Source: a virus. From it: a stretch of DNA of 64,000 nt. Positions 1 through 64,000 of this stretch are shown in pieces. Each line of letters starts with the position of its first letter. The first letter of the stretch is position 1. The stretch is taken from the IMG/VR virus record IMGVR_UViG_3300020020_000001, positions 1 through 64,000 of that record; one strand, 5' to 3'. The translations under genes were made by a program, and so were the position numbers. The notes under the pieces are model-generated. The model was not told where the DNA came from, made no database searches, and saw nothing but the letters and a program-made list of their open reading frames with translations.

Positions 1-74
1 GTGTATTTTTGATGTCAGAAAGTTGACATGTTAATATTTTAAAGAAACGGAAAGTAGTGTTGGAAATCAAACAG

Positions 75-103
75 TAGACATAGCCCATATCCAGTCGTAC
101 TCT
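75..103 (+). promoter_or_regulatory. Putative housekeeping-sigma promoter for the virion operon
   Basis: TAGACA-N17-TACTCT upstream of the first gene. Confidence 0.4.
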
Positions 104-137
104 GTTCTTGAGGTCTCAGCGCAGGGAGGTGACGAAG

Positions 138-476
138 ATGAGCAAGGATGACCGGCTACCCGATGACGCAGGCGAGTGGGATGCCGAAAAAGCACTCCGC
201 AATCTGCGAATGGAACAAGCATTAGACGCGCATGGCACTCCGCAGACCACTGCTAAGCGGTTGTTTGAGGAAAGTCTTCCTGTTGCTACAATGGCTATTG
301 TCCACCTCGCACAGTACTCAATGACTGAAGTTATTCGGTTTAACGCCGCGAAGTACATTGTTGAGCGCACCATGGGTCCTGCCGAGCGTCAGGTAAGCAT
401 TGACGGACGGCACGCCTGGGATGACATTTACGAGAATGTCGTTGAAGAAGCGACAGGCTATCTGAATCAGGGCTGA
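138..476 (+). CDS. Probable terminase small subunit
   Basis: Small helical protein at the start of the virion operon upstream of TerL; GGAGG RBS before ATG at 138 (track ORF starts at 108). Confidence 0.5.
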   Translation: MSKDDRLPDDAGEWDAEKALRNLRMEQALDAHGTPQTTAKRLFEESLPVATMAIVHLAQYSMTEVIRFNAAKYIVERTMGPAERQVSIDGRHAWDDIYENVVEEATGYLNQG

Positions 477-650
477 GAAGTATGTAGGCAATATGGCTAC
501 AAGAGCGTAGTCTGCATACACTACATACTTCTCGGCTCGACGCTACCATGCCTGTGGGGGTGGGTCAGATGAGGGAATGTGGAAATAGAAGCCTGTGAAT
601 GTCTGATAATGTGCGAAAAGGCACCAATATTAGAACGGAGAAGGTGGTGA

Positions 651-1157
651 ATGATGGCTGTTAGACGAGCGCTGCGTGGAGATAACGTAATTTATCGCAA
701 TGCTAAGGGTGAGAGCATGGCGGTAGTTATTAGTGCTGGTCAGGGGCCGGCGCCGAGTGCTCCCGTTGCTGTTGGCTCAGGGACCGGGGGGACGCTGGCC
801 GCTGCGACGTATACGTATAAGAATACGTATGTCAAGGACGGTATTGAGTCTGAGTTGAGTGCAGCGTCAAACTCGTATGTGGCTACCGGAGCGACGAGTA
901 GTGTGGCGTTAACGGTGGCTGTGGTTGCCGGTGCGACTTCGTATAAGGTTTATGGACGGACAGGTGGTTCGTTCTTACTGATGACGACACTGACTGCGCC
1001 GACGGTTCTTTATACTGATACCGCAGCAGATACCCCAGCAGGTGCTGCGCCGGCTGCTAATCAGAACATTACCTTCCGCACTCCGTATGCTGGCCATGCA
1101 CAGTTGACTGGTATTCTACCTGGTCTGACTGCGGGTACCTACCAGCGGATTTACTAA
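651..1157 (+). CDS. Virion decoration-like protein with Ig/FnIII-like domain
   Basis: Thr/Ala/Gly-rich; segment GGTLAAATYTYK...GATSYKVYGRTGG matches the N-terminal domain of the major tail protein at 10597. Confidence 0.55.
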   Translation: MMAVRRALRGDNVIYRNAKGESMAVVISAGQGPAPSAPVAVGSGTGGTLAAATYTYKNTYVKDGIESELSAASNSYVATGATSSVALTVAVVAGATSYKVYGRTGGSFLLMTTLTAPTVLYTDTAADTPAGAAPAANQNITFRTPYAGHAQLTGILPGLTAGTYQRIY

Positions 1158-1166
1158 GGACTTCCT

Positions 1167-1424
1167 GTGGGCATTGATAACAAATACGGTCAGGTTATTG
1201 TGTCTGGTAGCACTATTGCTGAAGATGAGCCGGTGGTTGTCTTCAGAGCGCAGGACAAGATGCTACCGGATTTATTGAAGATATACAAAATACTTTGTAA
1301 AGCCGCAGGAAGTCCGAAAAAGCACTTAGATTTGATTCATGAGTCGGCGGAGCAGATTCGTGCTTGGCAGGCTGAGAACTTCACTCAAGTTCCACAGAGT
1401 GTGAACTACAAACCGGAGGGCTGA
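1167..1424 (+). CDS. Hypothetical phage protein
   Basis: ORF with EDEPVVVFRAQD motif, RBS AAGGA, in operon. Confidence 0.6.
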   Translation: MGIDNKYGQVIVSGSTIAEDEPVVVFRAQDKMLPDLLKIYKILCKAAGSPKKHLDLIHESAEQIRAWQAENFTQVPQSVNYKPEG

Positions 1425-1425
1425 G

Positions 1426-1641
1426 ATGGCTTGGCTCCCACAGGTCAATGGCCACGTGCAGATTATGTACTTAGATGTCAGTCTGAACTGTATTAAGCTG
1501 CACCCGGGGATTATTACCGCAGTAGTTAACCCAACAACACAAACGATAGACGTGCGCGTAGGCCGAAGTGGTCAGACGTTTGCGGCATTGATTCGTCGAT
1601 TCGACCCGGCCGTCAAGGTTTACCCTTGCTATGTCCCATAG
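1426..1641 (+). CDS. Hypothetical protein
   Basis: Tightly packed ORF with GGAGG RBS. Confidence 0.55.
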   Translation: MAWLPQVNGHVQIMYLDVSLNCIKLHPGIITAVVNPTTQTIDVRVGRSGQTFAALIRRFDPAVKVYPCYVP

Positions 1642-1650
1642 GGGGCAAAA

Positions 1651-1815
1651 ATGTTTGCACTTATTGCGGCAATTATTTGGTTTTTAGCTGCTTTTGGTGT
1701 TAAGCCTGGGAGTGTAGATTTGCTACTGCTCGGACTTGCGTTCTTAGCACTACATTTCTGCTGGGCTTGGGCACCTTGGACTGGTTACATTGGTCGACAA
1801 AACCCACCTGCATAA
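1651..1815 (+). CDS. Small 2-TM membrane protein (54 aa, below the track cutoff)
   Basis: MFALIAAIIWFLAAFGVKPGSVDLLLLGLAFLALHFCWAWAPW...; fills the gap before TerL. Confidence 0.6.
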   Translation: MFALIAAIIWFLAAFGVKPGSVDLLLLGLAFLALHFCWAWAPWTGYIGRQNPPA

Positions 1816-1849
1816 TACTTAACAAGGACGAGAAGAACGCAGGAGTGTC

Positions 1850-3259
1850 ATGAGTGTGGATGCGATTCGTGCGGTTTCGAAGGATAAATTCTTCGCGCAT
1901 ATAGGCTATAAACCGCACGAAAAGCAACAATTATTCCACAAGAGTGCAGCTAGATTCAAAATTCCAGTGTGTGGCCGCCGATTTGGCAAAACATACATGG
2001 GTGCCCGTGAAGCTGAGCCGCTGCTTATGGTACCAAATAAGCTGATTTGGATTGTTGGTCCTACCTATGACCTTGGAGAGAAGGAATTCCGGGTCATTTG
2101 GCAGGACATGATTGTTAAGCTTGGGTTGGGAAAAGAGAAAACTGTCAAGCGCGCGTTCAACAAACGAGCTGGCGACATGTTCATCGAATTTCCTTGGAAT
2201 ACGCGGCTTGAAGTGCGGAGCGCAGACCGACCCGAGACGTTGGTTGGTGATGCCCTTGACTACGTGATTATGGCCGAAGCGGCAAAGCATACTAAGGAAA
2301 CCTGGGACCGGTTCATTCGACCTGCATTGGCGGACCGTCGTGGGAACGCGACGTTCAGCACCACACCCGAAGGGCAGAACTGGATTCACGACCTGTGGCA
2401 AATGGGTCGGAACCCGTTGTTTGAAGATTATGAGTCATGGCGATTTCCATCGTGGGAAAATAAGGTTATTTACCCTGGTGGCCGGCAGGACCCAGAAATT
2501 GTGCTGCTCGAACGAACAATGCCATTTGAATGGTTCCTCCAAGAAATTGCTGCCGACTTCACCTCATTCATGGGCAAGATTTATTCTGAGTGGGATGAAG
2601 TTACCCATGTGCGACCAACAAAATTCAACCCAGCCTGGAAAAACTACATAGCATTTGACTGGGGTTTCGTTAACCCGATGGCCGCAGTAGAATTTCAGGT
2701 TGACCCAATGGACCGTGTCCATGTTTGGCGCATGCATTATAAGACACATACTCGGTTGGAAACTTTCCTCAATGAAATGAAGACTCGACCACAGCCGGAC
2801 GGTTACCACATTAACTTGTGCTTTGGCGATGCCGCCGACCCAGAAGCTACAGCAACAGTCTGCGAAAAATTCTTTGCCTGCCTAAGTGACCCGATGTCTA
2901 AGAACAATTGGCGAGAAGGCATAGATTTAGTAAAAGGATTTTTGCGGACCCAGACCGTAGGCGAGGCCGACGAATACGGGACGCCAGTGGACGAGCCGTG
3001 GCTGTTCGTGGACCCGTCCTGTGGGGACCTGATTCGAGAGTTCAACAACTACCGGGCGGCTGCGCCAAGCTCAGGCAAACCGAGAAACCCACGCGAAGAT
3101 GCCCAAAAGTATGATGACCACGCACTCGATGCGCTACGCTACGGTCTTATGCACATTTTCAAGCTGGGCGCAACGCAGAGTTTGAGCAGTACTGTCGACG
3201 CGAGTGACCTAACTCAAGTTCCTAGCTCTGGCTACTTTACTTCGAACATGAGCTTCTGA
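1850..3259 (+). CDS. terL: Terminase large subunit
   Basis: Walker A CGRRFGKT, Walker B-like YVIMAEAA, nuclease FDWGF and C-terminal DDHALDALRY. Confidence 0.95.
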   Translation: MSVDAIRAVSKDKFFAHIGYKPHEKQQLFHKSAARFKIPVCGRRFGKTYMGAREAEPLLMVPNKLIWIVGPTYDLGEKEFRVIWQDMIVKLGLGKEKTVKRAFNKRAGDMFIEFPWNTRLEVRSADRPETLVGDALDYVIMAEAAKHTKETWDRFIRPALADRRGNATFSTTPEGQNWIHDLWQMGRNPLFEDYESWRFPSWENKVIYPGGRQDPEIVLLERTMPFEWFLQEIAADFTSFMGKIYSEWDEVTHVRPTKFNPAWKNYIAFDWGFVNPMAAVEFQVDPMDRVHVWRMHYKTHTRLETFLNEMKTRPQPDGYHINLCFGDAADPEATATVCEKFFACLSDPMSKNNWREGIDLVKGFLRTQTVGEADEYGTPVDEPWLFVDPSCGDLIREFNNYRAAAPSSGKPRNPREDAQKYDDHALDALRYGLMHIFKLGATQSLSSTVDASDLTQVPSSGYFTSNMSF

Positions 3260-3657
3260 TGACGAATAGCAAAACTCGTGACGACCTAGTAGTCAAAGAT
3301 ACCTGTCCGCGCCGGCAAGAGAACCACCTCATAGTAGAAGAATTACTCGATGGTTGGCACTGGCGCGGCCAATTGCTCCATTGCACCTACTGTGGGTCAT
3401 TACAACCAGACATGCTGCTGAGTCTCATGGCCGCAAATACAGGGTGCGAGCTTGGACCCACAGACAAGAACTATAAGGTGTACGTGCGGCAACAAGGTGT
3501 CCATGTGGGCAAATTCTACTTCCAGCATTTTAGTGTAGCGAACTGCCAGCGGTTCATTGAACTTTACAACCAGAAACCGCGCACCTTCACTGTGGGTTAC
3601 CCACACCACTTTTATGTGCTACCGTTCTTCGTCGCATTGGAAGGGAGGGATAAATGA
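3259..3657 (+). CDS. Hypothetical protein (CxxCGS motif)
   Basis: Coupled ORF between TerL and portal; HCTYCGSL, TDKNYKVY, KFYFQH. Confidence 0.65.
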   Translation: MTNSKTRDDLVVKDTCPRRQENHLIVEELLDGWHWRGQLLHCTYCGSLQPDMLLSLMAANTGCELGPTDKNYKVYVRQQGVHVGKFYFQHFSVANCQRFIELYNQKPRTFTVGYPHHFYVLPFFVALEGRDK

Positions 3658-5210
3658 CGAGCGTAGAAGAAGCCGTTGCAGTTATTGAGGAAAACATTGG
3701 CTTGAAGATTGAGTCGATGAACCTCAATGAAGTGCTTAATGATGACCGCTACGAGTTAATCAACACAGTATATGACCCAGTCAATGGTTCATACATTGTG
3801 ATGGCAGAGCGTGACCCCCGGTTGTCTGTGGGTGTGGCAACGCGAGAGTTGGGTTATAGCTCGCCATCTCCGTTTACCGCGTGGACGCGCGAGGAGCGGG
3901 TTGGTGAGTTAAGAGACAAGCTTGGCATTCGCAAGTACTATGACATGAAGCGGGCCGATGGTACTATTCGTGGGGCGCTGCGCCTGCTGAAGACTCCAGT
4001 GATGGCAGCTCGTTGGTTTGTCGAGCCGGCTAGTGATTCTACTATTGACCAAAACATTGCCAAGTTTGTGCAAAAGAACCTGTTTGAGCAGCTTAATACA
4101 CCATGGCACCGAGTGCTAGAAGATGCCTTGCTCATGTGTGAGTATGGTTACATGCCGCTAGAGAAGGTGTACGGTGTTGACTCTGACGGCAGAATTATTC
4201 TAAGAAAACTAGCACCAAGACACCCGCTTGATATTCAGGAATGGCTTTACGATGCAGCCGGTGGGCCAGACGCTATTGTCATGGACCCAACCGAGGCGAA
4301 TGGCTTCGAGAATATTCTTATACCAATCGAGAAGCTGGTAGTCTTCGTCCTAGAGCAAGAAGCTGGTGATATGCGTGGCATTTCCATCCTTCGGTCAGCA
4401 TATAAACACTACTTTTACAAAGACACACTCTATAAGATTGATGCTATTCAGAAGGAACGACACGGTATTGGTGTCCCAATTATTAAGCTCCCAATGGGTT
4501 TCACTGCCGCCGATCGAGTCCTCGCGGATGATCTTGGTAGAAACCTTAGAACCAACGAGCGGGCGCACATTACGGTTCCGGCCAACTGGGAAGTACTCTT
4601 TGCCAAGTTAGAAGGACAACCGGTTGACTGTCTGCCATCGATTCAACACCATAACGATCAGATTATGCAAAACATTATTGCGCCATTCTACAACGATAGT
4701 AATGCTAAAGAAGACTCAATGAACATGTTCTACAAAGGTACCCGATACATTGCGGCGACAATTGCTGATACGATGAACCGCTACGTGATTAAGCAACTCG
4801 TAGACTTCAACTATTCTCGTGGTTCCTACCCTATTCTTCGGGCTCGACGTATCGGGGAGAATGAGGACCTGCGTACTTGGTCTTTCGCCTTCCGAAACTT
4901 GGTTGGTGCTGGCGCTATTCAACCAGATGATGAGTTGGAAAAGTTCTTACGCATCGAGCTTGACCTACCTCCAATGGACAAGGCAACGACGCGGGCCTTG
5001 CTTCAGCCACAGAACCCTGATGATCCAAACAACCAAGCTAATCCGAATGATGATGAAAAAGATGTCAACGACCAACTAAAGAATAACCACCTTTCGAACC
5101 CGACTGACACGGTTGGACCACCAAGAGTTGGTCTCCCTCGTCAGAAAACGAGTCCACCTGTGGGCCTGCCAGCAAAAAACACTGGCCGCGACAGATCTGG
5201 TGGTAATTAG
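3654..5210 (+). CDS. Portal protein (DUF935/Mu gp29-like)
   Basis: Position; motifs YGYMPLEKVY, GISILRSAYKHY, ERHGIGVPI. Confidence 0.88.
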   Translation: MTSVEEAVAVIEENIGLKIESMNLNEVLNDDRYELINTVYDPVNGSYIVMAERDPRLSVGVATRELGYSSPSPFTAWTREERVGELRDKLGIRKYYDMKRADGTIRGALRLLKTPVMAARWFVEPASDSTIDQNIAKFVQKNLFEQLNTPWHRVLEDALLMCEYGYMPLEKVYGVDSDGRIILRKLAPRHPLDIQEWLYDAAGGPDAIVMDPTEANGFENILIPIEKLVVFVLEQEAGDMRGISILRSAYKHYFYKDTLYKIDAIQKERHGIGVPIIKLPMGFTAADRVLADDLGRNLRTNERAHITVPANWEVLFAKLEGQPVDCLPSIQHHNDQIMQNIIAPFYNDSNAKEDSMNMFYKGTRYIAATIADTMNRYVIKQLVDFNYSRGSYPILRARRIGENEDLRTWSFAFRNLVGAGAIQPDDELEKFLRIELDLPPMDKATTRALLQPQNPDDPNNQANPNDDEKDVNDQLKNNHLSNPTDTVGPPRVGLPRQKTSPPVGLPAKNTGRDRSGGN

Positions 5211-5227
5211 TAAAAGGGAGGAATAGC

Positions 5228-5500
5228 ATGCGAGCTGAGCCAGTTCTGTCAGTACGCCAACGCAGATTGATGCAGACAATTCCGCCAGTGGAGTCGGTGC
5301 GTCAGAAAACTGTCATTGAGATGTCTGACCGGATGGTACGTGGATTCAAAAAGAACGCTCAGAGGATTGCGAACAAGCAAGGAACAACGTACGATAAAGC
5401 CGCTGCCATCCTGGCCGCGTCTACCCGTCGCGCCTCCGCCGCAGCAAGACGTAGAAATCCCCGTCTGAACAAGGTTAATGGTAAAGGGGATAATAAATGA
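5228..5500 (+). CDS. Small basic hypothetical protein
   Basis: Arg/Lys-rich ORF with RBS between portal and protease. Confidence 0.55.
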   Translation: MRAEPVLSVRQRRLMQTIPPVESVRQKTVIEMSDRMVRGFKKNAQRIANKQGTTYDKAAAILAASTRRASAAARRRNPRLNKVNGKGDNK

Positions 5501-6609
5501 AGTCCAGCTTTGTTCTCGACGTTGAGGGTCTAACCTTCAGCGACACCAATGGTGTAGAGGGTAGCTGGGTTCATGCCCTACCAATTGGCGCTTACAAGCA
5601 TCCTGTATATGGCACAATTGAGATCACTCCTGATCGTGCCAAGAACTTCGCAGATGGTGTAAAGTCCAAGGTTCGTGGCATTGATCCTAGTATCAACTAC
5701 AACCATGACAACAAAGATGTTGCGGCCGGGTGGGTTAAAGATGCCGATGCCCGTGTTGATGGCCTTTGGCTCTTTGTTGAGTGGGTAAAGAACGCCGCAC
5801 AGAAGATCAAAGACAAAGAGTGGCGTTACTTTTCTTCGGAATTCGAAGATGAGTGGGAAGACTCAACTGGTAAGAAGCACAAGGACGTCATCCTTGGCGG
5901 TGCGCTTACAAACCGACCATTCATGAAGAACCTTGTGCCTATCAACCTATCAGAGGCAACCTACAGTCTCGCCTTCGACCTCGTTGCTGCTGCAACAGGT
6001 ACAGACCCGGATGCCCTGAAGGGGGGTAACATGCCACTAAGTGAAGACGATCTGAAGAAGATTGTCGAAGGTGTTACAACCAAGCTAGCAGAAGCCAAGG
6101 TCACTGATTCTGCACCAACGAAGTCTCTCGCGGATCTGCCGGAGCTAAAGGCGCTTGCAGAAGAGAACCCGATGGTTGCTACTCTGATTAAGTTTGTTGA
6201 GACGCAGAAGGTTGAGCTTACTTCTAACGCTCAGGCACTACGTCTAGCAGAGGTTGACCGGAAGCTGGCCGACTTCGATCGCTCGAAGATTGTGCTAACG
6301 CCAGTTGCACGTAAGCTTGCCGGTGACATCATGATGTCACTGAGTGATGACCTCCAGGAGCCATTCTGGAAGCTGCTTACGGAAATGAAGCGTGGTTCCT
6401 CGTTCCTAGTAGAGCTAGGCGAGCGGGCCGGAGCTACTGTGAACTACGGTTCACACAAGTCAGCCGTGCAGATGTTTGATGATGCCTGCAAGAAGCTTAT
6501 GTCTGAGGAAAAGCTCAGCATGTCCGACGCACTAGAGCGTGCAGCGGCGAACGACCCTAACCTATACGCTCGTTACCGCGCTGAGCTAATGGAAGGGGTG
6601 ACTAACTAA
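5497..6609 (+). CDS. Capsid maturation protease/scaffold (Mu I-like)
   Basis: YNH, AAGWV, WRYFSSEF, GGALTNRPF motifs; helical C-terminal scaffold region. Confidence 0.88.
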   Translation: MKSSFVLDVEGLTFSDTNGVEGSWVHALPIGAYKHPVYGTIEITPDRAKNFADGVKSKVRGIDPSINYNHDNKDVAAGWVKDADARVDGLWLFVEWVKNAAQKIKDKEWRYFSSEFEDEWEDSTGKKHKDVILGGALTNRPFMKNLVPINLSEATYSLAFDLVAAATGTDPDALKGGNMPLSEDDLKKIVEGVTTKLAEAKVTDSAPTKSLADLPELKALAEENPMVATLIKFVETQKVELTSNAQALRLAEVDRKLADFDRSKIVLTPVARKLAGDIMMSLSDDLQEPFWKLLTEMKRGSSFLVELGERAGATVNYGSHKSAVQMFDDACKKLMSEEKLSMSDALERAAANDPNLYARYRAELMEGVTN

Positions 6610-7043
6610 TGGCTGGTGCTGGTGCAAACTTTGTCCTAGACAAGGGCTTCCTAGCCATGCCCACATACAACAGCTCTGCGGCTGCTGGTGTGGTTGCAAA
6701 CCGATTCGTGAAGTTTGGTGCTACGGCCGGAACTGTAGACCTGAATGTTGCTTCTACTACACGCTCTATTGGTGTGGTTATGGAGAACGTTGATGCAGCC
6801 AAGGTTGTCACTGGTAAGGTAGTAGTTGACGTACGCATGATGGGTATTGCTACCGTTGTTGTTACAACTGCTACTTCTCTTGTACTTGGTAGCGTTGTAA
6901 TGTCATCCACCACTGGTGGCGTGCTGCTTGCTGCAACTGCTACCAACATTCCACTTGGCATTCTCGTTGGAATCACTGGAACTGTAGCGGCTGGTGACCT
7001 GGTTCAGGTTCTACTATGCCCTGGCCTACCTGCGATCCCATAA
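6609..7043 (+). CDS. Capsid decoration/cement protein
   Basis: Position before the MCP; small beta-rich Ala/Val/Gly protein ending AAGDLVQVLL. Confidence 0.7.
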   Translation: MAGAGANFVLDKGFLAMPTYNSSAAAGVVANRFVKFGATAGTVDLNVASTTRSIGVVMENVDAAKVVTGKVVVDVRMMGIATVVVTTATSLVLGSVVMSSTTGGVLLAATATNIPLGILVGITGTVAAGDLVQVLLCPGLPAIP

Positions 7044-7330
7044 TGCTCTATTTGGAAAAGAAGACCAGATTCGCAGCGATTCAATGGACTGGAAGTAATC
7101 AGTCTGATGTAGAAGATTTTGTTGCGCTTCTGCCACAACTTGATCCATTTTACCAACAGTTTACATCGGTTTCTGTGTCCGATTCTAGTGGCACATTAAC
7201 CATATCCTGGAGTGGTGGATCAACGATTGTCTACACAAACTATTGGGTTGTAGAAGGAATTATTGCTGGTGTCATGTTGGCATCGGCACTAGATGTTCTT
7301 CCGTATACATACTCTTTGGTTTCTCCGTAA
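7043..7330 (+). CDS. Hypothetical protein
   Basis: AIQWTGSN motif; TAATG coupling to the upstream gene suggests a start at 7043. Confidence 0.55.
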   Translation: MLYLEKKTRFAAIQWTGSNQSDVEDFVALLPQLDPFYQQFTSVSVSDSSGTLTISWSGGSTIVYTNYWVVEGIIAGVMLASALDVLPYTYSLVSP

Positions 7331-7351
7331 TTTGAAGGGAGGGTAAACTAG

Positions 7352-8326
7352 ATGGCGGCTTACAACCCGACTGGGTCTGGCAACGTTCACACCGATCAGA
7401 TTCTTACACAGATCAGTGTAGCGTGGCCAAACAACGGACTAGTAGGTGAGCGGCTTTTGCCTTCGGTGAAGGTACAAAAGCAGTCAGATAAGTACTACAT
7501 CTTCGGGCGTGAAGGTTGGCTTCCAGAGGACGACAACCGTGCTCCTGGAACTGTGGCGAATGAGATTCAAGGATACACGCTTTCCACAGACACCTACTAC
7601 GCTCGTGAGCACTCTCTTCAGATTCCTGTAACGGACGAAGAGCGTGACAATGTTGACTCACCACTTGCACCAGACCGTGACGCAACCGAGCTAGTTACGT
7701 CCAAGATTATGCTTGGTCGTGAGGTTGCAATCAAGACGCTTGTTACCACAACGGCTAACTACGCGTCTGGTCTTAGCACCACACTTGTTGGTGCAGCTCA
7801 GTGGAATGCAGCCAACTACGCAACGTCAGACCCAATTTCTGACCTGCGTGCCGGCAAGGTAGCGGTTCACGCTAAGATTTTCCAGGAGCCAAACACTCTG
7901 GTAGTTCCTTACCAGGTTATGGCTGCTCTGGAGGATCACCCAGACTTCCTAGAGCGTATCAAGTACTCTGAGCGGGCGATTTTCAGCCCAGAGCTTCTAG
8001 CTGCCATTCTAGGTTTCTCTACCGTGATCGTGCCTGGCGTTGGTATCAACTCTGCTAACCCTGGTGCTACTGCCTCGCTCGGCTACCTGTGGGGCAAGGA
8101 CGTTGTTATGGCATGGGTGCCTCCGCGTCCAGGTCTGAAGATTCCTGCCTTTGGTTATGAGTTTACCTGGGGTAGTCAGTATGTTGACCGCTGGCGTGAG
8201 GAGCCACGAAAGTCGGATCTTATCCGTGCTTCTCGTCGTTATGACCTCAAGCTAGTAGCACAAGGTGAAGGCGCCGACGCAGGTAAGTCAATTGCAGGAT
8301 ACCTCATCAAAGCCGCGATTGCGTAG
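7352..8326 (+). CDS. Major capsid protein
   Basis: 324 aa after protease and decoration genes; D..LTQIS, SDPISDL, WGKDVV, FGYEF motifs. Confidence 0.9.
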   Translation: MAAYNPTGSGNVHTDQILTQISVAWPNNGLVGERLLPSVKVQKQSDKYYIFGREGWLPEDDNRAPGTVANEIQGYTLSTDTYYAREHSLQIPVTDEERDNVDSPLAPDRDATELVTSKIMLGREVAIKTLVTTTANYASGLSTTLVGAAQWNAANYATSDPISDLRAGKVAVHAKIFQEPNTLVVPYQVMAALEDHPDFLERIKYSERAIFSPELLAAILGFSTVIVPGVGINSANPGATASLGYLWGKDVVMAWVPPRPGLKIPAFGYEFTWGSQYVDRWREEPRKSDLIRASRRYDLKLVAQGEGADAGKSIAGYLIKAAIA

Positions 8327-8338
8327 TTGAGGAGAATC

Positions 8339-8716
8339 ATGCCAAAGAAGCTATTTGCGGTTACTAACGTCAAGTTCAGTGGTGACGGTGCCGATTTCGT
8401 TGCTGCTGGCAATGAAGTAGATCCTTCTAAGTTCTCCAAGGAAGATCTAGTTGCACTTCATGATGCTGGCGCCATTGAGGTACGCATTGTGGAAGCTGAG
8501 GAGAAGGTTGCAGAGCGGCCTTCACCACTCGACGACCCAGACGCAGTGGTAGTAGACGAAGTAGCAGAAGCCAAGGCTAAGGAAGCTGCTGACAAGAAGG
8601 CAGCCGACGAAAAGGCAGCGGCTGAGAAGAAAGCTGCGGAAGACGTGGTTAAGGCTGCTACTCCAGCAAAGACAACGCCAACTTCGACGCCTGCCAAGTC
8701 GGAGGGCACTAAGTAA
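8339..8716 (+). CDS. Hypothetical head-associated protein, Ala/Lys/Glu-rich C-terminus
   Basis: ORF after the MCP with RBS GAGGAG. Confidence 0.65.
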   Translation: MPKKLFAVTNVKFSGDGADFVAAGNEVDPSKFSKEDLVALHDAGAIEVRIVEAEEKVAERPSPLDDPDAVVVDEVAEAKAKEAADKKAADEKAAAEKKAAEDVVKAATPAKTTPTSTPAKSEGTK

Positions 8717-8728
8717 GATAGGGGCGTA

Positions 8729-9181
8729 ATGGCACGTATTACCCCCGATGACGCGCAGGGGTGGGGAGAATCTACAAAACTAGATCTCTCCACCCTTGAT
8801 GCGTCATTGCTGAATCAAATTGAAGCAGAGATACTAGGTAGGCTAAGCAGCGCCTACGACTCTACCCTGTGGGTAGACGACTTAACTACACCAACCCTGG
8901 TTAAAGTCATCATTGCTAAGACTTATGTTGCTTGGTTCTACGATAGACAATACAGTGAGAATCAAGACGAAGGCAATGATTACGCAGCACTACTGCGCAT
9001 GAACGCAGAAATGCTTATGACTGGACTTATTGATGGAACCATAGACATTCCTGATGTTCCTCAAGTAGGTAGTGGTTTGGGTGCTAGCTTCTATCCTAAT
9101 GATGCATCTTCGGCACAAGAACCAACCTTTGATGATCCATCACTAGGACCATCTAAGTTCAGTATGGGCAGAGTGTTCTAA
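8729..9181 (+). CDS. Head-to-tail adaptor
   Basis: Position and Mu gp36-like helical pattern. Confidence 0.65.
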   Translation: MARITPDDAQGWGESTKLDLSTLDASLLNQIEAEILGRLSSAYDSTLWVDDLTTPTLVKVIIAKTYVAWFYDRQYSENQDEGNDYAALLRMNAEMLMTGLIDGTIDIPDVPQVGSGLGASFYPNDASSAQEPTFDDPSLGPSKFSMGRVF

Positions 9182-9903
9182 TGACTAGCCCGTTCCCTCG
9201 GCCAACGCCGTTTATTATTTCTCAGGCTGTTTCGAGCGGGCTAAGTATACCTGCCATTCAAATTGACCCAAGACTAAACTTCGTACAAGGTGCTTTCCTC
9301 TTTGCTAGTGATATTGATAAGATGGAAATGGGATTTCGCACTTGGAAAAAGCCACTCGAAGAAGCTAGAGATGCTGTAGTTATTCCGTCAGTAGTAAAGA
9401 ACTTCACAGCTGAAGGTCGACCAAGGTGGCAAGCATTACAAGCCAGTACCATTCAAAATAGACTTTATATGGGATTTCCTCGTGGACCAATTCTAGAGCG
9501 TACGGGTCGACTTCGCAAAGCCGCAACGAGGAAGAACATTTGGGAACTTGTTAGTGCTGTAGGCCGAGAAGGCTATGACATGCTGAGCCTACGTACTACC
9601 TTCCTTGATGGTATGGTTCCGTATGCAGAATTTCACCAACTTGGTGCAGGCATGCGCCGTGGACGAAGAGTTGGCGATGTGAAAGGTTCCATTAGTCGTA
9701 CCGGAGATTTCTCTGGCTTTCAGTTTAGGCACAGAGAAGCCAATGCAGCGGCTGGTGGTGACACACGAATATTCAAAATTCCGCCACGACCATTCATTCA
9801 GCTCACTGTTGATGAAGAAATAGAAATCTACGGAATTTTCTTCAACTTCATGTCGGATCAGGTAGACAAATATTGGGGTCCAGAATCTAGGGGACTAATC
9901 TAA
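9181..9903 (+). CDS. Virion morphogenesis/tail completion protein (Mu gpG-like)
   Basis: F..EGRP.W..L, IL.RTGRL, PYAEFHQLG, IPPRPF motifs. Confidence 0.8.
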   Translation: MTSPFPRPTPFIISQAVSSGLSIPAIQIDPRLNFVQGAFLFASDIDKMEMGFRTWKKPLEEARDAVVIPSVVKNFTAEGRPRWQALQASTIQNRLYMGFPRGPILERTGRLRKAATRKNIWELVSAVGREGYDMLSLRTTFLDGMVPYAEFHQLGAGMRRGRRVGDVKGSISRTGDFSGFQFRHREANAAAGGDTRIFKIPPRPFIQLTVDEEIEIYGIFFNFMSDQVDKYWGPESRGLI

Positions 9904-10373
9904 TGGCAGTACATACAGATGACGATGCCACAGTGGCACAAGCTATTGAGGTATTGGTTAACGCGAATAAAGCTGCACTGCTACTAGATGATGTTCTCTA
10001 TGGTGATCACAATATGATACCTCATGCCTCTGCGGCAATCATTATGCCGGGTGGAATGCGACGCGAACTTGCTGGCGTTGCGGCTCCTGGTGGTAGAACA
10101 GCAAACAACATGATGGTTGAAGTTGTTCTACACTGGAGCAAAGTTGGCGATGAAGCCACAGAACGTAAAGCTGCTGATCAACGTGGGAAGCTGCTGGAAC
10201 GTAAACTACATGAAGATACTACGCTCGGTGGAATAATTATTCACGGTTTTGTGAACCAAGTGGACCGTGGAAATACCATTATGGGCAATAACAATATGTT
10301 CCGTACTGTACGTATGGTGTATATTGCGATGACAAAGACCTACCTATCACCTCCGGCCGCGCCGACGTCATAG
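9903..10373 (+). CDS. Tail terminator-like protein
   Basis: Position; DTTLGG motif. Confidence 0.6.
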   Translation: MAVHTDDDATVAQAIEVLVNANKAALLLDDVLYGDHNMIPHASAAIIMPGGMRRELAGVAAPGGRTANNMMVEVVLHWSKVGDEATERKAADQRGKLLERKLHEDTTLGGIIIHGFVNQVDRGNTIMGNNNMFRTVRMVYIAMTKTYLSPPAAPTS

Positions 10374-10381
10374 GAGTATCC

Positions 10382-10582
10382 ATGCTGCATCTCGAAATAG
10401 AGTCCGATAGGGACGTACTAGTCGATGGAATCGGACTTCTGCCGGCTGGTCAGTCAGTAGAGGTTACTGAGGAAATGCTAAGAAACTTTGAACTACGGAA
10501 TCACGTGAAGTTGGCGGGAGCAAATCTACCTCCATACGTTCAAGTTTCCGCTGTTTTGTCATCCGACGAGCCTACTGAGTAG
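10382..10582 (+). CDS. Hypothetical protein
   Basis: Small ORF with AGGAG RBS before the tail tube gene. Confidence 0.55.
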   Translation: MLHLEIESDRDVLVDGIGLLPAGQSVEVTEEMLRNFELRNHVKLAGANLPPYVQVSAVLSSDEPTE

Positions 10583-10596
10583 AGGGGAGGGTAGCT

Positions 10597-11859
10597 ATGA
10601 CAATTGGAATTGGTGCTGCCGGTATCGCTGGCATAGCCGTAGAACAGCTATCGCCTCCAGTATTAACTGGTATTCAGCAGGCTGGTGGTGCACTCACGGC
10701 AGGAACCTACAAGTACTATGTTACAGCTATTAACGCTGTAGGAGAAACTTCGGTTTCAAACGAAGTTACAGTTACGACGGCTGCCGCTGACCTGACTGCA
10801 CACCTAACCTGGCCAGCCGTAACTGGTGCTACCGGCTATAAGGTATATCGCACGACTGCTGGCGGTGCTTCTAACACTGAGCTACTGCGGGCCACGCTTG
10901 GTCTCGTCCTTGTTTATGACGACATTGCTGTGGGTGCGCCTGCTGGCGCTTTCCCAACAACGAACACAGCGGTTTCACCTGGTACTTATGCCGCGCCGAC
11001 GAAGTTCTTCCCGTTCAACAGCGAATCTCTCAACTTGATGGAAGACACAGTATGGCGCCGGCCAATTCGGCAGTCTGCTGACATCATTGGCGCTGTGCCT
11101 GGTAATTTCCATCCAGAAGGCGATCTAGCTCTAGAGTCGCTAGAAGACGTGGTGTTGTGGTTCCTGTGGGCTTCACGTACATCTATCGTAAAAACAGGAA
11201 CACTACCTAACTTTATCTACACTATTACACCAACAGCCGCCGCGGTAGCTAATAAGACTCTATCACTTACGCTAGTACGTAATGGTATCGTTTTTGGCTA
11301 CACCGGTATCTGTCTATCTAGCTTCACCTTTGGTATTGACAATGGACTACTAACATTCCAGACTAGTGTGCAAGGCCGCGACGAAACAGTGCAGTCACTG
11401 CCAGTGCCGACGTGGCCAACTACCACACCATTCGGTGCCGGTATGTATACGATTGAAGTTCCAACCGGATCAACTGTTCTTGATACTGATACCTTTGAAT
11501 TTACGGTTGAAGATAATGCAGAAGCACAGTTCCGACTAAAAAGCACTGGTCGTGGAGCACAGTTCATCAAGTATGGTGAGCGCAACTCAACTATGACAAT
11601 GGAACGTGACTTCGAATCTCGTACTGACTATGATCTATTTAAGTCAGTAACAGCACAAAGTGTTACTTTGACTGCGTCCAAAGGTGTCAACAACTCAATT
11701 GGCTTGCTTGCACCAGTAGCTATCAAGGATACTTACGAAGTTGGATTATCTGGACAAGGCGATCTGGTTCGTGCTAGCATTTCCTACCAAAACATCATTG
11801 ATGGTACCGGCAAGTCATGGCAAATCACTATAAAGACGCAGGAAGATATACTTCCGTAA
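10597..11859 (+). CDS. Major tail (tube) protein with inserted N-terminal Ig/FnIII-like domain
   Basis: Position before the TAC and tape measure; beta-rich tail-tube pattern. Confidence 0.85.
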   Translation: MTIGIGAAGIAGIAVEQLSPPVLTGIQQAGGALTAGTYKYYVTAINAVGETSVSNEVTVTTAAADLTAHLTWPAVTGATGYKVYRTTAGGASNTELLRATLGLVLVYDDIAVGAPAGAFPTTNTAVSPGTYAAPTKFFPFNSESLNLMEDTVWRRPIRQSADIIGAVPGNFHPEGDLALESLEDVVLWFLWASRTSIVKTGTLPNFIYTITPTAAAVANKTLSLTLVRNGIVFGYTGICLSSFTFGIDNGLLTFQTSVQGRDETVQSLPVPTWPTTTPFGAGMYTIEVPTGSTVLDTDTFEFTVEDNAEAQFRLKSTGRGAQFIKYGERNSTMTMERDFESRTDYDLFKSVTAQSVTLTASKGVNNSIGLLAPVAIKDTYEVGLSGQGDLVRASISYQNIIDGTGKSWQITIKTQEDILP

Positions 11860-11969
11860 TGCCTTGGTATGAAACCACATTGATAATCTGTCGAACCTTT
11901 ATGATTGGCTCGGCAGCATTGTTTATTGGTTTCATGCTCTCTGATTCTGTAATTAGGAGTAGGAAGAAA

Positions 11970-12586
11970 ATGCCAGCAGCAGTAGTCACAAACACAGTCA
12001 GCGAAAAACTACCTTTACTAAGTGCGCCTCCAGATGGTTACGTTATAGTTCGTAGAATGAACTATGGAGAAGAACTCAAGCGTAGCAACATGGCTGCCAA
12101 ATTCCTCATGAACAGTGATAAAGGATCTAAGGAAATGCAGGGTCAACTCGAAATGCAAACTGAAGAGGTTGCATTTTGGGACTTTGCGAATCTAGTCGTT
12201 GAGCACAACCTGACTGATGCCAATGAGCTGCCACTTAATTTCAAGAACCATGCCCACGTTTCGATGCTTGATGGTGCAATTGGTAGAGAAATTGGTGAAC
12301 TGATTGATGCGTTCAATGGTGCGAAGGAATCAGAAGAAGTAAAAAACTCCTAACTGAGATACGGAAGGCTGTACTAGTTCCTAAGGCACTGGTATCTCAG
12401 GAAGCAATTGCAGTTATTAATATCATACAAATATGTGATAGATTTCATACATTGCCAAATCCAGGTGGATTACTAGATCAAGATAGCCTATTTGTGTTCA
12501 TCATGCATAATTATCTTACTTGGGAAAATGAGCGCGCAGAACTAGACGCGCAGAAAGCGAAGATGTCTAAGAACATTAAGCACTAG
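11970..12586 (+). CDS. Tail assembly chaperone G (11970-12353) and G-T via -1 frameshift
   Basis: Slippery heptamer A AAA AAC at 12341-12347 just before the stop; -1 frame stays open to TAG at 12586 (...CDRFHTLPNPGGLLDQD...). Confidence 0.85.
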
Positions 12587-12593
12587 GGAGCCG

Positions 12594-15146
12594 TTGGTGC
12601 CATTCAGTGCAACTCGCGATCTTTGGCTCGTACTCAAGGCCCGTGATGAAGGTTCACGGGCCATGCGTAGTTTCTCCAGAGACATTCGCATGGTTGGCGA
12701 CAATGTTAGAATGGCTAACCTACAAGCTTCACGTTCCGCACTTATCAACCAAATGGCAACACAGAGACTCACTGGTGCTTCTCAAGCTGACCTACTAGTA
12801 ACTCAACGACGGATTCAGGGTATTGACCAAGAAGTCGGCGCAATGCGAATGGCACGCGCCGAAATGGAAGAAGGAAGAGTATCTGCACAGAAGCTAGGCA
12901 CTGCGCTAAGTGGCGCCTCTGGTATGTTAACGGCTGCTGGTACAGCCTTCACTGCCATTGGTGTTTTTGGTGCAATGGGACTAAAAAGTCTAGTAGACAG
13001 TGCAGTTGCATATGAACAGCAGGCAGCAGCAACTCGGACTCAGGTGGACAAGTTTGCTACTTCACTCAAGGATATCGAAGATATTGGTATCCGAGTAGCT
13101 AGAAGTATTGGTGTTCCATTTGAGCAAATTCAGCCAGCACTGTTCGACATCTTCTCTTCAATGGAAGTAGGCGCAGCCGACGCCGAAGTACTTTTGAACA
13201 CCTTCGCCAAGGCTGCTGTTGCTGGTCAAACCGACATCCAATCAGCTTCGCGCGCAACCATTGGTATTCTTAACGCCTTCCAACTGCCAATCAGCCAGGT
13301 TAATCACCTTATGGATGTGCAGTTCCAGTTGGTGCAGGAAGGTATTGGTACCTACGAAGAGTGGAATGCACGTATCGGTTTGGTTACACCATCAGCAGTT
13401 CGATTTGGTCAGTCTGTAGAAATGATGGCAGCCGCGCTTGCTGCCTCAACCCGTATGGGTATCTCTGCGGCTCGATCAGGTACCTCTGTTGCGCGTGCTA
13501 TGGATGCAATGTCAAACCCCGTAGCCGTGGAGAACCTCAGAGAACTTGGTGTTCAAGCAACAGATGCGGAAGGCAACTTCCGTCCGATGATCGACATTCT
13601 GTTTGAGTTCCGTGACGCGCTCGGCGATATGCCTGAAGAAGACAAGATTTCCAAAATTCTAGAAGTGTTTAAGGGTGCTGGTGGAACGATTGAAGCTCGA
13701 CGCTTCCTCCAGAACATGCTTATTACACCAGGAAACTTGGAGTTGTTCAAGACCATTCTAAGTGAAATGGAAAATGAGTCTGGCTCTTTCGCTTCCGCTT
13801 ATGCAATTATGGCTGATACCACTGCGACCAAAACTCAATTGATGAAAAACCAGTGGGAAACACTAAAGATTACTATGGGTCAAGCACTAAAACCTGTATT
13901 CGAGAAGATAATCGGTTGGCTTGCCCAGCTGTTTGAATGGTACAACAATCTAACACCTGCACAGCAGAGCTTTATTGCCAAGGCTGTTGCTGTTGCAGTA
14001 GTATTGTCACTTATTGGTGGCATTCTATTGCTTGTTGTTGGCGGACTACTCGCCTTTGCTGCTGCTGCGGTTCTGGCTGGTTCATCACTGTTTATTGTTC
14101 TTGGTATACTTGGCGGCATTGCAGCAGGGTTTGTCGCACTAGCTGCGGCTATATATCTGGCATGGGTTAATAGCACTGACTTCCGTACACTTATTAGATA
14201 CATAGCGGATGAACTTACTGCATTCTGGCAGGACACAGTAGTACCCACAGGGGAAGCGATTCGCGCTGCGTTCGAAGACAAAGTGCTACCAGTATTGGAA
14301 AAGCTTTGGGCACTCATTGATACGCGGGTACTGCCGATTGTTCGTCACTTGATGCAATACTTCACTACTGAAGGTCTAGCTGCTCTTGGTCAGGTATTCA
14401 ACGTTATCAAGGACAAAGTAATCTGGGCATTCGAGATGATCGCCAAGATTATTAATGAAAACGTGATTCCAGCCATTGCTTACCTAACCAAATATTACCA
14501 TGAACACGAAGCTGCTATCCACAAGATTATCGATATTTTGATCTTCTTGGGTAAGTGGTTCCTTATCATTGCGGCCATCGTGCTCGGTGTGCTTATTGTA
14601 GTCTTCGTTGGACCACTAGTAGCAGCCTTCCTTGCTGTGGGTGCGGTCATTGGTGTGCTGATCAACTTCGTTGTGCAGCTCATTGAATGGTTCTACCGAA
14701 TCAAGGCAGCAGTTGGTAACGTCATCAATGATATTAAATCATTCGTTCCAGAATTTATTCAGGCTGGCCAGAACATGGTTGATGGACTCATTAGAGGTGT
14801 CACCAATAAGATTCAACAGTTCCGTGATACGATTTACAATCTTGGTGCTAATGCAGTAGGTTGGCTCAAGTCCACGCTTGGTATTGCTTCGCCATCCAAG
14901 GAATTCATGAAGCTTGGTCAGTCTTCGATGGAGGGCTTCATGCTTGGTATGCAAAAGACAATGCCAGCACTAGAAGCTCAGGTAACTTCAAACACAGCTG
15001 GATTAACATCCAGTGATCGAGCTTCTAGCTATGGTGGTAGAGGAAATACCGGTGGAGCTAACCAAATATTCAACATCACTACACAAGAGATAAACCCTAG
15101 ACAGCATGCTGAAGAACTCGGTTGGCTTCTGAACGGGAGGTCATAA
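12594..15146 (+). CDS. Tape measure protein
   Basis: 850 aa Ala/Gly-rich helical protein with TM segments, LGIASPSK motif, follows the TAC. Confidence 0.93.
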   Translation: MVPFSATRDLWLVLKARDEGSRAMRSFSRDIRMVGDNVRMANLQASRSALINQMATQRLTGASQADLLVTQRRIQGIDQEVGAMRMARAEMEEGRVSAQKLGTALSGASGMLTAAGTAFTAIGVFGAMGLKSLVDSAVAYEQQAAATRTQVDKFATSLKDIEDIGIRVARSIGVPFEQIQPALFDIFSSMEVGAADAEVLLNTFAKAAVAGQTDIQSASRATIGILNAFQLPISQVNHLMDVQFQLVQEGIGTYEEWNARIGLVTPSAVRFGQSVEMMAAALAASTRMGISAARSGTSVARAMDAMSNPVAVENLRELGVQATDAEGNFRPMIDILFEFRDALGDMPEEDKISKILEVFKGAGGTIEARRFLQNMLITPGNLELFKTILSEMENESGSFASAYAIMADTTATKTQLMKNQWETLKITMGQALKPVFEKIIGWLAQLFEWYNNLTPAQQSFIAKAVAVAVVLSLIGGILLLVVGGLLAFAAAAVLAGSSLFIVLGILGGIAAGFVALAAAIYLAWVNSTDFRTLIRYIADELTAFWQDTVVPTGEAIRAAFEDKVLPVLEKLWALIDTRVLPIVRHLMQYFTTEGLAALGQVFNVIKDKVIWAFEMIAKIINENVIPAIAYLTKYYHEHEAAIHKIIDILIFLGKWFLIIAAIVLGVLIVVFVGPLVAAFLAVGAVIGVLINFVVQLIEWFYRIKAAVGNVINDIKSFVPEFIQAGQNMVDGLIRGVTNKIQQFRDTIYNLGANAVGWLKSTLGIASPSKEFMKLGQSSMEGFMLGMQKTMPALEAQVTSNTAGLTSSDRASSYGGRGNTGGANQIFNITTQEINPRQHAEELGWLLNGRS

Positions 15147-16006
15147 TGTCGATTGGCCTCAATGAGTATACGTTTCAGCTTGATGCCGCTGGTGTTACTT
15201 TAAATACAGATGCCACGCTTCCTTTCGTAGACATTGAAAGGGTAAGCGGTTTAGATAGTGCACCGTACAGAGAAACACTGCGTGACCACGAAGGTACAGA
15301 CGGTGGCTTCTTAGATGCAGAATTCGAAAAGGGACGAGATGTCATTCTAGAAGGTATCGTCTATGCTGATTCTGGTACTATTGAATCTTATCTCGATAGT
15401 CTAAAAGAGAATTATGCGCCAGTACAAACACCAATACCGTTTTATCTAAAGGCTCCTGGTGTAGATGAGCGAGTAGTGTTTGTTAAACCTCGTGGTGTTC
15501 GTTATGACTGGGCGACTGCGCGCAGACTTGGCATCACTAATGCGCAATTCTTAATGTATGCAGAAGACCCAAGAATATATGACTCGAACTTACTGAATTC
15601 GGTTATCAATTATGGCGGCTCATCGGGTTTGGGTCTTGCCTTTAACGTTGGATTCAATGTTAACTTTGGTGGTGGAGCCACACCTGCTGGTACAACACTT
15701 ACCAATTCAGGTAACAGACCGACTCCAATTATTTTCCTAATCACAGGACCAATCGTTAATCCAGTTATCACCAATAGTACATCTGGTCACTCGCTTGGTT
15801 TCACAATAGAATTACTCACTGGGGAAACGCTAACTGTGGATACATTAAATAGAACAGTTTATCTGAACACTAGCTTGAATAGAAGAAATACCTTAACGAA
15901 TCCGGATTGGTTCTTCTTAGATCCTGGTGCAAACACTATTGTGTTTGGTGGTACTAGCGGTACCGGTAGTACACTTAGCATCTCCTACCGATCAGCTTGG
16001 CGGTGA
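15146..16006 (+). CDS. Distal tail (Dit)-like minor tail protein
   Basis: Follows the TMP; AEDPRIY, NSGNRPT, WFFLDPGANTI motifs. Confidence 0.8.
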   Translation: MSIGLNEYTFQLDAAGVTLNTDATLPFVDIERVSGLDSAPYRETLRDHEGTDGGFLDAEFEKGRDVILEGIVYADSGTIESYLDSLKENYAPVQTPIPFYLKAPGVDERVVFVKPRGVRYDWATARRLGITNAQFLMYAEDPRIYDSNLLNSVINYGGSSGLGLAFNVGFNVNFGGGATPAGTTLTNSGNRPTPIIFLITGPIVNPVITNSTSGHSLGFTIELLTGETLTVDTLNRTVYLNTSLNRRNTLTNPDWFFLDPGANTIVFGGTSGTGSTLSISYRSAWR

Positions 16007-16012
16007 TTTATA

Positions 16013-17167
16013 ATGGCAGTTATTAACCCATGTGGTTATTTGCAGAATGCTGGAGCTACCCATACTGCTGAGCAGTTTCGGAATTGGATGGGTGCGCTTA
16101 CTGGTGGTAAGGTAAGCACTACCTCACTAATTTCTCGTGGTGGTGTAAAACACGATTCTGGTAGTGCACTCCAGGTTACTCAGTCAGGCTCGCCTGCCAT
16201 GTCTGTTATTGTCAAGTCTGGACATGCAGCCATTTCTGGTACTGAGGGTAGCAAGCAAGGTGTCTACCTAGTAATGAACGATGCTGATGTTACGCTCAGC
16301 ATTTCGGCGGCCCATGCTACTCTAAACCGTATTGACAGTGTGGTCTTCAAGGTTGAAGATGCTGCTTATTCGGGCGCGGCAAATACTAGCTCACTTGTTG
16401 TAGTGACTGGTACTCCGGCTGGTTCGCCCGTGGCTCCAACACTACCAGCTAACTCACTAGAGCTTGCTCGTGTATCAGTGGTAGCGCTTGATACCTCTAT
16501 TACCAATGGTGAGATCACCGACAGACGTACATATTTGGCAGCCACTGGTGGAGTGATTACTGCAACGAGCGGTCTGCGACCAGCAGCAAACACAGTAACA
16601 AGTGGACAACGAATCTACGAAACTGACACAGCTAGATCGTATATCACGCACGACGCTGGCACCACCTGGTCTTTGTTACCAAACAATTATCTAGCACGGA
16701 ATACTTTGTCTGGAACGGCTGCATCAGTTACGTTTAGCAGCATTCCAACCAATTTGCGAACAGTGACAGTGAGATATCGTGCTCGGTCTAACTCTGGAGC
16801 AATCACTAACGTTAACATGACCATTAATGGTAGCGCTGCTGCATCTTATACCCAGTATAGCGCAGGATCGACAGATGGTGCAGATGTTACTCCAGCCGGT
16901 GGTGGAGGACTGACAAGCGCAGGAGTTGGACTAGTTCCAGGTACTACTACTCGATTCTCTGCTAATGAGATCATGTTCACGTCCTGGGACATTACTACTT
17001 TGCTGCAATGGCATTATAGAATGTATGCCTTCGATGGTAACCTCTATATCCGCCACGGAGGTGGCAACTTCGACGTGGCAGGCCCATACACTAGCATCAC
17101 TCTTACTCCATCGGCTGGCAGCTTCGTCTCTGGATCTGACTTCCAGTTGGAAGGCATCTACGCGTAA
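16013..17167 (+). CDS. Minor tail protein
   Basis: LNRIDSVV, P.LPANSLELA, ITDRR motifs typical of actinophage minor tail proteins. Confidence 0.75.
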   Translation: MAVINPCGYLQNAGATHTAEQFRNWMGALTGGKVSTTSLISRGGVKHDSGSALQVTQSGSPAMSVIVKSGHAAISGTEGSKQGVYLVMNDADVTLSISAAHATLNRIDSVVFKVEDAAYSGAANTSSLVVVTGTPAGSPVAPTLPANSLELARVSVVALDTSITNGEITDRRTYLAATGGVITATSGLRPAANTVTSGQRIYETDTARSYITHDAGTTWSLLPNNYLARNTLSGTAASVTFSSIPTNLRTVTVRYRARSNSGAITNVNMTINGSAAASYTQYSAGSTDGADVTPAGGGGLTSAGVGLVPGTTTRFSANEIMFTSWDITTLLQWHYRMYAFDGNLYIRHGGGNFDVAGPYTSITLTPSAGSFVSGSDFQLEGIYA

Positions 17168-17179
17168 GGAGAGGTGAGT

Positions 17180-17305
17180 ATGACAGAGCCACGCACGGAG
17201 GAAACCGTCCAAGAGCAATTTCCAGACCGTGGTCAGCGTCCTTCTGACGCTGTGGTTGTCGATGAGAATGCTGACCCCGCACCTAACACTGGACATCCAG
17301 AATGA
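17180..17305 (+). CDS. Small acidic protein (41 aa) coupled to the endolysin
   Basis: AGGAGAGGTG RBS; ATGA overlap with the endolysin start. Confidence 0.45.
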   Translation: MTEPRTEETVQEQFPDRGQRPSDAVVVDENADPAPNTGHPE

Positions 17306-18240
17306 GTACTAATCCAATGCTGTGGGTAGGTTACCCACGAAGCTATACTGCCGGTCGCGCTCGGTCAGTACAGTATGTTACATTGCACTATACTGCTGGT
17401 AGTGAAGGACCAACTTCTGCTGAAGGTGGAGCCAACTACGACAAGACCCGTACCGATGGTACGTCCTGTCACGCATTCTTTGACTCATCTGGACCTGGTT
17501 TGCAAGAAGTACCGTTTGGTGATAGGTCACACTCAGCCTATTTCCATGGTAATGAGATTGGTGTGCATTACGAGATTTGTGGCACCATACAAACTAGGGC
17601 TCAGTGGCTTGATCCGACTTCGATGGCAACATTGAAGACTTGTGCACAGGCTGTTGCGTATGCTTGTGAAGCCTTAGGACTACAGAAGCGTAGACTGTCT
17701 GTAGATGAGACCCGGGCTGCGTATTTTGGCGCATCTGGACAACGGCCTACGGGTATCAACGACCATTGGACGATCACAAAAGCATATCCGGAAGATCCAG
17801 GTAACCACACTGATGTTGGTGCGGAGTTTCCATGGGATGTTTTCATGGATATGGTGACCGGTGGAACAATTAAGGAGGATGTTGACATGCCCGCAGTATT
17901 CAAGATCAAGCCATACAAAGAATCTGACGGATCATCTGGGAAATTCTCCAATCGTTATGGTGTTAGTAACGGTCCAACATTTTATTGGCTTCCAGTTGGT
18001 CCAGCGTCAGATCCAAACCTATACGTGCGTGCTTGCACTGGGTTGTATGATATACCAATGACCGAAGGTTCTGGCGGCGCAATTAAGAGTTACGATATTG
18101 CTTGGATGCCTGGCGCCGGCACTGAAGTTCCATGGTCAGGGTCTGGTGGTGTTGCAACAGCGGTAAAGCTCACAGCAGATGGTGAAAAGCAGGTTTACGA
18201 CCAGGCACTCAAGGCTGCGCAGAGTGCTGAGGATAGCTAA
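17302..18240 (+). CDS. Endolysin, N-acetylmuramoyl-L-alanine amidase (Amidase_2)
   Basis: VTLHYTAG, SCH, H..EICG, GINDH, NHTDVG..FPWD Zn-amidase motifs. Confidence 0.88.
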   Translation: MSTNPMLWVGYPRSYTAGRARSVQYVTLHYTAGSEGPTSAEGGANYDKTRTDGTSCHAFFDSSGPGLQEVPFGDRSHSAYFHGNEIGVHYEICGTIQTRAQWLDPTSMATLKTCAQAVAYACEALGLQKRRLSVDETRAAYFGASGQRPTGINDHWTITKAYPEDPGNHTDVGAEFPWDVFMDMVTGGTIKEDVDMPAVFKIKPYKESDGSSGKFSNRYGVSNGPTFYWLPVGPASDPNLYVRACTGLYDIPMTEGSGGAIKSYDIAWMPGAGTEVPWSGSGGVATAVKLTADGEKQVYDQALKAAQSAEDS

Positions 18241-18243
18241 TTC

Positions 18244-19332
18244 GTGACTGACTACCGATACATTTTTGGAACTCTTCGAACCGAGCAAGTCATCGAAGAG
18301 ATAGCTTGCTATGGCGTCATAATGAATATGGCCATCAATCTTGGTGGCGATTTTCAAGGCACGTTCCAGCTAGACCAGACTGGTAAAGACAATGATTCAT
18401 TACTTTCCGCTTGTGTGCCAGGTAAAACTTGGATAGCAGTGGAACGTAATGGAGTCGCGATCTGGCATGGTTATATTTGGAGTCGTGTGTATTCGGCGCA
18501 GTCCAAATCTGTGCAATTATTTGCACAAAGTTTTGAACACTATCCTAAAAAGCGCATCATTCGCAGTGATCTTACATATTCTGGAGTGGACCAGCGAAAT
18601 ATCTTCCGCGACCTGTGGGATCAGATGCAAGCACCGGTTGGTGGAAATGCCAACATCAATGTACCTTCAGCATTTTCCACTTTGGTGCCTATTGATTTAA
18701 CAATCTTGGCTACAGAATTCAAGTACTATGATAATGTTATGACTTCACTATCGAATGCCGTTGATGGTTTTGACTGGTACATATCAGTTACTAAAGATGG
18801 AATTCTATATCGTAAGGATTTGCGCATTGGTTATCCAACACTTGGAACCAGTGAGAGTCCAGGAATGACAGTGTTTGAGTATCCAGGAAACATTACACAA
18901 TACTACTTAACTGAACCGATGGCGGACGCTGGTACCCACATCTATGTTATAGGTGCTGGAGAAGGCTCAGACATGCTTATTGGTACCTATATTAATACGG
19001 ATGCTATCAGTGGTGGTTCACTTATTTGGGATGCAAATGTAAGTCGTAAGGATATAAATTCACAGGAACTTCTTGATGGACTAGCGGCACAAGAAGGACA
19101 TATTAGAACTCCTCCAATGTCAGTGATAAAGATGAATGTAAAAGGTAATCTTGCGCCTGAGTTTGGTAGCTACAACCTTGGTGACGCTTGTAAGATTGTC
19201 ATCAGGGACCCACGTTGGCCGGGTAATGGTTTTTCTTCTGTAAAGAGATTACTTAAATGGGAACTTAAACCGCAATCATCTGAGTCTACCGAAGAGGCAA
19301 TGCTAGTATTCGAAGGAGACCCTGATCTATAA
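18244..19332 (+). CDS. Minor tail/baseplate hub protein
   Basis: ERNG..IW.G.IW, GFDW, FEYPGNI, YNLGD motifs. Confidence 0.75.
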   Translation: MTDYRYIFGTLRTEQVIEEIACYGVIMNMAINLGGDFQGTFQLDQTGKDNDSLLSACVPGKTWIAVERNGVAIWHGYIWSRVYSAQSKSVQLFAQSFEHYPKKRIIRSDLTYSGVDQRNIFRDLWDQMQAPVGGNANINVPSAFSTLVPIDLTILATEFKYYDNVMTSLSNAVDGFDWYISVTKDGILYRKDLRIGYPTLGTSESPGMTVFEYPGNITQYYLTEPMADAGTHIYVIGAGEGSDMLIGTYINTDAISGGSLIWDANVSRKDINSQELLDGLAAQEGHIRTPPMSVIKMNVKGNLAPEFGSYNLGDACKIVIRDPRWPGNGFSSVKRLLKWELKPQSSESTEEAMLVFEGDPDL

Positions 19333-20009
19333 TGTCAAGATACCGTGAAGAGCCTCAAGACTTAGTTGATAGGGTCTTAGCGCTAGAGCGGCGTCTAACG
19401 ACTCTTGAGAATAACCCACAGACTGGCAATACTACCATTGACACAGGAACATTGAAAATCAAGGACGCAACTGGAAGTGTTCGAGTACAAATAGGCTTAC
19501 TGAGTGATGGTACCTATGGTATTGAAGTTAAGGAAACTGGTCAGGATATCTTCCACCAGGTCCCATACATCTTCTCTTCAACCATTGACACATTCCAGAG
19601 CACAACCTCTGTAAGCTTTACGGACTTGGCGACAGTTGGACCTGTGCAACTAGTTCCAATTCGGTCCACTGGTAGAGTACTTGTGATGGTGTCATCACAA
19701 GTCCAATGGCCATCTAACGCTTACAGTTCAGGTCCAGTTACTCAGGGTGGATACGTAACGATATCCGCCTCTGGTGCAAATACTATAACGACAGCACAAG
19801 GAAGCGTAAAGCTCCTTCCAATGCATCTGTGGTCATGGGGATTGTCTGGTGGAATTCAGTTCTCCAACACATCAACTATGATGAGTACGAGTGCTGCTGT
19901 GTTTAGCGGTCTAAACGCAGGAGACACAACGTTCACCGTGAAGTATTCTTCACCTGGTGGAGGCACAACCGAGTTTGGTAGACGCAATCTTACTATCTTT
20001 GCTCTGTAG
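19332..20009 (+). CDS. Minor tail protein
   Basis: N-terminal coiled coil LERRLTTLE, VRVQIGLL.DG.YG. Confidence 0.65.
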   Translation: MSRYREEPQDLVDRVLALERRLTTLENNPQTGNTTIDTGTLKIKDATGSVRVQIGLLSDGTYGIEVKETGQDIFHQVPYIFSSTIDTFQSTTSVSFTDLATVGPVQLVPIRSTGRVLVMVSSQVQWPSNAYSSGPVTQGGYVTISASGANTITTAQGSVKLLPMHLWSWGLSGGIQFSNTSTMMSTSAAVFSGLNAGDTTFTVKYSSPGGGTTEFGRRNLTIFAL

Positions 20010-20019
20010 GAGGTGATAT

Positions 20020-20373
20020 ATGACAACGGCCAGAAGTAATATCACCATCCAACAAGGTGCCAAATTTGAATTTAACATCGGAGCAACCAATTCCGATGGC
20101 ACTGTTAAGGACCTCACTGGCTATTCAGCTAGAATGCAAGTTAGAGCAACGCCTTTATCACTTACAACATTGCTCGATGCTAATACAACTAATGGTCGTA
20201 TCACAATCAATGCACCTGGCGGTATCGTCATGGTGGCTGTGGGTGCAGATGTAACAGCATTACTTAATTGGAATGTTGCATACTATGACCTAGAAATTTA
20301 TACAGTAGACCCAACGAACGTAATACGGCTCGTAGAAGGTTACGCTTCTCTGAGCAGGGAGGTCACTAGATAA
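20020..20373 (+). CDS. Virion structural protein (BppU-like Ig domain)
   Basis: I.QGA.F, DLTGYSARMQVR, YYDLEI, RLVEG motifs. Confidence 0.65.
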   Translation: MTTARSNITIQQGAKFEFNIGATNSDGTVKDLTGYSARMQVRATPLSLTTLLDANTTNGRITINAPGGIVMVAVGADVTALLNWNVAYYDLEIYTVDPTNVIRLVEGYASLSREVTR

Positions 20374-21230
20374 TGACCAATGTACTTTTTGAGCTAGCGC
20401 GTGAAAAGTTTTTGGGTGGCACCCTAGACTGGGACACGCAGACCTTTTCTGCGGTGCTGCTCGACCTGTCCGTTTCTGATGCTGGAATTCGTCAGATCAC
20501 CAGCTCTACCAACGCTACACCGATTGTGGTAACAACCGCAGTTGCACATGGCTTTACCACAGGAGACATTGTTTATGTAGACGGTATTACGACGGGGACC
20601 TCTGGCAATGGCCTGTGGGCGATTACGGCAGCTTCGGGATCTGTTTTTAGTCTTACTGATCCTATCACTGGCACTAACGCTGTTGGTAACGGTGTCGGCT
20701 CTGGCGGTTATTGTGTCAACTTAGGTCGTTCTACTTCTGCTGACTTCTTTGACGACTTTGATGCGGCACTTGTAGGCTCTAAGGTTAACCTAACATCGCC
20801 AACAATTGTTGGTGGGGTTGCCGACGCAGCCGACGTCACGTTTACTTCGGTATCAGGTGCCTCGGTTGAGGCTGTTGGTATCATTCGTGATACTGGTGCT
20901 AATGGTACTTCCGAAATGGTAGCACTCATCACAGGTAAGCACATTGTGGTCTGTAATACTAACTTAGCGGCTGGGACGACACTTCTCGTTGAGCCGATTA
21001 AGTATGCAATTCCGAACGGTACTGTACTAGCATTCTCTACTGGACAGTCTGCTACCATGACTGCACTAGCTAATGCTGGAGATCGTTCACTGACTGTATC
21101 ATCTACGACTGTAACCGCAGGCGCTAAAGCGCTTGCACCAGCAACAGGATCAGGATTACCAGTAACTCCAAACGGTGGCAACATCGTGGTAACCTGGGAC
21201 AATGGTGCGAATCGGATTTTCAAGCTCTAA
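20373..21230 (+). CDS. Minor tail/structural protein
   Basis: AHGFTTGD insert; C-terminal GLPVTPNGGNIVVTWDNGANRIFKL. Confidence 0.65.
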   Translation: MTNVLFELAREKFLGGTLDWDTQTFSAVLLDLSVSDAGIRQITSSTNATPIVVTTAVAHGFTTGDIVYVDGITTGTSGNGLWAITAASGSVFSLTDPITGTNAVGNGVGSGGYCVNLGRSTSADFFDDFDAALVGSKVNLTSPTIVGGVADAADVTFTSVSGASVEAVGIIRDTGANGTSEMVALITGKHIVVCNTNLAAGTTLLVEPIKYAIPNGTVLAFSTGQSATMTALANAGDRSLTVSSTTVTAGAKALAPATGSGLPVTPNGGNIVVTWDNGANRIFKL

Positions 21231-21248
21231 TTATAATAAGAAGGTAAA

Positions 21249-21653
21249 ATGGGAGCACAAGGAACAGTCAGTCTCGATTTTGGAGTGTTTCCTGGTGGTT
21301 CAGACGCTTCTGTTGTTATTACTGGGCAAACCAGTATCCTAGCTGGCTCATTAGTTGAAGCATGGATTCTACCAGCCGATACTGCCGATCACACCGTTGA
21401 TGAACACCTTGTCGAAACACTGAGTATACTAGCCGGTAATATTGTAGCTGGAACTGGCTTCACCATTTATGGAATAAATACGAGTCAACTAAATGAACCA
21501 ATTACGATTAAACAACATGAAGGTAGTTTGCATCAGGCCAATGCCACCACCATTGTATATAAGGTTGCGGCTCGTGGAGCTGGACCGGCTCAAGATGGTG
21601 GAATTGGTACACGACTTTATGGAGTTTTCAATATAGGGTGGGTGTGGAACTAA
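21249..21653 (+). CDS. Hypothetical structural protein
   Basis: Coupled ORF in the tail cluster. Confidence 0.6.
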   Translation: MGAQGTVSLDFGVFPGGSDASVVITGQTSILAGSLVEAWILPADTADHTVDEHLVETLSILAGNIVAGTGFTIYGINTSQLNEPITIKQHEGSLHQANATTIVYKVAARGAGPAQDGGIGTRLYGVFNIGWVWN

Positions 21654-22316
21654 ATGGGTATTCAGATCCAAGGCAGTGGTGGTGTCATCAGTGAGGTTGA
21701 TGGCACTACGTTTCGAGCATTAAGAACTACGCCTCGACCAGTAGAATACGGCGCGTTTGGTCACTATAGACTATCAACTACTGTTGCATTAGTTGTCACA
21801 CAGGCTGCTAATGGTTTATTGTTTAGTTTCCGCTGGGGAGATGCCACACGATTTTGTGTATTACAAAAAATTCGTATTGGTTGTTTGCAAACTGCTGCGG
21901 CTACGGCAACAATTACGCCGTCATTTCAAGTTGTTATTGCTAGAGGCTGGACGGTTTCTGATTCGGTAGGTACTGCAATTACGTTAACCGGTAACCAGAT
22001 GAAGAAGCGCACCAATATGGGAACGACTTTGGTTACAGATATTCGTAAGTCTGCTGTTGCGGCTGGTCTTACTTCTGGTGCTAAAACATTGGACCTAGAA
22101 CCTATTCTTGAATTGCCAACAAACCAAACTATTACCACTCCCAACGCAATATTCTACGAGCGTGGTGTCGACTTTGAGGCCGGCGATGGTCTCCATCCTA
22201 CTGTGCTGGCACAGAATGAAGGCTTTGTTGTGCGTGGTCCAACAGTTATATTTGGAGCCGCTGGAACAGCGAACCTTACAGTTGATGTTGCCTGGGCCGA
22301 AGTAGCAGCTTTCTAG
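21654..22316 (+). CDS. Hypothetical structural protein
   Basis: Beta-rich ORF ending VLAQNEGFVVR...VAWAE. Confidence 0.6.
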   Translation: MGIQIQGSGGVISEVDGTTFRALRTTPRPVEYGAFGHYRLSTTVALVVTQAANGLLFSFRWGDATRFCVLQKIRIGCLQTAAATATITPSFQVVIARGWTVSDSVGTAITLTGNQMKKRTNMGTTLVTDIRKSAVAAGLTSGAKTLDLEPILELPTNQTITTPNAIFYERGVDFEAGDGLHPTVLAQNEGFVVRGPTVIFGAAGTANLTVDVAWAEVAAF

Positions 22317-22336
22317 CCTGAAAGGGGCGATAGCCC

Positions 22337-23329
22337 ATGTCGCTCCTTATATCACAACTAACTGGTACTGCACAACTAGATATAACAGCAAGAGGTGTTC
22401 CAGCAAGTGAACACTTTGGAAGCATATCGGTTACTCCAGGCACTGTTACCATCAGTGCTAATGGCATAGTTTCTTCTGAACTTGTTTCGAACGCTAATGC
22501 TGCAACTATATCCGCTGTTGCCGCGAATGGTATAACTAGTCAGCAGTTGGTTGGTAATCCATCTGTCACAGCTAGTGTAATAATCAGCGCAAGTGGAATT
22601 ATCTCTACTGAGCGCCTTGGATCAAACACAGTATCAACAACTTACGCACTATCAGCAAATGGAATTTCTGGTGGGCAAGCTCTGGGCCAGCCCACGTTAA
22701 CTCATGTCACAGCGGCCAACCCAGCGGGCATCATGAGCGCTGAGCGCGTAGGCGCGCCGGCCATCACCACGACGTATACTATCAGTGCAAATGGCATTCC
22801 TAGCTCTGCACTAGTTGGCAACACAAGTGCACTGAATGCGCTCTCTATCTCTAACAATGGAATACCATCAGCGGAGCGACTTGGTCAACCCACAGTCACC
22901 ACTAGTGCCGTCACCATCAATGCGAATGGTATTGTTAGCGAATCGCGCGTTGGTGCTGTTAATGCTGTCACGACAGCTTCGATCAATGCTCACAGTATTT
23001 CATCAAGAGAGCTTATTGGTAGCGCAACTGTATCAGCGGGATCAGTAACTATATTTGCTGGTTCAATAAGAACTGATGAGCAATTTGGGCATCAGCAGAT
23101 AAGTATAGGAGCACTTGCACTTATGATAAGCGCCAATAGCATTCTTTCTGCTGCTGTCAATGGTTATCCACACGTAGGCCCAGAGGTTACTGTAAATGCT
23201 ACATGGTCGTCAACAGTAGATATGATAATTTGGCGAGACTCCAGTGGACCAGAAACATGGACTGCGCCAGGTGTGGTGGTAGCTAGAATTGCTGGAAATT
23301 CAATAACAGTAGTAGTTGGACCCGGCTAG
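22337..23329 (+). CDS. Repeat-containing tail fibre-like protein
   Basis: About 11 tandem ~21-aa repeats of the type ISANGI.S.E.VG.P.V. Confidence 0.65.
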   Translation: MSLLISQLTGTAQLDITARGVPASEHFGSISVTPGTVTISANGIVSSELVSNANAATISAVAANGITSQQLVGNPSVTASVIISASGIISTERLGSNTVSTTYALSANGISGGQALGQPTLTHVTAANPAGIMSAERVGAPAITTTYTISANGIPSSALVGNTSALNALSISNNGIPSAERLGQPTVTTSAVTINANGIVSESRVGAVNAVTTASINAHSISSRELIGSATVSAGSVTIFAGSIRTDEQFGHQQISIGALALMISANSILSAAVNGYPHVGPEVTVNATWSSTVDMIIWRDSSGPETWTAPGVVVARIAGNSITVVVGPG

Positions 23330-23362
23330 ATATAGTTTGCTTTCTGGACCCCGAGGTGACAC

Positions 23363-23665
23363 GTGGAACTTGCACTCCTAGCTAATTTGGGGATTGGAGG
23401 TATGTTTCTTGTGGTACTTTTTCTGGGGTTAGCTCGTGGTCTTCTCTTCACCAAATCATCGGTGACCATGTTAATGGCAGAGAAGGAGCAACGGCTAAAA
23501 GACAAAGATACATACATTGCCAAGATTGAAGAAATTAACAAAAAGGTAGATGAGCGTAACGATCTATTAGCTAGCAGAATAGATCATGTAATTGAGGTTG
23601 CCCGTGCGCAAGGTATGCTAGAAGCACTTCCACCTAGCATAGGCGAAAGGGTTGTTAACAAATGA
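23363..23665 (+). CDS. Membrane protein, holin-like
   Basis: N-terminal TM plus coiled coil; lysis-cassette position. Confidence 0.55.
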   Translation: MELALLANLGIGGMFLVVLFLGLARGLLFTKSSVTMLMAEKEQRLKDKDTYIAKIEEINKKVDERNDLLASRIDHVIEVARAQGMLEALPPSIGERVVNK

Positions 23666-23898
23666 GATGGTGGGTGATAGGTAGAAGGCGACGGAATGAG
23701 ATGATTGGTGAACACAATACTGAAGAACTGAAGAAGGTGGATCAGGAACTAAAAATTGTGGAGGAGAAACTGGCAGAAGATAAGGCGAAAGTGCCTGAGT
23801 TGTCACGAGCAGTAGCCAGTGCTCGACGCACCAAGTATCGAGTGGACAAGTTCACTCAAGAAATTGCAACTAGCTTTGGGAGAGTAAACCATGGCTAA
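23662..23898 (+). CDS. Hypothetical coiled-coil protein
   Basis: Coupled ORF in the membrane-gene cluster. Confidence 0.55.
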   Translation: MRWWVIGRRRRNEMIGEHNTEELKKVDQELKIVEEKLAEDKAKVPELSRAVASARRTKYRVDKFTQEIATSFGRVNHG

Positions 23899-24220
23899 CC
23901 TGCTCCTCAACATTGTCCTGTGGGTAGTGTTAGGAGGGTTTCTGACTTTTTGTATTTTATATGCTTGGCTGGCAAGACCATGGCGTGATCACATGGGTCG
24001 ACACATATTGGTCTTTGAGACTGGATTCCTGATAGCCTTTGCATATGCTGCATCCAGTCGTTATATACCAGAACCACAACGTACTATCGGTTGGATAATT
24101 ACGTTATCTGTAATAGCCATACTGATTTGGTGGCGAGTGATAATACTGGTTAAATATCAATTAATGGCCAGAAGGTTGGCTGATGTCGGTGAGCAATCCA
24201 GTGACGATGTCGATGCCTGA
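23891..24220 (+). CDS. 3-TM membrane protein (putative holin)
   Basis: Three hydrophobic segments with W...GRH motif. Confidence 0.6.
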   Translation: MANLLLNIVLWVVLGGFLTFCILYAWLARPWRDHMGRHILVFETGFLIAFAYAASSRYIPEPQRTIGWIITLSVIAILIWWRVIILVKYQLMARRLADVGEQSSDDVDA

Positions 24221-24887
24221 TGACGATTACGCTAGACGGTCAGGAGATACTAACGTTCCTGTTCCCGATCCTACGAGATTAACTACCCAACTTGTTGATA
24301 GAGCTCTAGCTTCGTTTCGTGAAGTTGTCGAAACGCGAATAGGAGCAATGGATCAAGCAACAAAACTCGTAGCTGCTGATGTTGCTCGAATATCAGCAGG
24401 TACTGAATCACAGACAGAACATCTTAGGCATGACATTGATCGACAACTAGCTGCGCTTCGTGAGTATCTCATAGAACATATCAATCGTGTGTCTGATATA
24501 TCATCAGAAAAGTTTGTTGGCATTGATACGCGATTTGGTGAGCGAGACGAACGAACTGCACAAGCGGCACAAGAAAGCAGAATTTCGCTTGATGCTGCGC
24601 TAGCCGCCGCCAAGGAAGCTGTGTCAGAACAGAACAAAGCTAATACATTAGCTATTGGTAAGTCAGAGGCGGCCACGCAAAAACAGATCGATTCGCTAGT
24701 TGCACTCATGAACACTAACAATAAGTCAGTTGAAGATAAGATTAGTGACCTCAAGAGTCGGCTAGATCGTGGACCGATAGAACAGACAGTAGCAAATAAA
24801 GCCGAACGTCGGCTAGATATTGGACAAATACTATTGGCAGTATCAGTCGTAATAGCAGCTATTGCTTTGGTGGTAGGACTCAGATGA
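24207..24887 (+). CDS. Coiled-coil protein with C-terminal TM anchor
   Basis: AALAAAKEAVSEQN..., hydrophobic C-terminus; exact start uncertain. Confidence 0.6.
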   Translation: MSMPDDDYARRSGDTNVPVPDPTRLTTQLVDRALASFREVVETRIGAMDQATKLVAADVARISAGTESQTEHLRHDIDRQLAALREYLIEHINRVSDISSEKFVGIDTRFGERDERTAQAAQESRISLDAALAAAKEAVSEQNKANTLAIGKSEAATQKQIDSLVALMNTNNKSVEDKISDLKSRLDRGPIEQTVANKAERRLDIGQILLAVSVVIAAIALVVGLR

Positions 24888-24898
24888 ATAGAAACACG

Positions 24899-24936
24899 AA
24901 AAAGGGCTAGCCAATTGACGTTGGCTAGCCCTCTTT
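24899..24936. terminator. Bidirectional intrinsic terminator between the convergent arms
   Basis: AGGGCTAGCCAA-ttgacg-TTGGCTAGCCCT hairpin flanked by A-run and T-run. Confidence 0.85.
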
Positions 24937-24937
24937 G

Positions 24938-25390
24938 TTATACCAGTGCTTCTCTTAGTTGTCTGATGATTGCTGCTTTCCATACTGGATCTGTTTTCAT
25001 GCGCCAGGTGTTAAGGATTCTCGTAGCATCGTTAGCATGTGGCATGCCACGGCGATATAGTCCTAATGCACGAAGCTTGTTGTCGTTCCAGAAAGCCTTG
25101 CCATCGCTCGGCGAGATCTTCGTTGCACCTATACACTTCATTTGAGCGAACAGTTCAATTATACCAATGAACTCAACGCCAGTGAGTACCACACCGTTCT
25201 TTGCAGCGCGAAAATCGAAACGTTCATATACAATACTCAGTGGCGCAATTTCGGTTATTGTGTCAAAGACTGCTTCATGTGGATGTGGAAATTCCATTGG
25301 TACAAGTTGTCTTGACTCGTAAGTGCCATCTTCATGTAAGATACAGATACCTATAGTTAGTCCAGGGTCTAAAGCAACAATGTTTGCCAA
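24938..25390 (-). CDS. RuvC-like (RNase H fold) Holliday junction resolvase candidate
   Basis: IVALDPGLTIG, IVYERF, HANDA. Confidence 0.7.
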   Translation of the reverse strand: MANIVALDPGLTIGICILHEDGTYESRQLVPMEFPHPHEAVFDTITEIAPLSIVYERFDFRAAKNGVVLTGVEFIGIIELFAQMKCIGATKISPSDGKAFWNDNKLRALGLYRRGMPHANDATRILNTWRMKTDPVWKAAIIRQLREALV

Positions 25391-25902
25391 CTACAAACTC
25401 CTAAGTTCGAACTGGCGCTTGAATGCTTCATCAGTGTAAACCGTTGTAGTGCCAGGAACATACACTATCCAGTTTTCCAGCTCGGCTTGCGCAGGTCCCA
25501 CTTCAGTGTATATAATGAGCTGGCCACCAGACTTGATTTCATCAAATGAGTAATCAATAACTAGTCTGTCAAGCCACTCCAGAACTAGTTTGTTGTTGTC
25601 TTCCTTGAGTTGGATGGCAATTGCTTGTTCCACTTTACGAACATAGACGTCAGACATTTAGCTTCCTTAATGCTCTAGCTGTGTCTACCCGACGCTGCCT
25701 CATTGTTTCTCGTTCTAGGTAGTCTTCAGCTCTCGCTAGGCAGTTACCACCACAGCCACACAGTGTCTTAATGGTCTTGACCGTGTGGCACTTAGCACAA
25801 TGGCCTGTACGAGCCAGGCAGCATTTGCACTTGACACAAAACACGGTGAAAACTTCTGTGCCGATCTTTATTACAGTAGTCATTGCATTTCCTTATTAGG
25901 AC

Positions 25903-26499
25903 TTAGCCGCGCGGTTCTGTAGTGGCCGCTTCGATGATCGCAGAATCAGAAGCTGTTGTTACAGCCTCGCCAGCTTCCACAACTTCTGGCTCATTGATTG
26001 GGTCGGGTAGGTAAACCGAAACTCGCGCGTTTGGCGTGACGGCTGGACGGGTCCAGAGCGCCTGTGCGAGCGGCACCACGACGACGATAAAGGCGATGAG
26101 GGCATCGGGTACGCCCGGAGAAATTGCTACACCCACAGATGCGAGAAGTGCCACTACTGACACAATCAAACCACGGAAAACTGCCGGGTCAAGCTTTGTT
26201 AGTCTGTACCAGAAGTTGTCATTCTGCATTGTCTGCTCCTTCGTTGGTAACGGTTTTAGGTACTTTGCGACTACCTTCGCTTGCTGTATAAGCTCATCCA
26301 TTTCTTGTGCCTGTGGGTGCTCTCTCCAAGTTTCGTAATAGACAAATTCGATTTTGTTTGCATCAATACCCATGAGCATTTCTGGTCCGGCGACGTATCT
26401 AGCGTTTCCGATATTTGGAGAGATATCATTTTCTCTACACCAGGTACGGAAATGCATATAGTTCTTTGCTAGTACATAGAACTTCTTAGTCTGTTCCAC
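25903..26499 (-). CDS. Hypothetical protein with C-terminal holin-like 2-TM domain (internal start at 26229)
   Basis: DPAVFRGLIVSVVALLASVG...ALWTRPAVTP; internal AAGGAG RBS. Confidence 0.55.
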   Translation of the reverse strand: MEQTKKFYVLAKNYMHFRTWCRENDISPNIGNARYVAGPEMLMGIDANKIEFVYYETWREHPQAQEMDELIQQAKVVAKYLKPLPTKEQTMQNDNFWYRLTKLDPAVFRGLIVSVVALLASVGVAISPGVPDALIAFIVVVVPLAQALWTRPAVTPNARVSVYLPDPINEPEVVEAGEAVTTASDSAIIEAATTEPRG

Positions 26500-27246
26500 G
26501 GTATGCCTTCGTTGGTGGATTGTATTTGTCGGCAATGGCGCGTAGTGACCCTGCAACGACCGACGCATCTGTGGAAGTTACCTCATGTACGGTTTCCCAA
26601 TACGTTTCGTCTGAATACATCTCTCCGCCCTGTGGGTGTGGTACAGTTTTACGCTGTTCTTCTTGTATGGTAATTTTGATTCTTGGCATGATCGAATTCC
26701 TCTATTATATCGTTACCCAACGTAGTTGTTCCTAGTAAGGCTAGCTCTAAATCTCCTAGGTCTACTACACATTCGTTGATGCTGCGAAGCCAAAGTGAAC
26801 CTGGTGTTCTACAATAAGTAGACACAGGATGATACATCTCAATGAGGTCTTGAGGTATCAACGACACATGAGTTTCACAAGAGAACGCACATGGTTGATA
26901 CCCTTCGTCATCGCGACCAAAGATGAGTATGTGCCGAACCGTCGGCATTTTTCCACAAATATGGCCATGGTTGTCTGGATAGATATATCCACAACCTAAG
27001 TCATATGTTTGCTCAGGTCCGATTCTTGGATCCATCATTCGCGCTTCCACATCCAACCCAAACTAAATGAATGTGCCCAGCTTTGGTAGTATTCACAGTC
27101 TACGCATCTCAGTCCATCAGTGCTAGCTATGAGCGGTTTGTGAATACTTTCAATACCGCAGGTGTATGGATGCTGACCACTATTCCGTTGGTAAGCGTTG
27201 AAGCTTTCTACTTGTTCTTCAGTGAACGGTTGATCAATGTTTGGCA

Positions 27247-29550
27247 TTACAAGGCACTCCACCTTTTGCCTCTTGATGCGTCTACCACAAATGGTACGAA
27301 GTCGGTGAAATCTCGTCCAGCCCTAATCATAGCCTCTGTCATTATTGATGTGACTTCGTCGGCATCTACCTCTTTGCACTCGACTATCATGGCGTCATGG
27401 ATGGTAAGACGAGTAGTGGCTAAGCCTTTTAGTTTGGGTTGTAAATCGATAAGGGCTGAAAGGCAGATGTCGGAGGCAATTGATTGTGGCAAGAAGCTGA
27501 GGGCTTCGTTGACAACGTCAGCTCTGTTCTGTTCTGTAATAAGCCAAAAGGATCGTTTCCGGCCAAACGGTGTAGTGAGATCTTCACCAGAAAGAACCTT
27601 ATGCGTGACCGATGCCTGCCAAGATACCGTCGCTGGAATAAGCGCCTTAAAGTTCGAAAGAAGTTCCTTAGCTTCACTGACTGGCATTCCTAGTTCTACG
27701 CCAATGGATTCAGCACCACGACCGTAGGAGAGTCCATAGAATACTGACTTGATCTTTACACGTTCTTCCTTAGTCCACTTACCAGCACCATAAATCTGTT
27801 CGGTAAGCTCATCGAAGATATCACGGCTACCATCATTGAAAATTGAGGCGAGATAATCATCACGCGCTAGGGTCGTAATAACACGACCTTCGGCTTGCTT
27901 ATAGTCAAGTTGTACGAGAACATTGTCCTCATGCTCAACCGTGAACTGATGCTTAATTCTCTTGTCCCGTACGATGTTTTGCATATTTGGATTTATGGAT
28001 GCCAAACGGCCAGAAGTAGTTCCATGGAGAGTGTAAGTAGTGAAGACCTTGCCATCGTGAATTCGCTTCTGAAAGCCCTTGACATAGGTACCATTGAGCT
28101 TTGTTCGTCTACGGTGCAGAAGTAGTTGCTCAATGAAGGTACGGATGTCCTGTGGGATCGTTGCCTTTTCTAGGACCTTTTCTAGTACATCAGCCTGCGT
28201 GGTCTTTAGTGCAAATCCACGATCAGCAAACCAACGCATGATTTGCATTGGTGATCTTGGATTCAAGGCTCGACCAGTTGTGCGTTCGATGGTTAGTTCT
28301 AGATCGAATAGTTCCTTTTCAAGTAGCTCTTGCAGTTCAACACTGTACTCAGTATCGAAAGTAATTCCTGCTAGCTCTAGGTTAATGATCGCATTAGCAG
28401 CTTCTACTAAGAAGTCATGCTGTTGACGTTCGCGCGGACCCATCCTGGTATCGAAGTATTCCCGCAAGTCCCAAGTAACACCGCAGTCAATTGAATTATA
28501 CTTGTATAGTGCAGAGCGCTTAGGCGAGCCGTAGTTTCCACCAGTTGGAATCAGCTTCTTAAAAGCGCCTTTCCAATCGTGTGTACCTAGAATTTCAATA
28601 CCTAGCTTACCTAGTGCATGGTGTCCAGGTCGTTCATCCAATGAATAGGATTGTAGCATGGTGTCTGCAAATAGCTCTAACACACCAAAAATTGGACGCA
28701 GACCAGCTAGGTCAGACTTGCCATTGTGGGCAATGATTGGGTGTGTTTGTAAGTACTCTCTGAGCGCATCCTGCACTTCTTTTATCTTGAGTGCATTTTC
28801 ACCTAGAACTACAACCTTACCTTTGTTATACGCAATACCAATACATAACAAATTATGCTGATCTGGGTGTTCGTAAGTATCGTCTTTTTCCATGCCAGTT
28901 TCGATGTCAATAACAATGGGACCCACAGGTATGGTTTGTAGCCGTCTAAGTGCTTCGACTGCTATATCATTGTCGAAGACACGATAATCCGGTGCGTTCC
29001 ATTGCTTATAAGTTTGACCACGAAGCTTGGCGGTATCTGATACCAGAGATGGAAATGCATCCGGCGCTCTAAGGCAATAAGCAGGATGCCAGGAGGCTAC
29101 TACCTTCACCTCTGGATTCTCAATGTATGGCTTTGGTGGACCAATACGTAGAGAAGAAATCTTTTTCTTAGGATCAATAAGTGCACTAGCTGCGGTGCCA
29201 CCCACAGCAAGTATCTTGTCGACACCACTGTTTGCTAGCTCGGCGTCGAGTCTAGGCTTACAGGCAGCAATGGCCGACTTAGGTGGGTCAGCGTTGTCAG
29301 TGGGGCGACACAAACAGACGTTGGTTATCATTACCTCTGAGCGCTGGTAGCCATGATGGCTGAGCACCTGGTCGAGGAGACGTCCAGATGGGCCGGTGAA
29401 GGGAATACCACGACCAGCCTCATAGGCACCCGGCGCTTCACCAACGACTGCTAGCTTAGCTCTTGGCTGTGGGTTTTGCGTTGGCACGAATGGTGCATTT
29501 TGGAATACGCATTCTTCGCATTTTGCGAGTGGGTGTTTTCTCACCGGCAT
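27247..29550 (-). CDS. polA: Family A DNA polymerase with N-terminal family-4 uracil-DNA glycosylase domain
   Basis: UDG: VVGEAPG..E...G.PF.GPSG, TNVCLCRP, WHPAY; exonuclease DIET; polymerase GTTSGRL, DYKQAEGR, KSVFYGLSYG, TIHDA. Confidence 0.93.
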   Translation of the reverse strand: MPVRKHPLAKCEECVFQNAPFVPTQNPQPRAKLAVVGEAPGAYEAGRGIPFTGPSGRLLDQVLSHHGYQRSEVMITNVCLCRPTDNADPPKSAIAACKPRLDAELANSGVDKILAVGGTAASALIDPKKKISSLRIGPPKPYIENPEVKVVASWHPAYCLRAPDAFPSLVSDTAKLRGQTYKQWNAPDYRVFDNDIAVEALRRLQTIPVGPIVIDIETGMEKDDTYEHPDQHNLLCIGIAYNKGKVVVLGENALKIKEVQDALREYLQTHPIIAHNGKSDLAGLRPIFGVLELFADTMLQSYSLDERPGHHALGKLGIEILGTHDWKGAFKKLIPTGGNYGSPKRSALYKYNSIDCGVTWDLREYFDTRMGPRERQQHDFLVEAANAIINLELAGITFDTEYSVELQELLEKELFDLELTIERTTGRALNPRSPMQIMRWFADRGFALKTTQADVLEKVLEKATIPQDIRTFIEQLLLHRRRTKLNGTYVKGFQKRIHDGKVFTTYTLHGTTSGRLASINPNMQNIVRDKRIKHQFTVEHEDNVLVQLDYKQAEGRVITTLARDDYLASIFNDGSRDIFDELTEQIYGAGKWTKEERVKIKSVFYGLSYGRGAESIGVELGMPVSEAKELLSNFKALIPATVSWQASVTHKVLSGEDLTTPFGRKRSFWLITEQNRADVVNEALSFLPQSIASDICLSALIDLQPKLKGLATTRLTIHDAMIVECKEVDADEVTSIMTEAMIRAGRDFTDFVPFVVDASRGKRWSAL

Positions 29551-30300
29551 TTATCCCCAATGTATCTGACCAACGTGACGTACACATGTGCAACTGAAGT
29601 TATAGCAATTGTAGTGTGGATACAGACAGGTGCATGGTCGATCATCAGGAGGGTACGGTTCTGGATTATCACATGGTTCAAATCTGAATGAAAGTTTGTG
29701 TCTATATAGGTAGCCACCCTTACCATCTAATGTACCATATAGTACACAAGAACAGTTGTGGCACTTACCCGGGTGTATCATGCTGTAGTTCTTCCCAAGT
29801 TTTGGTAAACTGGTGATACGGTTTTCCACCAGCTAACAATGCGTTAATGATATTGGTTGTTGATACCAATGCTTCTTGAGCTGCTTTTCCAACGAACCAG
29901 TTTACGACATCGTTAGCATCACCATCAACCAAGATGAAGTCTTCAACGACTGATGAATAGATAGCAAATCTGCCGTCAGGTTGTATCATAATTTGTTGGC
30001 TCATGATGAATCAACTAATACCCTTTCAGCACTAGCGCCAAAGATCAGATCTTGCTTGGTTGTTATTTCTACTTGGACCCACACAAGTTGGTTGCCATCT
30101 AGATGTCGCTCTTTGACATCATAGGCGATCATCTTGCAAATCTCAGAAAGATTTGCAGTTTCGTAAGTCTCAATCCTAGCTGGAACATACTTCTTCAGCT
30201 CAGATATTATACCAGATGGTATATTGTCCAGCGGTCCATGAATTCGGAAAGTTATGGAGAATCTATCTAAATCTATTTTTGCGCCAAAATATGGCATGAT

Positions 30301-32517
30301 TTATCCACCAAAAAATCTAGGTTGCCCGTTGACCGAGTGAGAAAACATCATTTTGCGCTGTAATAATGTGGTAAATAGTAGTTCAGCGCGTCGTGAGTCA
30401 AGCTTGTATCTTCTCATTAATTCAGCGCGAGTCACACCCAGCTTTCCAGTATGAGTAATAAAGTCATGAATCTGAGTCATGAGACGCTCATCTTGGCTGT
30501 CACCAATGCTATTTACAATCTCACTAGCGTACATGTGCCAGTGTCGACAGTAGTAAATTGCATGAATGATGTCTTCTTCTGTGACTTTGATCGTGGTACC
30601 ATCTGCACCCTGTGTGCTGGCTGCAATCAACAATGCGGCTTTAAGTGTCGACTTTGACAATCGATCATAGACAGGAGTGAGGTGATTGAGACCACTCTCT
30701 AACGCTGAGTTTGTTAGTGTTGTTTCTAGTTTGTTATATCGAGTCCACGCTGCTGGAGTTAGCTCAGCCTCAAATTCTGGCTTGAGATTTGCAGAGCCAT
30801 GTCCACCATTCATGACAACAAGTCGTGGACTGTTGTATCTAAAATTGATATCGAACAGTTCATCAGTAATCAAACTGCGTTCTTCGATATTTACTGTCTT
30901 CGGCGGACCAACCGGACGCACCCGATCAGGGTCAGCAATAGCAGTAATGAACACAAAGCGAGGAATAAATCCGGAATCGATGTGCCCTTCGTTAAGTAGA
31001 TTTTGAATTCTTGTTTTCGTTCCAGCGGCATACATGATGAATACAGGCTTAGTGATCTTGATTTCTTCCTTGCGCAGTAGACGCTTGAGGTTGTCTCCAT
31101 CGTACAACTTGGTGAAGGTCTCAGCCATCCCTGCCATGTAATCTTTGTGGGTCATAGCTTCGAGTAGTCCAGCGAATTCATCGCGATGATAAATAGATGA
31201 AGTTCCAGGACGATCTTTCAGTGCCGATAGGATGCCTTCGACTGAGCCATCTGTTGCCATAATGGCACTAGGCATGACTTCTTCAAGAACGTTCGTGGCT
31301 ATCTTCATACTCGTCGTTTTACGCGTTAAAGTAGTATCTGCGAGTATCATAAACCACATGTTAGGGACAACATTGCCAAACGATGTTGGCAATCGTAGTG
31401 CACCTGAGATAACCGCGCTTAGGATGATAAATGCACCAGCTTGGTGATACTGTGGCGCTGCGTCCGAAAGGTTGGTTGCCCATCTTATGTATCTTTCCAC
31501 AAAGGTTTCTCTGGATTGTGCTAGTCTGATTTCGTCCTCAGTTATTAGGACTGGAATGGTTGATGCCGGTGTAGGAGCAAGTTTGAAATGCTCAACTTCC
31601 TTGACATAGATTTTCTTTAGCTCAGTCCAGAGATGTGACATTGGTCGACCATCACGAGCGTACTTGTTGCAGCGCGCGGTGCACATGACAACAAAGTTCT
31701 CTTCAAGTGACAGCCCAGTCTCGGCTAGTAGCTTAGCGAGTTTCCACTGAGTTGCTGACCAGTCCTGACCTTCCTCTGGCAGCTCTGTGTATAGTTCCAT
31801 GATCTGTTCGGTGATATAGTATCTGGAAAGAATCTCTTTTGGTGTTTCTTGCGGCAGAGCTTCTTCTGTGGGTAAAGGATTATTGACGAACTCTAGTGCT
31901 TTGTATGCTGGGTAGCAATCGAAGTCAGTGACACGATAGAGTGCTGGACTCGTGTTAATAACGGTGACTACGGGTGCGGTTTTTGCATCGCCATACTTAT
32001 AGTTTGGAGTGTAGGGTACCCGCATTAACTGCGTTAGGTCCCAACCGCTACGGTCTGCACCTTGTGCGGCGTGAAAATATGCAATCTTTAGGCAGATCGC
32101 TTCTGCGTCTTCCGGCAGAAGCGTACTGTCCATACGCCAAAAGGCTTGCCATCTTCCATGACTCGACTGAACTACAATTGAGGCCGGTATTTGTAAGTTC
32201 TGTGGATTACAGGTATCTAGATCAGCCCACAGGACAGTACACTTTGAGACATCACTCTTCTTTCTCCGCTTGGCGCTGAGGAGTTGTGGACAGAAATACA
32301 CATGGGTAAGATTCAGAGATCCTTTGTCGATGTCTTCGCACATCGCATCCAACTCTTTTGGATACTCGAAGAACTTCTCTGAAAAGGACTTGTCTGTCTG
32401 ACCCTTGTACGCAATGCACACAAAGCCAGTTTCATTGCCAAAAATTAGTCTGAAGAAGTCATGCCGACGCTCCGTTGTATGTTCTATCGCTTCCCGGAAA
32501 GTGGAGTAATGTGACAT
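30301..32517 (-). CDS. DNA primase (RepB-like AEP) fused to DUF3987-like helicase domain
   Basis: LWADLD, VQSSHGRWQAFW, MRVPYTPNYK; C-terminal RDEF, YDG, SGFIPRF; start moved to the ATG after AGAGGAG. Confidence 0.8.
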   Translation of the reverse strand: MSHYSTFREAIEHTTERRHDFFRLIFGNETGFVCIAYKGQTDKSFSEKFFEYPKELDAMCEDIDKGSLNLTHVYFCPQLLSAKRRKKSDVSKCTVLWADLDTCNPQNLQIPASIVVQSSHGRWQAFWRMDSTLLPEDAEAICLKIAYFHAAQGADRSGWDLTQLMRVPYTPNYKYGDAKTAPVVTVINTSPALYRVTDFDCYPAYKALEFVNNPLPTEEALPQETPKEILSRYYITEQIMELYTELPEEGQDWSATQWKLAKLLAETGLSLEENFVVMCTARCNKYARDGRPMSHLWTELKKIYVKEVEHFKLAPTPASTIPVLITEDEIRLAQSRETFVERYIRWATNLSDAAPQYHQAGAFIILSAVISGALRLPTSFGNVVPNMWFMILADTTLTRKTTSMKIATNVLEEVMPSAIMATDGSVEGILSALKDRPGTSSIYHRDEFAGLLEAMTHKDYMAGMAETFTKLYDGDNLKRLLRKEEIKITKPVFIMYAAGTKTRIQNLLNEGHIDSGFIPRFVFITAIADPDRVRPVGPPKTVNIEERSLITDELFDINFRYNSPRLVVMNGGHGSANLKPEFEAELTPAAWTRYNKLETTLTNSALESGLNHLTPVYDRLSKSTLKAALLIAASTQGADGTTIKVTEEDIIHAIYYCRHWHMYASEIVNSIGDSQDERLMTQIHDFITHTGKLGVTRAELMRRYKLDSRRAELLFTTLLQRKMMFSHSVNGQPRFFGG

Positions 32518-32538
32518 ACCTACTCCTCTGGGAAGTTT

Positions 32539-32572
32539 GGTAGCCAGCACCTAAGAATAAGTGCTGGCTACC
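32539..32572 (-). terminator. Stem-loop between ssb and primase
   Basis: GGTAGCCAGCAC / GTGCTGGCTACC 12-bp inverted repeat. Confidence 0.55.
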
Positions 32573-32584
32573 TACACTATGGTG

Positions 32585-33049
32585 CTATGGTAGAAGGGAC
32601 GAATCACCAGTCTTTACACCACTGCGAGTAGGTGCCTTGAAACCCTTAACCTCGAAGCGCTCAGACAGTTCAGTACCATCTGGTAGAGTGGTGGCAGCCT
32701 TCTTGAATCCACGAACGTTTACATTCTGGCCAATGATGTCATCAAGCTGAGGGACAATGAAATCGCCAGCATTTGTGTCATGGCCGAGTGCCTTCATAAG
32801 CTGCGCAAAGCTGTATAGCGCACCATCGAAAAGCATGACAGAAGCAATGAGTGTGGTGCCTGCGTATGCGCCATCCTGGATCACCAGGCGTAGCTGCCAG
32901 TAAGGCTTGCCAGTGTTCTTCCGTCCGGGCTTTACGTCTTTGATTTCGCCGTCAGTGATTGCTACTAGGTACTCACCACTTGGAGGAATTTCGCGAACGG
33001 TCGAGCCGGCTTCTTGATCTGTAAAATTAACTTTCAGCGGTTGCGTCAT
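32585..33049 (-). CDS. DUF669-like single-stranded DNA-binding protein
   Basis: P.GEY.V.I.D.E, position next to the AAA ATPase. Confidence 0.7.
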   Translation of the reverse strand: MTQPLKVNFTDQEAGSTVREIPPSGEYLVAITDGEIKDVKPGRKNTGKPYWQLRLVIQDGAYAGTTLIASVMLFDGALYSFAQLMKALGHDTNAGDFIVPQLDDIIGQNVNVRGFKKAATTLPDGTELSERFEVKGFKAPTRSGVKTGDSSLLP

Positions 33050-33788
33050 TATCTGTTAACCCCTTGACTGCTTTCCATATGGTTGACATAGTTGGTTGCT
33101 GGATAACTTGTTCTAGTCTGTCTGTGCGATCCTTAGCCACGTTGTCTTGAGTAGCACCACACAGTAACATTCTTCGCTGTTCTCCATCAACCTCCTTGGT
33201 ATATAAATAAGATACGATGTCAAGAAAGCCTGCAACTTCATCGGCGACTTTACCAGATAGGTATGGTTTAGTTCTAGTGGTTCCGTTGCGAGGATTCTTG
33301 TCCGTCTTGGAAAGTGCAGTAAAGATGGTGTTTATTGGAAGGTCTCGGAACAGCCGGACAAACTTCCTGGTCTGCTCAATGTTGATATTCCATTCGCGAA
33401 TGCCAGGTACATCGGCATCGCGGTCTTCGTGTTCTTTGACAAGCTTACGCATGATCTCATCCATGGACATCTTCTGAATCTCAGTCAGTGAGTCCAAGAC
33501 CACAGTGTTATAACCGTGGTTGTCTAGATACAGTTCATTGTAGACATTTTGCATGTCTACCCATGACTTGATGCGTACGCTGTCAACGTTTGGGTAACGA
33601 GAGCGTAGGGATAAAGTTCCACCTTCAATGTCCAGGATCAAAACCCTGCGCATTTCCGGGACATCATCCGCTGAACCTGCTAGGGTGGTCTTACCTGCTC
33701 CGGACTCTCCATACACAAGGAAGTTGAAAACTACCGGAGCATCTGTAACTTTGACGACTGGTAGACCTGCGATGCTAGCTAGTGACAT
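33027..33788 (-). CDS. AAA_24 / Sak4-like recombination ATPase
   Basis: YGESGAGKTT, DIEGG, VLDSLTE, AKDR. Confidence 0.85.
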   Translation of the reverse strand: MSLASIAGLPVVKVTDAPVVFNFLVYGESGAGKTTLAGSADDVPEMRRVLILDIEGGTLSLRSRYPNVDSVRIKSWVDMQNVYNELYLDNHGYNTVVLDSLTEIQKMSMDEIMRKLVKEHEDRDADVPGIREWNINIEQTRKFVRLFRDLPINTIFTALSKTDKNPRNGTTRTKPYLSGKVADEVAGFLDIVSYLYTKEVDGEQRRMLLCGATQDNVAKDRTDRLEQVIQQPTMSTIWKAVKGLTDNDATAES

Positions 33789-33855
33789 GCAAAATCCTTA
33801 ATACTACTTTTGTCCGAATTGTGACGTTTCGTATTAATTTTCTTGGTGGACACTA

Positions 33856-33884
33856 AGTCTAACATCGCAGGCTAGCCAGCACAA
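33856..33884 (-). promoter_or_regulatory. Putative promoter for the replication genes
   Basis: TTGTGC-N17-TAGACT with TGn extension on the - strand. Confidence 0.55.
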
Positions 33885-33895
33885 GGCCCTATGAA

Positions 33896-34285
33896 TCAGA
33901 AAGTTTCGATGCGAGACTGCTCATAGACCTCATCGTCTTCGTCATCATCGTCGTCGTCTTCGTCGTCGTCTTCGTTCTCGTCTTCATCATCGTCTTCGAA
34001 CTCGTCATCGAGGTCATCGTCTTTGGATGCTGATACGTCAGCCTTTGGTAGATCTGAGGTGTTCTTAACCTCAGTAGTGCGAGGTCCGTAACCGCCGAGA
34101 ATATTAGCAGTGTACTCAACACCAGTGCTTGGGTCCTTAACAAAGTCATCGATCGACTTAACGACACTAGGATCCGCAGTTGCTGGATACGTACTAGTAA
34201 CCGGGATACTTTCTTCACCGTCCACCTTGACGAAGGTATCTGGCGACGAGAATGCTGAGTTAGTGGTAGTTGGTTCGTTAGACAT
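33896..34285 (-). CDS. Highly acidic protein with poly-Asp/Glu tail
   Basis: DDDLDDEFEDDDEDENEDDDEDDDDDDEDDE; RBS AAGGAG. Confidence 0.65.
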   Translation of the reverse strand: MSNEPTTTNSAFSSPDTFVKVDGEESIPVTSTYPATADPSVVKSIDDFVKDPSTGVEYTANILGGYGPRTTEVKNTSDLPKADVSASKDDDLDDEFEDDDEDENEDDDEDDDDDDEDDEVYEQSRIETF

Positions 34286-35749
34286 TAGTTCCATCTCCTT
34301 GATCGACAAGCTTACTAGATGTTGTAGATTCTTCGTTCATTTGTGTAGCGTCTGACCTGTGTTGACAGTCACACCAAGTTCCGCCCTTGCAGTCCTTGGG
34401 CTTACTGTTGTGTGGACCCTTCTGACACGGTGGGCATACCATCACGCTGCTCCTTAGTAAGTCTGAATCACCTTGGTAAGGTAGTAAACCCTACCTTCCT
34501 GCTGAGAATCTGTCGACTCAACTGAGCATTGAAGACCATGAACGTTGAACGTGGTAACTTCCAAGTCCAGCTTCTCTAACTCGGTCATCTTTTTGGCAAT
34601 GACGATTAGCGTGTCGGCATTAACTCGCACGCTGCTCCTTCCATTTCTCGTACCAGCGGTAAAAGCGCTGTTGCTCCTTCGGGTTGTAATGTATGCAGTT
34701 ATGAATCAGATGGTTGTAGCAGAAGTTACCATCTTTAGCTGGTGGATATGGGTAATGAGCGCTGTATCGTCTAAGTGCACGAAAGCGCCAATATGCTTTC
34801 GACTTGCACTTGTACTTCTCGGTGCCTGTGGGTGGCTTACCGCCCATCGAATAAATAGCTTTGAGTGGCATGTGATTATACTTTAAGGCATCACATGTCG
34901 TAGCTTCTTTTAGTCGATCAATCCACGGTGTAGCAGCTAGTGCTTCTCGACGTTCAGCGCTTGTCAGTGCCATTAGCAACTGGCTTCCAGCGATAGATGG
35001 CGGCGACGATAGAGCTACCCACAGCAGCAGTAGCAAGGACGATAGTGATAATGTAATTAACCATTTTGTTTCCAATCATATTCGGCGCCACGCACTACGC
35101 GGCTGTCTTGAGTTTGTTCTGACATTGTAGATTCTCTGGCTTTGTAGTATGTTCCACCATCATCGCCAAGCGGCATGATGAACTTTGGTAGTGGCCATGC
35201 CATGAGTCCGGTGTGTGTCTTCTTCTTACCATCATATGGTCCACCAAGAAAAACCAGCACAAGTGGCTCATGCCATGGCTTATCCATTATTGTGTCTTTA
35301 CTATTTGTCGGTACGTTCCGCCTTCTGCAAGTAAAAGTGCGATGTAGTGTATTCGTACGGCGCTTCGGCCGGGCAGAGAAAGGATGAGATTTTCGTGAAG
35401 TAATGGTAAGTCACCTACCCACTCAGCTTGAGTGTTGTTATTTTTAGTGTATTCGATTTTCGTTATCACGTTCCGCCTAGACCTTCAGTTTCATAGTTAT
35501 AGTTTGAGATAGTGTCGTCGTAAAAGATTGCCCACTCGTGTGCATCAGATTCTTTGACTGCCTTGATGTGTTCACCATACGCCTGATACCACTTCTTGCA
35601 CAGAGTGTCCATAAATGCTTGCTTAGCAGCACGCCAGTCATCCACAGCTATTTCATCTGTGAAGAAACCCTCTACGTACTTGTTACCATCAACAATTGAG
35701 ACATACATGCCGCTCTGTACTTCGACCCGACGCACTGTGAGAGTAAGCA

Positions 35750-36196
35750 TTACTTCTCCTTGAAGTAGCTACCATCAGGAAGTATTACCAACGTCTCTAC
35801 ATTACTCTTTATTGCATATCGGTAGGTAGACCAAGTGCCAGAGCGTAAACGTTGACGATCACCTTTGGGTGCAACGATAAGTAGATCGCTGGCATCGACA
35901 ATACTTTGGTTACGTACTAGGTAATCTTGATCCGCCATGATAGTAGAAGATAGCGCAACTGCAAGCTTAGATTCGTATGTCTTGATAGTCGGCGGGTACG
36001 CCACGATAGGTATGGTTCCAAGCGTCGCAGCCATAATGGTGATCTGTTCATCGCCACCAACACAACAACCCTGATGCATACACAAACCTACAAGATCCTT
36101 AGTCATCGCATTGTACCGCAAGACGTCGAGAATTGCCTTTGCCTGTGGGCCAGTAACACCAAGCCGGGTGGCGGTGATACCAATGTGGAAAGTCAC
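35750..36196 (-). CDS. SLOG/DprA-like nucleotide-binding protein
   Basis: IGITATR, HQGCCVGGD, RNQSIVD.SD.LI, RSGTWST.RYA. Confidence 0.7.
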   Translation of the reverse strand: MTFHIGITATRLGVTGPQAKAILDVLRYNAMTKDLVGLCMHQGCCVGGDEQITIMAATLGTIPIVAYPPTIKTYESKLAVALSSTIMADQDYLVRNQSIVDASDLLIVAPKGDRQRLRSGTWSTYRYAIKSNVETLVILPDGSYFKEK

Positions 36197-36383
36197 TGCG
36201 TATCCCAGCGTTGCAAAGCTTCCATTGCGGTTAGAGCAGGTACTTCTTGGTTACTATGCTCACCAGTACACGCATTGTTGATAACACGAATGGCACACCA
36301 CATCACAAAGCGCTTAGGTGTCCTGTATGAAACCCAAATAAGGAATTTGTCAACTCTTTTGCCAACTCGATACTTCATTGGCA

Positions 36384-36737
36384 TCATGATCGCTTGTTAC
36401 CGTGACGGTGTGGTCTAGTCGAATTATAAGATACTTTGTTCCAAATCGCTTGCTCAATGTCAATTTTATAGTAAGCACAAATATCTAGAACTCGAATAAT
36501 AATGTCTGCCAATTCAATAGGTATACCTTCTGGCTTATGACTATCCTCAGCGTAATATGTTTCATTAAAACCTTTGCCATTACGCCATTCAAATAGTGCC
36601 TCAGATACTTCACCATGAATGTTGGCGAGCATACCATCAAAATCACGAACTAGATCTGGTTCATAGAATCCTTTAGCAACAGAGATACTATGAATGTAAT
36701 TAGCTAAATCGTTCATACTTTTTGGTGTGTCAGTCAT
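36384..36737 (-). CDS. MazG-like nucleotide pyrophosphohydrolase
   Basis: IHGEVSEA..E, KPEG...ELADIIIR.LD, N..RP.RHG. Confidence 0.85.
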   Translation of the reverse strand: MTDTPKSMNDLANYIHSISVAKGFYEPDLVRDFDGMLANIHGEVSEALFEWRNGKGFNETYYAEDSHKPEGIPIELADIIIRVLDICAYYKIDIEQAIWNKVSYNSTRPHRHGNKRS

Positions 36738-38029
36738 TAGTCTGTACTCGCTTCCTTCTGTTCCCAGTAATGAAGAGTCTTTCTTTCAAAGAGAGTATCA
36801 AGAGTATAAAGGTAGTCCTCGCCCATGTTCATCCCAAGACACGGTTGCTTAAATAGACACCAATTACAACTAAAACGACCCGGCTGTGGGTACACTCGCA
36901 GGTCTGCGCCAGTCATGTCCATTGCTTCTAGTGCAATAACACGACCAGCCTCTTTGATTTCATGCTGATTCTTATGTATCTGGTGCCTCTGCGTAAATCG
37001 TGGACCCTCAGATTTGAGCCGGAGGAGGTGATCATCGTAAAGTCCCATTTGCCATGCTGGATTGTCCTCACGCTGTACCGTTTCTAGGAACATTTCATGT
37101 GTGGTGAGGAAATCCTTATTAGTCGAGAAAGACCTGCCCTTGTAGAGTCTGCTCAACTTTTCGGGTGGGCGTGGGAAAGCCTTTTTAATCTCGACGTAGA
37201 CGAAGCCAGCGCAGTGAATCCCGTACTGCTCAAGGGCCCACAGGTAGCTCACAATCTGGTCGTCGAGCTGCAAGAACGACGCCTCAGCGTCTTCGTCGAG
37301 CAAACGCGCGGTAGTCTTCCAATCGACGATCCAGTAACGTCCTGAGCTATCCTGGAATAGTCCATCGAGTCGACCACCGTAGGTGACAGGAAGACCTTTC
37401 CAATGGTTTTCTCTATATTCAGACTCAGTAAGTACCGGACGAACGTAGCCAGGTTTGTCCTCTACTGGTAAGATAGGGATTATTGTCTGCATCCAACCTT
37501 CTGGATGCTTAGCAAATTTATTCCAGCATTGGTTACACTTGCAGAACATTTGCTGGTTTGTGTCTGGGTTTTTGATTGGTACTTCGAAAGAAACTTCAAC
37601 CCGAAGTGGTGTCCAGTTGTTGTCATACAGAGGAGACACAGTATCGCAGTAGTATTTAAGCATACCTAGACCGAGGTCTAGTCGTGTCTTGTACGATTCC
37701 AAAATGGTGACATCAGGATCTGGATTGAGCTTCTTATAGTTCTTGAGGTGGGTTTTGCATTCCTGCGCAAAGGCTACCAATGCTAAGTTACGGCGAATCT
37801 CGCGTGGACTTAGCCAGGTGCGTGGCTCGTAGAATGTTTCCATCGCCTTGTGGAAGGCCGTCCCAAACTCTAATGGTTCGGGTGTAGTCAGTGGATAGTA
37901 CATGTCACGGTAGATCCAATTCCACCGACGACGACAAGCTCTGAAAGCCCGTCGCTCAGAAGTGTGGAGTTGGTGCACAAGTTTGCGATCCATATACCAT
38001 TGGATCTTAGGATCAACTTCGAGTGACAC
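36737..38029 (-). CDS. PD-(D/E)XK exonuclease (Cas4/RecB-like)
   Basis: FRACRRRW, FGTAFH, GRLD, IVDWKT, C..C.F..PC. Confidence 0.85.
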   Translation of the reverse strand: MSLEVDPKIQWYMDRKLVHQLHTSERRAFRACRRRWNWIYRDMYYPLTTPEPLEFGTAFHKAMETFYEPRTWLSPREIRRNLALVAFAQECKTHLKNYKKLNPDPDVTILESYKTRLDLGLGMLKYYCDTVSPLYDNNWTPLRVEVSFEVPIKNPDTNQQMFCKCNQCWNKFAKHPEGWMQTIIPILPVEDKPGYVRPVLTESEYRENHWKGLPVTYGGRLDGLFQDSSGRYWIVDWKTTARLLDEDAEASFLQLDDQIVSYLWALEQYGIHCAGFVYVEIKKAFPRPPEKLSRLYKGRSFSTNKDFLTTHEMFLETVQREDNPAWQMGLYDDHLLRLKSEGPRFTQRHQIHKNQHEIKEAGRVIALEAMDMTGADLRVYPQPGRFSCNWCLFKQPCLGMNMGEDYLYTLDTLFERKTLHYWEQKEASTD

Positions 38030-38857
38030 GCAGAGCCTCCACCTTGTCTTGTAATTCTATGTTTACGCGCGTGCGAGAAATAGTTCCTTGCATCATGGAC
38101 ATGTTGAGAATTTCACCAACGAAGACTACCACACCACCAATAGTGATATGAAAATCACTTTTCTTACCATCAATCCAGTCGATGATAATTGGCTTGTTCT
38201 CTTGGTTACGACCTAGAAATTGATCACGGAGCTTCGGACCCATAATGGCTAACACTGCTACAATACCAGCTACCATGCCACTGCACAAGCCGATGAGTAA
38301 GAAAATTAGTTCACGCATGATGTGTCTTCTCACCGACACGAATACGTCTTGGTCGAGTGAGTTCAGTAAGCCAATCTGGTAATGTTTCCACGTCTAGTGC
38401 GTCATCATACTCGCCTGGGTTTGTTGGCATCCCAAGTAGAATTCCATACATGATTCGAGCTAGTGCTCGCGCCTCGTCACGTTCAGTCTGTGCGTCTACT
38501 AAATCGCTCTTTAAGTTTCTACTCATACCTGCGTTCCTTCATCCATTTTGAACGTTCACAATCACATAGCCAGGTTCCATCGAACATGGCGTGCCAAAAG
38601 AATTTGATTTCAGCGACGATCGCTTTAATCATCGCAGTCGAATTTCTAGATAAAGTGCCATGCGACTGCCGCACATTCTAACCAACTCAAAGCCATATGG
38701 GCTAGGCAAATAGAAAAGATCGCCTGTGGCAATCCACATACACAATTTCCAATCGTCACCACTATACACAACGTGTGAGTAACTGTAGTTTGGATACTTG
38801 TGCACATGAATTACTTCCCACTGACGATCCTTTCTATTACGCCGTACCTGGTATTCC

Positions 38858-40275
38858 TTATTCACCTTCATCTTGGTCGTCATCGAAGTCCTCTGCGGTT
38901 GGATCTGCCTTAGTGTCTCCGATGAGACGTTTGATCCAGGCCCATTTAGTCTGGATGATCTTTATACGTTTACGGTCAATGGTGTCATTGGCGATTATAT
39001 CAATGACCTGAACAGCCTGCTTTTGTCCAATTCGATGGAGTCTATCCTCTGCCTGAAGATTGAGGGCTGCGGACCAGGACCGATCAATAAATATAACGGT
39101 ACTTGCCGCCGTAAGAGTAATCCCAACTCCACCTGCGGCGATAGTTCCAGCAAATACTTGAACCTTACCCTCTTGAAATCCTGATACGATGCGTGCACGT
39201 TCGTCGGCAGGCGTTTCACCAATGAATTTGCCAACGGTGATGCCCTTCTTATCTAGCCTTGCTGCTAACAGTTTAATGACCTGAGCAAACTGACTGAAAA
39301 CCACAACTTGTTGTCCAGTGGACTCGATAATTTCCATCACCGCATCAATCTTACTAGACGGTTCGGAAAGCATCATCTTGCCCTTTTCTTCGTCGAACTC
39401 AGCGAAGGCGCAGGCAAATTGTTGTAGTCGAGTGAGTTGGGCAATGACCACTGGGGCCACTACTGGTTCGGCTTCACGCTCACCAATCCAGGCGAGCATA
39501 TCATCCTTCATAGACTTGTACGCACGAGCTTGCTTTGGGTGCAAGTCTACTCGAATTTCAGTGTAGTACTTCTCTGGTAGATCAACTAGTACATCTTCTT
39601 TTTTACGTCTGATGTAGAACCCAGACATTTCAGACTGTAGCTTCTCTGGGTTGTTGACACCAATAACTGTCTTGTACCCATTGAAGTTTTCAAACAAAAT
39701 GTGATCGTTGTAATAATTCCAGTAGCTGGACCAGTAACGTGGGTACAGCCAGTTGAGAATACTCCACAGGTCGTCTGGTTTGTCAAAAGCGGGTGTGCCT
39801 GTGAGTGCAGTCTTGTAACCTGCTGGAATTCTTTTTAGTGTCTTGCTTTGCTTTGAATTTCGATTTTGTAGCGCATGTGCTTCATCAGCAATAACGTGAA
39901 ACCACTTGACTTCTTCCAGTTCTGGAATTAGTCGAAGGGCTGGCCAGTGCATGATGAAGACATCATAATTCTCTTGCTCTAGTTCATCGATAAAGTGCGA
40001 ACGATCCTTGTTGTTAATTGGGAGAATATTGAGATCAGGTGCCCAAGCAAACCATGCACGTGTCCAGGTAGACACCATAGCCAGTGGGCAGATGATCAAC
40101 GTCTTCATTTTGTAGTCTGAAAATTGTGCTCGACGTACTAGATCTAGAGCAATAGCTTCGTGAGTTTTGCCAAGACCCGAGGTAACATGTCGTCACCAAT
40201 GAGAACGGCTTTTATACCTTTTAGTTTCTCAACTGCTTCCTGTTGAAATGGAAACAATTTCATTTGTGACGACAT
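38858..40275 (-). CDS. SNF2/DEAH-type helicase split into two frames by an 8-nt insertion at 40178-40185
   Basis: Upstream frame gives Q motif LFPFQ..AV and LIGDDM; downstream frame gives GLGKT, DEAH, LTGTP, QAEDRLHRIGQ. Confidence 0.85.
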
Positions 40276-41118
40276 ATTTTTAGATCACCGCCTTAGATCG
40301 AAAACGCGCAACGGCGTCATAAGTTAGTAGAATTAATCTCAATGAGTTTCGCTTCCTGGAGTAAGTGTTTGATCATAGAGCCGTTGCATCTGCGCCTGTA
40401 CTGCGTTTGTTCTATCAGGCAGAGTTGGGAAGCTCTTGTCTCTATCCAGTGTTGGCTCTGGAATCGTGCCATCAGCATTAATCTGCACAATCCAAGATGT
40501 ATCAAGCCACTCACAGCGTGAGTTGCGACAGTACACAGTCTTTAGTTCACCTGCACCGTGTCGCAATACCTTGCCCTGTGCTGATACTTGTCCAGGTTGA
40601 TTACATTTAGGACAACGGCTAGCTTCTTCGAATTTTGTATCAGCCATGCTGATTTCCTCTCAGCTCTGCAAGTTCTCGTTCTACTACATCGAGACGCTGC
40701 CGAATGACTACAAGATCATTGATAAGCGAATCATACCTATTTGGTATGGTCTTACGTTCTATAGCATAACTGTTTCCCATGAAATCTTCGTACTGTTCCA
40801 TGGTAGGTCGGTAATGCAGTAGGTAAATGCTTTTACGAATCTTGTTGCCCATAATCAGCAAGGTAACTGCGTTCATGGCCTTGAGTGTTGCTGTTGCATG
40901 TGTAATAGATGAAGGCAACAAGTTAAGCTCTGTCGCAGCAATCTTGGTAACGTAACCTTCGAAGACAAGAATCTCTTCGCCCTCACGAGCTGGATATCCA
41001 TACTCTTGCAGCTCAATTGCTGGTGTCATCTTTGCATGCTCAGCTAGTTTATCGTAAATTTCCATTGCATTTTGAAATGCAATTCTACCGCCGCGCTTCG
41101 CGAGTGGTTTGTCTGCCA

Positions 41119-41985
41119 TCACTGCTCGATTGGCTGTGGGAAGGCCATCGTTGAGCGCCAGGAAATTGCATTCCGACGCTTCTTATTGGCGTAATCATTC
41201 CAAGCAATGATGTAAAGTGCCAAGTGCATAGCAGCATCACGACGCATCTTGGGTTGACCCTTTGATCGAACCATGTATTCACGGAGCACACGACGTGGAT
41301 CATCGTTGCCAGTGTAATTCAGGCCGCTATATAGCGCTTCCAAGAATTCGTTGTGTGGTCCTGTTGGATAGGCACGTTCACAGACAAAGTAGCCAGCCGT
41401 AACTGCTGATGGAATAAATCCAACAGGAATCAACGGAGTGGCGTATGGAACGTATTCAATCAAACCAGTTTTCTGAACAGTCTGTAGGATTTCGTGGTTA
41501 GAAACCTTAGTACCACGCCAGTACTTGTATTCCAGGTTGTCAAACTGAAAAACCAGACGAGCAGCCGCTGCGAGTGAATTCTGATTTGAGTAACCTGCAA
41601 TGGCAAGAATCTGTGCCGCAGACCGAGGCAAACCAGTGTCCAAAACGTCGAATACATCGTCTTCAAGTCCAAACGTAACCTGCATTTGGATCTTGATCTT
41701 TGGGTTTGCTGGCAAAGTCTCATCACCCATAGTGGCACCTTGTTCACCAGCTTGAATGACTGCCATGATACGGTGCTGGCCATCCTTCATAAAGCCAGAC
41801 TTGGCAAAACCAATACCTTGATGGGTGAGTCGCCACTTGCCTTTCAGCATGTCAAATGCATACTGGTTGACCTTGCGTGCACTCATCGGACGGTTAGTAC
41901 CAAATTCGCCACGCTGGTAGGGCAAATTCTTTTCTGCCCAATCCTTAGCCTTTGTGAGTGTTACGTCGTGGACTTCCGTTTTCAT
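41119..41985 (-). CDS. ParB/Srx-like domain protein
   Basis: NR......V..YA.DM..G.W, DGQHR. Confidence 0.65.
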   Translation of the reverse strand: MKTEVHDVTLTKAKDWAEKNLPYQRGEFGTNRPMSARKVNQYAFDMLKGKWRLTHQGIGFAKSGFMKDGQHRIMAVIQAGEQGATMGDETLPANPKIKIQMQVTFGLEDDVFDVLDTGLPRSAAQILAIAGYSNQNSLAAAARLVFQFDNLEYKYWRGTKVSNHEILQTVQKTGLIEYVPYATPLIPVGFIPSAVTAGYFVCERAYPTGPHNEFLEALYSGLNYTGNDDPRRVLREYMVRSKGQPKMRRDAAMHLALYIIAWNDYANKKRRNAISWRSTMAFPQPIEQ

Positions 41986-42181
41986 CTTGTGTGCTCCATG
42001 TATGTATTAACCAGTATATAGTAGTTCGGTTGATTCCAGTCATACGTGCAAGATTGGTTACTTGGTTCGTTTTCATTGCTTTAAGCAGTAAATTTGCTAC
42101 CACTTCTCTTTGCTTTTTATATTCTATTTCGTCAGAGTTTAACTTTAGTACCGCCTCCAATAGAGCCGCATGTATATTCAT
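41945..42181 (-). CDS. Small HTH DNA-binding protein
   Basis: VTNLARMTGINRTTIYWL. Confidence 0.6.
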   Translation of the reverse strand: MNIHAALLEAVLKLNSDEIEYKKQREVVANLLLKAMKTNQVTNLARMTGINRTTIYWLIHTWSTQDENGSPRRNTHKG

Positions 42182-42234
42182 GTTAGGCTCCTAGTTTACC
42201 GATCTTCATGGCTTTCTCCTTGATTATGAATTTG

Positions 42235-42310
42235 TGGTAGTCCCGGTCGGGATCGAACCGACGACCGTCGCATTAAGAGTGCGCTACTCGTTCCACTGAG
42301 TTACGGGACT
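42235..42310 (-). tRNA. tRNA-Lys(CTT)
   Basis: Cloverleaf, GGTTCGATCCC T-arm, encoded CCA. Confidence 0.9.
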
Positions 42311-42321
42311 AGGTACTTGGC

Positions 42322-42350
42322 AGTGTGTCAGAGAACTGTCGCGCTGTCAA
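42322..42350 (-). promoter_or_regulatory. Putative promoter
   Basis: TTGACA-N17-CACACT upstream of tRNA-Lys. Confidence 0.45.
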
Positions 42351-42380
42351 GCACATTTATGTATTTGAATGTGTCTATTT

Positions 42381-42845
42381 CTAGCTCTTGTCGAACCAAT
42401 CATAGTACTCATAACGGTCTTCGTATCTAATAAGTGTTGGTTCGAAGCCAACCTTGATCTCTTGTCACCACATTAGCATTCGACCAGTTCGACCGTTGCC
42501 ATCAATGAATGGATGGATGTGCTCAAATCGGATGTGCTCCATCCTTGGTGTATTGGTCAGATCTGTAAGCCATTCATCCATAAGTGTTGGCACATCACGC
42601 CAGTGTGGGCAGTCACGGCCACCAACGGTGACGTTGGTTAGTCGATAGGAACCACGTCCACCAGGCTTCAATAACAAGAAGTTCATCATGATAGCGCTGT
42701 GCAATTCGAGTACCATAAACTCATTGAGTGGACCTGGATGATCCTTGATGAGATTCCAAGCTATCCAACTCTGCCCAATTTCAGCTTCGTCTGTAACACC
42801 TTCGATAAGGTTGGACTGTCGGATGTGATCTTCAGTTATATTCAT
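42381..42845 (-). CDS. Fic-domain protein with in-frame TGA at 42465-42467
   Basis: Canonical HPFIDGNGRTGR motif; frame continues after TGA as QEIKVGFEPTLIRYEDRYEYYDWF. Confidence 0.8.
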
Positions 42846-43179
42846 ACTCGTCTTCCGAATCTTCTTCCCAGTCGAGTGCTTCGGCTACTTCTCTGACTGC
42901 TACCTTGCGCATCTCATATTGAGCCTCATAAGCAAAAATATCTAGCTCATGCTTTGGCTGTGGGATGTGATTGATACCCAAAACAGAGCGCTCGTAGTTC
43001 ATCTTACTTGGCTTACGGCAACGAGAACACACCCACAGACCAGACGGTCGGTCGAGTGTGTACCCATCCTGACTTCTATGTGCACCACGCCGATGGCAGT
43101 TACACCATGGATGGATATTGAGTTCGACCATTAGTGTCCTTTTGTTGATGTCCGTTTTGTCCTTGAGATTTACGTGCAG

Positions 43180-43252
43180 TACCCACAGTAGGGATCGAAC
43201 CTACGACTTACTGCTTAGAAGGCAGTCACTCTATCCGCTGAGTTATGTGGGC
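43180..43252 (-). tRNA. tRNA-Arg(TCT)
   Basis: Cloverleaf, loop CT-TCT-AA. Confidence 0.9.
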
Positions 43253-43839
43253 TTAACGGATCGTGCATGAATTAGTACACGTACTAGTAGAACTATATCA
43301 CTTGGTATGCCACCAACTTGCGCTATGGCAATCACTATTTTATGCCAGGAATTTGGTTTTTGGTCATTGAGCCAACCAGTGAATGTAGCAGGTGTTATAC
43401 CTAAAAACCTAACTATGTCATATGAACCTAGCCAGTGTCGATTTGGCCGCCGTTGGTTGCATCTGCGAATCTCAACTACTCTTCCATAAAGAATTGAGTC
43501 CGCAAAGAATTCATAAATTTCAATCTCTACTAGTTTAGGCAATAGAAGAAGTAGTCGACGATTCTGTCGAACAGCAGCGCCATTATCCATAAACATTGTA
43601 CCCATTGGAATACTTGATCGTCTTAGCTTGTCATTGATAATCCAAACCTTGTTAGACCAATGGCAAGGTGTAAGTAAGGTGGTGGCGTACGTATCAGTAG
43701 TCCAACCACCTTCGTTTTGTACTCTTATTTCTGTAACTCGCCAACGATAATCATGCTGTAGAACCGTAATGGAAATCCCTTTTACGTTTGGTCGTTCCAA
43801 CATTACATCGGTGTGGAGTTTATATTTTGCGTTATCCAT
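43243..43839 (-). CDS. Hypothetical protein with C-terminal HTH
   Basis: SYDIVRFLGITPATFTGWLN. Confidence 0.5.
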   Translation of the reverse strand: MDNAKYKLHTDVMLERPNVKGISITVLQHDYRWRVTEIRVQNEGGWTTDTYATTLLTPCHWSNKVWIINDKLRRSSIPMGTMFMDNGAAVRQNRRLLLLLPKLVEIEIYEFFADSILYGRVVEIRRCNQRRPNRHWLGSYDIVRFLGITPATFTGWLNDQKPNSWHKIVIAIAQVGGIPSDIVLLVRVLIHARSVKPT

Positions 43840-43874
43840 TGTATGCTCATCACTATTAGTTATGTGGTATCACG

Positions 43875-44340
43875 TACGCATGGTAGGATTCGAACCTACA
43901 ATCACTAGGACTTTCTTCCTGCTTTGCCGGCACATCTTTTAGAACAGAATGGGCCGCGACCTTTATATAAAAGTTGGTTAGTTTTATATCTTTTGTATTC
44001 ACGATAGAAATTCGAACCACAAATTGGGCATATGAAGTTCTTCCATGAAGTAGGACGCTTTGATTTACTAAGATTTTCGTCTTGAGTTAAAATTTGTAAG
44101 TTATCAATTCTGTTGTCACGGAAATCTTCATTTCTATGGTCAACATGTTCCCAAGACTCAAGCTTGCGACCCAAATGTTGTTCCATAAGATAACGTGGAT
44201 ACGATTGTGTACGACCGACCCCATTCTCGTAATGAATTACGAAAAATCTTCCAGGCTTGGAACCCGATTCATAAGGTCCATATACAGCAATCATATTTAT
44301 ATCCTAGATCCTAGCGGCTTTGCCATTAGCCCACATGCGC
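43875..44340 (-). tRNA. Split tRNA (Leu-like; anticodon reads CTA or TAG) interrupted in the anticodon loop by an HNH gene
   Basis: 5' half 44340-44303 (GCGCATG, D-arm GGCT/AGCC, CTAGG) and 3' half 43910-43875 (CCTAG, GTAGGTTCGAATCCTAC, CATGCGT-A) pair with each other. Confidence 0.8.
43905..44294 (-). CDS. HNH endonuclease with C-terminal Zn finger
   Basis: RYLME..LGR.L, HVDHRNED..DNRIDNLQIL, CPICG...FCSKRC. Confidence 0.88.
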   Translation of the reverse strand: MIAVYGPYESGSKPGRFFVIHYENGVGRTQSYPRYLMEQHLGRKLESWEHVDHRNEDFRDNRIDNLQILTQDENLSKSKRPTSWKNFICPICGSNFYREYKRYKTNQLLYKGRGPFCSKRCAGKAGRKS

Positions 44341-44605
44341 ATATTCAGTTGTTGAGATTTGGACTTTGGAATGTATAGTTGTACCTGTGGGCTAGAATAA
44401 GCAAGCCCACACCATTACTAGCCAACACGGTAGCTATGTAAATATATGTTAATGTAAACAACATTACTTGTTCCTTATTGCAGAAACAAATTCGTAGCCA
44501 ATCCAGATCGGAATGGCAAACCCACAGGACAAGATTGATGCAAGTAAGAAGCCTGCCCTGATCTGTGACTTCGTGTTGTACTTAATCTGTACTATGTTGT
44601 TCATG

Positions 44606-44677
44606 AGCCCCGTGTAAGAATCGAACTCACAATTCCTTATTACAAGTAAGGTGTTATGACCATTTAACTAACAGGGC
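44606..44677 (-). tRNA. tRNA-Thr(TGT)
   Basis: Cloverleaf. Confidence 0.85.
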
Positions 44678-45359
44678 ATATTTAGTTATGTTAGGTTGCC
44701 ATCCTCACGCAACTTACTTACTCGCTCGAAGATGTCTTCCAGTAATGCAGTTGGATCAACACCTGTAGCTCTACCAAGCAAAGCCATTAGCTCTGTGATA
44801 ATAGCAGCGGCACCATCAGTACCAAACAAGAACATTACCTCTGCGTGATCTTGTGTTCTATTGATTCTACCACTCAATGCCATAGCAATTACTGAGCTGT
44901 CGCTTCCTTCAAAATCTAAAGTAGATACAACACACTCTTTTAGCAAGATCGCATTTCTAGTATCTAGGACTACACCAGCTTGGTCATGTGGTCCACCTGG
45001 ACCTATGATTTTGCCGCCTAAATTACGAGGATCAGCCGTCCTCTTAATTTTACGTCGATTACTCATCATCCTGTCCAACTCTTAGTTCATCCTCAGGATC
45101 TTCACCTATTGCCTCGCAGATCTTAGTCCAGATAGGCTCAAGACACAAACGACATAAATCCTTACGAACTCTAGAGTTGACACATAAGTCGACATTCAAT
45201 AGAATGATTAGTTCTTGCGCATATAGATCTTCATTGCCGTCTGGTGGTTCATCAGGATCAACAATCTTACCACAGACATCACATTTTATCGTAGTCGTGT
45301 ATGTTGTGATGATGGTTGCAGGTGCAACCTCGTTGACTACTACGGTTTCTCTTGACATG

Positions 45360-45434
45360 TACTGGTGGAGGGAATCGAACCCACTATCACTAAGTTATAA
45401 GCTTAGCTGCAAGACCAAAGTAGCATTCACCAGC
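45360..45434 (-). tRNA. tRNA-Ile(TAT)
   Basis: CTAAG-CT TAT AA-CTTAG anticodon arm, T-arm. Confidence 0.8.
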
Positions 45435-45848
45435 ATATTTAGTTATAACAACTTGAGAATTTCCTCTTTAAAGTACTGGCCGATCTCCTCCGCGCTCACG
45501 ATGCCCTGCTCAACGCAGGATTCGAGGTCCAGAGGTAGCGGTCTGCCGGCCCCTGGTGCACGCTGGTCGACGAAATCGTGCGCGAGCTGCGCCACTGCGG
45601 TCAGGATTAATTCCTTTTTGAAATTATAGTCAACGCTACTCAACTGTTATCACAACTCGATCAGTTTCTGGGTCATACCGCACGGAATCGATCTTCCAGT
45701 ACGTGTCACCAACCTGGACAAATACCTCTTTTAGAGCTGCACCTGTAGTCCTTTTGAGTGCACGCTCTAGGTCAGCTTTCCTCATATAACGAGTCCAATC
45801 AAAACAATTGCTGTTATTATGATTATGAATAATGATACAAATTTCACG

Positions 45849-45919
45849 CTCAGGTACCTAGATTCGAACTAAGACTCCCGCATCCAAGGTGCAGTGGGCT
45901 ACCATTACCCCATACCTGA
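45849..45919 (-). tRNA. tRNA-Gln(TTG)
   Basis: Cloverleaf; C at position 33. Confidence 0.8.
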
Positions 45920-45920
45920 T

Positions 45921-45999
45921 TGGTAGATCGGGTGGGATTTGAACCCACGATTTTGACGAATTAAAAGTTCGTTCCAATTGACCGCTCTGGCACCGATCT
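45921..45999 (-). tRNA. tRNA-Lys(TTT)
   Basis: Cloverleaf with CCA. Confidence 0.85.
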
Positions 46000-46876
46000 G
46001 TATTTAGTTATGATGGCCAATTATCTAGATAACTACTACCGAAGTTGGGATCATAGGTGTACTCGTATGCGAGGTCAAGATCTGCTTTTACTGGAAGACT
46101 TCTCCCTCGTGGTGCACTGCCATATACCTTACGCCCACAGAGGCAGCACTTACCATGAACGTCAGTGGATTTGTGCTCGCCACTGATGTCCTCTTTGCAT
46201 GCACCATTACGATTCAGGCGCGCCTCGTGCTCCTCACGTAGACGCGCCCGGACCATTAGTTCTTCAAAGCTAATCATTCGCTGTCCCAGAGTGCCTGATG
46301 CCTGTGGGGAAAGGTTTGGAAATCACCATCTTCAAGGTCTTTACGAGACATCTTCATCATAGTTCTTAGTTGGCTACGGAGTGTCGTTCGTGCATGACCA
46401 TTAGCTTCTTTACGGTATACCTGTTCGTGCCTACCACGAGCCCAGATGTGCTGGTTACCAAGATCATTTGCCCAATAACAACAGCCACGTCCAGACCAAG
46501 TGTAGCATTCTACAACGTTAGCTTGCATGTCGCAGATGCCGCGCTCGTGGTTGTGGTTCTCTTCTCTCCACTGTGGGTTTTGCATGAGCTTAACCCAGTA
46601 TGGTTTTGTTTTGTCCGTGTTGGACATGATGCCTTTCCACGCCCTGGTCTCTCCAGGTCGTTACCTATGCATCATGTCGACCTCCCAAAAAGCTTAGCGT
46701 AAGTTGATGATGTAATCATCATAACCATGGTTAACCAAATGCAGAATGTTACTAACCTTGCACCTGGATTGACTGAGAAAAGCATAGAGATGAGGACATC
46801 AATCCACATCACTATGACCAAAATCCATAGCAACATCCGCATGATTGGATGATCTATGAATTCTCTCATAGATCAT

Positions 46877-46948
46877 CTATTTTGGCTTTGGAGGATTAGC
46901 TGGTGGTACTGGAATGATTGGCCGTGGTGGTGTAGGCGTATTAGCCAT
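46877..46948 (-). CDS. Pro-rich micropeptide MANTPTPPRPIIPVPPANPPKPK
   Basis: AAGGAG RBS, ATG...TAG. Confidence 0.6.
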   Translation of the reverse strand: MANTPTPPRPIIPVPPANPPKPK

Positions 46949-46958
46949 TTTGTTCTCC

Positions 46959-47039
46959 TTAAATGAATTTCGGTCCTGGTGCTGACCTTGGCTTCGGCTT
47001 GGGCGGTGGAGGTGGCGGAGTCGACGGTCTGTTAGGCAT
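46959..47039 (-). CDS. Pro-rich micropeptide MPNRPSTPPPPPPKPKPRSAPGPKFI
   Basis: Start overlaps the end of the upstream micro-ORF by 8 nt. Confidence 0.6.
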   Translation of the reverse strand: MPNRPSTPPPPPPKPKPRSAPGPKFI

Positions 47040-47100
47040 TTGGTTTTGGTCTTGGTGGTGGTGGCGGAGGTGGTGGAGGAGGCTGTATAGGTCTAGGCAC
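47032..47100 (-). CDS. Pro-rich micropeptide MPRPIQPPPPPPPPPPRPKPNA
   Basis: AGGAG RBS, GTG start, 10 consecutive Pro using mixed codons. Confidence 0.6.
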   Translation of the reverse strand: MPRPIQPPPPPPPPPPRPKPNA

Positions 47101-47319
47101 TTCTTCTCCTATATGGAAATGGACCGAAATATGTACTAATCTTGTGGAAGAAATCCGGCATTCGCTTGACCAGGTTGCGCCATGGTAGGCTGATGACCAA
47201 CAACAATTTGCCTTCTAGTCATCTCTTTGGATACTTGCTCAAGTTGTCCATGCGCACGTTGCATGCGCTTTCTGACTGACTTCATTTTGTTGATGTAAGA
47301 TTCACCAGCTTCTTGTACT

Positions 47320-47820
47320 TCATTCCGAAGCTGTTCCATTTGCCATACAAGTTGGTTGTATTGGTTTATGATATCTTCGTTGGCCATTGACGCTCCTAGT
47401 AGTGATATTACATCTAAAGCAGGATACAACTAGATTGCTTATATCATTATTTAACTTATCAAAGTTAAGATGATCTGATAATATACCATGTATGCCACCC
47501 CATGTAAGAGTTACACCACACCAATTGCATTCATGTTCACAATCAATGGATTCACAACCAAGTGAATTCCATAAAACCAATCTATGTTCTCTAACAACTC
47601 CATTTTGTGGACTAGCTAATGGATGATTCCACATACCACTAAGTGATACATAACCATCTGCTATGTATCTTCTTATCGGTTCTTGTGTTGGTTCTGGAAC
47701 CTTTCTTCCTCTACGTTTAAGAGATTTATCACTAGTCCAGTAATCTTTACTTTGAACATACTTGCGAGCAATGCCTTCTAAATCCACGTTTAATGTCGCA
47801 CGGATATACGAAATATTCAT
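47320..47820 (-). CDS. HNH endonuclease
   Basis: EHRLV, CNWCG, DHLNFDKLNNDISNLVVSCFRCN; AT-rich. Confidence 0.8.
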   Translation of the reverse strand: MNISYIRATLNVDLEGIARKYVQSKDYWTSDKSLKRRGRKVPEPTQEPIRRYIADGYVSLSGMWNHPLASPQNGVVREHRLVLWNSLGCESIDCEHECNWCGVTLTWGGIHGILSDHLNFDKLNNDISNLVVSCFRCNITTRSVNGQRRYHKPIQPTCMANGTASE

Positions 47821-47879
47821 TATTGCACTGCTCACGAGCACATAATACAATAGGCATGGTGTTCCTTTGTTGTACTGAG

Positions 47880-47950
47880 CTCCCTCACCTGGAATCGGAC
47901 CAAGATCATGCGATTAACAGTCGCAGGTTTTGCCATTAAACTATGAGGGA
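47880..47950 (-). tRNA. tRNA-Asn(GTT)
   Basis: Cloverleaf. Confidence 0.85.
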
Positions 47951-48409
47951 TTGCCCTACCGATTGGGCGACATGGGATTGATACTATTCAATTGTAGGCC
48001 AAACAAGTTTTAGATATTCAACTATTTTCTTACGTCCATATTCCCAAGTTCCAACGTATGAATTTGATAACCAATATTTATGCCATTCATCATCGTCTAA
48101 TAGAATTTCCATAAGACGTTCAAATCTTTCGTTTTCGTTCATGCTTGTTAGACCTCGCTTGGCTTTATTAAGTTGTAGCAGTCCTCACAGTTGAAGAACA
48201 GATCATTCTCAGGATCACGAGCCTGATCCATAGTTATAGCTCTATCACCATAGACAGCATGTCCACACATGGATTGTAAGTTACTAGCATCAGGATCTAG
48301 TACATGTGTCGTTGGCTCTATTACTTCTGTCAACTGTGGCTCCAATTGTCCTGGAGTTTCCCATTCATACGCTTCACGCCAAGCGGGGTTACTAACAAGC
48401 ATGTTGATA

Positions 48410-48535
48410 TTAACGTGGTCTAGTTGGCTTAACTGGATGTGGTGGATCCTGGCGAGTTGGCTTAATTGGTTTACCAGGAACAGGCATTGGACGTGGTTCT
48501 GGTCTAGGATTTGATGGGTTGGGTCGATGTGCCAT
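48410..48535 (-). CDS. Pro/Arg-rich micropeptide MAHRPNPSNPRPEPRPMPVPGKPIKPTRQDPPHPVKPTRPR
   Basis: TAATG translational coupling to the upstream micro-ORF. Confidence 0.62.
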   Translation of the reverse strand: MAHRPNPSNPRPEPRPMPVPGKPIKPTRQDPPHPVKPTRPR

Positions 48536-48636
48536 TAACGTGGCCTATTTGGTGGTACTGGGTGTGGAGCTGGTCTTGGCTGTGGAGGTAATGGCCTAGG
48601 TTGTGGTCTCATGGGTGGATTTACTGGATGTGGCAT
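48535..48636 (-). CDS. Pro/Arg-rich micropeptide MPHPVNPPMRPQPRPLPPQPRPAPHPVPPNRPR
   Basis: Starts 4 nt after the upstream stop; ends RPR-TAA like its neighbour. Confidence 0.62.
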   Translation of the reverse strand: MPHPVNPPMRPQPRPLPPQPRPAPHPVPPNRPR

Positions 48637-48640
48637 TCTG

Positions 48641-48920
48641 TTACCCTTTGTTTATTGGTGGCGCATTAATCGTTATGACATGATGTACTAAGGCTTCATC
48701 TTTCTTATGTTTGTTGTAACCTTTCCAAAGGGAATATGAAAATATAGTTATGTATGTTAGAGCGGACGCTACGAATCCATACTGATGTGTAACGAATCCA
48801 TAGATGAACCACAGAATGTGGCCAGCAATATTGTAGTAGGCACCAACTCTTGGATGTCTAATGTAAAACCAGAATCCAAACGCACCGTTGGCGAATAATA
48901 ACCAACTCCACCAACTATTG
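48641..48920 (-). CDS. Small PnuC-like membrane protein (start uncertain)
   Basis: WSWLL...GAFG.W, LWFIYG....QYGF..SA; the track start overlaps tRNA-Ala. Confidence 0.5.
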
Positions 48921-48926
48921 TACACG

Positions 48927-48999
48927 TGGACCCACTCGGATTCGAACCGAGAACCTTCACCTTGCAAAGGTGTTGCTCTACCATTGGAGCTATAGGCCC
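48927..48999 (-). tRNA. tRNA-Ala(TGC)
   Basis: Cloverleaf with G3:U70. Confidence 0.9.
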
Positions 49000-49182
49000 T
49001 AGAGAGTGAGAAGATCCAGCCGTTCGTTGGTTCATGCCGTTGGCGCCAAAGGCATGGGCCAAGTACTTGTGAATTCTCTTCTCACTCTGCTTCATAGCTA
49101 TCCGATTTCTCGGATCTTACTTTCGCCAGACCTAATGCTCAAATAAAGGTATGAGTAGTATCTGACTTCTGTGATCACAGCG

Positions 49183-49252
49183 TGGGCATGGATGGAGTCG
49201 AACCACCAGGCTACTGATTTACAGTCAGCGCCGCTACCGTTGCATCACACCC
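49183..49252 (-). tRNA. tRNA-Tyr(GTA), short variable arm
   Basis: CT-GTA-AA loop, T-arm, reduced D-arm. Confidence 0.75.
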
Positions 49253-49408
49253 ATATTCAGTTAGTTTTCCCAAGGCATATATGGCTCATTCATCCAGGCT
49301 TTTTCTGCCTGTTCTGCACGATATTTGAGCCAAGCACGAACATTTCGCCAGTTTTCTTTTGATGTGTGTAGTTTAGCCTTTAAGTGAAATGCTTGTAGTC
49401 TATTCACG

Positions 49409-49480
49409 TCGGGCAGGAGAGAATCGAACTCTCTACTTCTGGTACCCAAAACCAGCACTCTACCAATGAGCTACAACCCG
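49409..49480 (-). tRNA. tRNA-Pro(TGG)
   Basis: Cloverleaf. Confidence 0.9.
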
Positions 49481-49484
49481 TATA

Positions 49485-49619
49485 ACTGGTTTCCGCGAGA
49501 CGAGAGAGCCAGTATCTCGTTGACAAACCCTAACTAAGACATTACCTGCGGAGGTAGTAGTCAGAGTACTCACGTCTATGGTGCTGGTTTCTTGTGGTCC
49601 GAGAGAGCCAGCATCTCGG
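49485..49619 (-). ncRNA. Two tandem 36-37-nt H-type pseudoknot repeats
   Basis: ACGAGA-T-ACTGG-CTC-TCTCGT...CCAGT and CCGAGA-T-GCTGG-CTC-TCTCGG...CCAGC, with compensatory changes in both stems. Confidence 0.6.
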
Positions 49620-49670
49620 CGCGAATCCGGATACTATGGTCCGTGGGTACCATAGTATACCTCAACCACG

Positions 49671-49744
49671 TTGGGCACCTGAGAGTCGAACTCAGATCTA
49701 CTATCTCATCAGGATAGTGCTCGAACCTATTGAGCTAGCGCCCA
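49671..49744 (-). tRNA. tRNA-Ile(GAT)
   Basis: Cloverleaf. Confidence 0.85.
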
Positions 49745-49873
49745 TTGAAGATAGCACCAAACTGGAATAGTATCACTATAATAGCAGCACAAACCAGTGT
49801 GATACTTAATGCTATATAGATTTCTTTGTCTACATCTTGGTGTTTGTGCCACCATTCTTTGATTCTTTTCACG

Positions 49874-49946
49874 TACAGTCAACGGGATTTGAACCCGTAC
49901 CATCCGCTTTGAAAGAGCGGGGACCTGCCTATTAGTCTATGACTGC
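49874..49946 (-). tRNA. tRNA-Glu(TTC)
   Basis: Cloverleaf. Confidence 0.88.
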
Positions 49947-50333
49947 TTGCCCTGGTGCTGTACTAAGTTTCACTGCCTTGTTAAGTACTATGGGTCTACA
50001 TACCCAGTTCCCATATCAGGTCTACACTTCGTACGAGCGGCATGTATGTGCTGTTACCAGGGTGTTTCCTAGCCCGTTGTGCACTACGGACTAGGCACAT
50101 CTCTTCTGTGTTCCAAATTATCATACAAAACTGAGCGTTTGGCGAATAAGTGCGCACGCTCATTTACTTTTGCACCAACAATGGATATTTTGTCTTTACC
50201 AACAAATGCATTATCTCTTAGTCTTTGAATGAACGCTTCTAAGTCTTCTAGTAAAACTAGATCTTCGGAGGCGTTCAATGCGAACTCGATGTAATGCACT
50301 TCTTTTTTGGTGATGTGATGTATGTCCATTGCC

Positions 50334-50960
50334 TCAGCCAAGCAACGCTGTGTCAAGGACAGTGTATGATCCACGAGAGATCCACACGTAGCCCGTCTTG
50401 CCACTCTTGTCGTCAAGCTTAAACATTGTACTCTTGTCGACATCTGTCGCGTAGCCAGTCACACCACTAGCAGCAAAGGCAAGGATCGGATTGTTGTTCT
50501 GGTCGCAGACCTGAGCAACACGAGCCGTGCCAACGAAAATGTTCTTCACATCACGCCACAGGAAGTTGACTAGTGGAATGCTTCGGTTGTTATTCTTGAC
50601 ACGTAGATCAGCAAACTGCTGTGAGTTAGCCATGAGATTATCCTTGGCTTCATCTGTCATGTAGACCGAGGTGAAACCCACAGTTGAAAACAAGTTGTTG
50701 CCGCAGTTTACCTTAACAACTGACGAGTCTTCGATTTTCTCACCGGCTGCGTTGTGTCGGTCGTACTCAGTGTCACGAGTGAAGGCTAGACTAGCACACC
50801 GTGCCTCGAACACAACCTGTCCATCTGCACCATAGTTAGTGAAGGTGCCAGGAGTTGCGCCAAGGACGCGCATGATGTCGTCGATCTTCTTTTCACAGGC
50901 CGAAGCACTAGTGAATACCAGACCAATGATAAGAATAGCACTAACAACGATCTTCTTCAC
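50334..50960 (-). CDS. Lipoprotein (DUF5052-like)
   Basis: Signal peptide with lipobox-like ASAC. Confidence 0.6.
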   Translation of the reverse strand: MKKIVVSAILIIGLVFTSASACEKKIDDIMRVLGATPGTFTNYGADGQVVFEARCASLAFTRDTEYDRHNAAGEKIEDSSVVKVNCGNNLFSTVGFTSVYMTDEAKDNLMANSQQFADLRVKNNNRSIPLVNFLWRDVKNIFVGTARVAQVCDQNNNPILAFAASGVTGYATDVDKSTMFKLDDKSGKTGYVWISRGSYTVLDTALLG

Positions 50961-51167
50961 GTATTTGTCCTTATTTGAGAACTAGCCTGATTTCCAATTT
51001 CGGAAAGAATTCTTTCTAATTCGTTTGATTCTTCTTTTAGTTTCAGTTTTAGTTCAGCGTCTGATTCTTCGACAGACATAAGTTCGGTTTCGTTTATCGC
51101 TAGACACAAACCATCGACTAGCTTATTATAGTCTTCTTCCAGAAGCTGTATGAATACAGTTAACATG

Positions 51168-51240
51168 TGCTCCTAGAGAGATTCGAACTCTCACTAATCG
51201 GGACTTAAATCCGATGCCTCTGCCATTGGGCTACAGGAGC
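51168..51240 (-). tRNA. tRNA-Leu(TAA), short variable arm
   Basis: TT-TAA-GT loop, Leu-type D-loop, A73. Confidence 0.8.
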
Positions 51241-51439
51241 TTAGGTGCCACACCCTAGAGGCTGGTCTCTATGTGTGGCTGCAAGAGGTCATCCTTGCGA
51301 CAAAATGTAGTAACCCGAAGGAGAGGTAGGACAACTGGATAGGCAGCCCAACCCTTACTACATAGTGCCCGTCATTACGCAGCTTTCGCTGGCCAGCTTG
51401 CCTGTGGGCATTGCGTAAGAGGCAGCTACCCAGTGGTCA

Positions 51440-53089
51440 TTAGATCCGTCCTGCACTAAAGTTTGCAATGAGTGACGGTAGGTTGGCGTCGCCACCACAC
51501 ACGTCAAGCATACCACGATCCGACGGGTCGGCAATGGTGAAATCTGTGGCGGTAAGTCCAACAACAACCAACTTGGCGTCAATGCCTGTCTTCTGTCGAT
51601 ATGTACGAAGTGCCTGGAATGGGTGTGGACGACCTGCGTACGTTTCGCTGTCTGTAATGACAACGAACGTGTCTACCGCAATGTTGTTTCGTTCAGCAAA
51701 CAACATTGGTAGTGAGCAGTCTGTTGACATGAATGGCCGAGAGACGCGCTTCATCACATCGTTCAGATCCATACTTGCAGTTAGACCTAGATCGACAAAC
51801 TGGCTACCAAACCCATAAACCTGGTAGTACGGCTCAGTGCGCATGATAGTCATGGCCATAGCTGCACCAACCTGCGCGCAGTTAAGGTCAATACCCATCG
51901 CTGGTGAACCCATTGAACCGGACACATCAAGGGCGAGCATTGTGCGCTTGTTCGCTGGTTCTACATACTTGAATGCCTTGTAGAAACCTTCGTTCAGCGC
52001 CGCAACAATTACTGGATTGGTGTTCCAGTCCTTGACTCGCTGAGTTGTGTAACTATAACCGGGTGGAGGTATGTCGCCAGGCTTCTTTGAACGCCAAATC
52101 TGACCGTTCTCGTGAACTGTCAGTGCAAGAAGGTACTGGATCGGGTGTAGCTTGGTACGTGCAATCATGCTTTCAGTTGTGAGTGCTGTTGCTACCTCAC
52201 GAGTGAATACCATGTCATTGAACGCACCAATACGAGCTAGCCGCGTGATGTTACGGACAAGCGCCTGACCCTTAAGCTGACCGTTATAGAACAGCTTCTT
52301 CCATACTTCAGCATTCTTAAGAAACTGCGTAGGTAGTGCTTCCCATGGTAGGAGTGGATGATCATTCAGAACATTTAGTACCGTCTGCACATTTTCCGCA
52401 CCGGAAACACGATCGAATCCAATAAGAATATCCGACCGCTCTTCAACAGATGCCATGTTAGGTAGAGGCTTGCCAAGGATAAAGCTACCGACACTCTTGT
52501 CAATACCCACAGGGTGTGACAAGCGGAACATGTCACGGTGGGTCCAACCATCACGCTGACGATACTTCACAGCCTGGTATGCAACCTGGTCTGGTGTCTT
52601 ACGCTCATACCAGCTTGCCACCGCAGCACGCTTTGATCGACCCCAACCACCAAGTAGCTCGATGTACTGAGTAAACTGGAACAGGTGTGTCGAAATGCGA
52701 ACTACCTTGGCAAAGGCGTCCTTGTTCTTACGCTTGCCGTAAGTGAACAGCGCAGCCATCACGAAGATAGCAGTGTTGTTACGGTAGGCGCGTCCACTTT
52801 CCGAAATCTCTGTTACTACCTGCTCGACTAATTCCTCATCGCGTCCGATCATCTCAATGACGAAGTTGATGTTCTCCTTGGTGAGCGGCTTCTCCTGTAC
52901 GTAGTAGGTACCCTTGTCAGTACCAAGAATCAGGAAACGCTCTAGCCGTGTGCGATCTGAGACCTGGAAGACAAATCCACCAGCGTTGTTGACAACCTGG
53001 TCTGGACGTGCCTGCACTGTCTGTGGGGTATCCTGAATTTCCATCAGTGCTTCGGTGATGGCGTCACGGTTCTTATCTGGCTTAGACAT
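51440..53089 (-). CDS. rsr: Ro60/TROVE-domain RNA-binding protein (Rsr ortholog)
   Basis: NNAGG..F....RL.RFLILGT.KGTYY, GGWGR, KYRQRDGWTHRD, ALVRN, vWA MIDAS DVSGSM, ITDSET, IADP.D.GMLD. Confidence 0.95.
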   Translation of the reverse strand: MSKPDKNRDAITEALMEIQDTPQTVQARPDQVVNNAGGFVFQVSDRTRLERFLILGTDKGTYYVQEKPLTKENINFVIEMIGRDEELVEQVVTEISESGRAYRNNTAIFVMAALFTYGKRKNKDAFAKVVRISTHLFQFTQYIELLGGWGRSKRAAVASWYERKTPDQVAYQAVKYRQRDGWTHRDMFRLSHPVGIDKSVGSFILGKPLPNMASVEERSDILIGFDRVSGAENVQTVLNVLNDHPLLPWEALPTQFLKNAEVWKKLFYNGQLKGQALVRNITRLARIGAFNDMVFTREVATALTTESMIARTKLHPIQYLLALTVHENGQIWRSKKPGDIPPPGYSYTTQRVKDWNTNPVIVAALNEGFYKAFKYVEPANKRTMLALDVSGSMGSPAMGIDLNCAQVGAAMAMTIMRTEPYYQVYGFGSQFVDLGLTASMDLNDVMKRVSRPFMSTDCSLPMLFAERNNIAVDTFVVITDSETYAGRPHPFQALRTYRQKTGIDAKLVVVGLTATDFTIADPSDRGMLDVCGGDANLPSLIANFSAGRI

Positions 53090-53355
53090 TTCGACCCCTT
53101 TCAAAGGGATATGTTACTGTCAGTTTGATGAGATTTTTGATTGATTTCCATAGTTCTTGGCATCTTATGGTAAGTACAGATGCTATGATCATCCAACGTG
53201 GGCAGCTAACGATGAATTGTAACATCTCACCTTGTAAGTGCATACATCTGGTACACCAATCGCCATCAATATCTTCGTCGCAAGGCTGTCCATCGTGGGA
53301 TAAGTCAATTGCTTTCATGAGTTGTTGTGCTTCATAGTGGAAATTTCTCGTCACG

Positions 53356-53440
53356 CAGAGGGTGTAGGATTTGAACCCACGGTGGTGTTACCCACTTCTG
53401 TTTTCAAGACAGATGCCTTAAGCCTCTCGGCCAACCCTCC
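53356..53440 (-). tRNA. tRNA-Ser(TGA)
   Basis: Cloverleaf with long variable arm. Confidence 0.9.
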
Positions 53441-53733
53441 TAAATAGCTAATCTGTAACTTTTCTTATGTCACCCTTATGCTGGATCATTTGTATTGGAT
53501 GTATAATCCACATTGAGACTCGAACCATAAAGAGAATATAGTTTGGTGTCTCATTGTATACTTCTTCGAACTTTTCTTCTAGATTTTTACAGCGCACGCA
53601 ATCTTTTGAGTTATCACAATCTTCAGCATGTCTATTCAATGCTTCGTTTACATGTTCTATTTTTCTTAATAAGAAAACAAGATCCATTTTAACTCTCCAA
53701 AGGTTGTCGGATATGGTTATGTCATCGTGTCGA

Positions 53734-53803
53734 TTCGCAGGGAAGGACTCCAACCCTCATAACTGTCACGCAGACATTGCACTAGCCGTTGTGCTACCTG
53801 GGA
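53734..53803 (-). tRNA. Atypical/degenerate tRNA-like element (possible GCG anticodon)
   Basis: Acceptor TCCCAGG/CCTGCGA, D-arm GCAC/GTGC, T-loop TTGGAGT; short anticodon arm. Confidence 0.45.
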
Positions 53804-54338
53804 TAAACGATGTACTTCGACCCGACTACTCTTGTAAGTTTTTGTAACTATGGAGTTACTGGAGGAACTGTTGGCTCTGGCGATTCGGCTTCTACATCTG
53901 CGTCTAGTGCTTCGATGTTTGCATTTGCTGTTGCTAGGTTGTCTGCTACACCCTGAAGTGCCTCTTCAGCAGCCGCAGTGTCACCCTGAGCTAGTAGACG
54001 CTGAACGTCCTTTACTAGTTCAGCAGTGTTGGTGAGGAGAGTACCCACACCAGTCACAACCGCGCTTACCTTATCGTCGAGAGCCGACACTTTTGCCTCC
54101 ATCGCAGTAATGGCCGAAGCCAATTCCTGTGCATACTCAAGATGAACATGCACTTCCGTTACTGTGGGTGGAAGTCCTGACAAGTTTAGGTTCAAACTAA
54201 TGTCAGCCATCCATTTTCCCTTCTATCAAAGGGTTGGTTGGATATATTTAAGGTAGTCAGAAGTGGTTCTAATTCACTAGCCTTGCGGCTTTTGCAGTGT
54301 ATAGATAACTGACTACTTTCGACCCAACCAAAAACTAT

Positions 54339-55127
54339 CTATACGTATCTTCGAGCTGCCATGAATGCGTATAGGTTGTTCTGGATCACGCCTGTACGAG
54401 AGCTAGCCGCTTCAACAACTCTATTGTTACCAATGTAAATCATCACGTGTCCATTGTATGGCCAAACGATATCACCAGGCTGTAGGTTAGCTTTCGATAC
54501 CGCGTATCCTTGACCAGAGTATAGAATGCTCTGATCCTGATGTGGTACTGAAACGCCAACCTGACGAAGGGCTGCCTGCACTAGTCCTGAACAGTCATAG
54601 GCATTAGGTCCACCGGCAGCCCATACATAAGGCTTGCCAACCTGTGCTAGAGCAAAGTTCACAATCGTTTGTGCTCTGCTTGACTGTGGGGCTGGCGCTG
54701 CGCCACCACTACGTGATGCTACCGGCGGTTGTGCACGAACCGGTGCGCTACCCTGTGGGGCTGCGCTAGGCACCTTTACTTGCTGACCTACCTGAATGCT
54801 ATCACAGTTGGCAATTCCATTTGTCTGGCATAGACCTGGCCAGTATCCGGGAGTGCCGTAGAACGCCTGACTGATATTCGAAAGACTACCGTACTGTGAA
54901 GGATAGGCAGTAACTGAAACCAACGAGTCGCTTGCAACTACTACTGTTGCTGACGTCTTGGTCACTTCACTGTTCGTCGTCTTAACTACGTTTGCAGTCC
55001 CCAACTGCACAACTTGCGGTGCCTGTGGGCTACTCAGTGCTGCGTTAGCAACACCAGTTGGCGTAGCCAAGATTCCTAGGGTGATTAGGCCACACATCAT
55101 GGTAGCGACTAATCGGCTTCTGTTCAT
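54339..55127 (-). CDS. Secreted LysM + NlpC/P60 peptidoglycan hydrolase
   Basis: Signal peptide; LysM-like SL..I...FYG....W..L...NGI.N...IQVGQ; GKPYVW...GPNAYDCSGL, GHV.IY. Confidence 0.9.
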   Translation of the reverse strand: MNRSRLVATMMCGLITLGILATPTGVANAALSSPQAPQVVQLGTANVVKTTNSEVTKTSATVVVASDSLVSVTAYPSQYGSLSNISQAFYGTPGYWPGLCQTNGIANCDSIQVGQQVKVPSAAPQGSAPVRAQPPVASRSGGAAPAPQSSRAQTIVNFALAQVGKPYVWAAGGPNAYDCSGLVQAALRQVGVSVPHQDQSILYSGQGYAVSKANLQPGDIVWPYNGHVMIYIGNNRVVEAASSRTGVIQNNLYAFMAARRYV

Positions 55128-55374
55128 TCTCATCCTTTTTCGCATGCAAAGGCGAAGCTGTGCATTGGAATAGGTTGGAAGATGATCGCCTTTGCTCCAA
55201 ATGGAATATTCTATTGTGCGAAAACCCTCAGCCCTTGGTTTTCTTGGAGGCCCTCAACGGTTTGGCTGCCTCTCCAACACCTCATACGGTTTCAGTGTCC
55301 AACTCCCGTACAAAACGCATATCGCTGCACATAGAACGGGGGTAATATATGCGAGGGACACCATGCGTAAAACG

Positions 55375-55446
55375 TCGTTCCACTAGGAATCGAACCTAGG
55401 TCCCACCAGTTTCAGTGGTATGCTCTGCCAACTGAGCTATAGAACG
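55375..55446 (-). tRNA. tRNA-Phe(GAA)
   Basis: Cloverleaf. Confidence 0.88.
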
Positions 55447-55567
55447 TTGACCTACGGATCATCTTGATGTTTCCAACATCTGAATTGGTAAGTCATACCT
55501 CTAAAGCACCATTTGTGATAGCACATAGCATATAGTGGATAATACTTTGTTAACCATTTCTTAATCA

Positions 55568-55642
55568 TGGGTGGCTGGTGGAATTCGAATCCACGAATGA
55601 CTAGGTTCACAACCTAGCTCCTGATGCCTCCGGATCAGCCAC
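55568..55642 (-). tRNA. tRNA-His(GTG)
   Basis: CTAGG-TT GTG AA-CCTAG arm, T-arm, CCA. Confidence 0.8.
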
Positions 55643-55650
55643 ACTTTATA

Positions 55651-56022
55651 CTAAGCTAGTTTCATCTCCCATGACGACGTGGTGTCATTGAATGGCCAGA
55701 AGTTATTATCTGTATCGCCACCATTCCACACCGTGATGGTACCACCCCAACAACCGGCCTCTGAGTAGAAGAGTACCTTGTAGCTTGGTGTCTTGTTGAT
55801 CGCCGAAGAGATCACGTCATTCCAACCACCAGGCATACCTTGACAGTTGTTCAGTCCAACCCATGGTAGTGTCCACTGGGAACCGTTACCATTCGAGTCT
55901 GTATAGGCACAGATATGTGATGCTGGACATGAGGAGTAGGCTGCATGAGCAGGAGAAGCTGCAATGCCAATCATGATTGCAAACATCACGAGTACAGCAC
56001 CAACACGCTTAGTTGTTCTCAT
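55651..56022 (-). CDS. Secreted peptidase inhibitor I36 / beta-gamma-crystallin-like protein
   Basis: Signal peptide ending SPAHA; CP....C.Y.D.N..G, WNDVISS..N, NDTTSS. Confidence 0.75.
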   Translation of the reverse strand: MRTTKRVGAVLVMFAIMIGIAASPAHAAYSSCPASHICAYTDSNGNGSQWTLPWVGLNNCQGMPGGWNDVISSAINKTPSYKVLFYSEAGCWGGTITVWNGGDTDNNFWPFNDTTSSWEMKLA

Positions 56023-56047
56023 TTGTGTCCTTTCGTAGTTTGTTACG

Positions 56048-56128
56048 TACCTATGACAGGATTCGAACCTGCAAGCCTTTCGGCACTAGGACCTAAACCT
56101 AGCGTGTATCCCGTTCCACCACATAGGC
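56048..56128 (-). tRNA. tRNA-Leu(TAG)
   Basis: Cloverleaf with long variable arm. Confidence 0.9.
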
Positions 56129-56265
56129 ATAATGTAGTAAGGTACTGCACGAACACCATTCGTAACAGTTAGTCAGCCTCACCTAGTTAGTATACACTTC
56201 ACTAGGCAGTATTGGGACCCCTGTGGGGAAGCACGCTCAACTCTCTTTCGAGAGACCTTACTACG

Positions 56266-56350
56266 CAGAAGATGTAGGATTCGAACCTACGAAGGTATTA
56301 CCCTTACTTCCTTAGCAGGGAAGCCCGATCAACCACTCTGGCAATCTTCC
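56266..56350 (-). tRNA. tRNA-Ser(GCT)
   Basis: Cloverleaf with long variable arm. Confidence 0.9.
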
Positions 56351-56444
56351 ATAGTAGTCGGTAGGCGACCCCCAAGAGTGTTAGCCGCACTCTTGCACCT
56401 ACCGACCGTGTCCTACCAACCATCGTGCGCACCCTGGAGATGCG

Positions 56445-56515
56445 AACCGACAGTGAGTTTCGAACTCACTCAATCATCTTGGAAGGATGATATGCAACCA
56501 ATACATCATGTCGGC
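56445..56515 (-). tRNA. tRNA-Gly(TCC)
   Basis: Cloverleaf. Confidence 0.85.
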
Positions 56516-56518
56516 AAG

Positions 56519-56629
56519 TGATGTGGATATGTTGTTAGAAATCGGGGTATGTCTACCAAGACGACACGGAATTGAACCGCACTGTTCTAAATATCAGTTA
56601 GATAACCGATTTCAATCCGACCCACATCA
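56519..56629 (-). ncRNA. Y RNA-like element 1
   Basis: Terminal stem TGATGTGG/CCACATCA, GGGTCGG, GGTTATC, T-loop GGTTCAATTCC, ATATCC. Confidence 0.8.
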
Positions 56630-56633
56630 ACGC

Positions 56634-56819
56634 TTATACGTCAAACTCTCCAGCTTTTACACCTTCAATAAAGGTGCGCCACTCAGCAATGGTGAATACA
56701 TTGTACTGATCTGGCTTGTCACTATTGCGAATTGCGACACTCGTGTCACCAAGAGAAGCTTCAACACAGTTTGCGGTATCGCATCTGCCAGATTTAATCC
56801 AGTATAACTGGTCAGTCAT
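56634..56819 (-). CDS. DUF397 protein
   Basis: WIKS..C....CVE, VAIRNS..P....F...EW..F..GVKAGEF. Confidence 0.9.
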   Translation of the reverse strand: MTDQLYWIKSGRCDTANCVEASLGDTSVAIRNSDKPDQYNVFTIAEWRTFIEGVKAGEFDV

Positions 56820-56838
56820 TGTCTATTACGCTTCCAAT

Positions 56839-57930
56839 CTAAGCATTGACCGTGCTCAGGTTGCTATCTAGGTAGTTGCCAGACCAGTCAATGCCTGAGT
56901 GGTTACAAGCATCGGTGAGTCCATAAGCAGCGGAGTAATCGTGACCAGCCTTAGCAGGTACAAACCGGTTTTTACGTACAACAAAACCAATACCTTGCTC
57001 TGGACAGTACACGGTGTAAGCACCGCCACCAAAGAAATTGTTCTCAACCAGCCACATGTTATTTGCGGTTGGGTTTGTGATGATGGCTGACGTCATTGGA
57101 TTCAGTTGTAACATTGTGTTGTGTCGAATAACAACGTTGTTACCACCCTGTGACTGAATACCATCACCATGTGGAGCATTGCCGCGACCTTGTTCAGAAC
57201 CTCGAATGAATGACTCAGTGATTTGTGAGTTGCTGTTCATTTCCAACCCGTTCTCACACTTGTCAATATACATACGAGTGGCGCGGAAGTTCGGTCCAGC
57301 AAGTGCATTACCATGTGCGTAGTTACACGTAATTTCCGTGTCGCTAATTGTAGCTACGCCAGTTGCGGGTACTCTATCCGTGTTGATACCGTGGTAGCAA
57401 GAGTCTGACACTAGCAGCTTCACGTTGCGAATAACTACATTCGCCGCGAAGATGTAGATACAACCATTGTGTTCCCGGTTTTCTAGTACAGTACCAGCTA
57501 CTGTTATATTGATAACACCACTCGAACTGGTAAGCACTGTTCCAGTTGGGACACCAGTGTTCACGGCCGTTGGATACCCACAGGCACCAGGATTCGACCA
57601 ACAATTGGTCGGTGTTGGACTAGGTGTTGTTACAGTAGGCGAAGGAGTAGGACTAACTGTCTGACTCGCTGACGCTGACGGGCTTCCTGTGGGTGTGGTC
57701 AGAAGTGCAATGATTGCATTCTGATCATTGATACAGTTGACGGCCCGTGTCCGTTGCGAACTACTTGTTGTATTACTCGCAAGTAGTTGACAGTTTGCCT
57801 TAGCATCCTCTGCTAACTGTAACCGGCTCGATACGGACGATGGCGCAGCGCTAGCTAGCGACGACCAACCGAGCATAATGATTACTGCACCACCAATTAC
57901 TGATGCAGCAACCTTACTATTCCGGTGCAT
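56839..57930 (-). CDS. Secreted right-handed beta-helix protein
   Basis: Signal peptide, Pro/Thr/Ser linker, P...NTGVP.GT.L, HGDGIQ, IRHNT, ENN.F.GG.YT. Confidence 0.75.
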   Translation of the reverse strand: MHRNSKVAASVIGGAVIIMLGWSSLASAAPSSVSSRLQLAEDAKANCQLLASNTTSSSQRTRAVNCINDQNAIIALLTTPTGSPSASASQTVSPTPSPTVTTPSPTPTNCWSNPGACGYPTAVNTGVPTGTVLTSSSGVINITVAGTVLENREHNGCIYIFAANVVIRNVKLLVSDSCYHGINTDRVPATGVATISDTEITCNYAHGNALAGPNFRATRMYIDKCENGLEMNSNSQITESFIRGSEQGRGNAPHGDGIQSQGGNNVVIRHNTMLQLNPMTSAIITNPTANNMWLVENNFFGGGAYTVYCPEQGIGFVVRKNRFVPAKAGHDYSAAYGLTDACNHSGIDWSGNYLDSNLSTVNA

Positions 57931-57983
57931 CCATACTCCTTAACTCGAAAACATTGGAGTAATGTCTGAACCCCGTACAATAT

Positions 57984-58057
57984 TGGCATGAGTTGTAGGA
58001 TTTGAACCCACACAAAAGACTTTGGAGGCCTTTATGCTACCGTTACATCAAACTCAC
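57984..58057 (-). tRNA. tRNA-Trp(CCA)
   Basis: Cloverleaf with CCA end; U11-A24. Confidence 0.88.
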
Positions 58058-58138
58058 TAGGTGTGACCACAGCTCAGACACTATGGCCACACTTGGTTAC
58101 CTATTTCTCCGCCCGCTAGAGCTAGAAAGAAGGAACCG

Positions 58139-58210
58139 CACCCTCAGCAGGATTCGAACCTGCACTTATAGCTTCGTAGGCTATTACTCTGTCCGTTGAG
58201 TTATAAGGGT
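58139..58210 (-). tRNA. tRNA-Arg(ACG)
   Basis: Cloverleaf. Confidence 0.9.
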
Positions 58211-58486
58211 TTATGTGGTGGGCTTCTCATTAACTGTGCTTCCCCACAGGGGTTACCTCGCATGGCGAACCTACACCCGCCCACCACTCAAGTGTACGGC
58301 ATGGTTGGTAACTAGTCACTGAGACATTTATGGTCCCTCCCAAGATTTACGTCGGGGGAGGGATTCCGACGTTTCCACTAATGGCCTGAGGAGACTATAT
58401 CATGGAAACTTAAGTACGTAGTGACTGGGCAGTACTGTGTGCATCCCGGCAACATAGTGCAGCAACCACTACGCACGACTATGAAA

Positions 58487-58577
58487 GCTTTGGATATGCT
58501 TAACTGAATCGAATTGTCAGCGCTGCAATGCGCCGTCCTGTGAATGGGTGGATAACCGATTCATTCCGACCCAAAGC
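58487..58577 (-). ncRNA. Y RNA-like element 2 (no tRNA-like domain)
   Basis: GCTTTGG/CCAAAGC stem, GGGTCGG, GGTTATC, ATATCC. Confidence 0.78.
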
Positions 58578-58609
58578 CCCGGTGCCGTTGGCCTCCGGCA
58601 GAAAATAGA

Positions 58610-58750
58610 TTCGGATATGTATTTGTAATTGGAAATGGCTTGCGCCAAGGCAATTGCTCTACCAATTGAGCTATACGACGATAAATCGTCGCAGTAGGAC
58701 TCGAACCTACAACCCATTGCTTCCAGATAACCAACTACGGCCGACCCGAA
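58610..58750 (-). ncRNA. YrlA-type Y RNA (element 3) with permuted tRNA domain
   Basis: GGGTCGG...GGTTATC, then T-arm GTAGGTTCGAGTCCTAC, closed acceptor hairpin TGCGACGA/TCGTCGTA, D-arm TAGCTCAATTGGTAGAGC, then ATATCC. Confidence 0.9.
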
Positions 58751-58838
58751 CCTGAAACTTGAATGCGTATCTCGTCCTCCACTATACGCTTACCACACCC
58801 ATAACGGCACGTGTGGCATCCACTTTTTCATAGCTAAG

Positions 58839-58912
58839 ACACGGATATATACCACTAGACAAGGAGTTTTATCTCCAAATGATAGGATAACCCTTGTCAA
58901 TCCGACCCGTGT
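58839..58912 (-). ncRNA. Y RNA-like element 4 (minimal, 74 nt)
   Basis: ACACGG/CCGTGT stem, GGGTCGG, GACAAGG/CCTTGTC, GGTTATC, ATATCC. Confidence 0.78.
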
Positions 58913-58947
58913 TTGACGTCAGCCCTCTGTCTGACAATGATGTAGTA

Positions 58948-59086
58948 TCGTGGATATGTATTGAGATCGGGAGTTTCACCTATTACTAGGCTAGCCGGTA
59001 CCGTCCGGCGTATGGTGTTGGTCCGTGTCGCGGAGCACCATGGTGGAATTGAACCATCGATAACCGATTACTCTGCCGACCCACGA
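58948..59086 (-). ncRNA. Y RNA-like element 5
   Basis: TCGTGG/CCACGA stem, GGGTCGG, GGTTATC, T-loop GGTTCAATTCC, ATATCC. Confidence 0.8.
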
Positions 59087-59451
59087 ATTAAATCTAGTAG
59101 TCCTGGAAATGTCTCACCCAAATTGTACGCTAGGTGATCATTACCGCCAGAATCTCTTACCGTTCTTGATACTGCCTTTGGCAGTTGATGTTTCAGGTTG
59201 TTACAAGTTCCATGTGCTAACTGCACGTTTGCGTCGTCACGAGCTTCATCAAGTGTGCACAGTGCGAAGTCTTTTATGTGGTCGCGGGACCAATCTTCTC
59301 TTTTAACTGGCTGAAAGCACAGTTGACAGATTCCGCGATCTCTTACATAAATTCGTTCGAGTTGTGCTCTTTTATTTTTTGTTTCGTTGCGACGTCTTCG
59401 TGCTTCGTGATTCATGTTGACCCAGTCTGGCTTTTGATGTGCTTTACTCAA
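59068..59451 (-). CDS. HNH endonuclease
   Basis: RD.GICQLC, SRDHI, NVQLAH..CN..K. Confidence 0.85.
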   Translation of the reverse strand: MSKAHQKPDWVNMNHEARRRRNETKNKRAQLERIYVRDRGICQLCFQPVKREDWSRDHIKDFALCTLDEARDDANVQLAHGTCNNLKHQLPKAVSRTVRDSGGNDHLAYNLGETFPGLLDLIRGSAE

Positions 59452-59742
59452 TGGGCATCATCTCTCTTTATTGTTATTGCTACTCTTCTTCCATCACCAC
59501 TGCATGTTGTGAATGCGCCCTCTTTAAAAACACATTCTCATGTTGGGTGGCAGTGGCTTCACAATGGAACCTTTAGTAGCCATCGTCACGTCTTTTTGGC
59601 ACCCGGCAACTAGGTCATTGTTGGCAGCTAATCGCCGGGGCACACCAAAATTTTTTGCGTTATGCGATTTTAGTGTCTAATTTCTGACACTGTAATAGTC
59701 CGGTTAGACCGTAGTCTCTGTGGCGGGACCATACCCACATAG

Positions 59743-59814
59743 TAGCGCAGTCGGGAGTTGAACCCGAATCTTCAGGGTTATGAGCCCTGCGTGTTACCTT
59801 TACACCACCGCGCG
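59743..59814 (-). tRNA. tRNA-fMet(CAT)
   Basis: C1:U72 mismatch, GGG/CCC anticodon stem. Confidence 0.88.
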
Positions 59815-59830
59815 ATGTTATTATATTACG

Positions 59831-59902
59831 TACACCCACAGGGATTCGAACCCCGAACCTATGCCTTGTAAGGACACCGCTCTCCCGTTGAGCTATAGGT
59901 GC
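59831..59902 (-). tRNA. tRNA-Val(TAC)
   Basis: Cloverleaf. Confidence 0.88.
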
Positions 59903-60257
59903 AAGATGCAGCAACCTTTGTTTCATGGTCATCACTCAGCAGTGTTAACAATCAGAGATCTCCTCTGACAACATACGGTTGCTGCAAATCTTCCATTTGT
60001 TGAAGTTTATGCGTGGACTTTGGCCCTGAGGAGCCACGCTTCCTACTTAAGTACGCTGGCCCGGACGGAACCATTGTACTAGGCTAACACACTGTATCAA
60101 GCTTAGACACAAAGCGATACAGTGTGTCCTCGCGCTGCGCTCGAAAGGTAAAATGGACAAAAACCCTTGAGGCGCGCTAAAGGTCTAACAAGTATGGAAT
60201 TCTCAAATCCCAAGGACCAGAAGACTGTCAGCCCTCTGTCACGTGCCAACGAGAAGA

Positions 60258-60287
60258 ACCGTAGCACGTGCTCGCGGTCGAGGTCAA
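60258..60287 (-). promoter_or_regulatory. Putative promoter for the tRNA/Y RNA island
   Basis: TTGACC-N18-TACGGT with TGn extension, in the non-coding gap upstream of the RNA cluster. Confidence 0.6.

Positions 60288-64000: not shown

Follow-up and report, generated by a model that had tools for sequence, protein, structure and literature searches.

A bare HNH endonuclease gene in the anticodon loop of a phage tRNA gene, and its tRNA-Leu-associated lineage

In the genome of a tailed phage, a gene for an HNH homing endonuclease occupies the anticodon loop of a tRNA gene whose two halves, although 393 nt apart on the minus strand (43875-44340), still pair in all four stems. The insert is almost entirely the endonuclease ORF, it contains no recognisable ribozyme, the phage encodes no RtcB, Rnl-type ligase or tRNA-splicing endonuclease, and homologues of the endonuclease recur at tRNA-Leu genes of unrelated phages. 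We consider it likely, with a probability of roughly 0.7, that a recent homing insertion, not accompanied by an intron, inactivated a redundant tRNA-Leu gene.

The phage and its split tRNA gene

The window analysed here, 64,000 nucleotides long, is the first 64 kb of a complete phage genome of 80,170 bp with 127-bp direct terminal repeats, and the public runs that contain it are soil and sediment metagenomes, none of them recorded as RNA. Judging from its genes for a T4-type terminase, a Mu-type portal, a tape-measure protein, a UDG-PolA fusion, a primase-helicase, an SNF2 helicase and an NlpC/P60-LysM lysin, this is a tailed phage of bacteria; the lysin, the portal type and PolA likewise make the host appear bacterial. 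A Ro60/TROVE protein is also encoded. With default settings ARAGORN finds 23 ordinary tRNA genes, which span 42.2 to 59.9 kb and are all encoded by the minus strand. The phage has intact genes for tRNA-Leu(UAA) and tRNA-Leu(UAG), and no Leu(CAA) other than the possible one described below. TAG terminates 46 of 160 crudely called ORFs (~29%), that of the portal gene among them, and is thus a common stop codon in a phage that is not amber-recoded. No long TAG-interrupted frames stand out among these ORFs, where adjacent genes abutting a TAG are trivially in frame.

Two low-GC ORFs in or near the tRNA array, both on the minus strand, resemble endonucleases at scores below threshold: one at 47320-47850 (HNH_3, 16 bits) and one at 63068-63580 (HNH_3, 23.2 bits, and AP2, 24 bits, both just under the Pfam cut-offs). 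Endonuclease genes seem to be concentrated in this array. A 126-aa ORF adjoining tRNA-Lys(ctt) (42465-42845, minus strand) has the C-terminal end HPFIDGNGRTGR, a Fic motif, and no relatives were found for a 198-aa ORF downstream of the split tRNA.

In its intron mode, ARAGORN calls the split gene at c[43874,44340] with anticodon CTA and a 393-nt insert after position 37, in agreement with an earlier note on this DNA that had placed the halves about 390 nt apart with all four stems paired. The 5' half (44340-44304) reads GCGCATG-TG-GGCT-AATGGCAA-AGCC-G-CTAGG-AUCUAG and the 3' half (43910-43875) U-CCTAG-TGATT-GTAGG-TTCGAAT-CCTAC-CATGCGT-A. The acceptor stem is complete (7/7, with a G1-U72 wobble), as are the D (4/4), anticodon (5/5, extendable to 6-8 bp) and T (5/5) stems, so that 21 of 21 cloverleaf base pairs are intact; the T loop has the consensus sequence. 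The gene goes undetected by default ARAGORN and by Rfam's tRNA model, and 100 shuffles of the surrounding 4 kb yielded 0 intron-mode calls. Another intron-mode call, a 'tRNA-Ser(gct)' with a 918-nt intron (G000, 53280-54287, plus strand), overlaps real minus-strand tRNAs and is almost certainly false; output of this mode needs checking. Both junctions of the split gene are bridged, with zero differences, by contigs of a second, independent soil sample, and the gene is therefore not an assembly chimera.

The 10-nt leader directly upstream recurs unchanged before one intact tRNA gene (Table 1), and its one-base variants, AACTAAATAT/C, precede tRNA-Thr (44677) and tRNA-Lys(ttt) (45999). The earlier statement that the split gene keeps the leader of intact tRNAs thus holds exactly for tRNA-Tyr and to within one base for the other two. 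At the 5' junction lies a tandem duplication, of which copy 1 forms the anticodon-stem 5' strand together with A32 and U33, and copy 2 carries the ribosome-binding site of the HNH gene, AGGA (44305-44302). The 3' strand of the anticodon stem, UCCUAG, is able to pair with either CTAGGA copy.

The ORF matches the Pfam family HNH_3 (PF13392) at 35.9 bits (cut-off 24.8, E=5.6e-9) and PHROG 14913, 'HNH endonuclease', at E=2e-19. Its C-terminus is a C4 zinc ribbon, and it retains all invariant columns of 47 homologues (E38, R43, L45, E49, H53, N65, C89, C92, C117 and C121). It covers 384 of the 393 insert bases, with only 9 nt (GATATAAAT) outside it. The AGGA stands 7 nt ahead of the ATG, and the last codons, AAG TCC TAG, are tRNA positions 35-43, which places the stop TAG (43907-43905) on positions 41-43, with an in-frame TGA next. 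Much of this had been read correctly from the letters alone, namely that the insert is nearly all a 129-aa HNH ORF, that AGGA lies at the anticodon loop and TAG in the 3' anticodon stem, and that there is no room for an intron core.

Table 1 Features of the split tRNA gene and short-variable-loop tRNAs with Leu anticodons
Feature	Position	Strand	Remarks
5' leader AACTGAATAT	44341..44350	-	Directly upstream of the tRNA 5' end; identical 10-mer before tRNA-Tyr (49252)
tRNA 5' half, positions 1-34	44307..44340	-	Acceptor 5' strand, D arm, anticodon-stem 5' strand, A32 U33 C34; 5' exon ends at 44304 (position 37) in the ARAGORN register
Tandem duplication CTAGGAT-CTAGGAT	44301..44314	-	Read directly from the sequence
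Intervening sequence, 393 nt	43911..44303	-	ARAGORN 37/38 register; 43914-44306 in the 34/35 register
HNH_3 homing endonuclease ORF, 129 aa	43905..44294	-	Pfam PF13392, PHROG 14913
tRNA 3' half, positions 38-73	43875..43910	-	U38, anticodon-stem 3' strand, variable loop TGATT, T arm, acceptor 3' strand, A73; begins at 43913 in the 34/35 register
Short-variable-loop tRNA, Leu anticodon (window)	51167-51240	-	
Short-variable-loop tRNA, Leu anticodon (L032)	1921-1994		
Short-variable-loop tRNA, Leu anticodon (L004)	3404-3480		
Short-variable-loop tRNA, Leu anticodon (L014)	5415-5488		
Short-variable-loop tRNA, Leu anticodon (L054)	6565-6639		

An exact 7-nt anticodon loop is restorable in two registers. 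Removal of the insert after position 37 (or 35 or 36) gives the loop AU-CUA-GU, and removal between positions 34 and 35 gives the canonical loop AU-CAA-GU, in which ARAGORN then calls tRNA-Leu(CAA). The earlier note had proposed either CUA or UAG (Leu) as the anticodon: the former is the ARAGORN register, but the register that yields UAG is non-canonical, and the Leu(CAA) register at 34/35 had been missed. Among ~300 tRNAs of the loci fetched for this study (see below), the closest to the split gene is a tRNA-Leu(caa) of L009 that is 75 nt long and has a short variable arm. From the D arm of the split gene, a 19-nt word is found in one other viral contig only (L054), within an intact short-arm tRNA-Leu(cag) whose D arm, TGGGCTAATGGCAAAGCCG, is identical to that of the split tRNA and which also has G1-U72 and A73 in common with it. 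In the closest relative phage (L014, an 81-kb contig with 82% SNF2 identity), the interval between Thr(tgt) and Arg(tct) holds Gln(ctg) and a short-arm Leu(caa); the split gene occupies the same interval here, and the HNH gene, patchy in its occurrence, is missing from that syntenic interval of the relative. On these grounds, and since the phage has no other Leu(CAA), we take the interrupted gene to be a short-variable-arm ('class-I-like') phage tRNA-Leu, most probably tRNA-Leu(CAA). An amber suppressor is doubtful, being dependent on the register, having A36 next to an unusual G37 and belonging to a phage in which TAG ends ~29% of ORFs.

As a separate observation, some phage tRNAs with the Leu anticodons UAA, CAA and CAG have a short 5-nt variable loop and lack the long Leu arm (Table 1). 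Positions 31 and 39 are mismatched in several of them (A31-C39 or C31-C39), and G1-U72 occurs together with A73 in some.

Neither exact-word searches nor the soil contigs produced an uninterrupted allele of the split gene. The exact 31-mer of its 5' half is in no other viral contig, and megablast and blastn searches with 43200-45100 against cultured phages returned only tRNA-Arg fragments. Contigs from four DNA runs contain no joint that skips the insert, a comparison in which rare empty alleles would be dropped by the assembly into contigs. Those from the two sediment runs are confined to the interior of the ORF (98-99% identity). A diverged copy of this insertion was not found either.

A lineage of endonuclease genes at tRNA-Leu

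The HNH protein has 135 homologues at 35-60% identity. An identical protein is encoded on three contigs, and the homologues P0002-P0005 are 59% identical to it. We fetched homologue loci from viral, metagenome, genome and cultured-phage collections, of which 32 were informative, a tally that leaves out the three contigs with the identical protein and P0002-P0005. At ~28 of these 32 loci, counted by us and belonging to unrelated phages, a tRNA-Leu(UAA) gene lies within 100 nt of the HNH gene or is its host. The collection of bacterial and archaeal genomes contributed one homologue only, on a small phage-like MAG contig.

Four layouts can be told apart at these loci. In the first (L024/L052 and L051), the HNH gene interrupts tRNA-Leu(UAA) precisely at the U34/A35 boundary. 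Downstream of the HNH gene, L024 has a group I match of 40 bits (E=2.8e-7), which is under Rfam's 50-bit gathering score, and the corresponding sequence of L051 is near-identical to it; from this match, both inserts are probable group I introns. The second layout accounts for most loci: a free-standing HNH gene has an intact tRNA-Leu(UAA) before or after it at a distance of 0-25 nt, and its ORF often reads into the adjoining tRNA. Among cultured phages, Salmonella phage PVP-SE1, with an unannotated HNH gene, and Klebsiella phage KP13-16 have this free-standing form. In the third layout (L006, L025, L030, L033 and L039), the HNH gene and an intact tRNA-Leu(UAA) together split a Leu-like tRNA in its anticodon loop. 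In the fourth, only the 5' half of such an outer tRNA is retained (L004, L027, L028, L031 and PVP-SE1). Where both outer halves exist, their condition differs, being perfect in L025, L030 and L033 and mismatched in L006 (anticodon and D stems) and L039 (D and T stems). Such graded states of the flanking halves are what decaying scars would be expected to show.

In a maximum-likelihood tree of 26 HNH proteins, the intron-borne forms make up a separate, long-branched clade, and the nested, half-only and free-standing forms are interleaved. The protein from the window is sister to that of the nested locus L025, with support of 86/89.

Several further observations were made at these loci. In PVP-SE1 (L055, NC_016071.1), the unannotated HNH homologue (66019-66384, 42% identity) lies directly upstream of an annotated tRNA-Leu. 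In the roughly 70 nt before it is an apparent short-arm tRNA 5' half (GCGTCCT TG GTCCAATCTGGTAGAGGC...), and the HNH start codon falls in the former anticodon stem. The cassettes of L030 and L033 end in inverted repeats (L030, 1840-1859 with 2343-2362, 20 nt, 95%; L033, 892-909 with 1400-1417, 18 nt, 94%). The two pairs are unrelated in sequence, yet each lengthens the outer anticodon stem and stops precisely where the inner tRNA has its 3' end. This looks like covariation that serves a helix in the RNA, for which an RNase III site is one possibility. Near other HNH homologues, the intron mode of ARAGORN reports tRNA-like genes with 33-48-nt inserts (L058, 1834-2186 and 2692-2810; L026, 2605-2725). 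A 121-nt stretch among them matches the Rfam tRNA model end to end; the inserts may be small tRNA introns or false calls.

A probable homing insertion and the alternatives

Taken together, the lineage's sites suggest that its target is the anticodon-loop DNA of phage tRNA-Leu genes, where cleavage is predicted. During co-infection, the enzyme would cut a tRNA-Leu allele that lacks the insertion, within the anticodon loop or close to it, and repair would copy the HNH gene into the cut allele, whereby the insertion would destroy the enzyme's own target site. The cassette is minimal here, consisting of a ribosome-binding site and an ORF that borrows its last codons and its stop from the tRNA 3' half, and the interrupted tRNA would most likely be non-functional. 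Under the wobble rules, a modified U34 lets tRNA-Leu(UAA) read UUG as well as UUA. The intact tRNA-Leu(UAA) of the phage should therefore serve UUG codons too, so that loss of Leu(CAA) would be tolerated. The four stems would be intact because the insertion is recent and has had no time to decay, and not because the RNA is spliced; with no uninterrupted allele found, this recency is something that we infer. Of the explanations that the earlier note had put forward, a homing insertion that killed a redundant tRNA fares best, given a lineage that keeps to tRNA-Leu, relatives whose flanking halves range from intact to lost, and the retention of an intact Leu(UAA).

Some observations sit less comfortably with a homing insertion. 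The 21 intact pairs and the restorable loop would be expected equally of a gene that is maintained and spliced. The tandem CTAGGAT and the alternative pairing of the 3' strand do not follow from a simple homing model, and the inverted repeats of L030 and L033 hint at an RNA-level role for at least some of the shells.

An alternative is that the tRNA-like shell has been kept for a job other than decoding. RNase P and 3' trimming would define an RNA of ~467 nt, whose ends would stabilise or throttle the HNH mRNA. Consistent with such a role, the predicted minimum-free-energy fold of the 467-nt precursor retains the acceptor, D, anticodon and T helices, with a z-score of -3.7 that includes the tRNA part. 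The 3' strand is also able to pair with either of the two CTAGGA copies, the second of which holds the ribosome-binding site. The homologues' close packing against tRNA-Leu genes and their ORFs reading into the tRNA suggest that their mRNAs are probably cut out of tRNA transcripts, and the insert is closed by covarying inverted repeats in L030 and L033. Against it, one or both outer halves are gone in many relatives, and the shell is thus dispensable for the endonuclease. Nor does an outer tRNA surround the element: none appeared when 43874-44340 was deleted or masked at 144 offset combinations. Overall, we regard a retained shell as rather unlikely.

As to the tmRNA-like scaffold among the earlier note's options, ARAGORN makes no tmRNA call, and pair 3-70 is G-C and not the G3-U70 by which tmRNA is charged with Ala. 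The ORF codes for a folded enzyme and, unlike a tmRNA tag frame, which is entered with no start codon, begins at an ATG of its own behind its own AGGA. A Y RNA, considered since the phage has a Ro60 protein, was rejected: 43000-45200 contains no YrlA-type match, and the topology is reversed relative to that of a Y RNA.

More broadly, the gene might still be alive. Either a ribozyme-free excision, carried out by a cellular endonuclease and an RtcB-type ligase, would yield Leu(CAA), or the shell and the HNH gene would form a mobile RNA module processed at its tRNA-like ends. We deem this unlikely.

A true intron removed without a ribozyme, by a host endonuclease or an unrecognised phage one and then a host ligase (RtcB), would give tRNA-Leu(CAA) or a CUA amber suppressor. 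The perfect stems and the exactly restorable 7-nt loop speak in its favour, as does the fact that this is the only possible Leu(CAA) of the phage; the ARAGORN register, moreover, falls at 37/38, the canonical site of protein-spliced introns. However, the hallmarks of such introns are missing. A bulge-helix-bulge, with its 4-bp helix between two 3-nt bulges, was sought by hand between positions 32-35 and the four bases before the 3' junction and amounts to 3/4 central pairs with no outer helix, and the predicted fold has a continuous, bulge-free, 8-bp extended anticodon stem in its place. Searches with PF01974, PF01139 and PF09414 found no RtcB, tRNA-intron endonuclease (EndA) or Rnl-type ligase in the complete 80-kb phage genome. 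The host appears bacterial and may itself supply an RtcB, but we know of no tRNA-splicing endonuclease in bacteria. Moreover, a CUA anticodon with G37 is atypical, TAG is a common stop in this phage, and the halves decay in relatives. We therefore find no positive support for the protein-spliced intron that the earlier note had listed among its options, and hold it to be very unlikely.

A self-splicing intron fares worst. Searching 43000-45200 against every Rfam family, up to E=10, returned only the two neighbouring tRNAs; the Infernal comparison with intron models that had been suggested as a check thus finds no group I, group II or small ribozyme in this region. The group I model RF00028 has no match in the whole genome, whereas the same Rfam library, as a positive control, finds the group I core in the relative L024. 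The junctions give a mixed picture: in the 37/38-type registers the insert ends in G but follows A or G instead of U, in the 34/35 register a C precedes it and its last base is A, and no register fits both group I rules. A degenerate group I intron or other ribozyme hidden within the coding sequence, conceivable in that a probable group I intron, placed identically in its tRNA, houses distant HNH homologues (35% identity), is extremely improbable, the more so as the ORF is under protein constraint along its full length.

Relation to known systems

Protein-spliced tRNA introns of archaea and eukaryotes are found at 37/38, form a bulge-helix-bulge and are processed by EndA and RtcB. The split gene resembles them in that one of its registers is at 37/38 and that no ribozyme is involved, but it has no bulge-helix-bulge and belongs to a phage of bacteria that encodes neither EndA nor RtcB. 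Among self-splicing introns, the group I intron of tRNA-Leu(UAA) in cyanobacteria and plastids is inserted at U34/A35, and that of tRNA-fMet carries the endonuclease I-Ssp6803I. Like the tRNA-Leu(UAA) intron, the present insert is in a Leu anticodon loop, at 34/35 in one register, and its distant homologues in L024 and L051 are in a probable intron of that kind; unlike it, the insert has no ribozyme core and could not accommodate one, and in that register it lacks the terminal G and is not preceded by U at the 5' junction. To our knowledge, homing endonuclease genes are thought to persist in essential genes only within an intron or intein, and otherwise between genes. Our literature search retrieved no description of a bare endonuclease gene that splits a bacterial or phage tRNA.

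A functional parallel is SegB of phage T4, a GIY-YIG enzyme that recognises a motif of tRNA genes, cuts inside the tRNA genes of a rival phage and drives the co-inheritance of itself and the neighbouring tRNA genes; processing of the tRNA transcript is believed to keep its expression low (PMC2330249). [quoted passage not shown] Both SegB and the HNH gene of the split tRNA are nuclease genes embedded in a phage tRNA array. SegB, however, sits between intact tRNA genes and targets a T-arm motif, whereas the HNH_3 gene splits a tRNA at the anticodon loop, and its cleavage is predicted only.

The nearest published parallel is provided by the tRNAs of Lak megaphages, which have 'enigmatic' introns, one of them possibly encoding a tRNA (Devoto et al. 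2019, PMC6784885). In both cases, inserts that Rfam does not classify lie within phage tRNAs, and a tRNA-in-tRNA layout is also seen at L006, L025, L030, L033 and L039. In contrast, the passages on the Lak inserts do not mention endonuclease genes, and the split tRNA described here contains a bare HNH ORF with no inner tRNA.

If the split tRNA were spliced after all, it would be the first case of a tRNA intron removed by proteins in a bacterial system. Because the lineage has cultured members, PVP-SE1 and KP13-16, cleavage and homing can be tested at the bench. The lineage combines four solutions at the tRNA-Leu anticodon loop, namely within a probable group I intron, free-standing, accompanied by a spare tRNA, and bare in a redundant isoacceptor. 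It thereby offers a compact natural series for the intron-borne versus the free-standing life of endonucleases and for the reshuffling of phage tRNA arrays. The main value of the finding is this picture of a family, not a new splicing mechanism; what is new is an endonuclease gene inserted bare into the tRNA itself.

Follow-up and report, generated by a model that had tools for sequence, protein, structure and literature searches.

Why does a soil phage keep, among its tRNA genes, a row of very short ORFs built largely of proline codons, and what follows when they are read? The question is raised by a stretch of 64,000 nucleotides (hereafter the window), which is the first 64 kb of an 80,170-bp IMG/VR virus contig (IMGVR_UViG_3300020020_000001) with direct terminal repeats, rated complete. 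From ~25 kb onward the minus strand is the coding strand, and on this strand 23 tRNA genes form an island at 42.2-59.9 kb, interspersed with small ORFs, a Ro60/TROVE gene, a LysM-NlpC/P60 lysin, and HNH genes. The proline-rich ORFs lie inside this island. The DNA polymerase of the phage has only ~29% identity to that of any cultured phage, its endolysin domain resembles those of Actinobacteria and Firmicutes phages, and its capsid matches are mixed. Around the micro-ORFs, an Rfam scan of the stretch matched tRNAs and no other family, and the neighbor genes had no match in Pfam, PHROGs, PADLOC, and NCBIfam except for an HNH gene.

The row consists of three ORFs, here called P1, P2, and P3, with the following features:

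47106-47110, minus strand: SD AGGAG of P1, 5 nt ahead of the GTG, as read in the sequence.
47032-47100, minus strand: P1, GTG start, 22 aa, with ten consecutive prolines followed by RPKPNA.
46959-47039, minus strand: P2, ATG start, 26 aa, with six consecutive prolines followed by KPKP; no SD.
46955-46960, minus strand: SD AAGGAG of P3, overlapping the P2 stop (TAA), 6 nt ahead of the P3 ATG.
46877-46948, minus strand: P3, ATG start, 23 aa, with three Pro-Pro pairs and the C-terminal end PPKPK.

P1, P2, and P3 are in three different frames, each +1 relative to the preceding one. The ATG of P2 lies inside the end of P1 (ATGCCTAA), giving an overlap of 8 nt, and folding predicts the start region of P2 to be fully unstructured (0 kcal/mol). 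A sequence-only reading of the window had already described three consecutive polyproline micro-ORFs of 22-26 aa within the tRNA island, each either coupled to the ORF before it or preceded by an SD, and this arrangement is what we find. On the opposite strand, a Gly/Trp-rich ORF at 46963-47139 was rejected as the actual gene: an SD is lacking, and the strand is the wrong one.

Proline makes up 64, 46, and 43% of P1, P2, and P3, respectively, with 10-14 proline codons per ORF. The net charges are +3, +5, and +3, and none of the three peptides has an acidic residue. In P2, the run of six prolines is followed by KPKPRSAPGPKFI. The C-termini are RPKPNA (P1), GPKFI (P2), and PPKPK (P3), and the last codons ahead of the stops are AAT GCC, TTC ATT, and CCA AAA, respectively. 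P1 and P2 have in common an MP(N)RP head and an [RK]PKP tail, P1 and P3 have PRPI in common, and the tail motif PP[KR]PK(P) is found in all three. From these common heads, tails, and PRPI, the three ORFs look like paralogues. Their proline codons are a mixture of CCA, CCT, CCG, and CCC, and the sole signal reported by Tandem Repeats Finder, 24 nt of (TGG)n inside P1, was weak and degenerate; therefore, as had been claimed from the mixed codons, the stretch is not a clean microsatellite. In the micro-ORFs the proline codons are distributed as CCA 66%, CCT 21%, CCG 9%, and CCC 4%, and in the long ORFs as 50, 23, 19, and 8%, in the same rank order. The dominant codon, CCA, is read by a tRNA that the phage itself encodes:

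49408-49480, minus strand: tRNA-Pro (UGG) of the phage.

EF-P is required for consecutive prolines, and natural runs in Bacillus subtilis do not exceed four (PMC12856214); the ten-proline run of P1 goes well beyond this maximum (PMC12856214). By the PPP criterion of EF-P-dependent stalling, which is a criterion of sequence alone, P1 (10) and P2 (6) are candidates, while P3 has Pro-Pro pairs only. EF-P and YebC genes of the phage's own were searched for and none was found, so that the polyproline capacity of the infected cell would depend on host EF-P.

Furthermore, a genome-wide scan of proline frames revealed a second proline-rich cluster 1.4 kb upstream of P1-P3, in the following setting:

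48641-48925, minus strand: PnuC-like mini-protein, 94 aa, three-helix, directly upstream of PA; 47% identity to P0001, which carries PF04973.
48535-48636, minus strand: PA, 33 aa, net charge +5.
48410-48535, minus strand: PB, 41 aa, net charge +7, with a TAATG overlap with PA.

With these, the ORFs number five, divided between two clusters, in place of a single cluster of three. The tails of PA and PB are paralogous, forming a 34-nt repeat of 79% identity. By hand count, the repeat contains three synonymous differences within a conserved PHPV-P--RPR-stop, and this conservation despite the synonymous differences is a hint, though only a hint, of selection on the micro-ORF peptides. An Rz1-like o-spanin lipoprotein was ruled out as the identity of these ORFs, since the five peptides have neither a cysteine/lipobox nor a hydrophobic leader.

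The five proline-rich ORFs are far beyond chance. Of the 1,045 ORFs of 20-60 aa that the 80-kb genome has on its two strands, P1-P3, PA, and PB occupy ranks 1-5 by proline fraction, with values of 0.37-0.64 (P1 being at the top with 0.64) against 0.25 for the next ORF and a mean of 0.055. In 30 first-order Markov genomes, the expected number of ORFs with at least 35% proline was 0.03 per genome on average. The window contains 8 runs of at least five CCN codons, every one of them lying within P1 and P2, while shuffled sequences lead one to expect 0.02. Nothing comparable was found in the 80 loci collected with a Ro60 alignment (~1.4 Mb of Ro60-phage loci) at similar GC content. Regarding the SDs, a 5-mer core precedes 2.9% of all ATG/GTG and 28% of the long ORFs in this genome, and such a core is found at P1 and P3, the two ORFs of the row not coupled by an overlap. 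An assembly artifact is excluded as the source of the frame arrangement, because contigs from two further soil samples, belonging to two other studies, cover 46987-47435, 46915-47065, and 46860-47010 with zero differences; these contigs, which include P1 and P3 as well as the junctions P1/P2 and P2/P3, show no sequence variants. A single gene broken up by sequencing errors is likewise ruled out by the identity of the sequence in independent samples.

What, then, might be the use of these ORFs? The most informative feature, which is new relative to the sequence-only reading, is a hairpin joining the stop codon of P3 to the start of a membrane-protein gene:

46848-46877, minus strand: RNA hairpin with a perfect 12-bp stem and a 6-nt loop, an exact inverted repeat (12/12).
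46672-46869, minus strand: membrane protein, 65 aa, read as two-helix; no SD, start 7 nt past the P3 stop.

In this hairpin, 46877-46866 pairs with 46859-46848. It opens with the G of the UAG that ends P3 (46879-46877), and its 5′ arm holds the AUG of the next gene (46869-46867), which is fully paired. The predicted folding energy is -17.5 kcal/mol (z = -4.6; 0/200 shuffles were as stable), which makes it the second strongest start-codon structure among 136 candidate starts of minus-strand ORFs. No GGAG-type motif could be read ahead of the start of the 65-aa gene. As for its product, one of the two hydrophobic segments was scored by a crude hydropathy scan, and the other was recognized by eye; ~12% of the minus-strand ORFs score any membrane helix. 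The protein matched no family in Pfam, PHROG, PADLOC, and NCBIfam. A word-indexed search gave no homologue, and a full HMMER search gave one uninformative repeat protein (P0002); neither this protein nor PB had informative homologues in 5.8 and 1.8 billion proteins, and PB had no usable match in the ESM Atlas. A similar layout is found at the sister cluster, where the PB stop is 7 nt ahead of the SD-less ATG of an 84-aa ORF, and this ATG lies in one arm of a 24-nt long-range inverted repeat. Structures at start regions may thus be a general habit of this genome, which counts against the reading given next.

These features suggest, if tentatively, that P1-P3 and the SD-less 65-aa gene make up one translationally coupled cassette, in which output of the membrane protein depends on ribosomes that have finished a proline-rich ORF; we give this reading somewhat less than an even chance. 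P1, P2, and P3 would then be genuine translated micro-cistrons. The strong SD of P1 would load ribosomes, and these might restart on P2, whose AUG falls within the final codons of P1. The strong SD of P3, overlapping the P2 stop, would load ribosomes on P3, and a ribosome arriving at the P3 stop would melt the 12-bp hairpin and free the AUG buried 7 nt further on. When a stop codon occupies its A site, a ribosome covers roughly 7-9 nt past that codon; because of this footprint, the terminating ribosome would melt most of the 5′ arm and could restart. A free 30S subunit, on the other hand, would be shut out by the hairpin, and the membrane protein would be made only by ribosomes having completed P3. 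Reading of P3, the last micro-ORF, thus probably unlocks the small membrane-protein gene.

The proposed coupling is an ordinary translational coupling, but with a proline-rich micro-ORF as the upstream partner. Because the upstream ORFs are built of proline runs (ten in P1, six in P2, and three Pro-Pro pairs in P3), the output of the cassette would be tied to the capacity of the infected cell for polyproline translation, that is, to host EF-P and to Pro-tRNA, including the phage tRNA-Pro (UGG). Two observations speak against this part of the scheme: the one ORF in direct coupling with the membrane gene, P3, contains Pro-Pro pairs only, and the loading of P3 is independent of P1 and P2. In addition, a pure gate does not explain the cationic charge and the near absence of acidic residues in all five peptides.

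The peptides may instead be the product that matters, as partners or regulators of the adjoining membrane proteins, which are a 2TM protein behind P3 and, ahead of PA, the PnuC-like 3TM protein. Both clusters abut a gene for a small multi-pass membrane protein, which is worth noting when so few minus-strand ORFs score a helix. An independent example also comes from IMG/VR: the motif PPPPPP[KR]P[KR]P is present there in 101 stretches, mostly as linkers of long proteins such as SSB tails, and only one of these (L136) resembled the micro-ORF cassette, with a 38-aa ORF that ends in a proline run and KPKPPK directly before the gene for a 185-aa 2TM protein. The latter protein has a sub-threshold similarity to SLATT_4. 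The 65-aa protein of our phage, however, has no SLATT signal in Pfam, NCBIfam, and PADLOC, is too short for a SLATT domain, and gave only E = 5.8 in BLASTP against the SLATT_4-like protein of L136, and therefore the resemblance is one of architecture, not of a demonstrated family. Homology does not link the peptides either, and the cassette of our phage is placed within a tRNA island, on a contig where no lysogeny genes were noticed. The papers searched contain no account of proline-rich micro-ORFs next to small membrane genes of phages. The 94-aa protein next to PA does have a family, the mini PnuC-like three-helix proteins, which recurs in phages, but proline-rich ORFs followed its relatives at 0 of the 15 distinct loci inspected (out of 21), so that the pairing is no family trait. 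On balance, a partnership of the peptides with the membrane proteins seems unlikely.

It may also be asked whether the ORFs have any selected function, since no search recovered a conserved counterpart. Megablast and blastn searches with the 851-bp stretch against 50,697 phage records gave no match, nor did the 117- and 85-aa neighbor proteins against IMG/VR. Ro60 as the sole query led to a contig (L002) in which the whole 41-51 kb segment is missing, and the DUF5052 protein as query led to a high-GC, non-syntenic contig. The nearest relatives found are two 72-kb contigs (L026 and L185), with 78% identity in the DUF5052 protein and 27% in the 117-aa neighbor; both have tRNA islands and neither has the proline-rich micro-ORFs. 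A metagenome scan with an alignment of the 117-aa protein gave distant relatives only, all of them lacking the ORFs. As they are absent from every relative examined, the micro-ORFs appear to be specific to this lineage, and they may be evolutionarily young, no relative carrying them.

Such orphans could have arisen recently in this lineage, within an accessory stretch rich in CCN, or could be what is left of a proline-rich linker gene; in either case their translation would be weak or absent. Because stop codons do not occur in C-rich DNA, whichever frame is read, open frames come about readily there, and the polyproline motif is elsewhere mostly a linker within long phage proteins. Against this, each fragment has its own start, and there are two perfect SD cores and two stop/start overlaps; decay of a single gene would not yield SDs and starts at every break. 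All five ORFs are moreover on the coding strand of the island, within a tightly packed operon, and the SD-less gene downstream needs a translated ORF upstream. We therefore hold an absence of selected function to be improbable, at about the level of the partnership discussed above. Translation of at least P1 and P3 is likely, given their SDs and strand, the tight packing of the operon, and a next gene that depends on translation upstream of it.

How does the coupled cassette compare with known systems? Arrest peptides and leader ORFs often act by opening mRNA structure. They regulate downstream genes, and in SecM, MifM, and the RAPP-type ApdA/ApdP/ApcA, as here, a short proline-containing ORF is situated directly upstream of a membrane-related gene (PMC10951233, PMC7897499, PMC12992588). 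In the SecM, MifM, and RAPP leaders, an mRNA hairpin masks the downstream start and a ribosome on the upstream ORF opens it, and the same would apply to P3. Among the micro-ORFs, only P3 immediately precedes a gene with a start masked by a predicted hairpin (46877-46848). The mechanism would nevertheless be reinitiation and not exposure of an SD, because what the hairpin, beginning at the stop codon, conceals is an AUG without an SD. The R[AG]PP motif of RAPP/RGPP arrest peptides (PMC10951233, PMC12992588) is absent from all five peptides, and they also differ from arrest leaders in having no other known arrest motif, in the succession of three ORFs, in the long proline runs of the EF-P type, and in the phage setting.

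The order of elements at P3 has a partial parallel. CreT of the Pseudomonas aeruginosa type I-F CreTA is a 15-nt ORF in which two proline codons must directly precede the stop, and P3 repeats its order of a strong SD, a tiny ORF with consecutive proline codons, and a hairpin (bioRxiv 10.64898/2026.06.02.729485). The effect of CreT is proposed to arise from translation of the proline codons, and the same can be proposed here: heavily translated proline codons, 10-14 per ORF behind the strong SDs of P1 and P3, would tie up ribosomes, EF-P, or Pro-tRNA, and host translation would be reshaped as a result, with the phage bringing its own tRNA-Pro. Pro-Pro-stop, which CreT requires, is however absent from P1, P2, and P3. 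The ORFs have 22-26 codons (23 in P3 versus 4 in CreT), the hairpin overlaps the start of the next gene instead of capping a short RNA, and there is no CRISPR context. Furthermore, a global arrest would harm the phage, which has no EF-P or YebC of its own. Such a sink is highly improbable.

The composition of the peptides points in yet another direction. Proline-rich antimicrobial peptides (PrAMPs) are delimited by a proline content of at least 25% and a net charge of at least +1 (PMC11678341). With 43-64% proline and charges of +3 to +5, P1-P3 fall within these limits, as far as composition alone is concerned, and they resemble apidaecin, pyrrhocoricin, and oncocin in length (~20-40 aa), proline, positive charge, and PRP-type motifs (PMC11549390, PMC11347161, PMC11678341). 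Apidaecins act when expressed inside bacteria (PMC11347161, PMC11549390), where variants with a net charge of +2 to +4 are active (PMC11347161). The peptides could accordingly be imagined to behave as intracellular PrAMPs, with the translation or folding machinery as their target in trans, at the exit tunnel or on DnaK. PrAMPs are made by animals, secreted, and then imported, whereas the peptides here would arise inside the target cell.

The details of the sequences fit less well. Apidaecin-type peptides have a conserved C-terminal warhead with the critical residues P11, R12, R17, and L18 (PMC11347161); this pharmacophore is absent from P1-P3, whose tails are NA, FI, and PK, with no penultimate Arg followed by a terminal Leu. 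Oncocin and pyrrhocoricin carry an N-terminal YLPRP core (PMC11678341), which is also absent from P1-P3. P3 and the C-terminal half of pyrrhocoricin do have seven residues in common, PTPPRPI (PMC11678341), a match reached in 444 of 200,000 composition-preserving shuffles against this one peptide, or roughly p = 0.1 when the number of known peptides is allowed for; being post hoc and in a low-complexity sequence, it is a lead only. P1, P2, and P3 found no matches in a PDB sequence search, and a lytic phage itself needs the ribosome. An action in trans on the exit tunnel or DnaK is therefore quite unlikely, and it is very unlikely that the phage encodes a small cationic proline-rich peptide family acting, in the cell or after lysis, on the exit tunnel or chaperones. 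If it did, peptides acting on the ribosome or chaperones would be a viral counterpart of animal PrAMPs, made beside the tRNA set of the phage. The sequence-only reading had proposed an EF-P or tRNA-Pro sink, stalling peptides, binding to the exit tunnel or DnaK, or polyproline-II ligands. Taken over the named classes of stalling peptides and PrAMPs, the motif tests speak against membership: the apidaecin warhead, YLPRP, R[AG]PP, and Pro-Pro-stop are all absent.

If the coupling works as we read it, P1-P3 and the 65-aa gene would be a compact natural device that links the synthesis of a membrane protein to polyproline translation, through EF-P and Pro-tRNA. Such a device would be situated in a phage that imports its own tRNA-Pro.

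The three consecutive proline-rich micro-ORFs of the tRNA island, P1, P2 and P3 (46877-47100, minus strand), occupy successive +1 frames, and every later frame stays open backwards through the preceding proline run. Because of this arrangement, a +1 slip would, judging from the frames, yield P1-P2 or P2-P3 fusion peptides rather than an early stop. In P2 the KPKP codons are immediately preceded by CCC-A, a classic context for +1 slips. P3 (46880-46948, minus strand) has seven consecutive residues, PTPPRPI, in common with the insect peptide pyrrhocoricin, whose sequence is printed in PMC11678341; this identity may be chance in low-complexity sequence.

Proline-rich ORFs are also found in a second cluster in the island, and in L136, a Mu-like IMG/VR contig found by a proline-motif scan:

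48410-48636, minus strand: PA and PB, two cationic ORFs of 33 aa and 41 aa
L136 7777-8465, plus strand: proline-rich ORF and two-helix gene

PA is linked to PB through a TAATG overlap, and their tails are paralogous, with a common PHPV-P--RPR pattern. In L136, a 38-aa ORF terminating in a proline run and KPKPPK is separated by 14 nt from a downstream 185-aa two-helix protein, which has sub-threshold similarity to SLATT_4. The gene directly after P3 also encodes a membrane protein read as two-helix (65 aa); its sole match is P0002, a database protein of 153 aa (E = 2e-6), in which a motif like the first helix of the 65-aa protein is present in three tandem copies.

Other features of the region are as follows:

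47320-47393, minus strand: overlap of an HNH ORF and an 85-aa coiled-coil ORF
48140-48163 and 48378-48403: 24-nt long-range inverted repeat
48641-48925, minus strand: three-helix protein of 94 aa that contains the motif THQYGF
51440-53104, minus strand: full Ro60 gene with TROVE and vWA domains, inside the tRNA island

The HNH ORF (47850..47320) overlaps the 85-aa ORF from the SD-led start of the latter (47393) by 74 nt, unusually long by the standard of this genome. Genes related to this Ro60 copy are found in at least 128 IMG/VR stretches. The inverted repeat encloses the entire 84-aa ORF, an SD-less ORF starting 7 nt after the PB stop, and includes two start codons, the ATG of this ORF and that of the next, 52-aa ORF. 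The 94-aa protein is akin to the N-terminal part of PnuC, via P0001, a database protein with PF04973. Since relatives of 68-130 aa are present in 21 IMG/VR phage loci, the 94-aa protein and these relatives seem, by sequence, to form a phage family of half-size PnuC proteins.

Follow-up and report, generated by a model that had tools for sequence, protein, structure and literature searches.

The pharmacophore of apidaecin is the octapeptide PRPPHPRL, which lies at the extreme C-terminal end of the peptide (PMC11549390). Its penultimate arginine touches the release factor, at the GGQ of RF1/RF2, and the carboxylate of the C-terminal leucine touches A76 of the P-site tRNA (PMC11347161). P11, R12, R17 and L18 tolerate hardly any substitution (PMC11549390, PMC11347161), and apidaecin genes expressed endogenously are active in bacteria (PMC11347161). 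In the broad sense, proline-rich antimicrobial peptides (PrAMPs) are short, cationic and Pro-rich and carry Pro-Arg-Pro motifs (PMC11678341). Known precedents for control through proline codons are the leader ORFs mgtP and mgtL of Salmonella and EF-P-dependent coupling of transcription and translation (PMC3641672, PMC5021804, PMC8092293). In mycobacteria, an ATG or GTG at the 5′ end is required for translation and also suffices for it (PMC4633059).

The window analysed here, a 64,000-nt stretch of DNA from an uncultured soil phage (positions 1 to 64,000 of the IMG/VR record IMGVR_UViG_3300020020_000001), contains five proline-rich micro-ORFs, all of them set within the phage tRNA/Y-RNA array. 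The micro-ORFs and their neighbours are as follows.

P1, 48535–48636, minus strand: 33 aa, MPHPVNPPMRPQPRPLPPQPRPAPHPVPPNRPR; ATG at 48636, TAA at 48537–48535; 48% Pro, net charge about +5.
P2, 48410–48535, minus strand: 41 aa, MAHRPNPSNPRPEPRPMPVPGKPIKPTRQDPPHPVKPTRPR, running from ATG to TAA; 37% Pro, net charge about +7.
A, 47032–47100, minus strand: 22 aa, MPRPIQPPPPPPPPPPRPKPNA; GTG start; ten consecutive Pro.
B, 46959–47039, minus strand: 26 aa, MPNRPSTPPPPPPKPKPRSAPGPKFI; six consecutive Pro; ATG within the last codons of A.
C, 46877–46948, minus strand: 23 aa, MANTPTPPRPIIPVPPANPPKPK; stop codon UAG at 46879–46877.
Hairpin, 46848–46877, minus strand: perfect 12-bp stem, beginning with the last base of the C stop codon and burying the AUG of TM65.
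TM65, 46672–46869, minus strand: 65 aa, AUG at 46869–46867; a two-helix membrane protein by eye; no SD; orphan.
TM94, 48641–48925, minus strand: 94 aa, phrog_2421; three-helix membrane protein directly upstream of P1.
p84, 48148–48402, minus strand: 84 aa, Cys/His-containing; no SD; conserved downstream neighbour of the micro-ORF.

The two ORFs of 33 and 41 aa reported in a preliminary description are present on the minus strand, with the TAATG junction noted there, where base 48535 belongs both to the P1 stop and to the P2 start. Their PRP and PHPV motifs and their common RPR-TAA end are as described, and P2 is a tandem paralogue of P1. The count of five peptides, which included a cluster at 46.9 kb, is borne out by A, B and C. 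A and B overlap by 8 nt (ATGCCTAA), and the SD of C (AAGGAG) overlaps the stop of B. The starts of p84 and TM65 lie 7 nt past the stops of P2 and C, respectively, and the GTG of TM94 is the first base past tRNA-Ala. The phage encodes its own tRNA-Pro(UGG) 0.9 kb upstream of the micro-ORFs.

In the complete 80,170-bp genome, these five are the only ORFs of 12–80 aa with at least 33% Pro. Proline makes up 46% of their codons, against 4.7% in the long ORFs, which contain two PPP and no PPPP. CCA accounts for 66% of the Pro codons. The poly-Pro runs differ at third codon positions only, including the (CCN)10 of A, and B uses all four Pro codons within its six consecutive prolines; this pattern argues for selection on Pro codons and against a slippage repeat. 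The translation signals vary among the ORFs. A has an SD (AGGAG) with a 5-nt spacer and −7.3 kcal/mol, within the top 3.4% of random positions, and the SD of C, at −8.2 kcal/mol, falls in the top 1.8%. P1 has an SD-like AAAGGG 7 nt upstream, at −5.0 kcal/mol, the median for the genes of this genome. P2 and B have no SD of their own and are both stop/start-coupled; since B has none, it is presumably coupled translationally to A.

Contigs in Logan from three soil samples and studies, one of which may be the source of the DNA itself, show 0 substitutions and 0 indels over the clusters. An assembly or frameshift artefact is ruled out by these identical, indel-free contigs. None of the public RNA runs contains this DNA. 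Judged from their sequence, the micro-ORFs are genuine small genes and form a lineage-specific, previously undescribed family.

The micro-ORFs could also be imagined as the debris of a longer gene, a Pro-rich linker (TM94-linker-p84 or p97-linker-TM65) broken by a frameshift or sequencing error. Cys-rich domains are found at the C-terminus of some distant relatives of TM94, there is a Cys/His pattern in p84, and the summed length of 252 aa is near the 244 positions of the phrog_14697 profile. The identity of the three samples speaks against this, as does the fact that each change of the Pro frame falls on a start codon; strong SDs accompany two of these starts. The closest homologues of TM94 are 85–101 aa long, so that TM94 is a whole gene and no fragment from the start of a longer, broken one; p84 likewise is whole, because its 83-aa homologues share its N-terminal start. 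In one related phage the micro-ORF is intact, with its own SD, after a tRNA, and TM94 is missing. With TM94 and p84 at full length by comparison with their homologues, a broken linker is ruled out and the debris explanation largely refuted; we regard it as barely credible.

Homologues are found in two of the three closest relatives, here called L132 and G006; of 9 related genomes or fragments, 3 contain the family. The five more distant relatives G001–G005 and also G007 lack it (the sequences of G004, G005 and G007 being incomplete), and so does Streptomyces phage BRock. In L132, the order of the region is kept (tRNA-Ala ... micro-ORF, p84, tRNA-Asn, p97). Its micro-ORF, of 37 aa, is collinear with P1 over the whole length and lies directly upstream of the p84 homologue, which begins 3 nt past the micro-ORF stop and takes its SD from the last micro-ORF codons (AAG AGG). 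The upstream AACAAAGGNTAACA, in the SD region, is conserved between P1 and the L132 micro-ORF. Of the relatives, G006, whose 81-kb genome has terminal repeats, has the most genes in common with this phage (64 of 118 ORFs matched, at 53% identity). There, the 195-nt spacer separating tRNA-Gln from tRNA-Ile(tat) is taken up by two family ORFs, one of which has a run of seven Pro. This pair is followed by a tRNA and not by a protein gene, and p84 of G006 comes directly after a tRNA with no micro-ORF before it. The peptides, or their translation, are all that this RNA gives, which speaks against a pure 'next-gene leader' role. Copies number five here, at least one in L132 and two in G006, at different places in the array.

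The eight peptides have a common architecture: M-[PAT]-x-x-P, then (Pro-x)n and P-[RK]-P-x-P-[HN], several with a basic tail of the KPT[KR] type. All are net positive and have almost no acidic or aromatic residues, and in all eight the second residue permits Met removal by textbook rules. P1 and the L132 peptide are identical at 21 of 33 residues, with dN 0.36, dS 1.29 and dN/dS 0.28 in a comparison of very few sequences whose codon alignment was guided by amino-acid similarity. Substitutions between them number 9, 10 and 18 at the three codon positions. For p84 and its L132 homologue the corresponding values are dN 0.33, dS 1.77 and dN/dS 0.19. The C-terminal block PHPVKPT of P2 recurs unchanged in the L132 peptide, although the codons differ by 4 synonymous changes and no non-synonymous one. 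Between the paralogues P1 and P2, third-position differences are commoner by our own count, though not significantly so. At the level of codon changes, the comparisons show the family to be under protein-like purifying selection.

Selection might instead act on the nucleic acid, with C-rich, G-poor unstructured stretches retained (for example for Rho loading or as spacers in tRNA precursors) and the ORFs arising as by-products. The two clusters rank first and third among C-rich, G-poor 80-nt segments of minus-strand RNA; the second-ranked C-rich segment, which lies beyond the window at 72865, looks by eye to be non-coding, and the 46.9-kb cluster is fairly open in all three frames. However, the CCN periodicity is strictly 3 nt and shifts phase exactly at every start and stop, and the SDs are correctly spaced. 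The L132 micro-ORF keeps the start, the stop, the length and the non-Pro residues, with changes mostly at third positions. On this evidence we consider an RNA- or DNA-level element distinctly improbable. RNA-level selection on CCN-rich stretches could mimic a low dN/dS.

Searches beyond the lineage gave little. Among cultured phages, no near or distant DNA or protein matches were found beyond tRNAs, and the terminase is only 36% identical to actinophage terminases. The phage is plausibly an actinophage, probably with an actinobacterial host. A search of P2 against 5.8 billion proteins (22–72 aa) gave no candidate. The ESM Atlas contains P2 letter for letter, so some gene caller has called it somewhere; a similar cluster was not found there. 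In IMG/VR, the DNA pattern for PHPV.P.RPR-stop matched only off-frame in high-GC contigs. Matches to a double PHPV in IMG/VR proved to be 12-nt tandem repeats readable as (x-P-H/Q-P)n and were rejected as a different thing. The 80 Ro60-anchored viral loci hold no counterpart, and no homologues of the micro-ORFs were found outside this lineage. The statement that no phage system of this kind had been described agrees with our literature searches, which returned no phage-encoded Pro-rich micro-proteins.

The phage peptides resemble apidaecin in being short, cationic and Pro-rich, in their PRP motifs and PRPxPHP-like block, and also in existing as several diversified tandem copies. They were accordingly described at first as apidaecin/drosocin-like, and for composition and PRP motifs this holds: Pro content is 37–64% and net charge +3 to +7, as befits PrAMPs in the broad sense, although composition alone shows no binding. 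PRP occurs twice each in P1 and in A, while P2 has PRP and RPEPRP. The description fails at the C-terminus, where PRPPHPRL with its Arg-Leu-COOH is absent. PQPRPAPHP, likened to the apidaecin core, belongs to the best conserved block of the family, P-[RK]-P-x-P-[HN], but this block is gapped and lies within the peptide, with 7 residues after it. In P1, PRPAPHP spans residues 20–26 of 33 and includes one extra residue; VPPNRPR comes next. In P2, VKPTRPR follows PPHP, and the peptides of the relatives finish in KPTSPKR or KPTK. The penultimate residue of P1 and P2 is Pro and the last is Arg; the last two residues of A, B and C are NA, FI and PK.

A motif of the form PRP.?PHP arises in 3.5% of composition-preserving shuffles of P1 and is weak on its own. 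Apidaecin further differs in its length (about 17–20 aa, against 22–41 aa for the phage peptides), in being processed from a polyprotein where the phage peptides are separate ORFs, and in being imported, whereas the phage peptides would be made inside the cell by a bacterial virus. The peptides are not members of the apidaecin type. It is accordingly very improbable that they act as apidaecin-type agents, which remain in the exit tunnel once released, capture RF1/RF2 at stop codons and bring about readthrough or host shut-off. The resemblance of composition and PRPxPHP core to the apidaecin family, and the conservation of that core, speak for such a role, and the activity of expressed apidaecin genes indicates that a ribosomally made peptide can in principle act in this way; against it stand the missing C-terminal octapeptide, the observed ends (...RPR, ...SPKR, ...KPTK, ...KPNA, ...KFI and ...KPK), the shuffling result and the lengths.

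Each cluster in the window abuts a small multi-helix membrane protein, with TM94 before P1 and P2 and TM65 after A, B and C, and the peptides might accordingly be small partner subunits that bind or gate TM94 and TM65. We think this improbable. Neither in L132 nor in G006 do the micro-ORFs have a membrane-protein neighbour, and at 23 further viral loci that carry TM94 homologues, neither a downstream Pro-rich micro-ORF nor another counterpart of the clusters is present. The reference genome of Fels-2, scanned for a pairing of this kind, contains no such micro-ORFs at the thresholds used. TM65 is an orphan, with no homologue of 35–114 aa and no match to a Pfam or PHROG family. The structure model of TM94 (pLDDT 90) finds its best fold matches in SemiSWEET, weakly (E about 0.9), and does not resemble a SLATT effector.

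The main alternative to a function of the peptides is that the micro-ORFs are translational devices acting in cis, in which being translated matters and not the product. Pro-Pro and poly-Pro stretches would make translation depend on EF-P and on the phage tRNA-Pro(UGG). Ribosomes finishing on the micro-ORFs would re-initiate at the SD-less p84 and TM65 and, in the case of C, would melt the hairpin at the TM65 start; translation would in addition shield the C-rich RNA from Rho. The logic would be that of mgtP and mgtL (PMC3641672, PMC5021804) and of RBS-unmasking uORFs (PMC8092293), with which the micro-ORFs share being short, SD-led and rich in consecutive Pro codons. At one place, C and TM65, translation would have to open a hairpin that hides the next start, and the C-rich RNA, when untranslated, could load Rho. 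As in a Pro-codon leader, the SD-led A, C and P1 precede the SD-less TM65 and p84.

Several observations favour such a device. Both p84 and TM65 lack an SD and start 7 nt past the stops of P2 and C, and the 12-bp hairpin that runs from the stop codon of C contains the TM65 AUG; at −16.6 kcal/mol (z = −4.8), it folds better than any of 200 shuffles. Runs of ten, six and seven prolines stand out in a proteome with hardly a PPP, CCA is the commonest Pro codon and the phage has a tRNA-Pro(UGG), and in L132 the end of the micro-ORF supplies the SD of the p84 homologue.

Other observations do not fit. A Pro-codon leader always precedes its protein-coding target, whereas the G006 pair lies between two tRNAs and p84 of G006 does without a micro-ORF. 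A and B are superfluous for feeding TM65, since C has a strong SD. The P1/P2 region has no terminator/antiterminator alternative and is less structured than its shuffles (z = +1.2); start-sequestering hairpins were found neither there nor at the start of A, and an intrinsic terminator downstream is also absent. Non-Pro residues (H, V, K, T, L and R) are kept through synonymous changes, and a sensor of Pro codons needs none of them. Arrest peptides do require conserved non-Pro residues. Phage operons are often tightly coupled, and this is by itself not proof of regulation. The ORFs mgtP and mgtL lie in a 5′ leader, while the phage micro-ORFs lie inside tRNA-flanked operons in tandem sets of two or three, have conserved non-Pro residues and, in one relative, lack a downstream protein gene. 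A purely cis-acting role is a serious possibility, but on balance we doubt it.

The explanation that we tentatively place first, while holding it at somewhat less than even confidence, is that the free peptides are the selected product and act in trans on a host target. Diversification into tandem copies resembles an effector more than a fixed regulatory leader. Expression may resemble the 'tRNA punctuation' of mitochondria and the leaderless translation of mycobacteria (PMC4633059) in that ORF starts abut tRNA ends, a comparison that is drawn from the sequence only and concerns how the micro-ORFs are expressed, not what they do. In several ORFs of the phage, including TM94, and in one Pro-rich micro-ORF of G006, the ATG or GTG follows a tRNA with no base in between. 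An ORF that starts right after a tRNA would be left on a leaderless mRNA by 3′ processing of the tRNA. A long transcript containing the tRNAs would thus be cut into micro-mRNAs, some of them leaderless with AUG or GUG at the 5′ end, and the products would be free, extended polyproline-II rods. At the loci of the window the micro-ORFs may additionally bring ribosomes to the SD-less genes behind them, p84 and TM65.

With the peptide itself as the object of selection, the leading candidate for its host target would be the translation apparatus, in particular the ribosomal exit tunnel, as for the animal PrAMPs. Because the C-terminal warhead of apidaecin is absent, the register of binding would have to differ from that of apidaecin. 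We rate the ribosome as the target only as a fairly unlikely proposition, and unlikely, too, is the fuller version in which phages encode PrAMP analogues that sit in the exit tunnel in a non-apidaecin register and reprogramme translation in the infected cell, for example by host shut-off or by giving leaderless mRNAs of the phage an advantage. Sub-cases of the action in trans would be that the peptides partner the small membrane proteins next to them or have some other target in the host.

Three further observations sit uneasily with an action in trans. A peptide that blocks ribosomes would strike the translation of the phage as well. Runs of 6–10 prolines handicap the bulk production of a peptide and suit stalling or sensing better. 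The short stop-to-start gap, the SD-less genes that follow and the hairpin over the TM65 AUG point to coupling in cis.

If the ribosome or another host machine is the target, the peptides would stand as the first natural equivalents of animal PrAMPs to come from a phage genome, and they would offer new peptide scaffolds that work from within Gram-positive, high-GC hosts. To our knowledge, the PrAMP mode of action is known only from animal immunity; if the exit-tunnel reading is true, this mode of action would have a convergent origin in viruses. If the micro-ORFs act in cis, the phage would time gene expression inside a tRNA array through a dependence on poly-proline, EF-P or tRNA-Pro. Gene callers mostly overlook micro-genes of this kind, as the lack of P2 in a collection of 5.8 billion proteins illustrates. 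In either case, the family gives phage genomes one more conserved class of micro-genes that lack annotation.

P1 and P2, the proline-rich micro-ORFs lying between TM94 (upstream of P1) and p84 (downstream of P2), are present at 48410-48636 with the TAATG overlap of the preliminary description, and the cluster at 46.9 kb adds three more (A, B and C), making five peptides in all. The minus strand is the coding strand in this half of the genome, micro-ORFs included.

Proline-rich micro-ORFs
48636..48535, minus strand: P1, 33 aa
48535..48410, minus strand: P2, 41 aa, one base in common with P1 in TAATG
47100..47032, minus strand: A, 22 aa from a GTG start, with a run of ten Pro
47039..46959, minus strand: B, 26 aa with a run of six Pro; the ATG falls within the last codons of A
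46948..46877, minus strand: C, 23 aa

No other ORF of 12-80 aa in the whole genome reaches 33% Pro. Pro codons account for 46% of codons in the five micro-ORFs versus 4.7% in the long ORFs, where PPP occurs only twice and PPPP never. Within the poly-Pro runs only third codon positions vary, a pattern that marks selection for Pro codons and not a slippage repeat. Independently assembled contigs from three soil samples and studies (one sample may be the source of the window DNA) span both clusters with no substitutions and no indels, so sequencing error does not account for the changes of frame. Nor are P1 and P2 the broken Pro-rich linker of a longer gene, since both flanking genes are whole by homologue length: the nearest of the 168 TM94 homologues measure 85-101 aa, and the p84 homologues (83 aa) share its N-terminal start.

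The decisive homologous loci were reached by anchoring the search on p84, and the family comprises eight peptides from three genomes: the window genome, L132 (a 7.7-kb metagenome contig) and G006 (81 kb with terminal repeats; of the relatives, the one with the most genes in common with the window genome: hits for 64 of 118 ORFs, 53% identity). L132 has four matching ORFs, about 62% identical in protein, in the gene order of the window (tRNA-Leu, Glu, Ile, Pro, Tyr, Ala ... p84, tRNA-Asn, p97 ... tRNA-Lys, Gln). Its 37-aa micro-ORF, MPNPHPVKPQSPPKPVPLPAPVPKPLPHPVKPTSPKR, lies 3 nt upstream of the p84 homologue and is collinear in DNA with P1, upstream AACAAAGGNTAACA included; the two peptides share 21 of 33 residues, and nearly all alternate prolines are retained. 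The nucleotide differences number 9, 10 and 18 at codon positions 1, 2 and 3, with a dN/dS of 0.28 (dN = 0.36, dS = 1.29); p84, a bona fide neighbouring gene, gives dN = 0.33 and dS = 1.77 against its L132 homologue. The C-terminal PHPVKPT common to the L132 micro-ORF and P2 has four synonymous and no non-synonymous changes. This conservation shows a protein-like substitution pattern, and the codon-phase evidence speaks against selection of the C-rich/G-poor stretches at the RNA level, an unlikely reading even with the two clusters ranking first and third among such windows. Since PHPVKPT matches P2 while the ORF is collinear with P1, P2 appears to have originated by tandem duplication in the lineage of the window.

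The two G006 members, MTNPNPPYPPRDPVKPIDPRPAPNSPKPTK and MTPIDNPLPRPPKPPPPPPPKPTK, form a tandem pair flanked by tRNA-Gln(ttg) and tRNA-Ile(tat) and are the sole coding content of the 195-nt spacer. The ATG of the first directly follows the tRNA, an AGGA site serves the second, and a small hairpin and then the next tRNA lie downstream.

Alignment of the eight peptides gives M-[PAT]-x-x-P, (Pro-x)n and P-[RK]-P-x-P-[HN], with a basic KPT[KR]-type tail in several; the block singled out earlier for its likeness to insect apidaecin is the core that the family conserves best. The type II pharmacophore is the C-terminal octapeptide PRPPHPRL, in which the penultimate Arg makes contact with the release factor, the carboxylate of the Leu does so with the P-site tRNA, and change is scarcely tolerated at P11, R12, R17 and L18 (PMC11549390, PMC11347161). 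In P1, by contrast, the similar block is internal, one residue longer and followed by VPPNRPR, and none of the eight phage peptides ends in Arg-Leu; the proposed apidaecin-type membership therefore fails on its defining feature. The gapped PRP/PHP motif recurs in 3.5% of P1 shuffles. Of the broader likeness to proline-rich antimicrobial peptides, the cationic character, PRP motifs and Pro-x periodicity are real, but the apidaecin pharmacophore is missing.

Beyond L132 and G006, nothing like these micro-ORFs was found in the cultured phages searched, including Streptomyces phage BRock (L177, KX925554.1). Counterparts were likewise absent from G007 (82% complete), five more distant relatives read whole (G001-G005), 23 viral loci with a TM94 homologue as anchor and 80 anchored on Ro60 (48 further Ro60-encoding contigs lie outside that comparison), and no protein similar to P2 was found among the 22-72 aa proteins of a 5.8-billion-protein collection. 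Many otherwise unrelated viral IMG/VR contigs (L136, L138, L142, L144, L145, L149, L152-L156, L159; GC 42-70%) carry 12-nt tandem repeats readable as (M/V/L)-P-(H/Q)-P, in arrays of 35-165 codons starting MPHPV.

Other protein genes of the window
48641-48925, minus strand: TM94 (phrog_2421; 168 relatives)
47320-47850, minus strand: HNH endonuclease ORF (phrog_9443)
47136-47429, minus strand: p97, upstream of A, as listed with a TTG start
51440-53104: Ro60/TROVE gene

The conserved residues of TM94 are W6, S7, Q36, W39, Y42, Q48, G50 and F51. Its confident structure model is a three-helix bundle (pLDDT 90) whose best fold matches, to SemiSWEET transporters, are weak (E ~0.9); distant members differ in their C-terminal domains, several of which are Cys-rich. 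The HNH ORF and p97 as listed overlap by about 110 nt. The true p97 start is more likely an internal ATG at 47387 (MANEDIINQ...): AGGAG lies just ahead of it, and the resulting protein agrees with the N-terminus of the L132 homologue. Between p97 and A, the stretch 47101-47135 (minus strand; TTCGGNCCATTTCC...GGAGAA, including the Shine-Dalgarno (SD) site of A) is recognisable at L132 3636-3703 (plus strand), where an unrelated 120-aa gene follows, with no Pro-rich ORFs and no TM65 (the 65-aa gene after C). The A-B-C-TM65 block thus appears to have been gained or lost as a unit, on the downstream side of a conserved site.

The SD sites of A (AGGAG, -7.3 kcal/mol) and C (AAGGAG, -8.2 kcal/mol) are correctly spaced and within the top 2-3% of random positions, while that of P1 (-5.0 kcal/mol) equals the median for genes. 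B and P2 have none, and both overlap the stop of the preceding micro-ORF; TM65 and p84 also have none and start 7 nt past the stops of C and P2, respectively. The micro-ORFs are coupled to these SD-less genes behind them. A perfect 12-bp hairpin (46877..46848; -16.6 kcal/mol, z = -4.8, equalled by 0 of 200 shuffles) starts from the final base of C's UAG stop and buries the TM65 AUG, so that a ribosome ending on C would need to melt it; the P1/P2 region has, if anything, less structure than shuffles (z = +1.2). In the main rival to a function of the peptide product itself, a tentative and somewhat less likely reading, the micro-ORFs would act in cis on TM65 and p84 as relays or timers that depend on EF-P or tRNA-Pro, much as Pro-codon leader ORFs do (PMC3641672, PMC5021804, PMC8092293).

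The window's 23 tRNA genes lie on the minus strand at 42-60 kb, and in eight cases an ATG or GTG, never TTG, adjoins the tRNA at offset 0 and opens an ORF of 21-94 aa (minimum considered 20 aa), with no space for a ribosome-binding site.

ORFs starting at the first base after a tRNA
44604, minus strand: after tRNA-Thr
45847, minus strand: after tRNA-Gln
48925, minus strand: TM94, after tRNA-Ala
49407, minus strand: after tRNA-Pro
49872, minus strand: after tRNA-Glu
51166, minus strand: after tRNA-Leu(taa)
53354, minus strand: after tRNA-Ser(tga)
55568, minus strand: after tRNA-His

By chance an estimated ~0.01-0.02 such starts would be expected per tRNA. They follow 7 of 29 tRNAs in G006 (where both the homologue of p84 and the leading member of the Pro-rich pair begin in this way, a point bearing on micro-ORF expression), 3 of 10 in both G003 and G004, 1 of 12 in G001 and none in BRock. 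The arrangement looks like mitochondrial-style tRNA punctuation giving leaderless mRNAs; no description of tRNA-punctuated leaderless starts in phages was found in the literature.

That the peptide product is itself the function is the favoured though tentative reading, and is compatible with the cis role. The peptides would be made, the initiator Met would be removed (the second residue being P, A or T), and free polyproline-II rods would act on a host target, for which the ribosome or translation machinery would be the leading candidate, albeit at low probability. Small membrane proteins adjoin both window clusters, a pairing not kept in the relatives; a partner role with them is improbable. 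A scan of the Fels-2 reference record for tandem cationic Pro-rich micro-ORFs next to a small membrane protein gave none at the thresholds applied.

The source record is a complete genome of 80,170 bp with direct terminal repeats, of which the window (GC ~46%) is the first 64 kb. Among the public sequencing runs listed as containing this DNA, none is of RNA. Past the window end, 72400-73800 is about 1.4 kb without a convincing ORF; 72654, 72865, 73604 and 73718 are among the most C-rich/G-poor minus-strand windows, CA-rich and without codon periodicity. We infer an actinobacterial host, because the terminase resembles those of Arthrobacter, Microbacterium and Mycobacterium phages, TM94 homologues are mostly in high-GC viral contigs, leaderless-type starts directly follow tRNAs, and the tRNA-Ala shares 93% identity with its counterpart in BRock, another carrier of a Ro60-type gene. 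In BRock this 'RNA-binding protein' (101751-103322) lies within a 29-tRNA array; the phage, though without Pro-rich micro-ORFs, may offer a cultured stand-in for such tRNA/Ro60 arrays.

What the first reader, a model, noticed from the sequence alone, without database searches (positions are those of the whole stretch)
51440..59086. Phage Ro60 with five diversified Y RNAs sharing one stem scaffold but different effector domains
Seen: a full TROVE+vWA Ro60 gene and, co-oriented upstream, five elements (56519-56629, 58487-58577, 58610-58750, 58839-58912, 58948-59086). All share GGGTCGG...GGTTATC...ATATCC, while the terminal and inner stems differ in sequence yet stay paired (TGATGTGG/CCACATCA, GCTTTGG/CCAAAGC, TTCGG/CCGAA, ACACGG/CCGTGT, TCGTGG/CCACGA). 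The inserted domain varies: a full permuted tRNA mimic (T arm, closed acceptor, D arm) in copy 3, a T-loop plus other hairpins in copies 1 and 5, and short non-tRNA loops in copies 2 and 4. Established: bacterial Rsr binds Y RNAs, YrlA RNAs mimic tRNA, Y RNA can tether Rsr to PNPase, and some actinophages encode Ro60/Y RNA. Inference: an expanded modular RNP set in which one Ro60 carries interchangeable RNA adaptors to recruit or decoy different host nucleases or defence proteins. No RtcB gene is visible in this window.
Basis: partly seen in the sequence, partly recalled or inferred. Interest (0 to 1): 0.82.

Follow-up and report, generated by a model that had tools for sequence, protein, structure and literature searches.

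The report
Phage Ro60 with seven Y RNAs
A soil phage carries a Ro60 RNA-binding protein gene preceded by seven (not five) small Y-RNA genes; they share one Ro60-docking stem but carry different outer modules, and related phages carry similar multi-copy sets that published work at hand does not describe.

Summary
The window is part of a complete 80-kb soil phage. It encodes a full Ro60 (TROVE+vWA). Seven co-oriented Y-RNA-like elements lie 0.6-6 kb upstream, among 22 tRNA genes. Two more sit at 54235-54330 and 53704-53828; the second holds a normal-order tRNA-like domain.

All seven share a terminal stem, a helix with a bulged pyrimidine, a second stem and UUAUC. A covariance model finds exactly these seven in the genome. 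In 80 other phage Ro60 loci it finds 258 elements. All 258 are on the Ro60 strand and 253 are upstream, with 0-11 per locus (mean 3.1). Covariation is strong: 92% of cells paired against 66% when shuffled. Actinobacterial rsr loci carry the same scaffold at lower copy number (mean 1.7, maximum 5).

These are therefore YrlA/YrlB-type Y RNAs, and the window sits at the high end of a phage-wide expansion. The Ro60 mRNA leader also carries a permuted copy of the docking helix over its ribosome-binding site. That hairpin recurs in 27 of 80 phage loci against 4.5 expected, which suggests autoregulation.

Expression, Ro60 binding and partner recruitment are untested. Other first-stage notes on this same genome had already listed the seven copies, the nested tRNA, UUAUC and the leader hairpin. 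I checked each here.

The parts
51440..53089 (-). Ro60 (Rsr-like) gene, 549 aa from ATG 53089. The mechanical ORF call starts at TTG 53104.
   Evidence: Pfam TROVE and vWA_Ro60. Full-length phmmer matches to 2NVO, 1YVP and 9NEN. The MIDAS DVSGSM motif is invariant across 7 phage Ro60s. Start context shown.
53088..53125 (-). Ro60 mRNA leader hairpin, a permuted copy of the Y-RNA docking helix (ACAUAUCC-CUUUGAAAG-GGGUCGAA-AUG). The Shine-Dalgarno sequence lies in the 3' arm and the AUG follows directly. Candidate autoregulatory Ro60 site.
   Evidence: Sequence. CATATCC and GGGTCGR both occur here outside the Y elements. The same hairpin with clade-specific compensating sequences lies upstream of Ro60 in relatives. 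A strict descriptor is found in 27 of 80 phage loci against 0.056 per 180 nt elsewhere. It is not enriched in bacterial loci.
53704..53828 (-). Y7: Y scaffold enclosing a normal-order tRNA-like domain (4-bp acceptor-like stem, D arm, short anticodon-like hairpin, degenerate T arm). ARAGORN calls the insert tRNA-Arg(gcg) at 53734-53803.
   Evidence: R1 hit at E 0.01 when not in the seed. R2 43.7 bits. ARAGORN, but no Rfam tRNA call. Fold and sequence. Same type at the same position in L012 and L014, where the insert passes Rfam tRNA at 44 and 56 bits.
54235..54330 (-). Y6: short Y RNA-like element (GGGUCGAAAG variant, AGUUAUC) whose insert is a hairpin with a GCAA loop.
   Evidence: (78.9 bits, in the seed).
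56520..56628 (-). Y1: Y RNA-like element with a T-arm-containing insert. Its 3' end lies 4 nt from tRNA-Gly (56444-56515).
   Evidence: tRNA position.
58487..58577 (-). Y2: short Y RNA-like element with a non-tRNA hairpin insert.
58608..58752 (-). Y3: YrlA-type Y RNA (T arm, closed acceptor-like hairpin, D arm).
   Evidence: Rfam YrlA 40 bits, E 1e-6, full model. R1 hit at E 6e-5 when not in the seed. Insert conserved in L006, L012 and L014 (z 13, 11 and 6.6).
58838..58913 (-). Y4: shortest Y RNA-like element, with an insert of about 20 nt.
   Evidence: R1 hit at E 0.0024 when not in the seed..
58947..59087 (-). Y5: long Y RNA-like element with a T-arm-like hairpin, a long closed hairpin, a D-like hairpin and one further hairpin.
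   Evidence: R1 hit at E 0.026 when not in the seed.. Insert related to L006 6878 and L014 3162 (z about 5).
53355..59902 (-). Co-oriented tRNA genes interleaved with the Y elements (Ser, Phe, His, Leu, Ser, Gly, Trp, Arg, Met, Val). Probably one processing unit.
   Evidence: ARAGORN and Rfam tRNA. In relatives 43 of 258 elements have a tRNA starting within 5 nt of their 3' end, and 132 of 258 have a tRNA or another Y element within 30 nt.

Best explanation
The phage makes its own Ro60 ribonucleoprotein family: one Ro60 protein and seven paralogous Y RNAs.

Shown here:
- The seven elements share a covarying scaffold. It has a terminal stem running into a helix with one bulged pyrimidine (GG-GU[C]G paired with U-AU-CC), an asymmetric internal loop, a second stem, and UUAUC at its top.
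- The scaffold is the same one found next to Ro60/rsr genes in hundreds of phage and actinobacterial loci, always on the Ro60 strand.
- It contains the GNCGA(A/G) motif that Chen et al. 2014 tie to Rsr binding.

Inferred:
- The RNAs are cut out of long tRNA/Y-RNA transcripts by tRNA-processing nucleases. Many lie 0-5 nt from a tRNA.
- Ro60 docks on the bulged helix of each RNA.
- The variable module then decides what the particle touches. The modules are a YrlA-type permuted tRNA mimic in Y3, a normal-order tRNA-like domain in Y7, T-arm modules in Y1 and Y5, and short hairpins in Y2, Y4 and Y6.
- The tRNA-like modules would tether Ro60 to host tRNA-binding or RNA-degrading enzymes such as PNPase, as in the RYPER complex. 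The short RNAs would gate or occupy Ro60.
- A permuted copy of the docking helix over the Shine-Dalgarno sequence and AUG of the Ro60 mRNA would let free Ro60 repress its own translation, so that protein level follows Y RNA supply.
For: - Protein: Ro60 identity is clear.
- Count: model R1, seeded with 3 window and 4 L006 copies, recovered the other four window copies. Model R2 finds exactly seven in 80 kb on both strands.
- Covariation: on 129 sequences from other phage contigs (two of these loci are the Gilson and Bmoc records that also contributed to the model), 92.0% of cells are paired against 65.8% when shuffled. 17 of 18 pairs show double changes. Slid controls give 33-43%. The same holds on A4 and A5.
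- Docking helix: it is 100% paired, with U-A swapped for C-G between clades and a bulged pyrimidine. Frequent G-U pairs fit only the Ro60-sense RNA strand.
- Linkage to Ro60: 258 of 258 hits are co-oriented, 253 are upstream, and the median distance is 768 nt.
- Same scaffold in bacterial rsr loci: 134 of 137 co-oriented.
- Y3 matches Rfam YrlA at E 1e-6.
- Processing: Y1 lies 4 nt from tRNA-Gly, and the packing statistics support tight tRNA/Y arrays. In Gilson three elements exactly fill a tRNA-tRNA gap.
- Literature: Rsr binds Y RNAs encoded within about 2-4 kb on the same strand; the GNCGAAN0-1G motif; Yrn2-tRNA-Yrn1 polycistron; RNase P cleavage of M. smegmatis YrlA (PMC4201824). A phage Ro60 binds two Yrl RNAs and host PNPase (PMC12135203).
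- Leader hairpin.
Against: - There is no expression or binding evidence for this phage.
- No element reaches an Rfam gathering score. Only Y3 gives a sub-threshold hit, and the rest give nothing at E up to 10.
- Y1-Y5 have GUCGGA rather than the published GNCGAA.
- Most variable inserts (Y1, Y2, Y4, Y6) cannot be aligned with those of relatives. Module-specific function therefore rests on structure and persistence, not on sequence conservation.
- The alignments used for pair counts were fitted to the model, which biases them towards the structure.
- No partner protein is encoded nearby and RtcB is absent.
- The leader hairpin lies inside the 3' end of a small upstream ORF. It is not enriched in bacterial loci.
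Confidence: 0.8

Rival explanations
1. The elements are cis-acting Ro60 binding or processing sites embedded in long phage transcripts. They would punctuate or stabilise neighbouring tRNA and mRNA segments, or control adjacent genes, and would not be stable free-standing Y RNAs.
For: A docking-helix copy clearly exists inside an mRNA, the Ro60 leader. Y6 and Y7 sit directly upstream of ORFs. No promoter or terminator signal above background delimits the elements.
Against: The paired 5' and 3' ends and the tight abutment to tRNAs (0-5 nt) fit excised RNAs. Homologous bacterial elements are known stable Rsr-bound RNAs (PMC4201824). Most elements are not next to an ORF start.
Confidence: 0.1
2. 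The tRNA-like members (Y3, Y7, Y1, Y5) act mainly as decoys or sponges for host tRNA-targeting nucleases or tRNA-modifying enzymes. Ro60 would serve only to stabilise them, not to be tethered to an effector.
For: The phage invests in 22 tRNAs. About half of all elements carry a T-loop (134 of 258). The nested tRNA-like domains of Y7-type elements carry different anticodon-like loops in three relatives: gcg, att and gaa.
Against: Short hairpin members without any tRNA feature are equally persistent. Only 2 of 92 elements under 90 nt have a T-loop. Nothing here bears on defence systems. Known tRNA-like Y RNAs tether PNPase (PMC4201824, PMC12135203).
Confidence: 0.07
3. The elements are a repeated selfish or DNA-level element (a MITE-like repeat or a recombination site) that happens to sit in the tRNA region.
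For: Multiple copies cluster in a region that also holds an HNH endonuclease gene.
Against: Copies differ throughout except for the structural motif, and stems are kept by compensatory change. G-U pairs make the structure strand-specific. The orientation link to Ro60 is absolute (258 of 258) across very divergent phages. There are no terminal inverted repeats or target duplications.
Confidence: 0.02

Closest known systems
Bacterial YrlA/YrlB Y RNAs (S. Typhimurium, M. smegmatis; Chen et al. 2014, PMC4201824; Rfam RF02553)
   Same: Encoded just upstream of Ro60/rsr on the same strand. A 5' GNCGA(A/G) motif sits in a stem formed by the 5' and 3' ends. One member has a permuted tRNA-like domain (T arm, closed acceptor, D arm) and others are plain hairpins. 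The same scaffold model hits actinobacterial rsr loci.
   Different: There are seven members here against the two described per bacterium. The bacterial loci surveyed here average 1.7 and reach 5. No element reaches the Rfam gathering score. Y1-Y5 use GUCGGA. UUAUC is not part of the Rfam YrlA consensus.
D. radiodurans Yrn1/Yrn2 and the RYPER complex (Rsr-Y RNA-PNPase)
   Same: Several Y RNAs lie upstream of rsr and are co-transcribed with a tRNA. Chen et al. describe Yrn1's T and D arms as oriented differently from YrlA. Y7, with its normal tRNA order, is the member here that departs from the YrlA order.
   Different: Whether Y7's topology equals that of Yrn1 was not compared directly. PNPase tethering is untested here. 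The genes are phage-borne, and RtcB or other repair genes are absent.
Thermus phage phiLo Ro60 with Yrl1 and Yrl2 (PMC12135203)
   Same: A phage Ro60 with more than one Y-like RNA upstream. Binding to Ro60 and to host PNPase was shown in vitro.
   Different: Two RNAs against seven. phiLo's RNAs were defined by a CGAA motif in a bulge, with no tRNA-like modules reported. No leader mimic was described.
YrlA-like RNAs of mycobacteriophages (22 phages in Chen et al. 2014)
   Same: Actinophage Ro60 with a YrlA-type RNA.
   Different: That search used a YrlA model, which targets the tRNA-like type. With the scaffold model Bxz1 shows three elements in the gap directly upstream of its Ro gene, plus one far away. 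The window's phage has seven.
Animal Y RNAs and nematode sbRNAs (Kowalski and Krude 2015, PMC4726728)
   Same: Multi-member families on one Ro60. The lower-stem helix has a single bulged pyrimidine as the Ro site. A UUAUC motif follows the upper stem. The loop modules are variable.
   Different: No Rfam Y_RNA hit at E up to 10. No Pol III features. tRNA-like modules are present. Homology as against convergence is unresolved.
Autoregulation by molecular mimicry in mRNA leaders (for example ribosomal-protein operators and the thrS operator that mimics tRNA-Thr; from general knowledge)
   Same: A copy of the protein's RNA target placed over the ribosome-binding site of its own mRNA.
   Different: This has not been described for Ro60 in the literature I could search. 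The function here is inferred from sequence and conservation only.

Membership tests
Ro60/Rsr (TROVE) protein | TROVE (HEAT-repeat ring) domain followed by a vWA domain | tested here: met
   Pfam PF05731 E 2.7e-35 and PF25045 E 1.9e-60. Alignment over residues 25-553 to 2NVO and 28-551 to 1YVP.
Ro60/Rsr (TROVE) protein | Intact MIDAS motif (DxSxS) in the vWA domain | tested here: met
   D388 V389 S390 G391 S392 M393 are invariant across seven phage Ro60s.
Bacterial Y RNA (YrlA/YrlB class) | Encoded within a few kb of Ro60 on the same strand | tested here: met
   All seven lie 0.6-6 kb upstream on the - strand. In relatives 258 of 258 are co-oriented.
Bacterial Y RNA (YrlA/YrlB class) | GNCGAAN0-1G motif near the 5' end | tested here: met
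   Y6 (GUCGAAAG) and Y7 (GUCGAAG) match exactly. Y1-Y5 have the one-base variant GUCGGA. In the survey GGGTCGA and GGGTCGG are equally common.
Bacterial Y RNA (YrlA/YrlB class) | 5' and 3' ends pair into a stem that carries the Ro site | tested here: met
   Covariation.
Bacterial Y RNA (YrlA/YrlB class) | At least one member with a tRNA-like domain | tested here: met
   The Y3 alignment to RF02553 shows T arm, acceptor-like hairpin and D arm. Y7's insert is called a tRNA by ARAGORN.
Bacterial Y RNA (YrlA/YrlB class) | Score at or above the Rfam RF02553 gathering threshold (69 bits) | tested here: not met
   Y3 scores 40 bits. The other six give no hit at E up to 10 or at gathering. The relatives' YrlA-type copies also score only 31-42 bits.
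Bacterial Y RNA (YrlA/YrlB class) | Expressed as a discrete small RNA, bound and stabilised by Ro60 | not testable with these tools
   No RNA holder is listed for this DNA.
Animal Y RNA / nematode sbRNA | Lower-stem helix with a single bulged C as the Ro60 site | tested here: met
   A bulged pyrimidine (C in the window) is flanked by pairs that are 100% conserved as pairs. The feature is as described in PMC4726728.
Animal Y RNA / nematode sbRNA | UUAUC motif in the loop next to the upper stem | tested here: met
   All seven window copies have it. So do 215 of 258 phage and 88 of 137 bacterial copies.
Animal Y RNA / nematode sbRNA | Match to Rfam Y_RNA (RF00019) or sbRNA models | tested here: not met
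   No such hit at E up to 10 in 56300-59300, nor at gathering over the whole window.

The most novel reading that the evidence does not exclude
Phages of actinobacteria have expanded the Ro60 system into a modular adaptor platform. It would comprise up to 11 Y RNAs per genome, including tRNA mimics in both permuted and normal order. All would dock on one Ro60 through an ancient bulged-helix/UUAUC scaffold shared with animal Y and sbRNAs. The Ro60 level would be set by a Y-stem mimic in its own mRNA leader. The different modules would direct the particle to different host RNA enzymes or defence nucleases during infection.
Probability: 0.3. Interest if true: 0.85.

Novelty: new variant of a known kind. 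Interest (0 to 1): 0.62.

Why it matters
What bacterial and viral Y RNAs do beyond tethering PNPase is still largely open. Only one or two Y RNAs per prokaryote or phage have been studied.

A scaffold model that finds 2-11 co-oriented Y RNAs in most phage Ro60 loci gives the field a catalogue of natural module swaps on a constant Ro60-docking stem. Several of these phages are cultivable and genetically tractable (Streptomyces phages Gilson and Bmoc, mycobacteriophage Bxz1), so the idea that one Ro60 uses many adaptors becomes directly testable.

The leader hairpin, if functional, would be the first described feedback loop that couples Ro60 synthesis to Y RNA supply.

The shared bulged helix and UUAUC also bear on whether bacterial and animal Y RNAs are homologous.

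On the practical side, these elements are unannotated in GenBank phage records, and at least one is miscalled as a tRNA.

Tried and rejected
- Rfam at gathering thresholds found only tRNAs. At E up to 10 only Y3 matched YrlA.
- Megablast against phage records gave only short hits inside the Ro60 gene. A single-protein locus search gave one relative. An alignment-based search was needed.
- My first regex scanner had a wrong UUAUC pattern and missed the known copies. It was corrected.
- MAFFT on the five full elements misaligned the 3' halves. A seed of seven medium-length copies was used instead.
- Expression: no RNA holder is listed for this DNA, and read laying was not used.
- Promoter and terminator scans were no better than shuffles.
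- Pfam and PHROG searches of neighbouring ORFs found no RNA-processing partner. RtcB is absent from the genome.
- The inserts of Y1, Y2, Y4 and Y6 could not be matched to those of relatives.
- The leader-hairpin descriptor is not enriched in bacterial rsr loci.
- The Chen 2014 supplements and the 2020 Annual Review on bacterial Ro60 are not held. I therefore could not check whether multiple Y RNAs per phage were tabulated there.
- The DNA-repeat or mobile-element reading was rejected on covariation, strand-specific G-U pairs and the absolute orientation link to Ro60.

Full report
**What the window is.** The window is the first 64 kb of a complete 80,170-bp IMG/VR virus record with direct terminal repeats. 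The record is found in soil metagenomes. Between 42 and 60 kb everything runs on the - strand. ARAGORN tRNAs there and Rfam.

**The protein.** The ORF ending at 51440 is a complete Ro60.
- It has Pfam TROVE and vWA_Ro60 domains.
- It aligns end to end with the solved D. radiodurans Rsr and with Xenopus and human Ro60 at E about 1e-91.
- Its MIDAS motif is intact.
- The likely start is ATG 53089.
- Its nearest relatives are the annotated 'Ro-like RNA binding proteins' of Streptomyces phages at 50-57% identity, followed by Gordonia, Mycobacterium and Microbacterium phages.

**Checking the observation.** They have the stated motifs and compensating terminal stems. The GGTCGG...GTTATC pattern occurs 5 times against 0.07 expected. 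It occurs nowhere else in the genome. Copy 3 aligns over the whole Rfam YrlA model, with T arm, closed acceptor-like hairpin and D arm. It scores only 40 bits against a gathering score of 69, and the others match nothing in Rfam.

**Two more copies.** A pairing-aware scan found two further copies with slightly different motifs.
- 54235-54330 has GGGUCGAAAG...AGUUAUC.
- 53704-53828 has GGGUCGAAG...GUUUAUC.

I built covariance model R1 from three window copies and four copies from a relative. It recovered the four unseeded window copies at E 6e-5 to 0.026. The refined model R2 finds exactly seven hits in the 80-kb genome, all on the - strand and all 0.6-6 kb upstream of Ro60.

**Anatomy of the scaffold.** Every copy has these parts in order:
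- a variable terminal stem of 5-9 bp;
- a conserved helix, 5'-GG-G-U-[C]-G paired with 3'-CC-U-A-U, in which the C is bulged;
- an asymmetric internal loop;
- a second variable stem of about 8 bp;
- UUAUC;
- an insert of 15-90 nt;
- the return strands, ending in ...ACAUAUCC plus the terminal stem.

**Evidence for the structure.** On 22 copies from four phages, 93.9% of cells are paired against 64.7% after shuffling and 29-51% when partners are slid. All 15 pairs show double changes. The three pairs across the 'motif' are paired in 22 of 22 copies. Between clades U-A becomes C-G and G-U becomes A-U.

On 129 copies from other IMG/VR phage contigs the figures are 92.0% against 65.8%, with 17 of 18 pairs showing double changes. 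These alignments were fitted to the model, which favours the structure. The margin is nevertheless very large. The many G-U pairs mean the structure exists only in RNA of the Ro60 sense.

A helix with a single bulged pyrimidine matches how the animal Ro60 site is described. UUAUC next to the upper stem is also a conserved feature of animal Y RNAs and nematode sbRNAs (PMC4726728). The GNCGA(A/G) core is the motif that Chen et al. link to Rsr binding (PMC4201824).

**Linkage to Ro60 in other phages.** An alignment of seven phage Ro60s retrieved 80 IMG/VR loci, out of at least 407 contigs that encode relatives. R2 finds 258 elements in them.
- All 258 are on the Ro60 strand. 253 are upstream, at a median of 768 nt.
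- 72 of 80 loci have at least one and 63 have at least two.
- Counts run from 0 to 11. Seven loci have seven or more.
- The window's closest relatives have 7 (L012), 8 (L014) and 8 (G001).
- Gilson has 7, Bxz1 has 4, A3Wally has 4 and Bmoc has 3. None is annotated in GenBank.

**The same scaffold in bacteria.** It also sits upstream of bacterial rsr genes, mostly in Actinomycetota. There are 137 hits in 80 loci and 134 are co-oriented. The mean is 1.7 and the maximum 5, against a phage mean of 3.1 within the same distance. The elements therefore belong to the actinobacterial YrlA/YrlB-type Y RNA family, and phages carry expanded sets.

**The variable modules.**
- Y3 is YrlA-type. Its insert is conserved in relatives (z 13, 11 and 6.6).
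- Y7 holds a tRNA-like domain in normal order, joined to the scaffold through a 4-bp acceptor-like stem. ARAGORN calls it tRNA-Arg(gcg) but Rfam does not, and its T loop is degenerate.
- The same type occupies the same position, just upstream of Ro60, in L012 and L014. There the insert passes the Rfam tRNA threshold. Its anticodon-like loops differ: att and gaa.
- Y1 and Y5 carry T-arm hairpins with further hairpins.
- Y2, Y4 and Y6 are short and have no tRNA features.
- In the survey 132 of 166 elements of 90 nt or more have a T-loop motif, against 2 of 92 shorter ones. Long tRNA-like and short hairpin classes therefore coexist generally, as Chen et al. found for YrlA and YrlB.

**Processing (inferred).** Y1 ends 4 nt before tRNA-Gly. 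In relatives 43 of 258 elements have a tRNA starting within 5 nt of their 3' end, and about half have a tRNA or another Y element within 30 nt on each side. In Gilson three elements exactly fill the gap between tRNA-Ile and tRNA-Ser. This fits release by RNase P and the 3'-end tRNA nucleases, as reported for the D. radiodurans Yrn2-tRNA-Yrn1 precursor (PMC4201824).

**The Ro60 leader.** I followed a lead from another first-stage note (e1-6100171). Directly before the Ro60 AUG the RNA reads ACAUAUCC-CUUUGAAAG-GGGUCGAA-AUG. This is the docking helix in permuted order, closed by a 3-nt loop, with the Shine-Dalgarno sequence in its 3' arm.

Relatives carry the same hairpin, with arm sequences that differ but stay paired. 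Examples are AUAUGCCC/GGGCCGAA in Gilson-like phages, CAUGUUUCC/GGAGACUAA in G001, GCUCGAA/UUCGAGC-CGG, and AUUCAAU/AUUGAGU-CGA. A strict descriptor (AU, hairpin of at least 5 bp, then Y-G-R) is present within 180 nt upstream of Ro60 in 27 of 80 phage loci. About 4.5 would be expected from its density elsewhere. Bacterial loci show no enrichment.

The simplest reading is that free Ro60 represses its own translation. The caveat is that in the window the hairpin lies in the 3' end of a small upstream ORF.

**What remains unknown.** I could obtain no expression, binding or partner data. No RNA run holds this DNA. No nuclease, ligase or RtcB is encoded nearby or anywhere in the genome. The idea that the modules recruit or decoy different host factors is therefore an inference from known Ro60 biology: PNPase tethering in D. 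radiodurans and Salmonella, and phiLo Ro60-Yrl-PNPase in vitro (PMC12135203).

**Novelty.** Phage Ro60 with YrlA-like RNAs is published (22 phages in PMC4201824; two Yrl RNAs in phiLo). Multiple Y RNAs per organism are also known. In the searchable literature I found none of the following:
- arrays of 7-11 Y RNAs;
- a scaffold-based description that captures the non-tRNA members;
- the normal-order nested tRNA member in phages;
- the leader mimic.

I rate this a new variant of a known kind. It is well supported structurally and comparatively, and functionally untested.

Noticed in passing
window 53734-53803 (-): ARAGORN's tRNA-Arg(gcg) is the insert of Y7 and not a free-standing tRNA gene. Rfam's tRNA model does not call it. 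The phage's real tRNA count in the window is therefore 22.
   Followed up: yes
window 53082-53354 (-): A small ORF ends at TAA 53082 and overlaps the Ro60 start (ATG 53089) by 8 nt. Its last codons encode the leader hairpin. This could mean translational coupling or a spurious ORF. It has no Pfam or PHROG match.
   Followed up: partly
L043 6232-9924 (IMGVR_UViG_2974665086_000001, 139 kb): Eleven Y-like elements lie upstream of one Ro60 gene, the largest array seen.
   Followed up: no
L022 1974-2188: Two tRNAs with anticodon CTA (amber suppressors, labelled tRNA-Pyl by ARAGORN) sit next to a seven-member Y array. This may point to TAG recoding in that phage.
   Followed up: no
L092 (CAINGU010000031.1, filed as a cyanobacterial MAG): Its Ro60 is 54% identical to the window's, and four low-GC Y elements lie directly upstream. 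It looks like a phage contig binned into a MAG.
   Followed up: no
Gilson NC_048742.1 96654-96741; Bxz1 NC_004687.1 96723-96833: One extra scaffold hit in each phage lies 26-33 kb away from the Ro60 gene, on the same strand.
   Followed up: no
L157 3997-4116, L162 4396-4525, L151 3135-3268 (bacterial loci): These are the only three of 395 scaffold hits on the strand opposite Ro60. All are in Promicromonospora or other actinobacterial chromosomes, 1.5-3 kb upstream.
   Followed up: no
window 54339-55145 and 55651-56022 (-): An NlpC/P60 peptidase-domain gene (tail-lysin-like by PHROGs) and a gene with a peptidase-inhibitor I36 domain sit inside the tRNA/Y-RNA array.
   Followed up: partly
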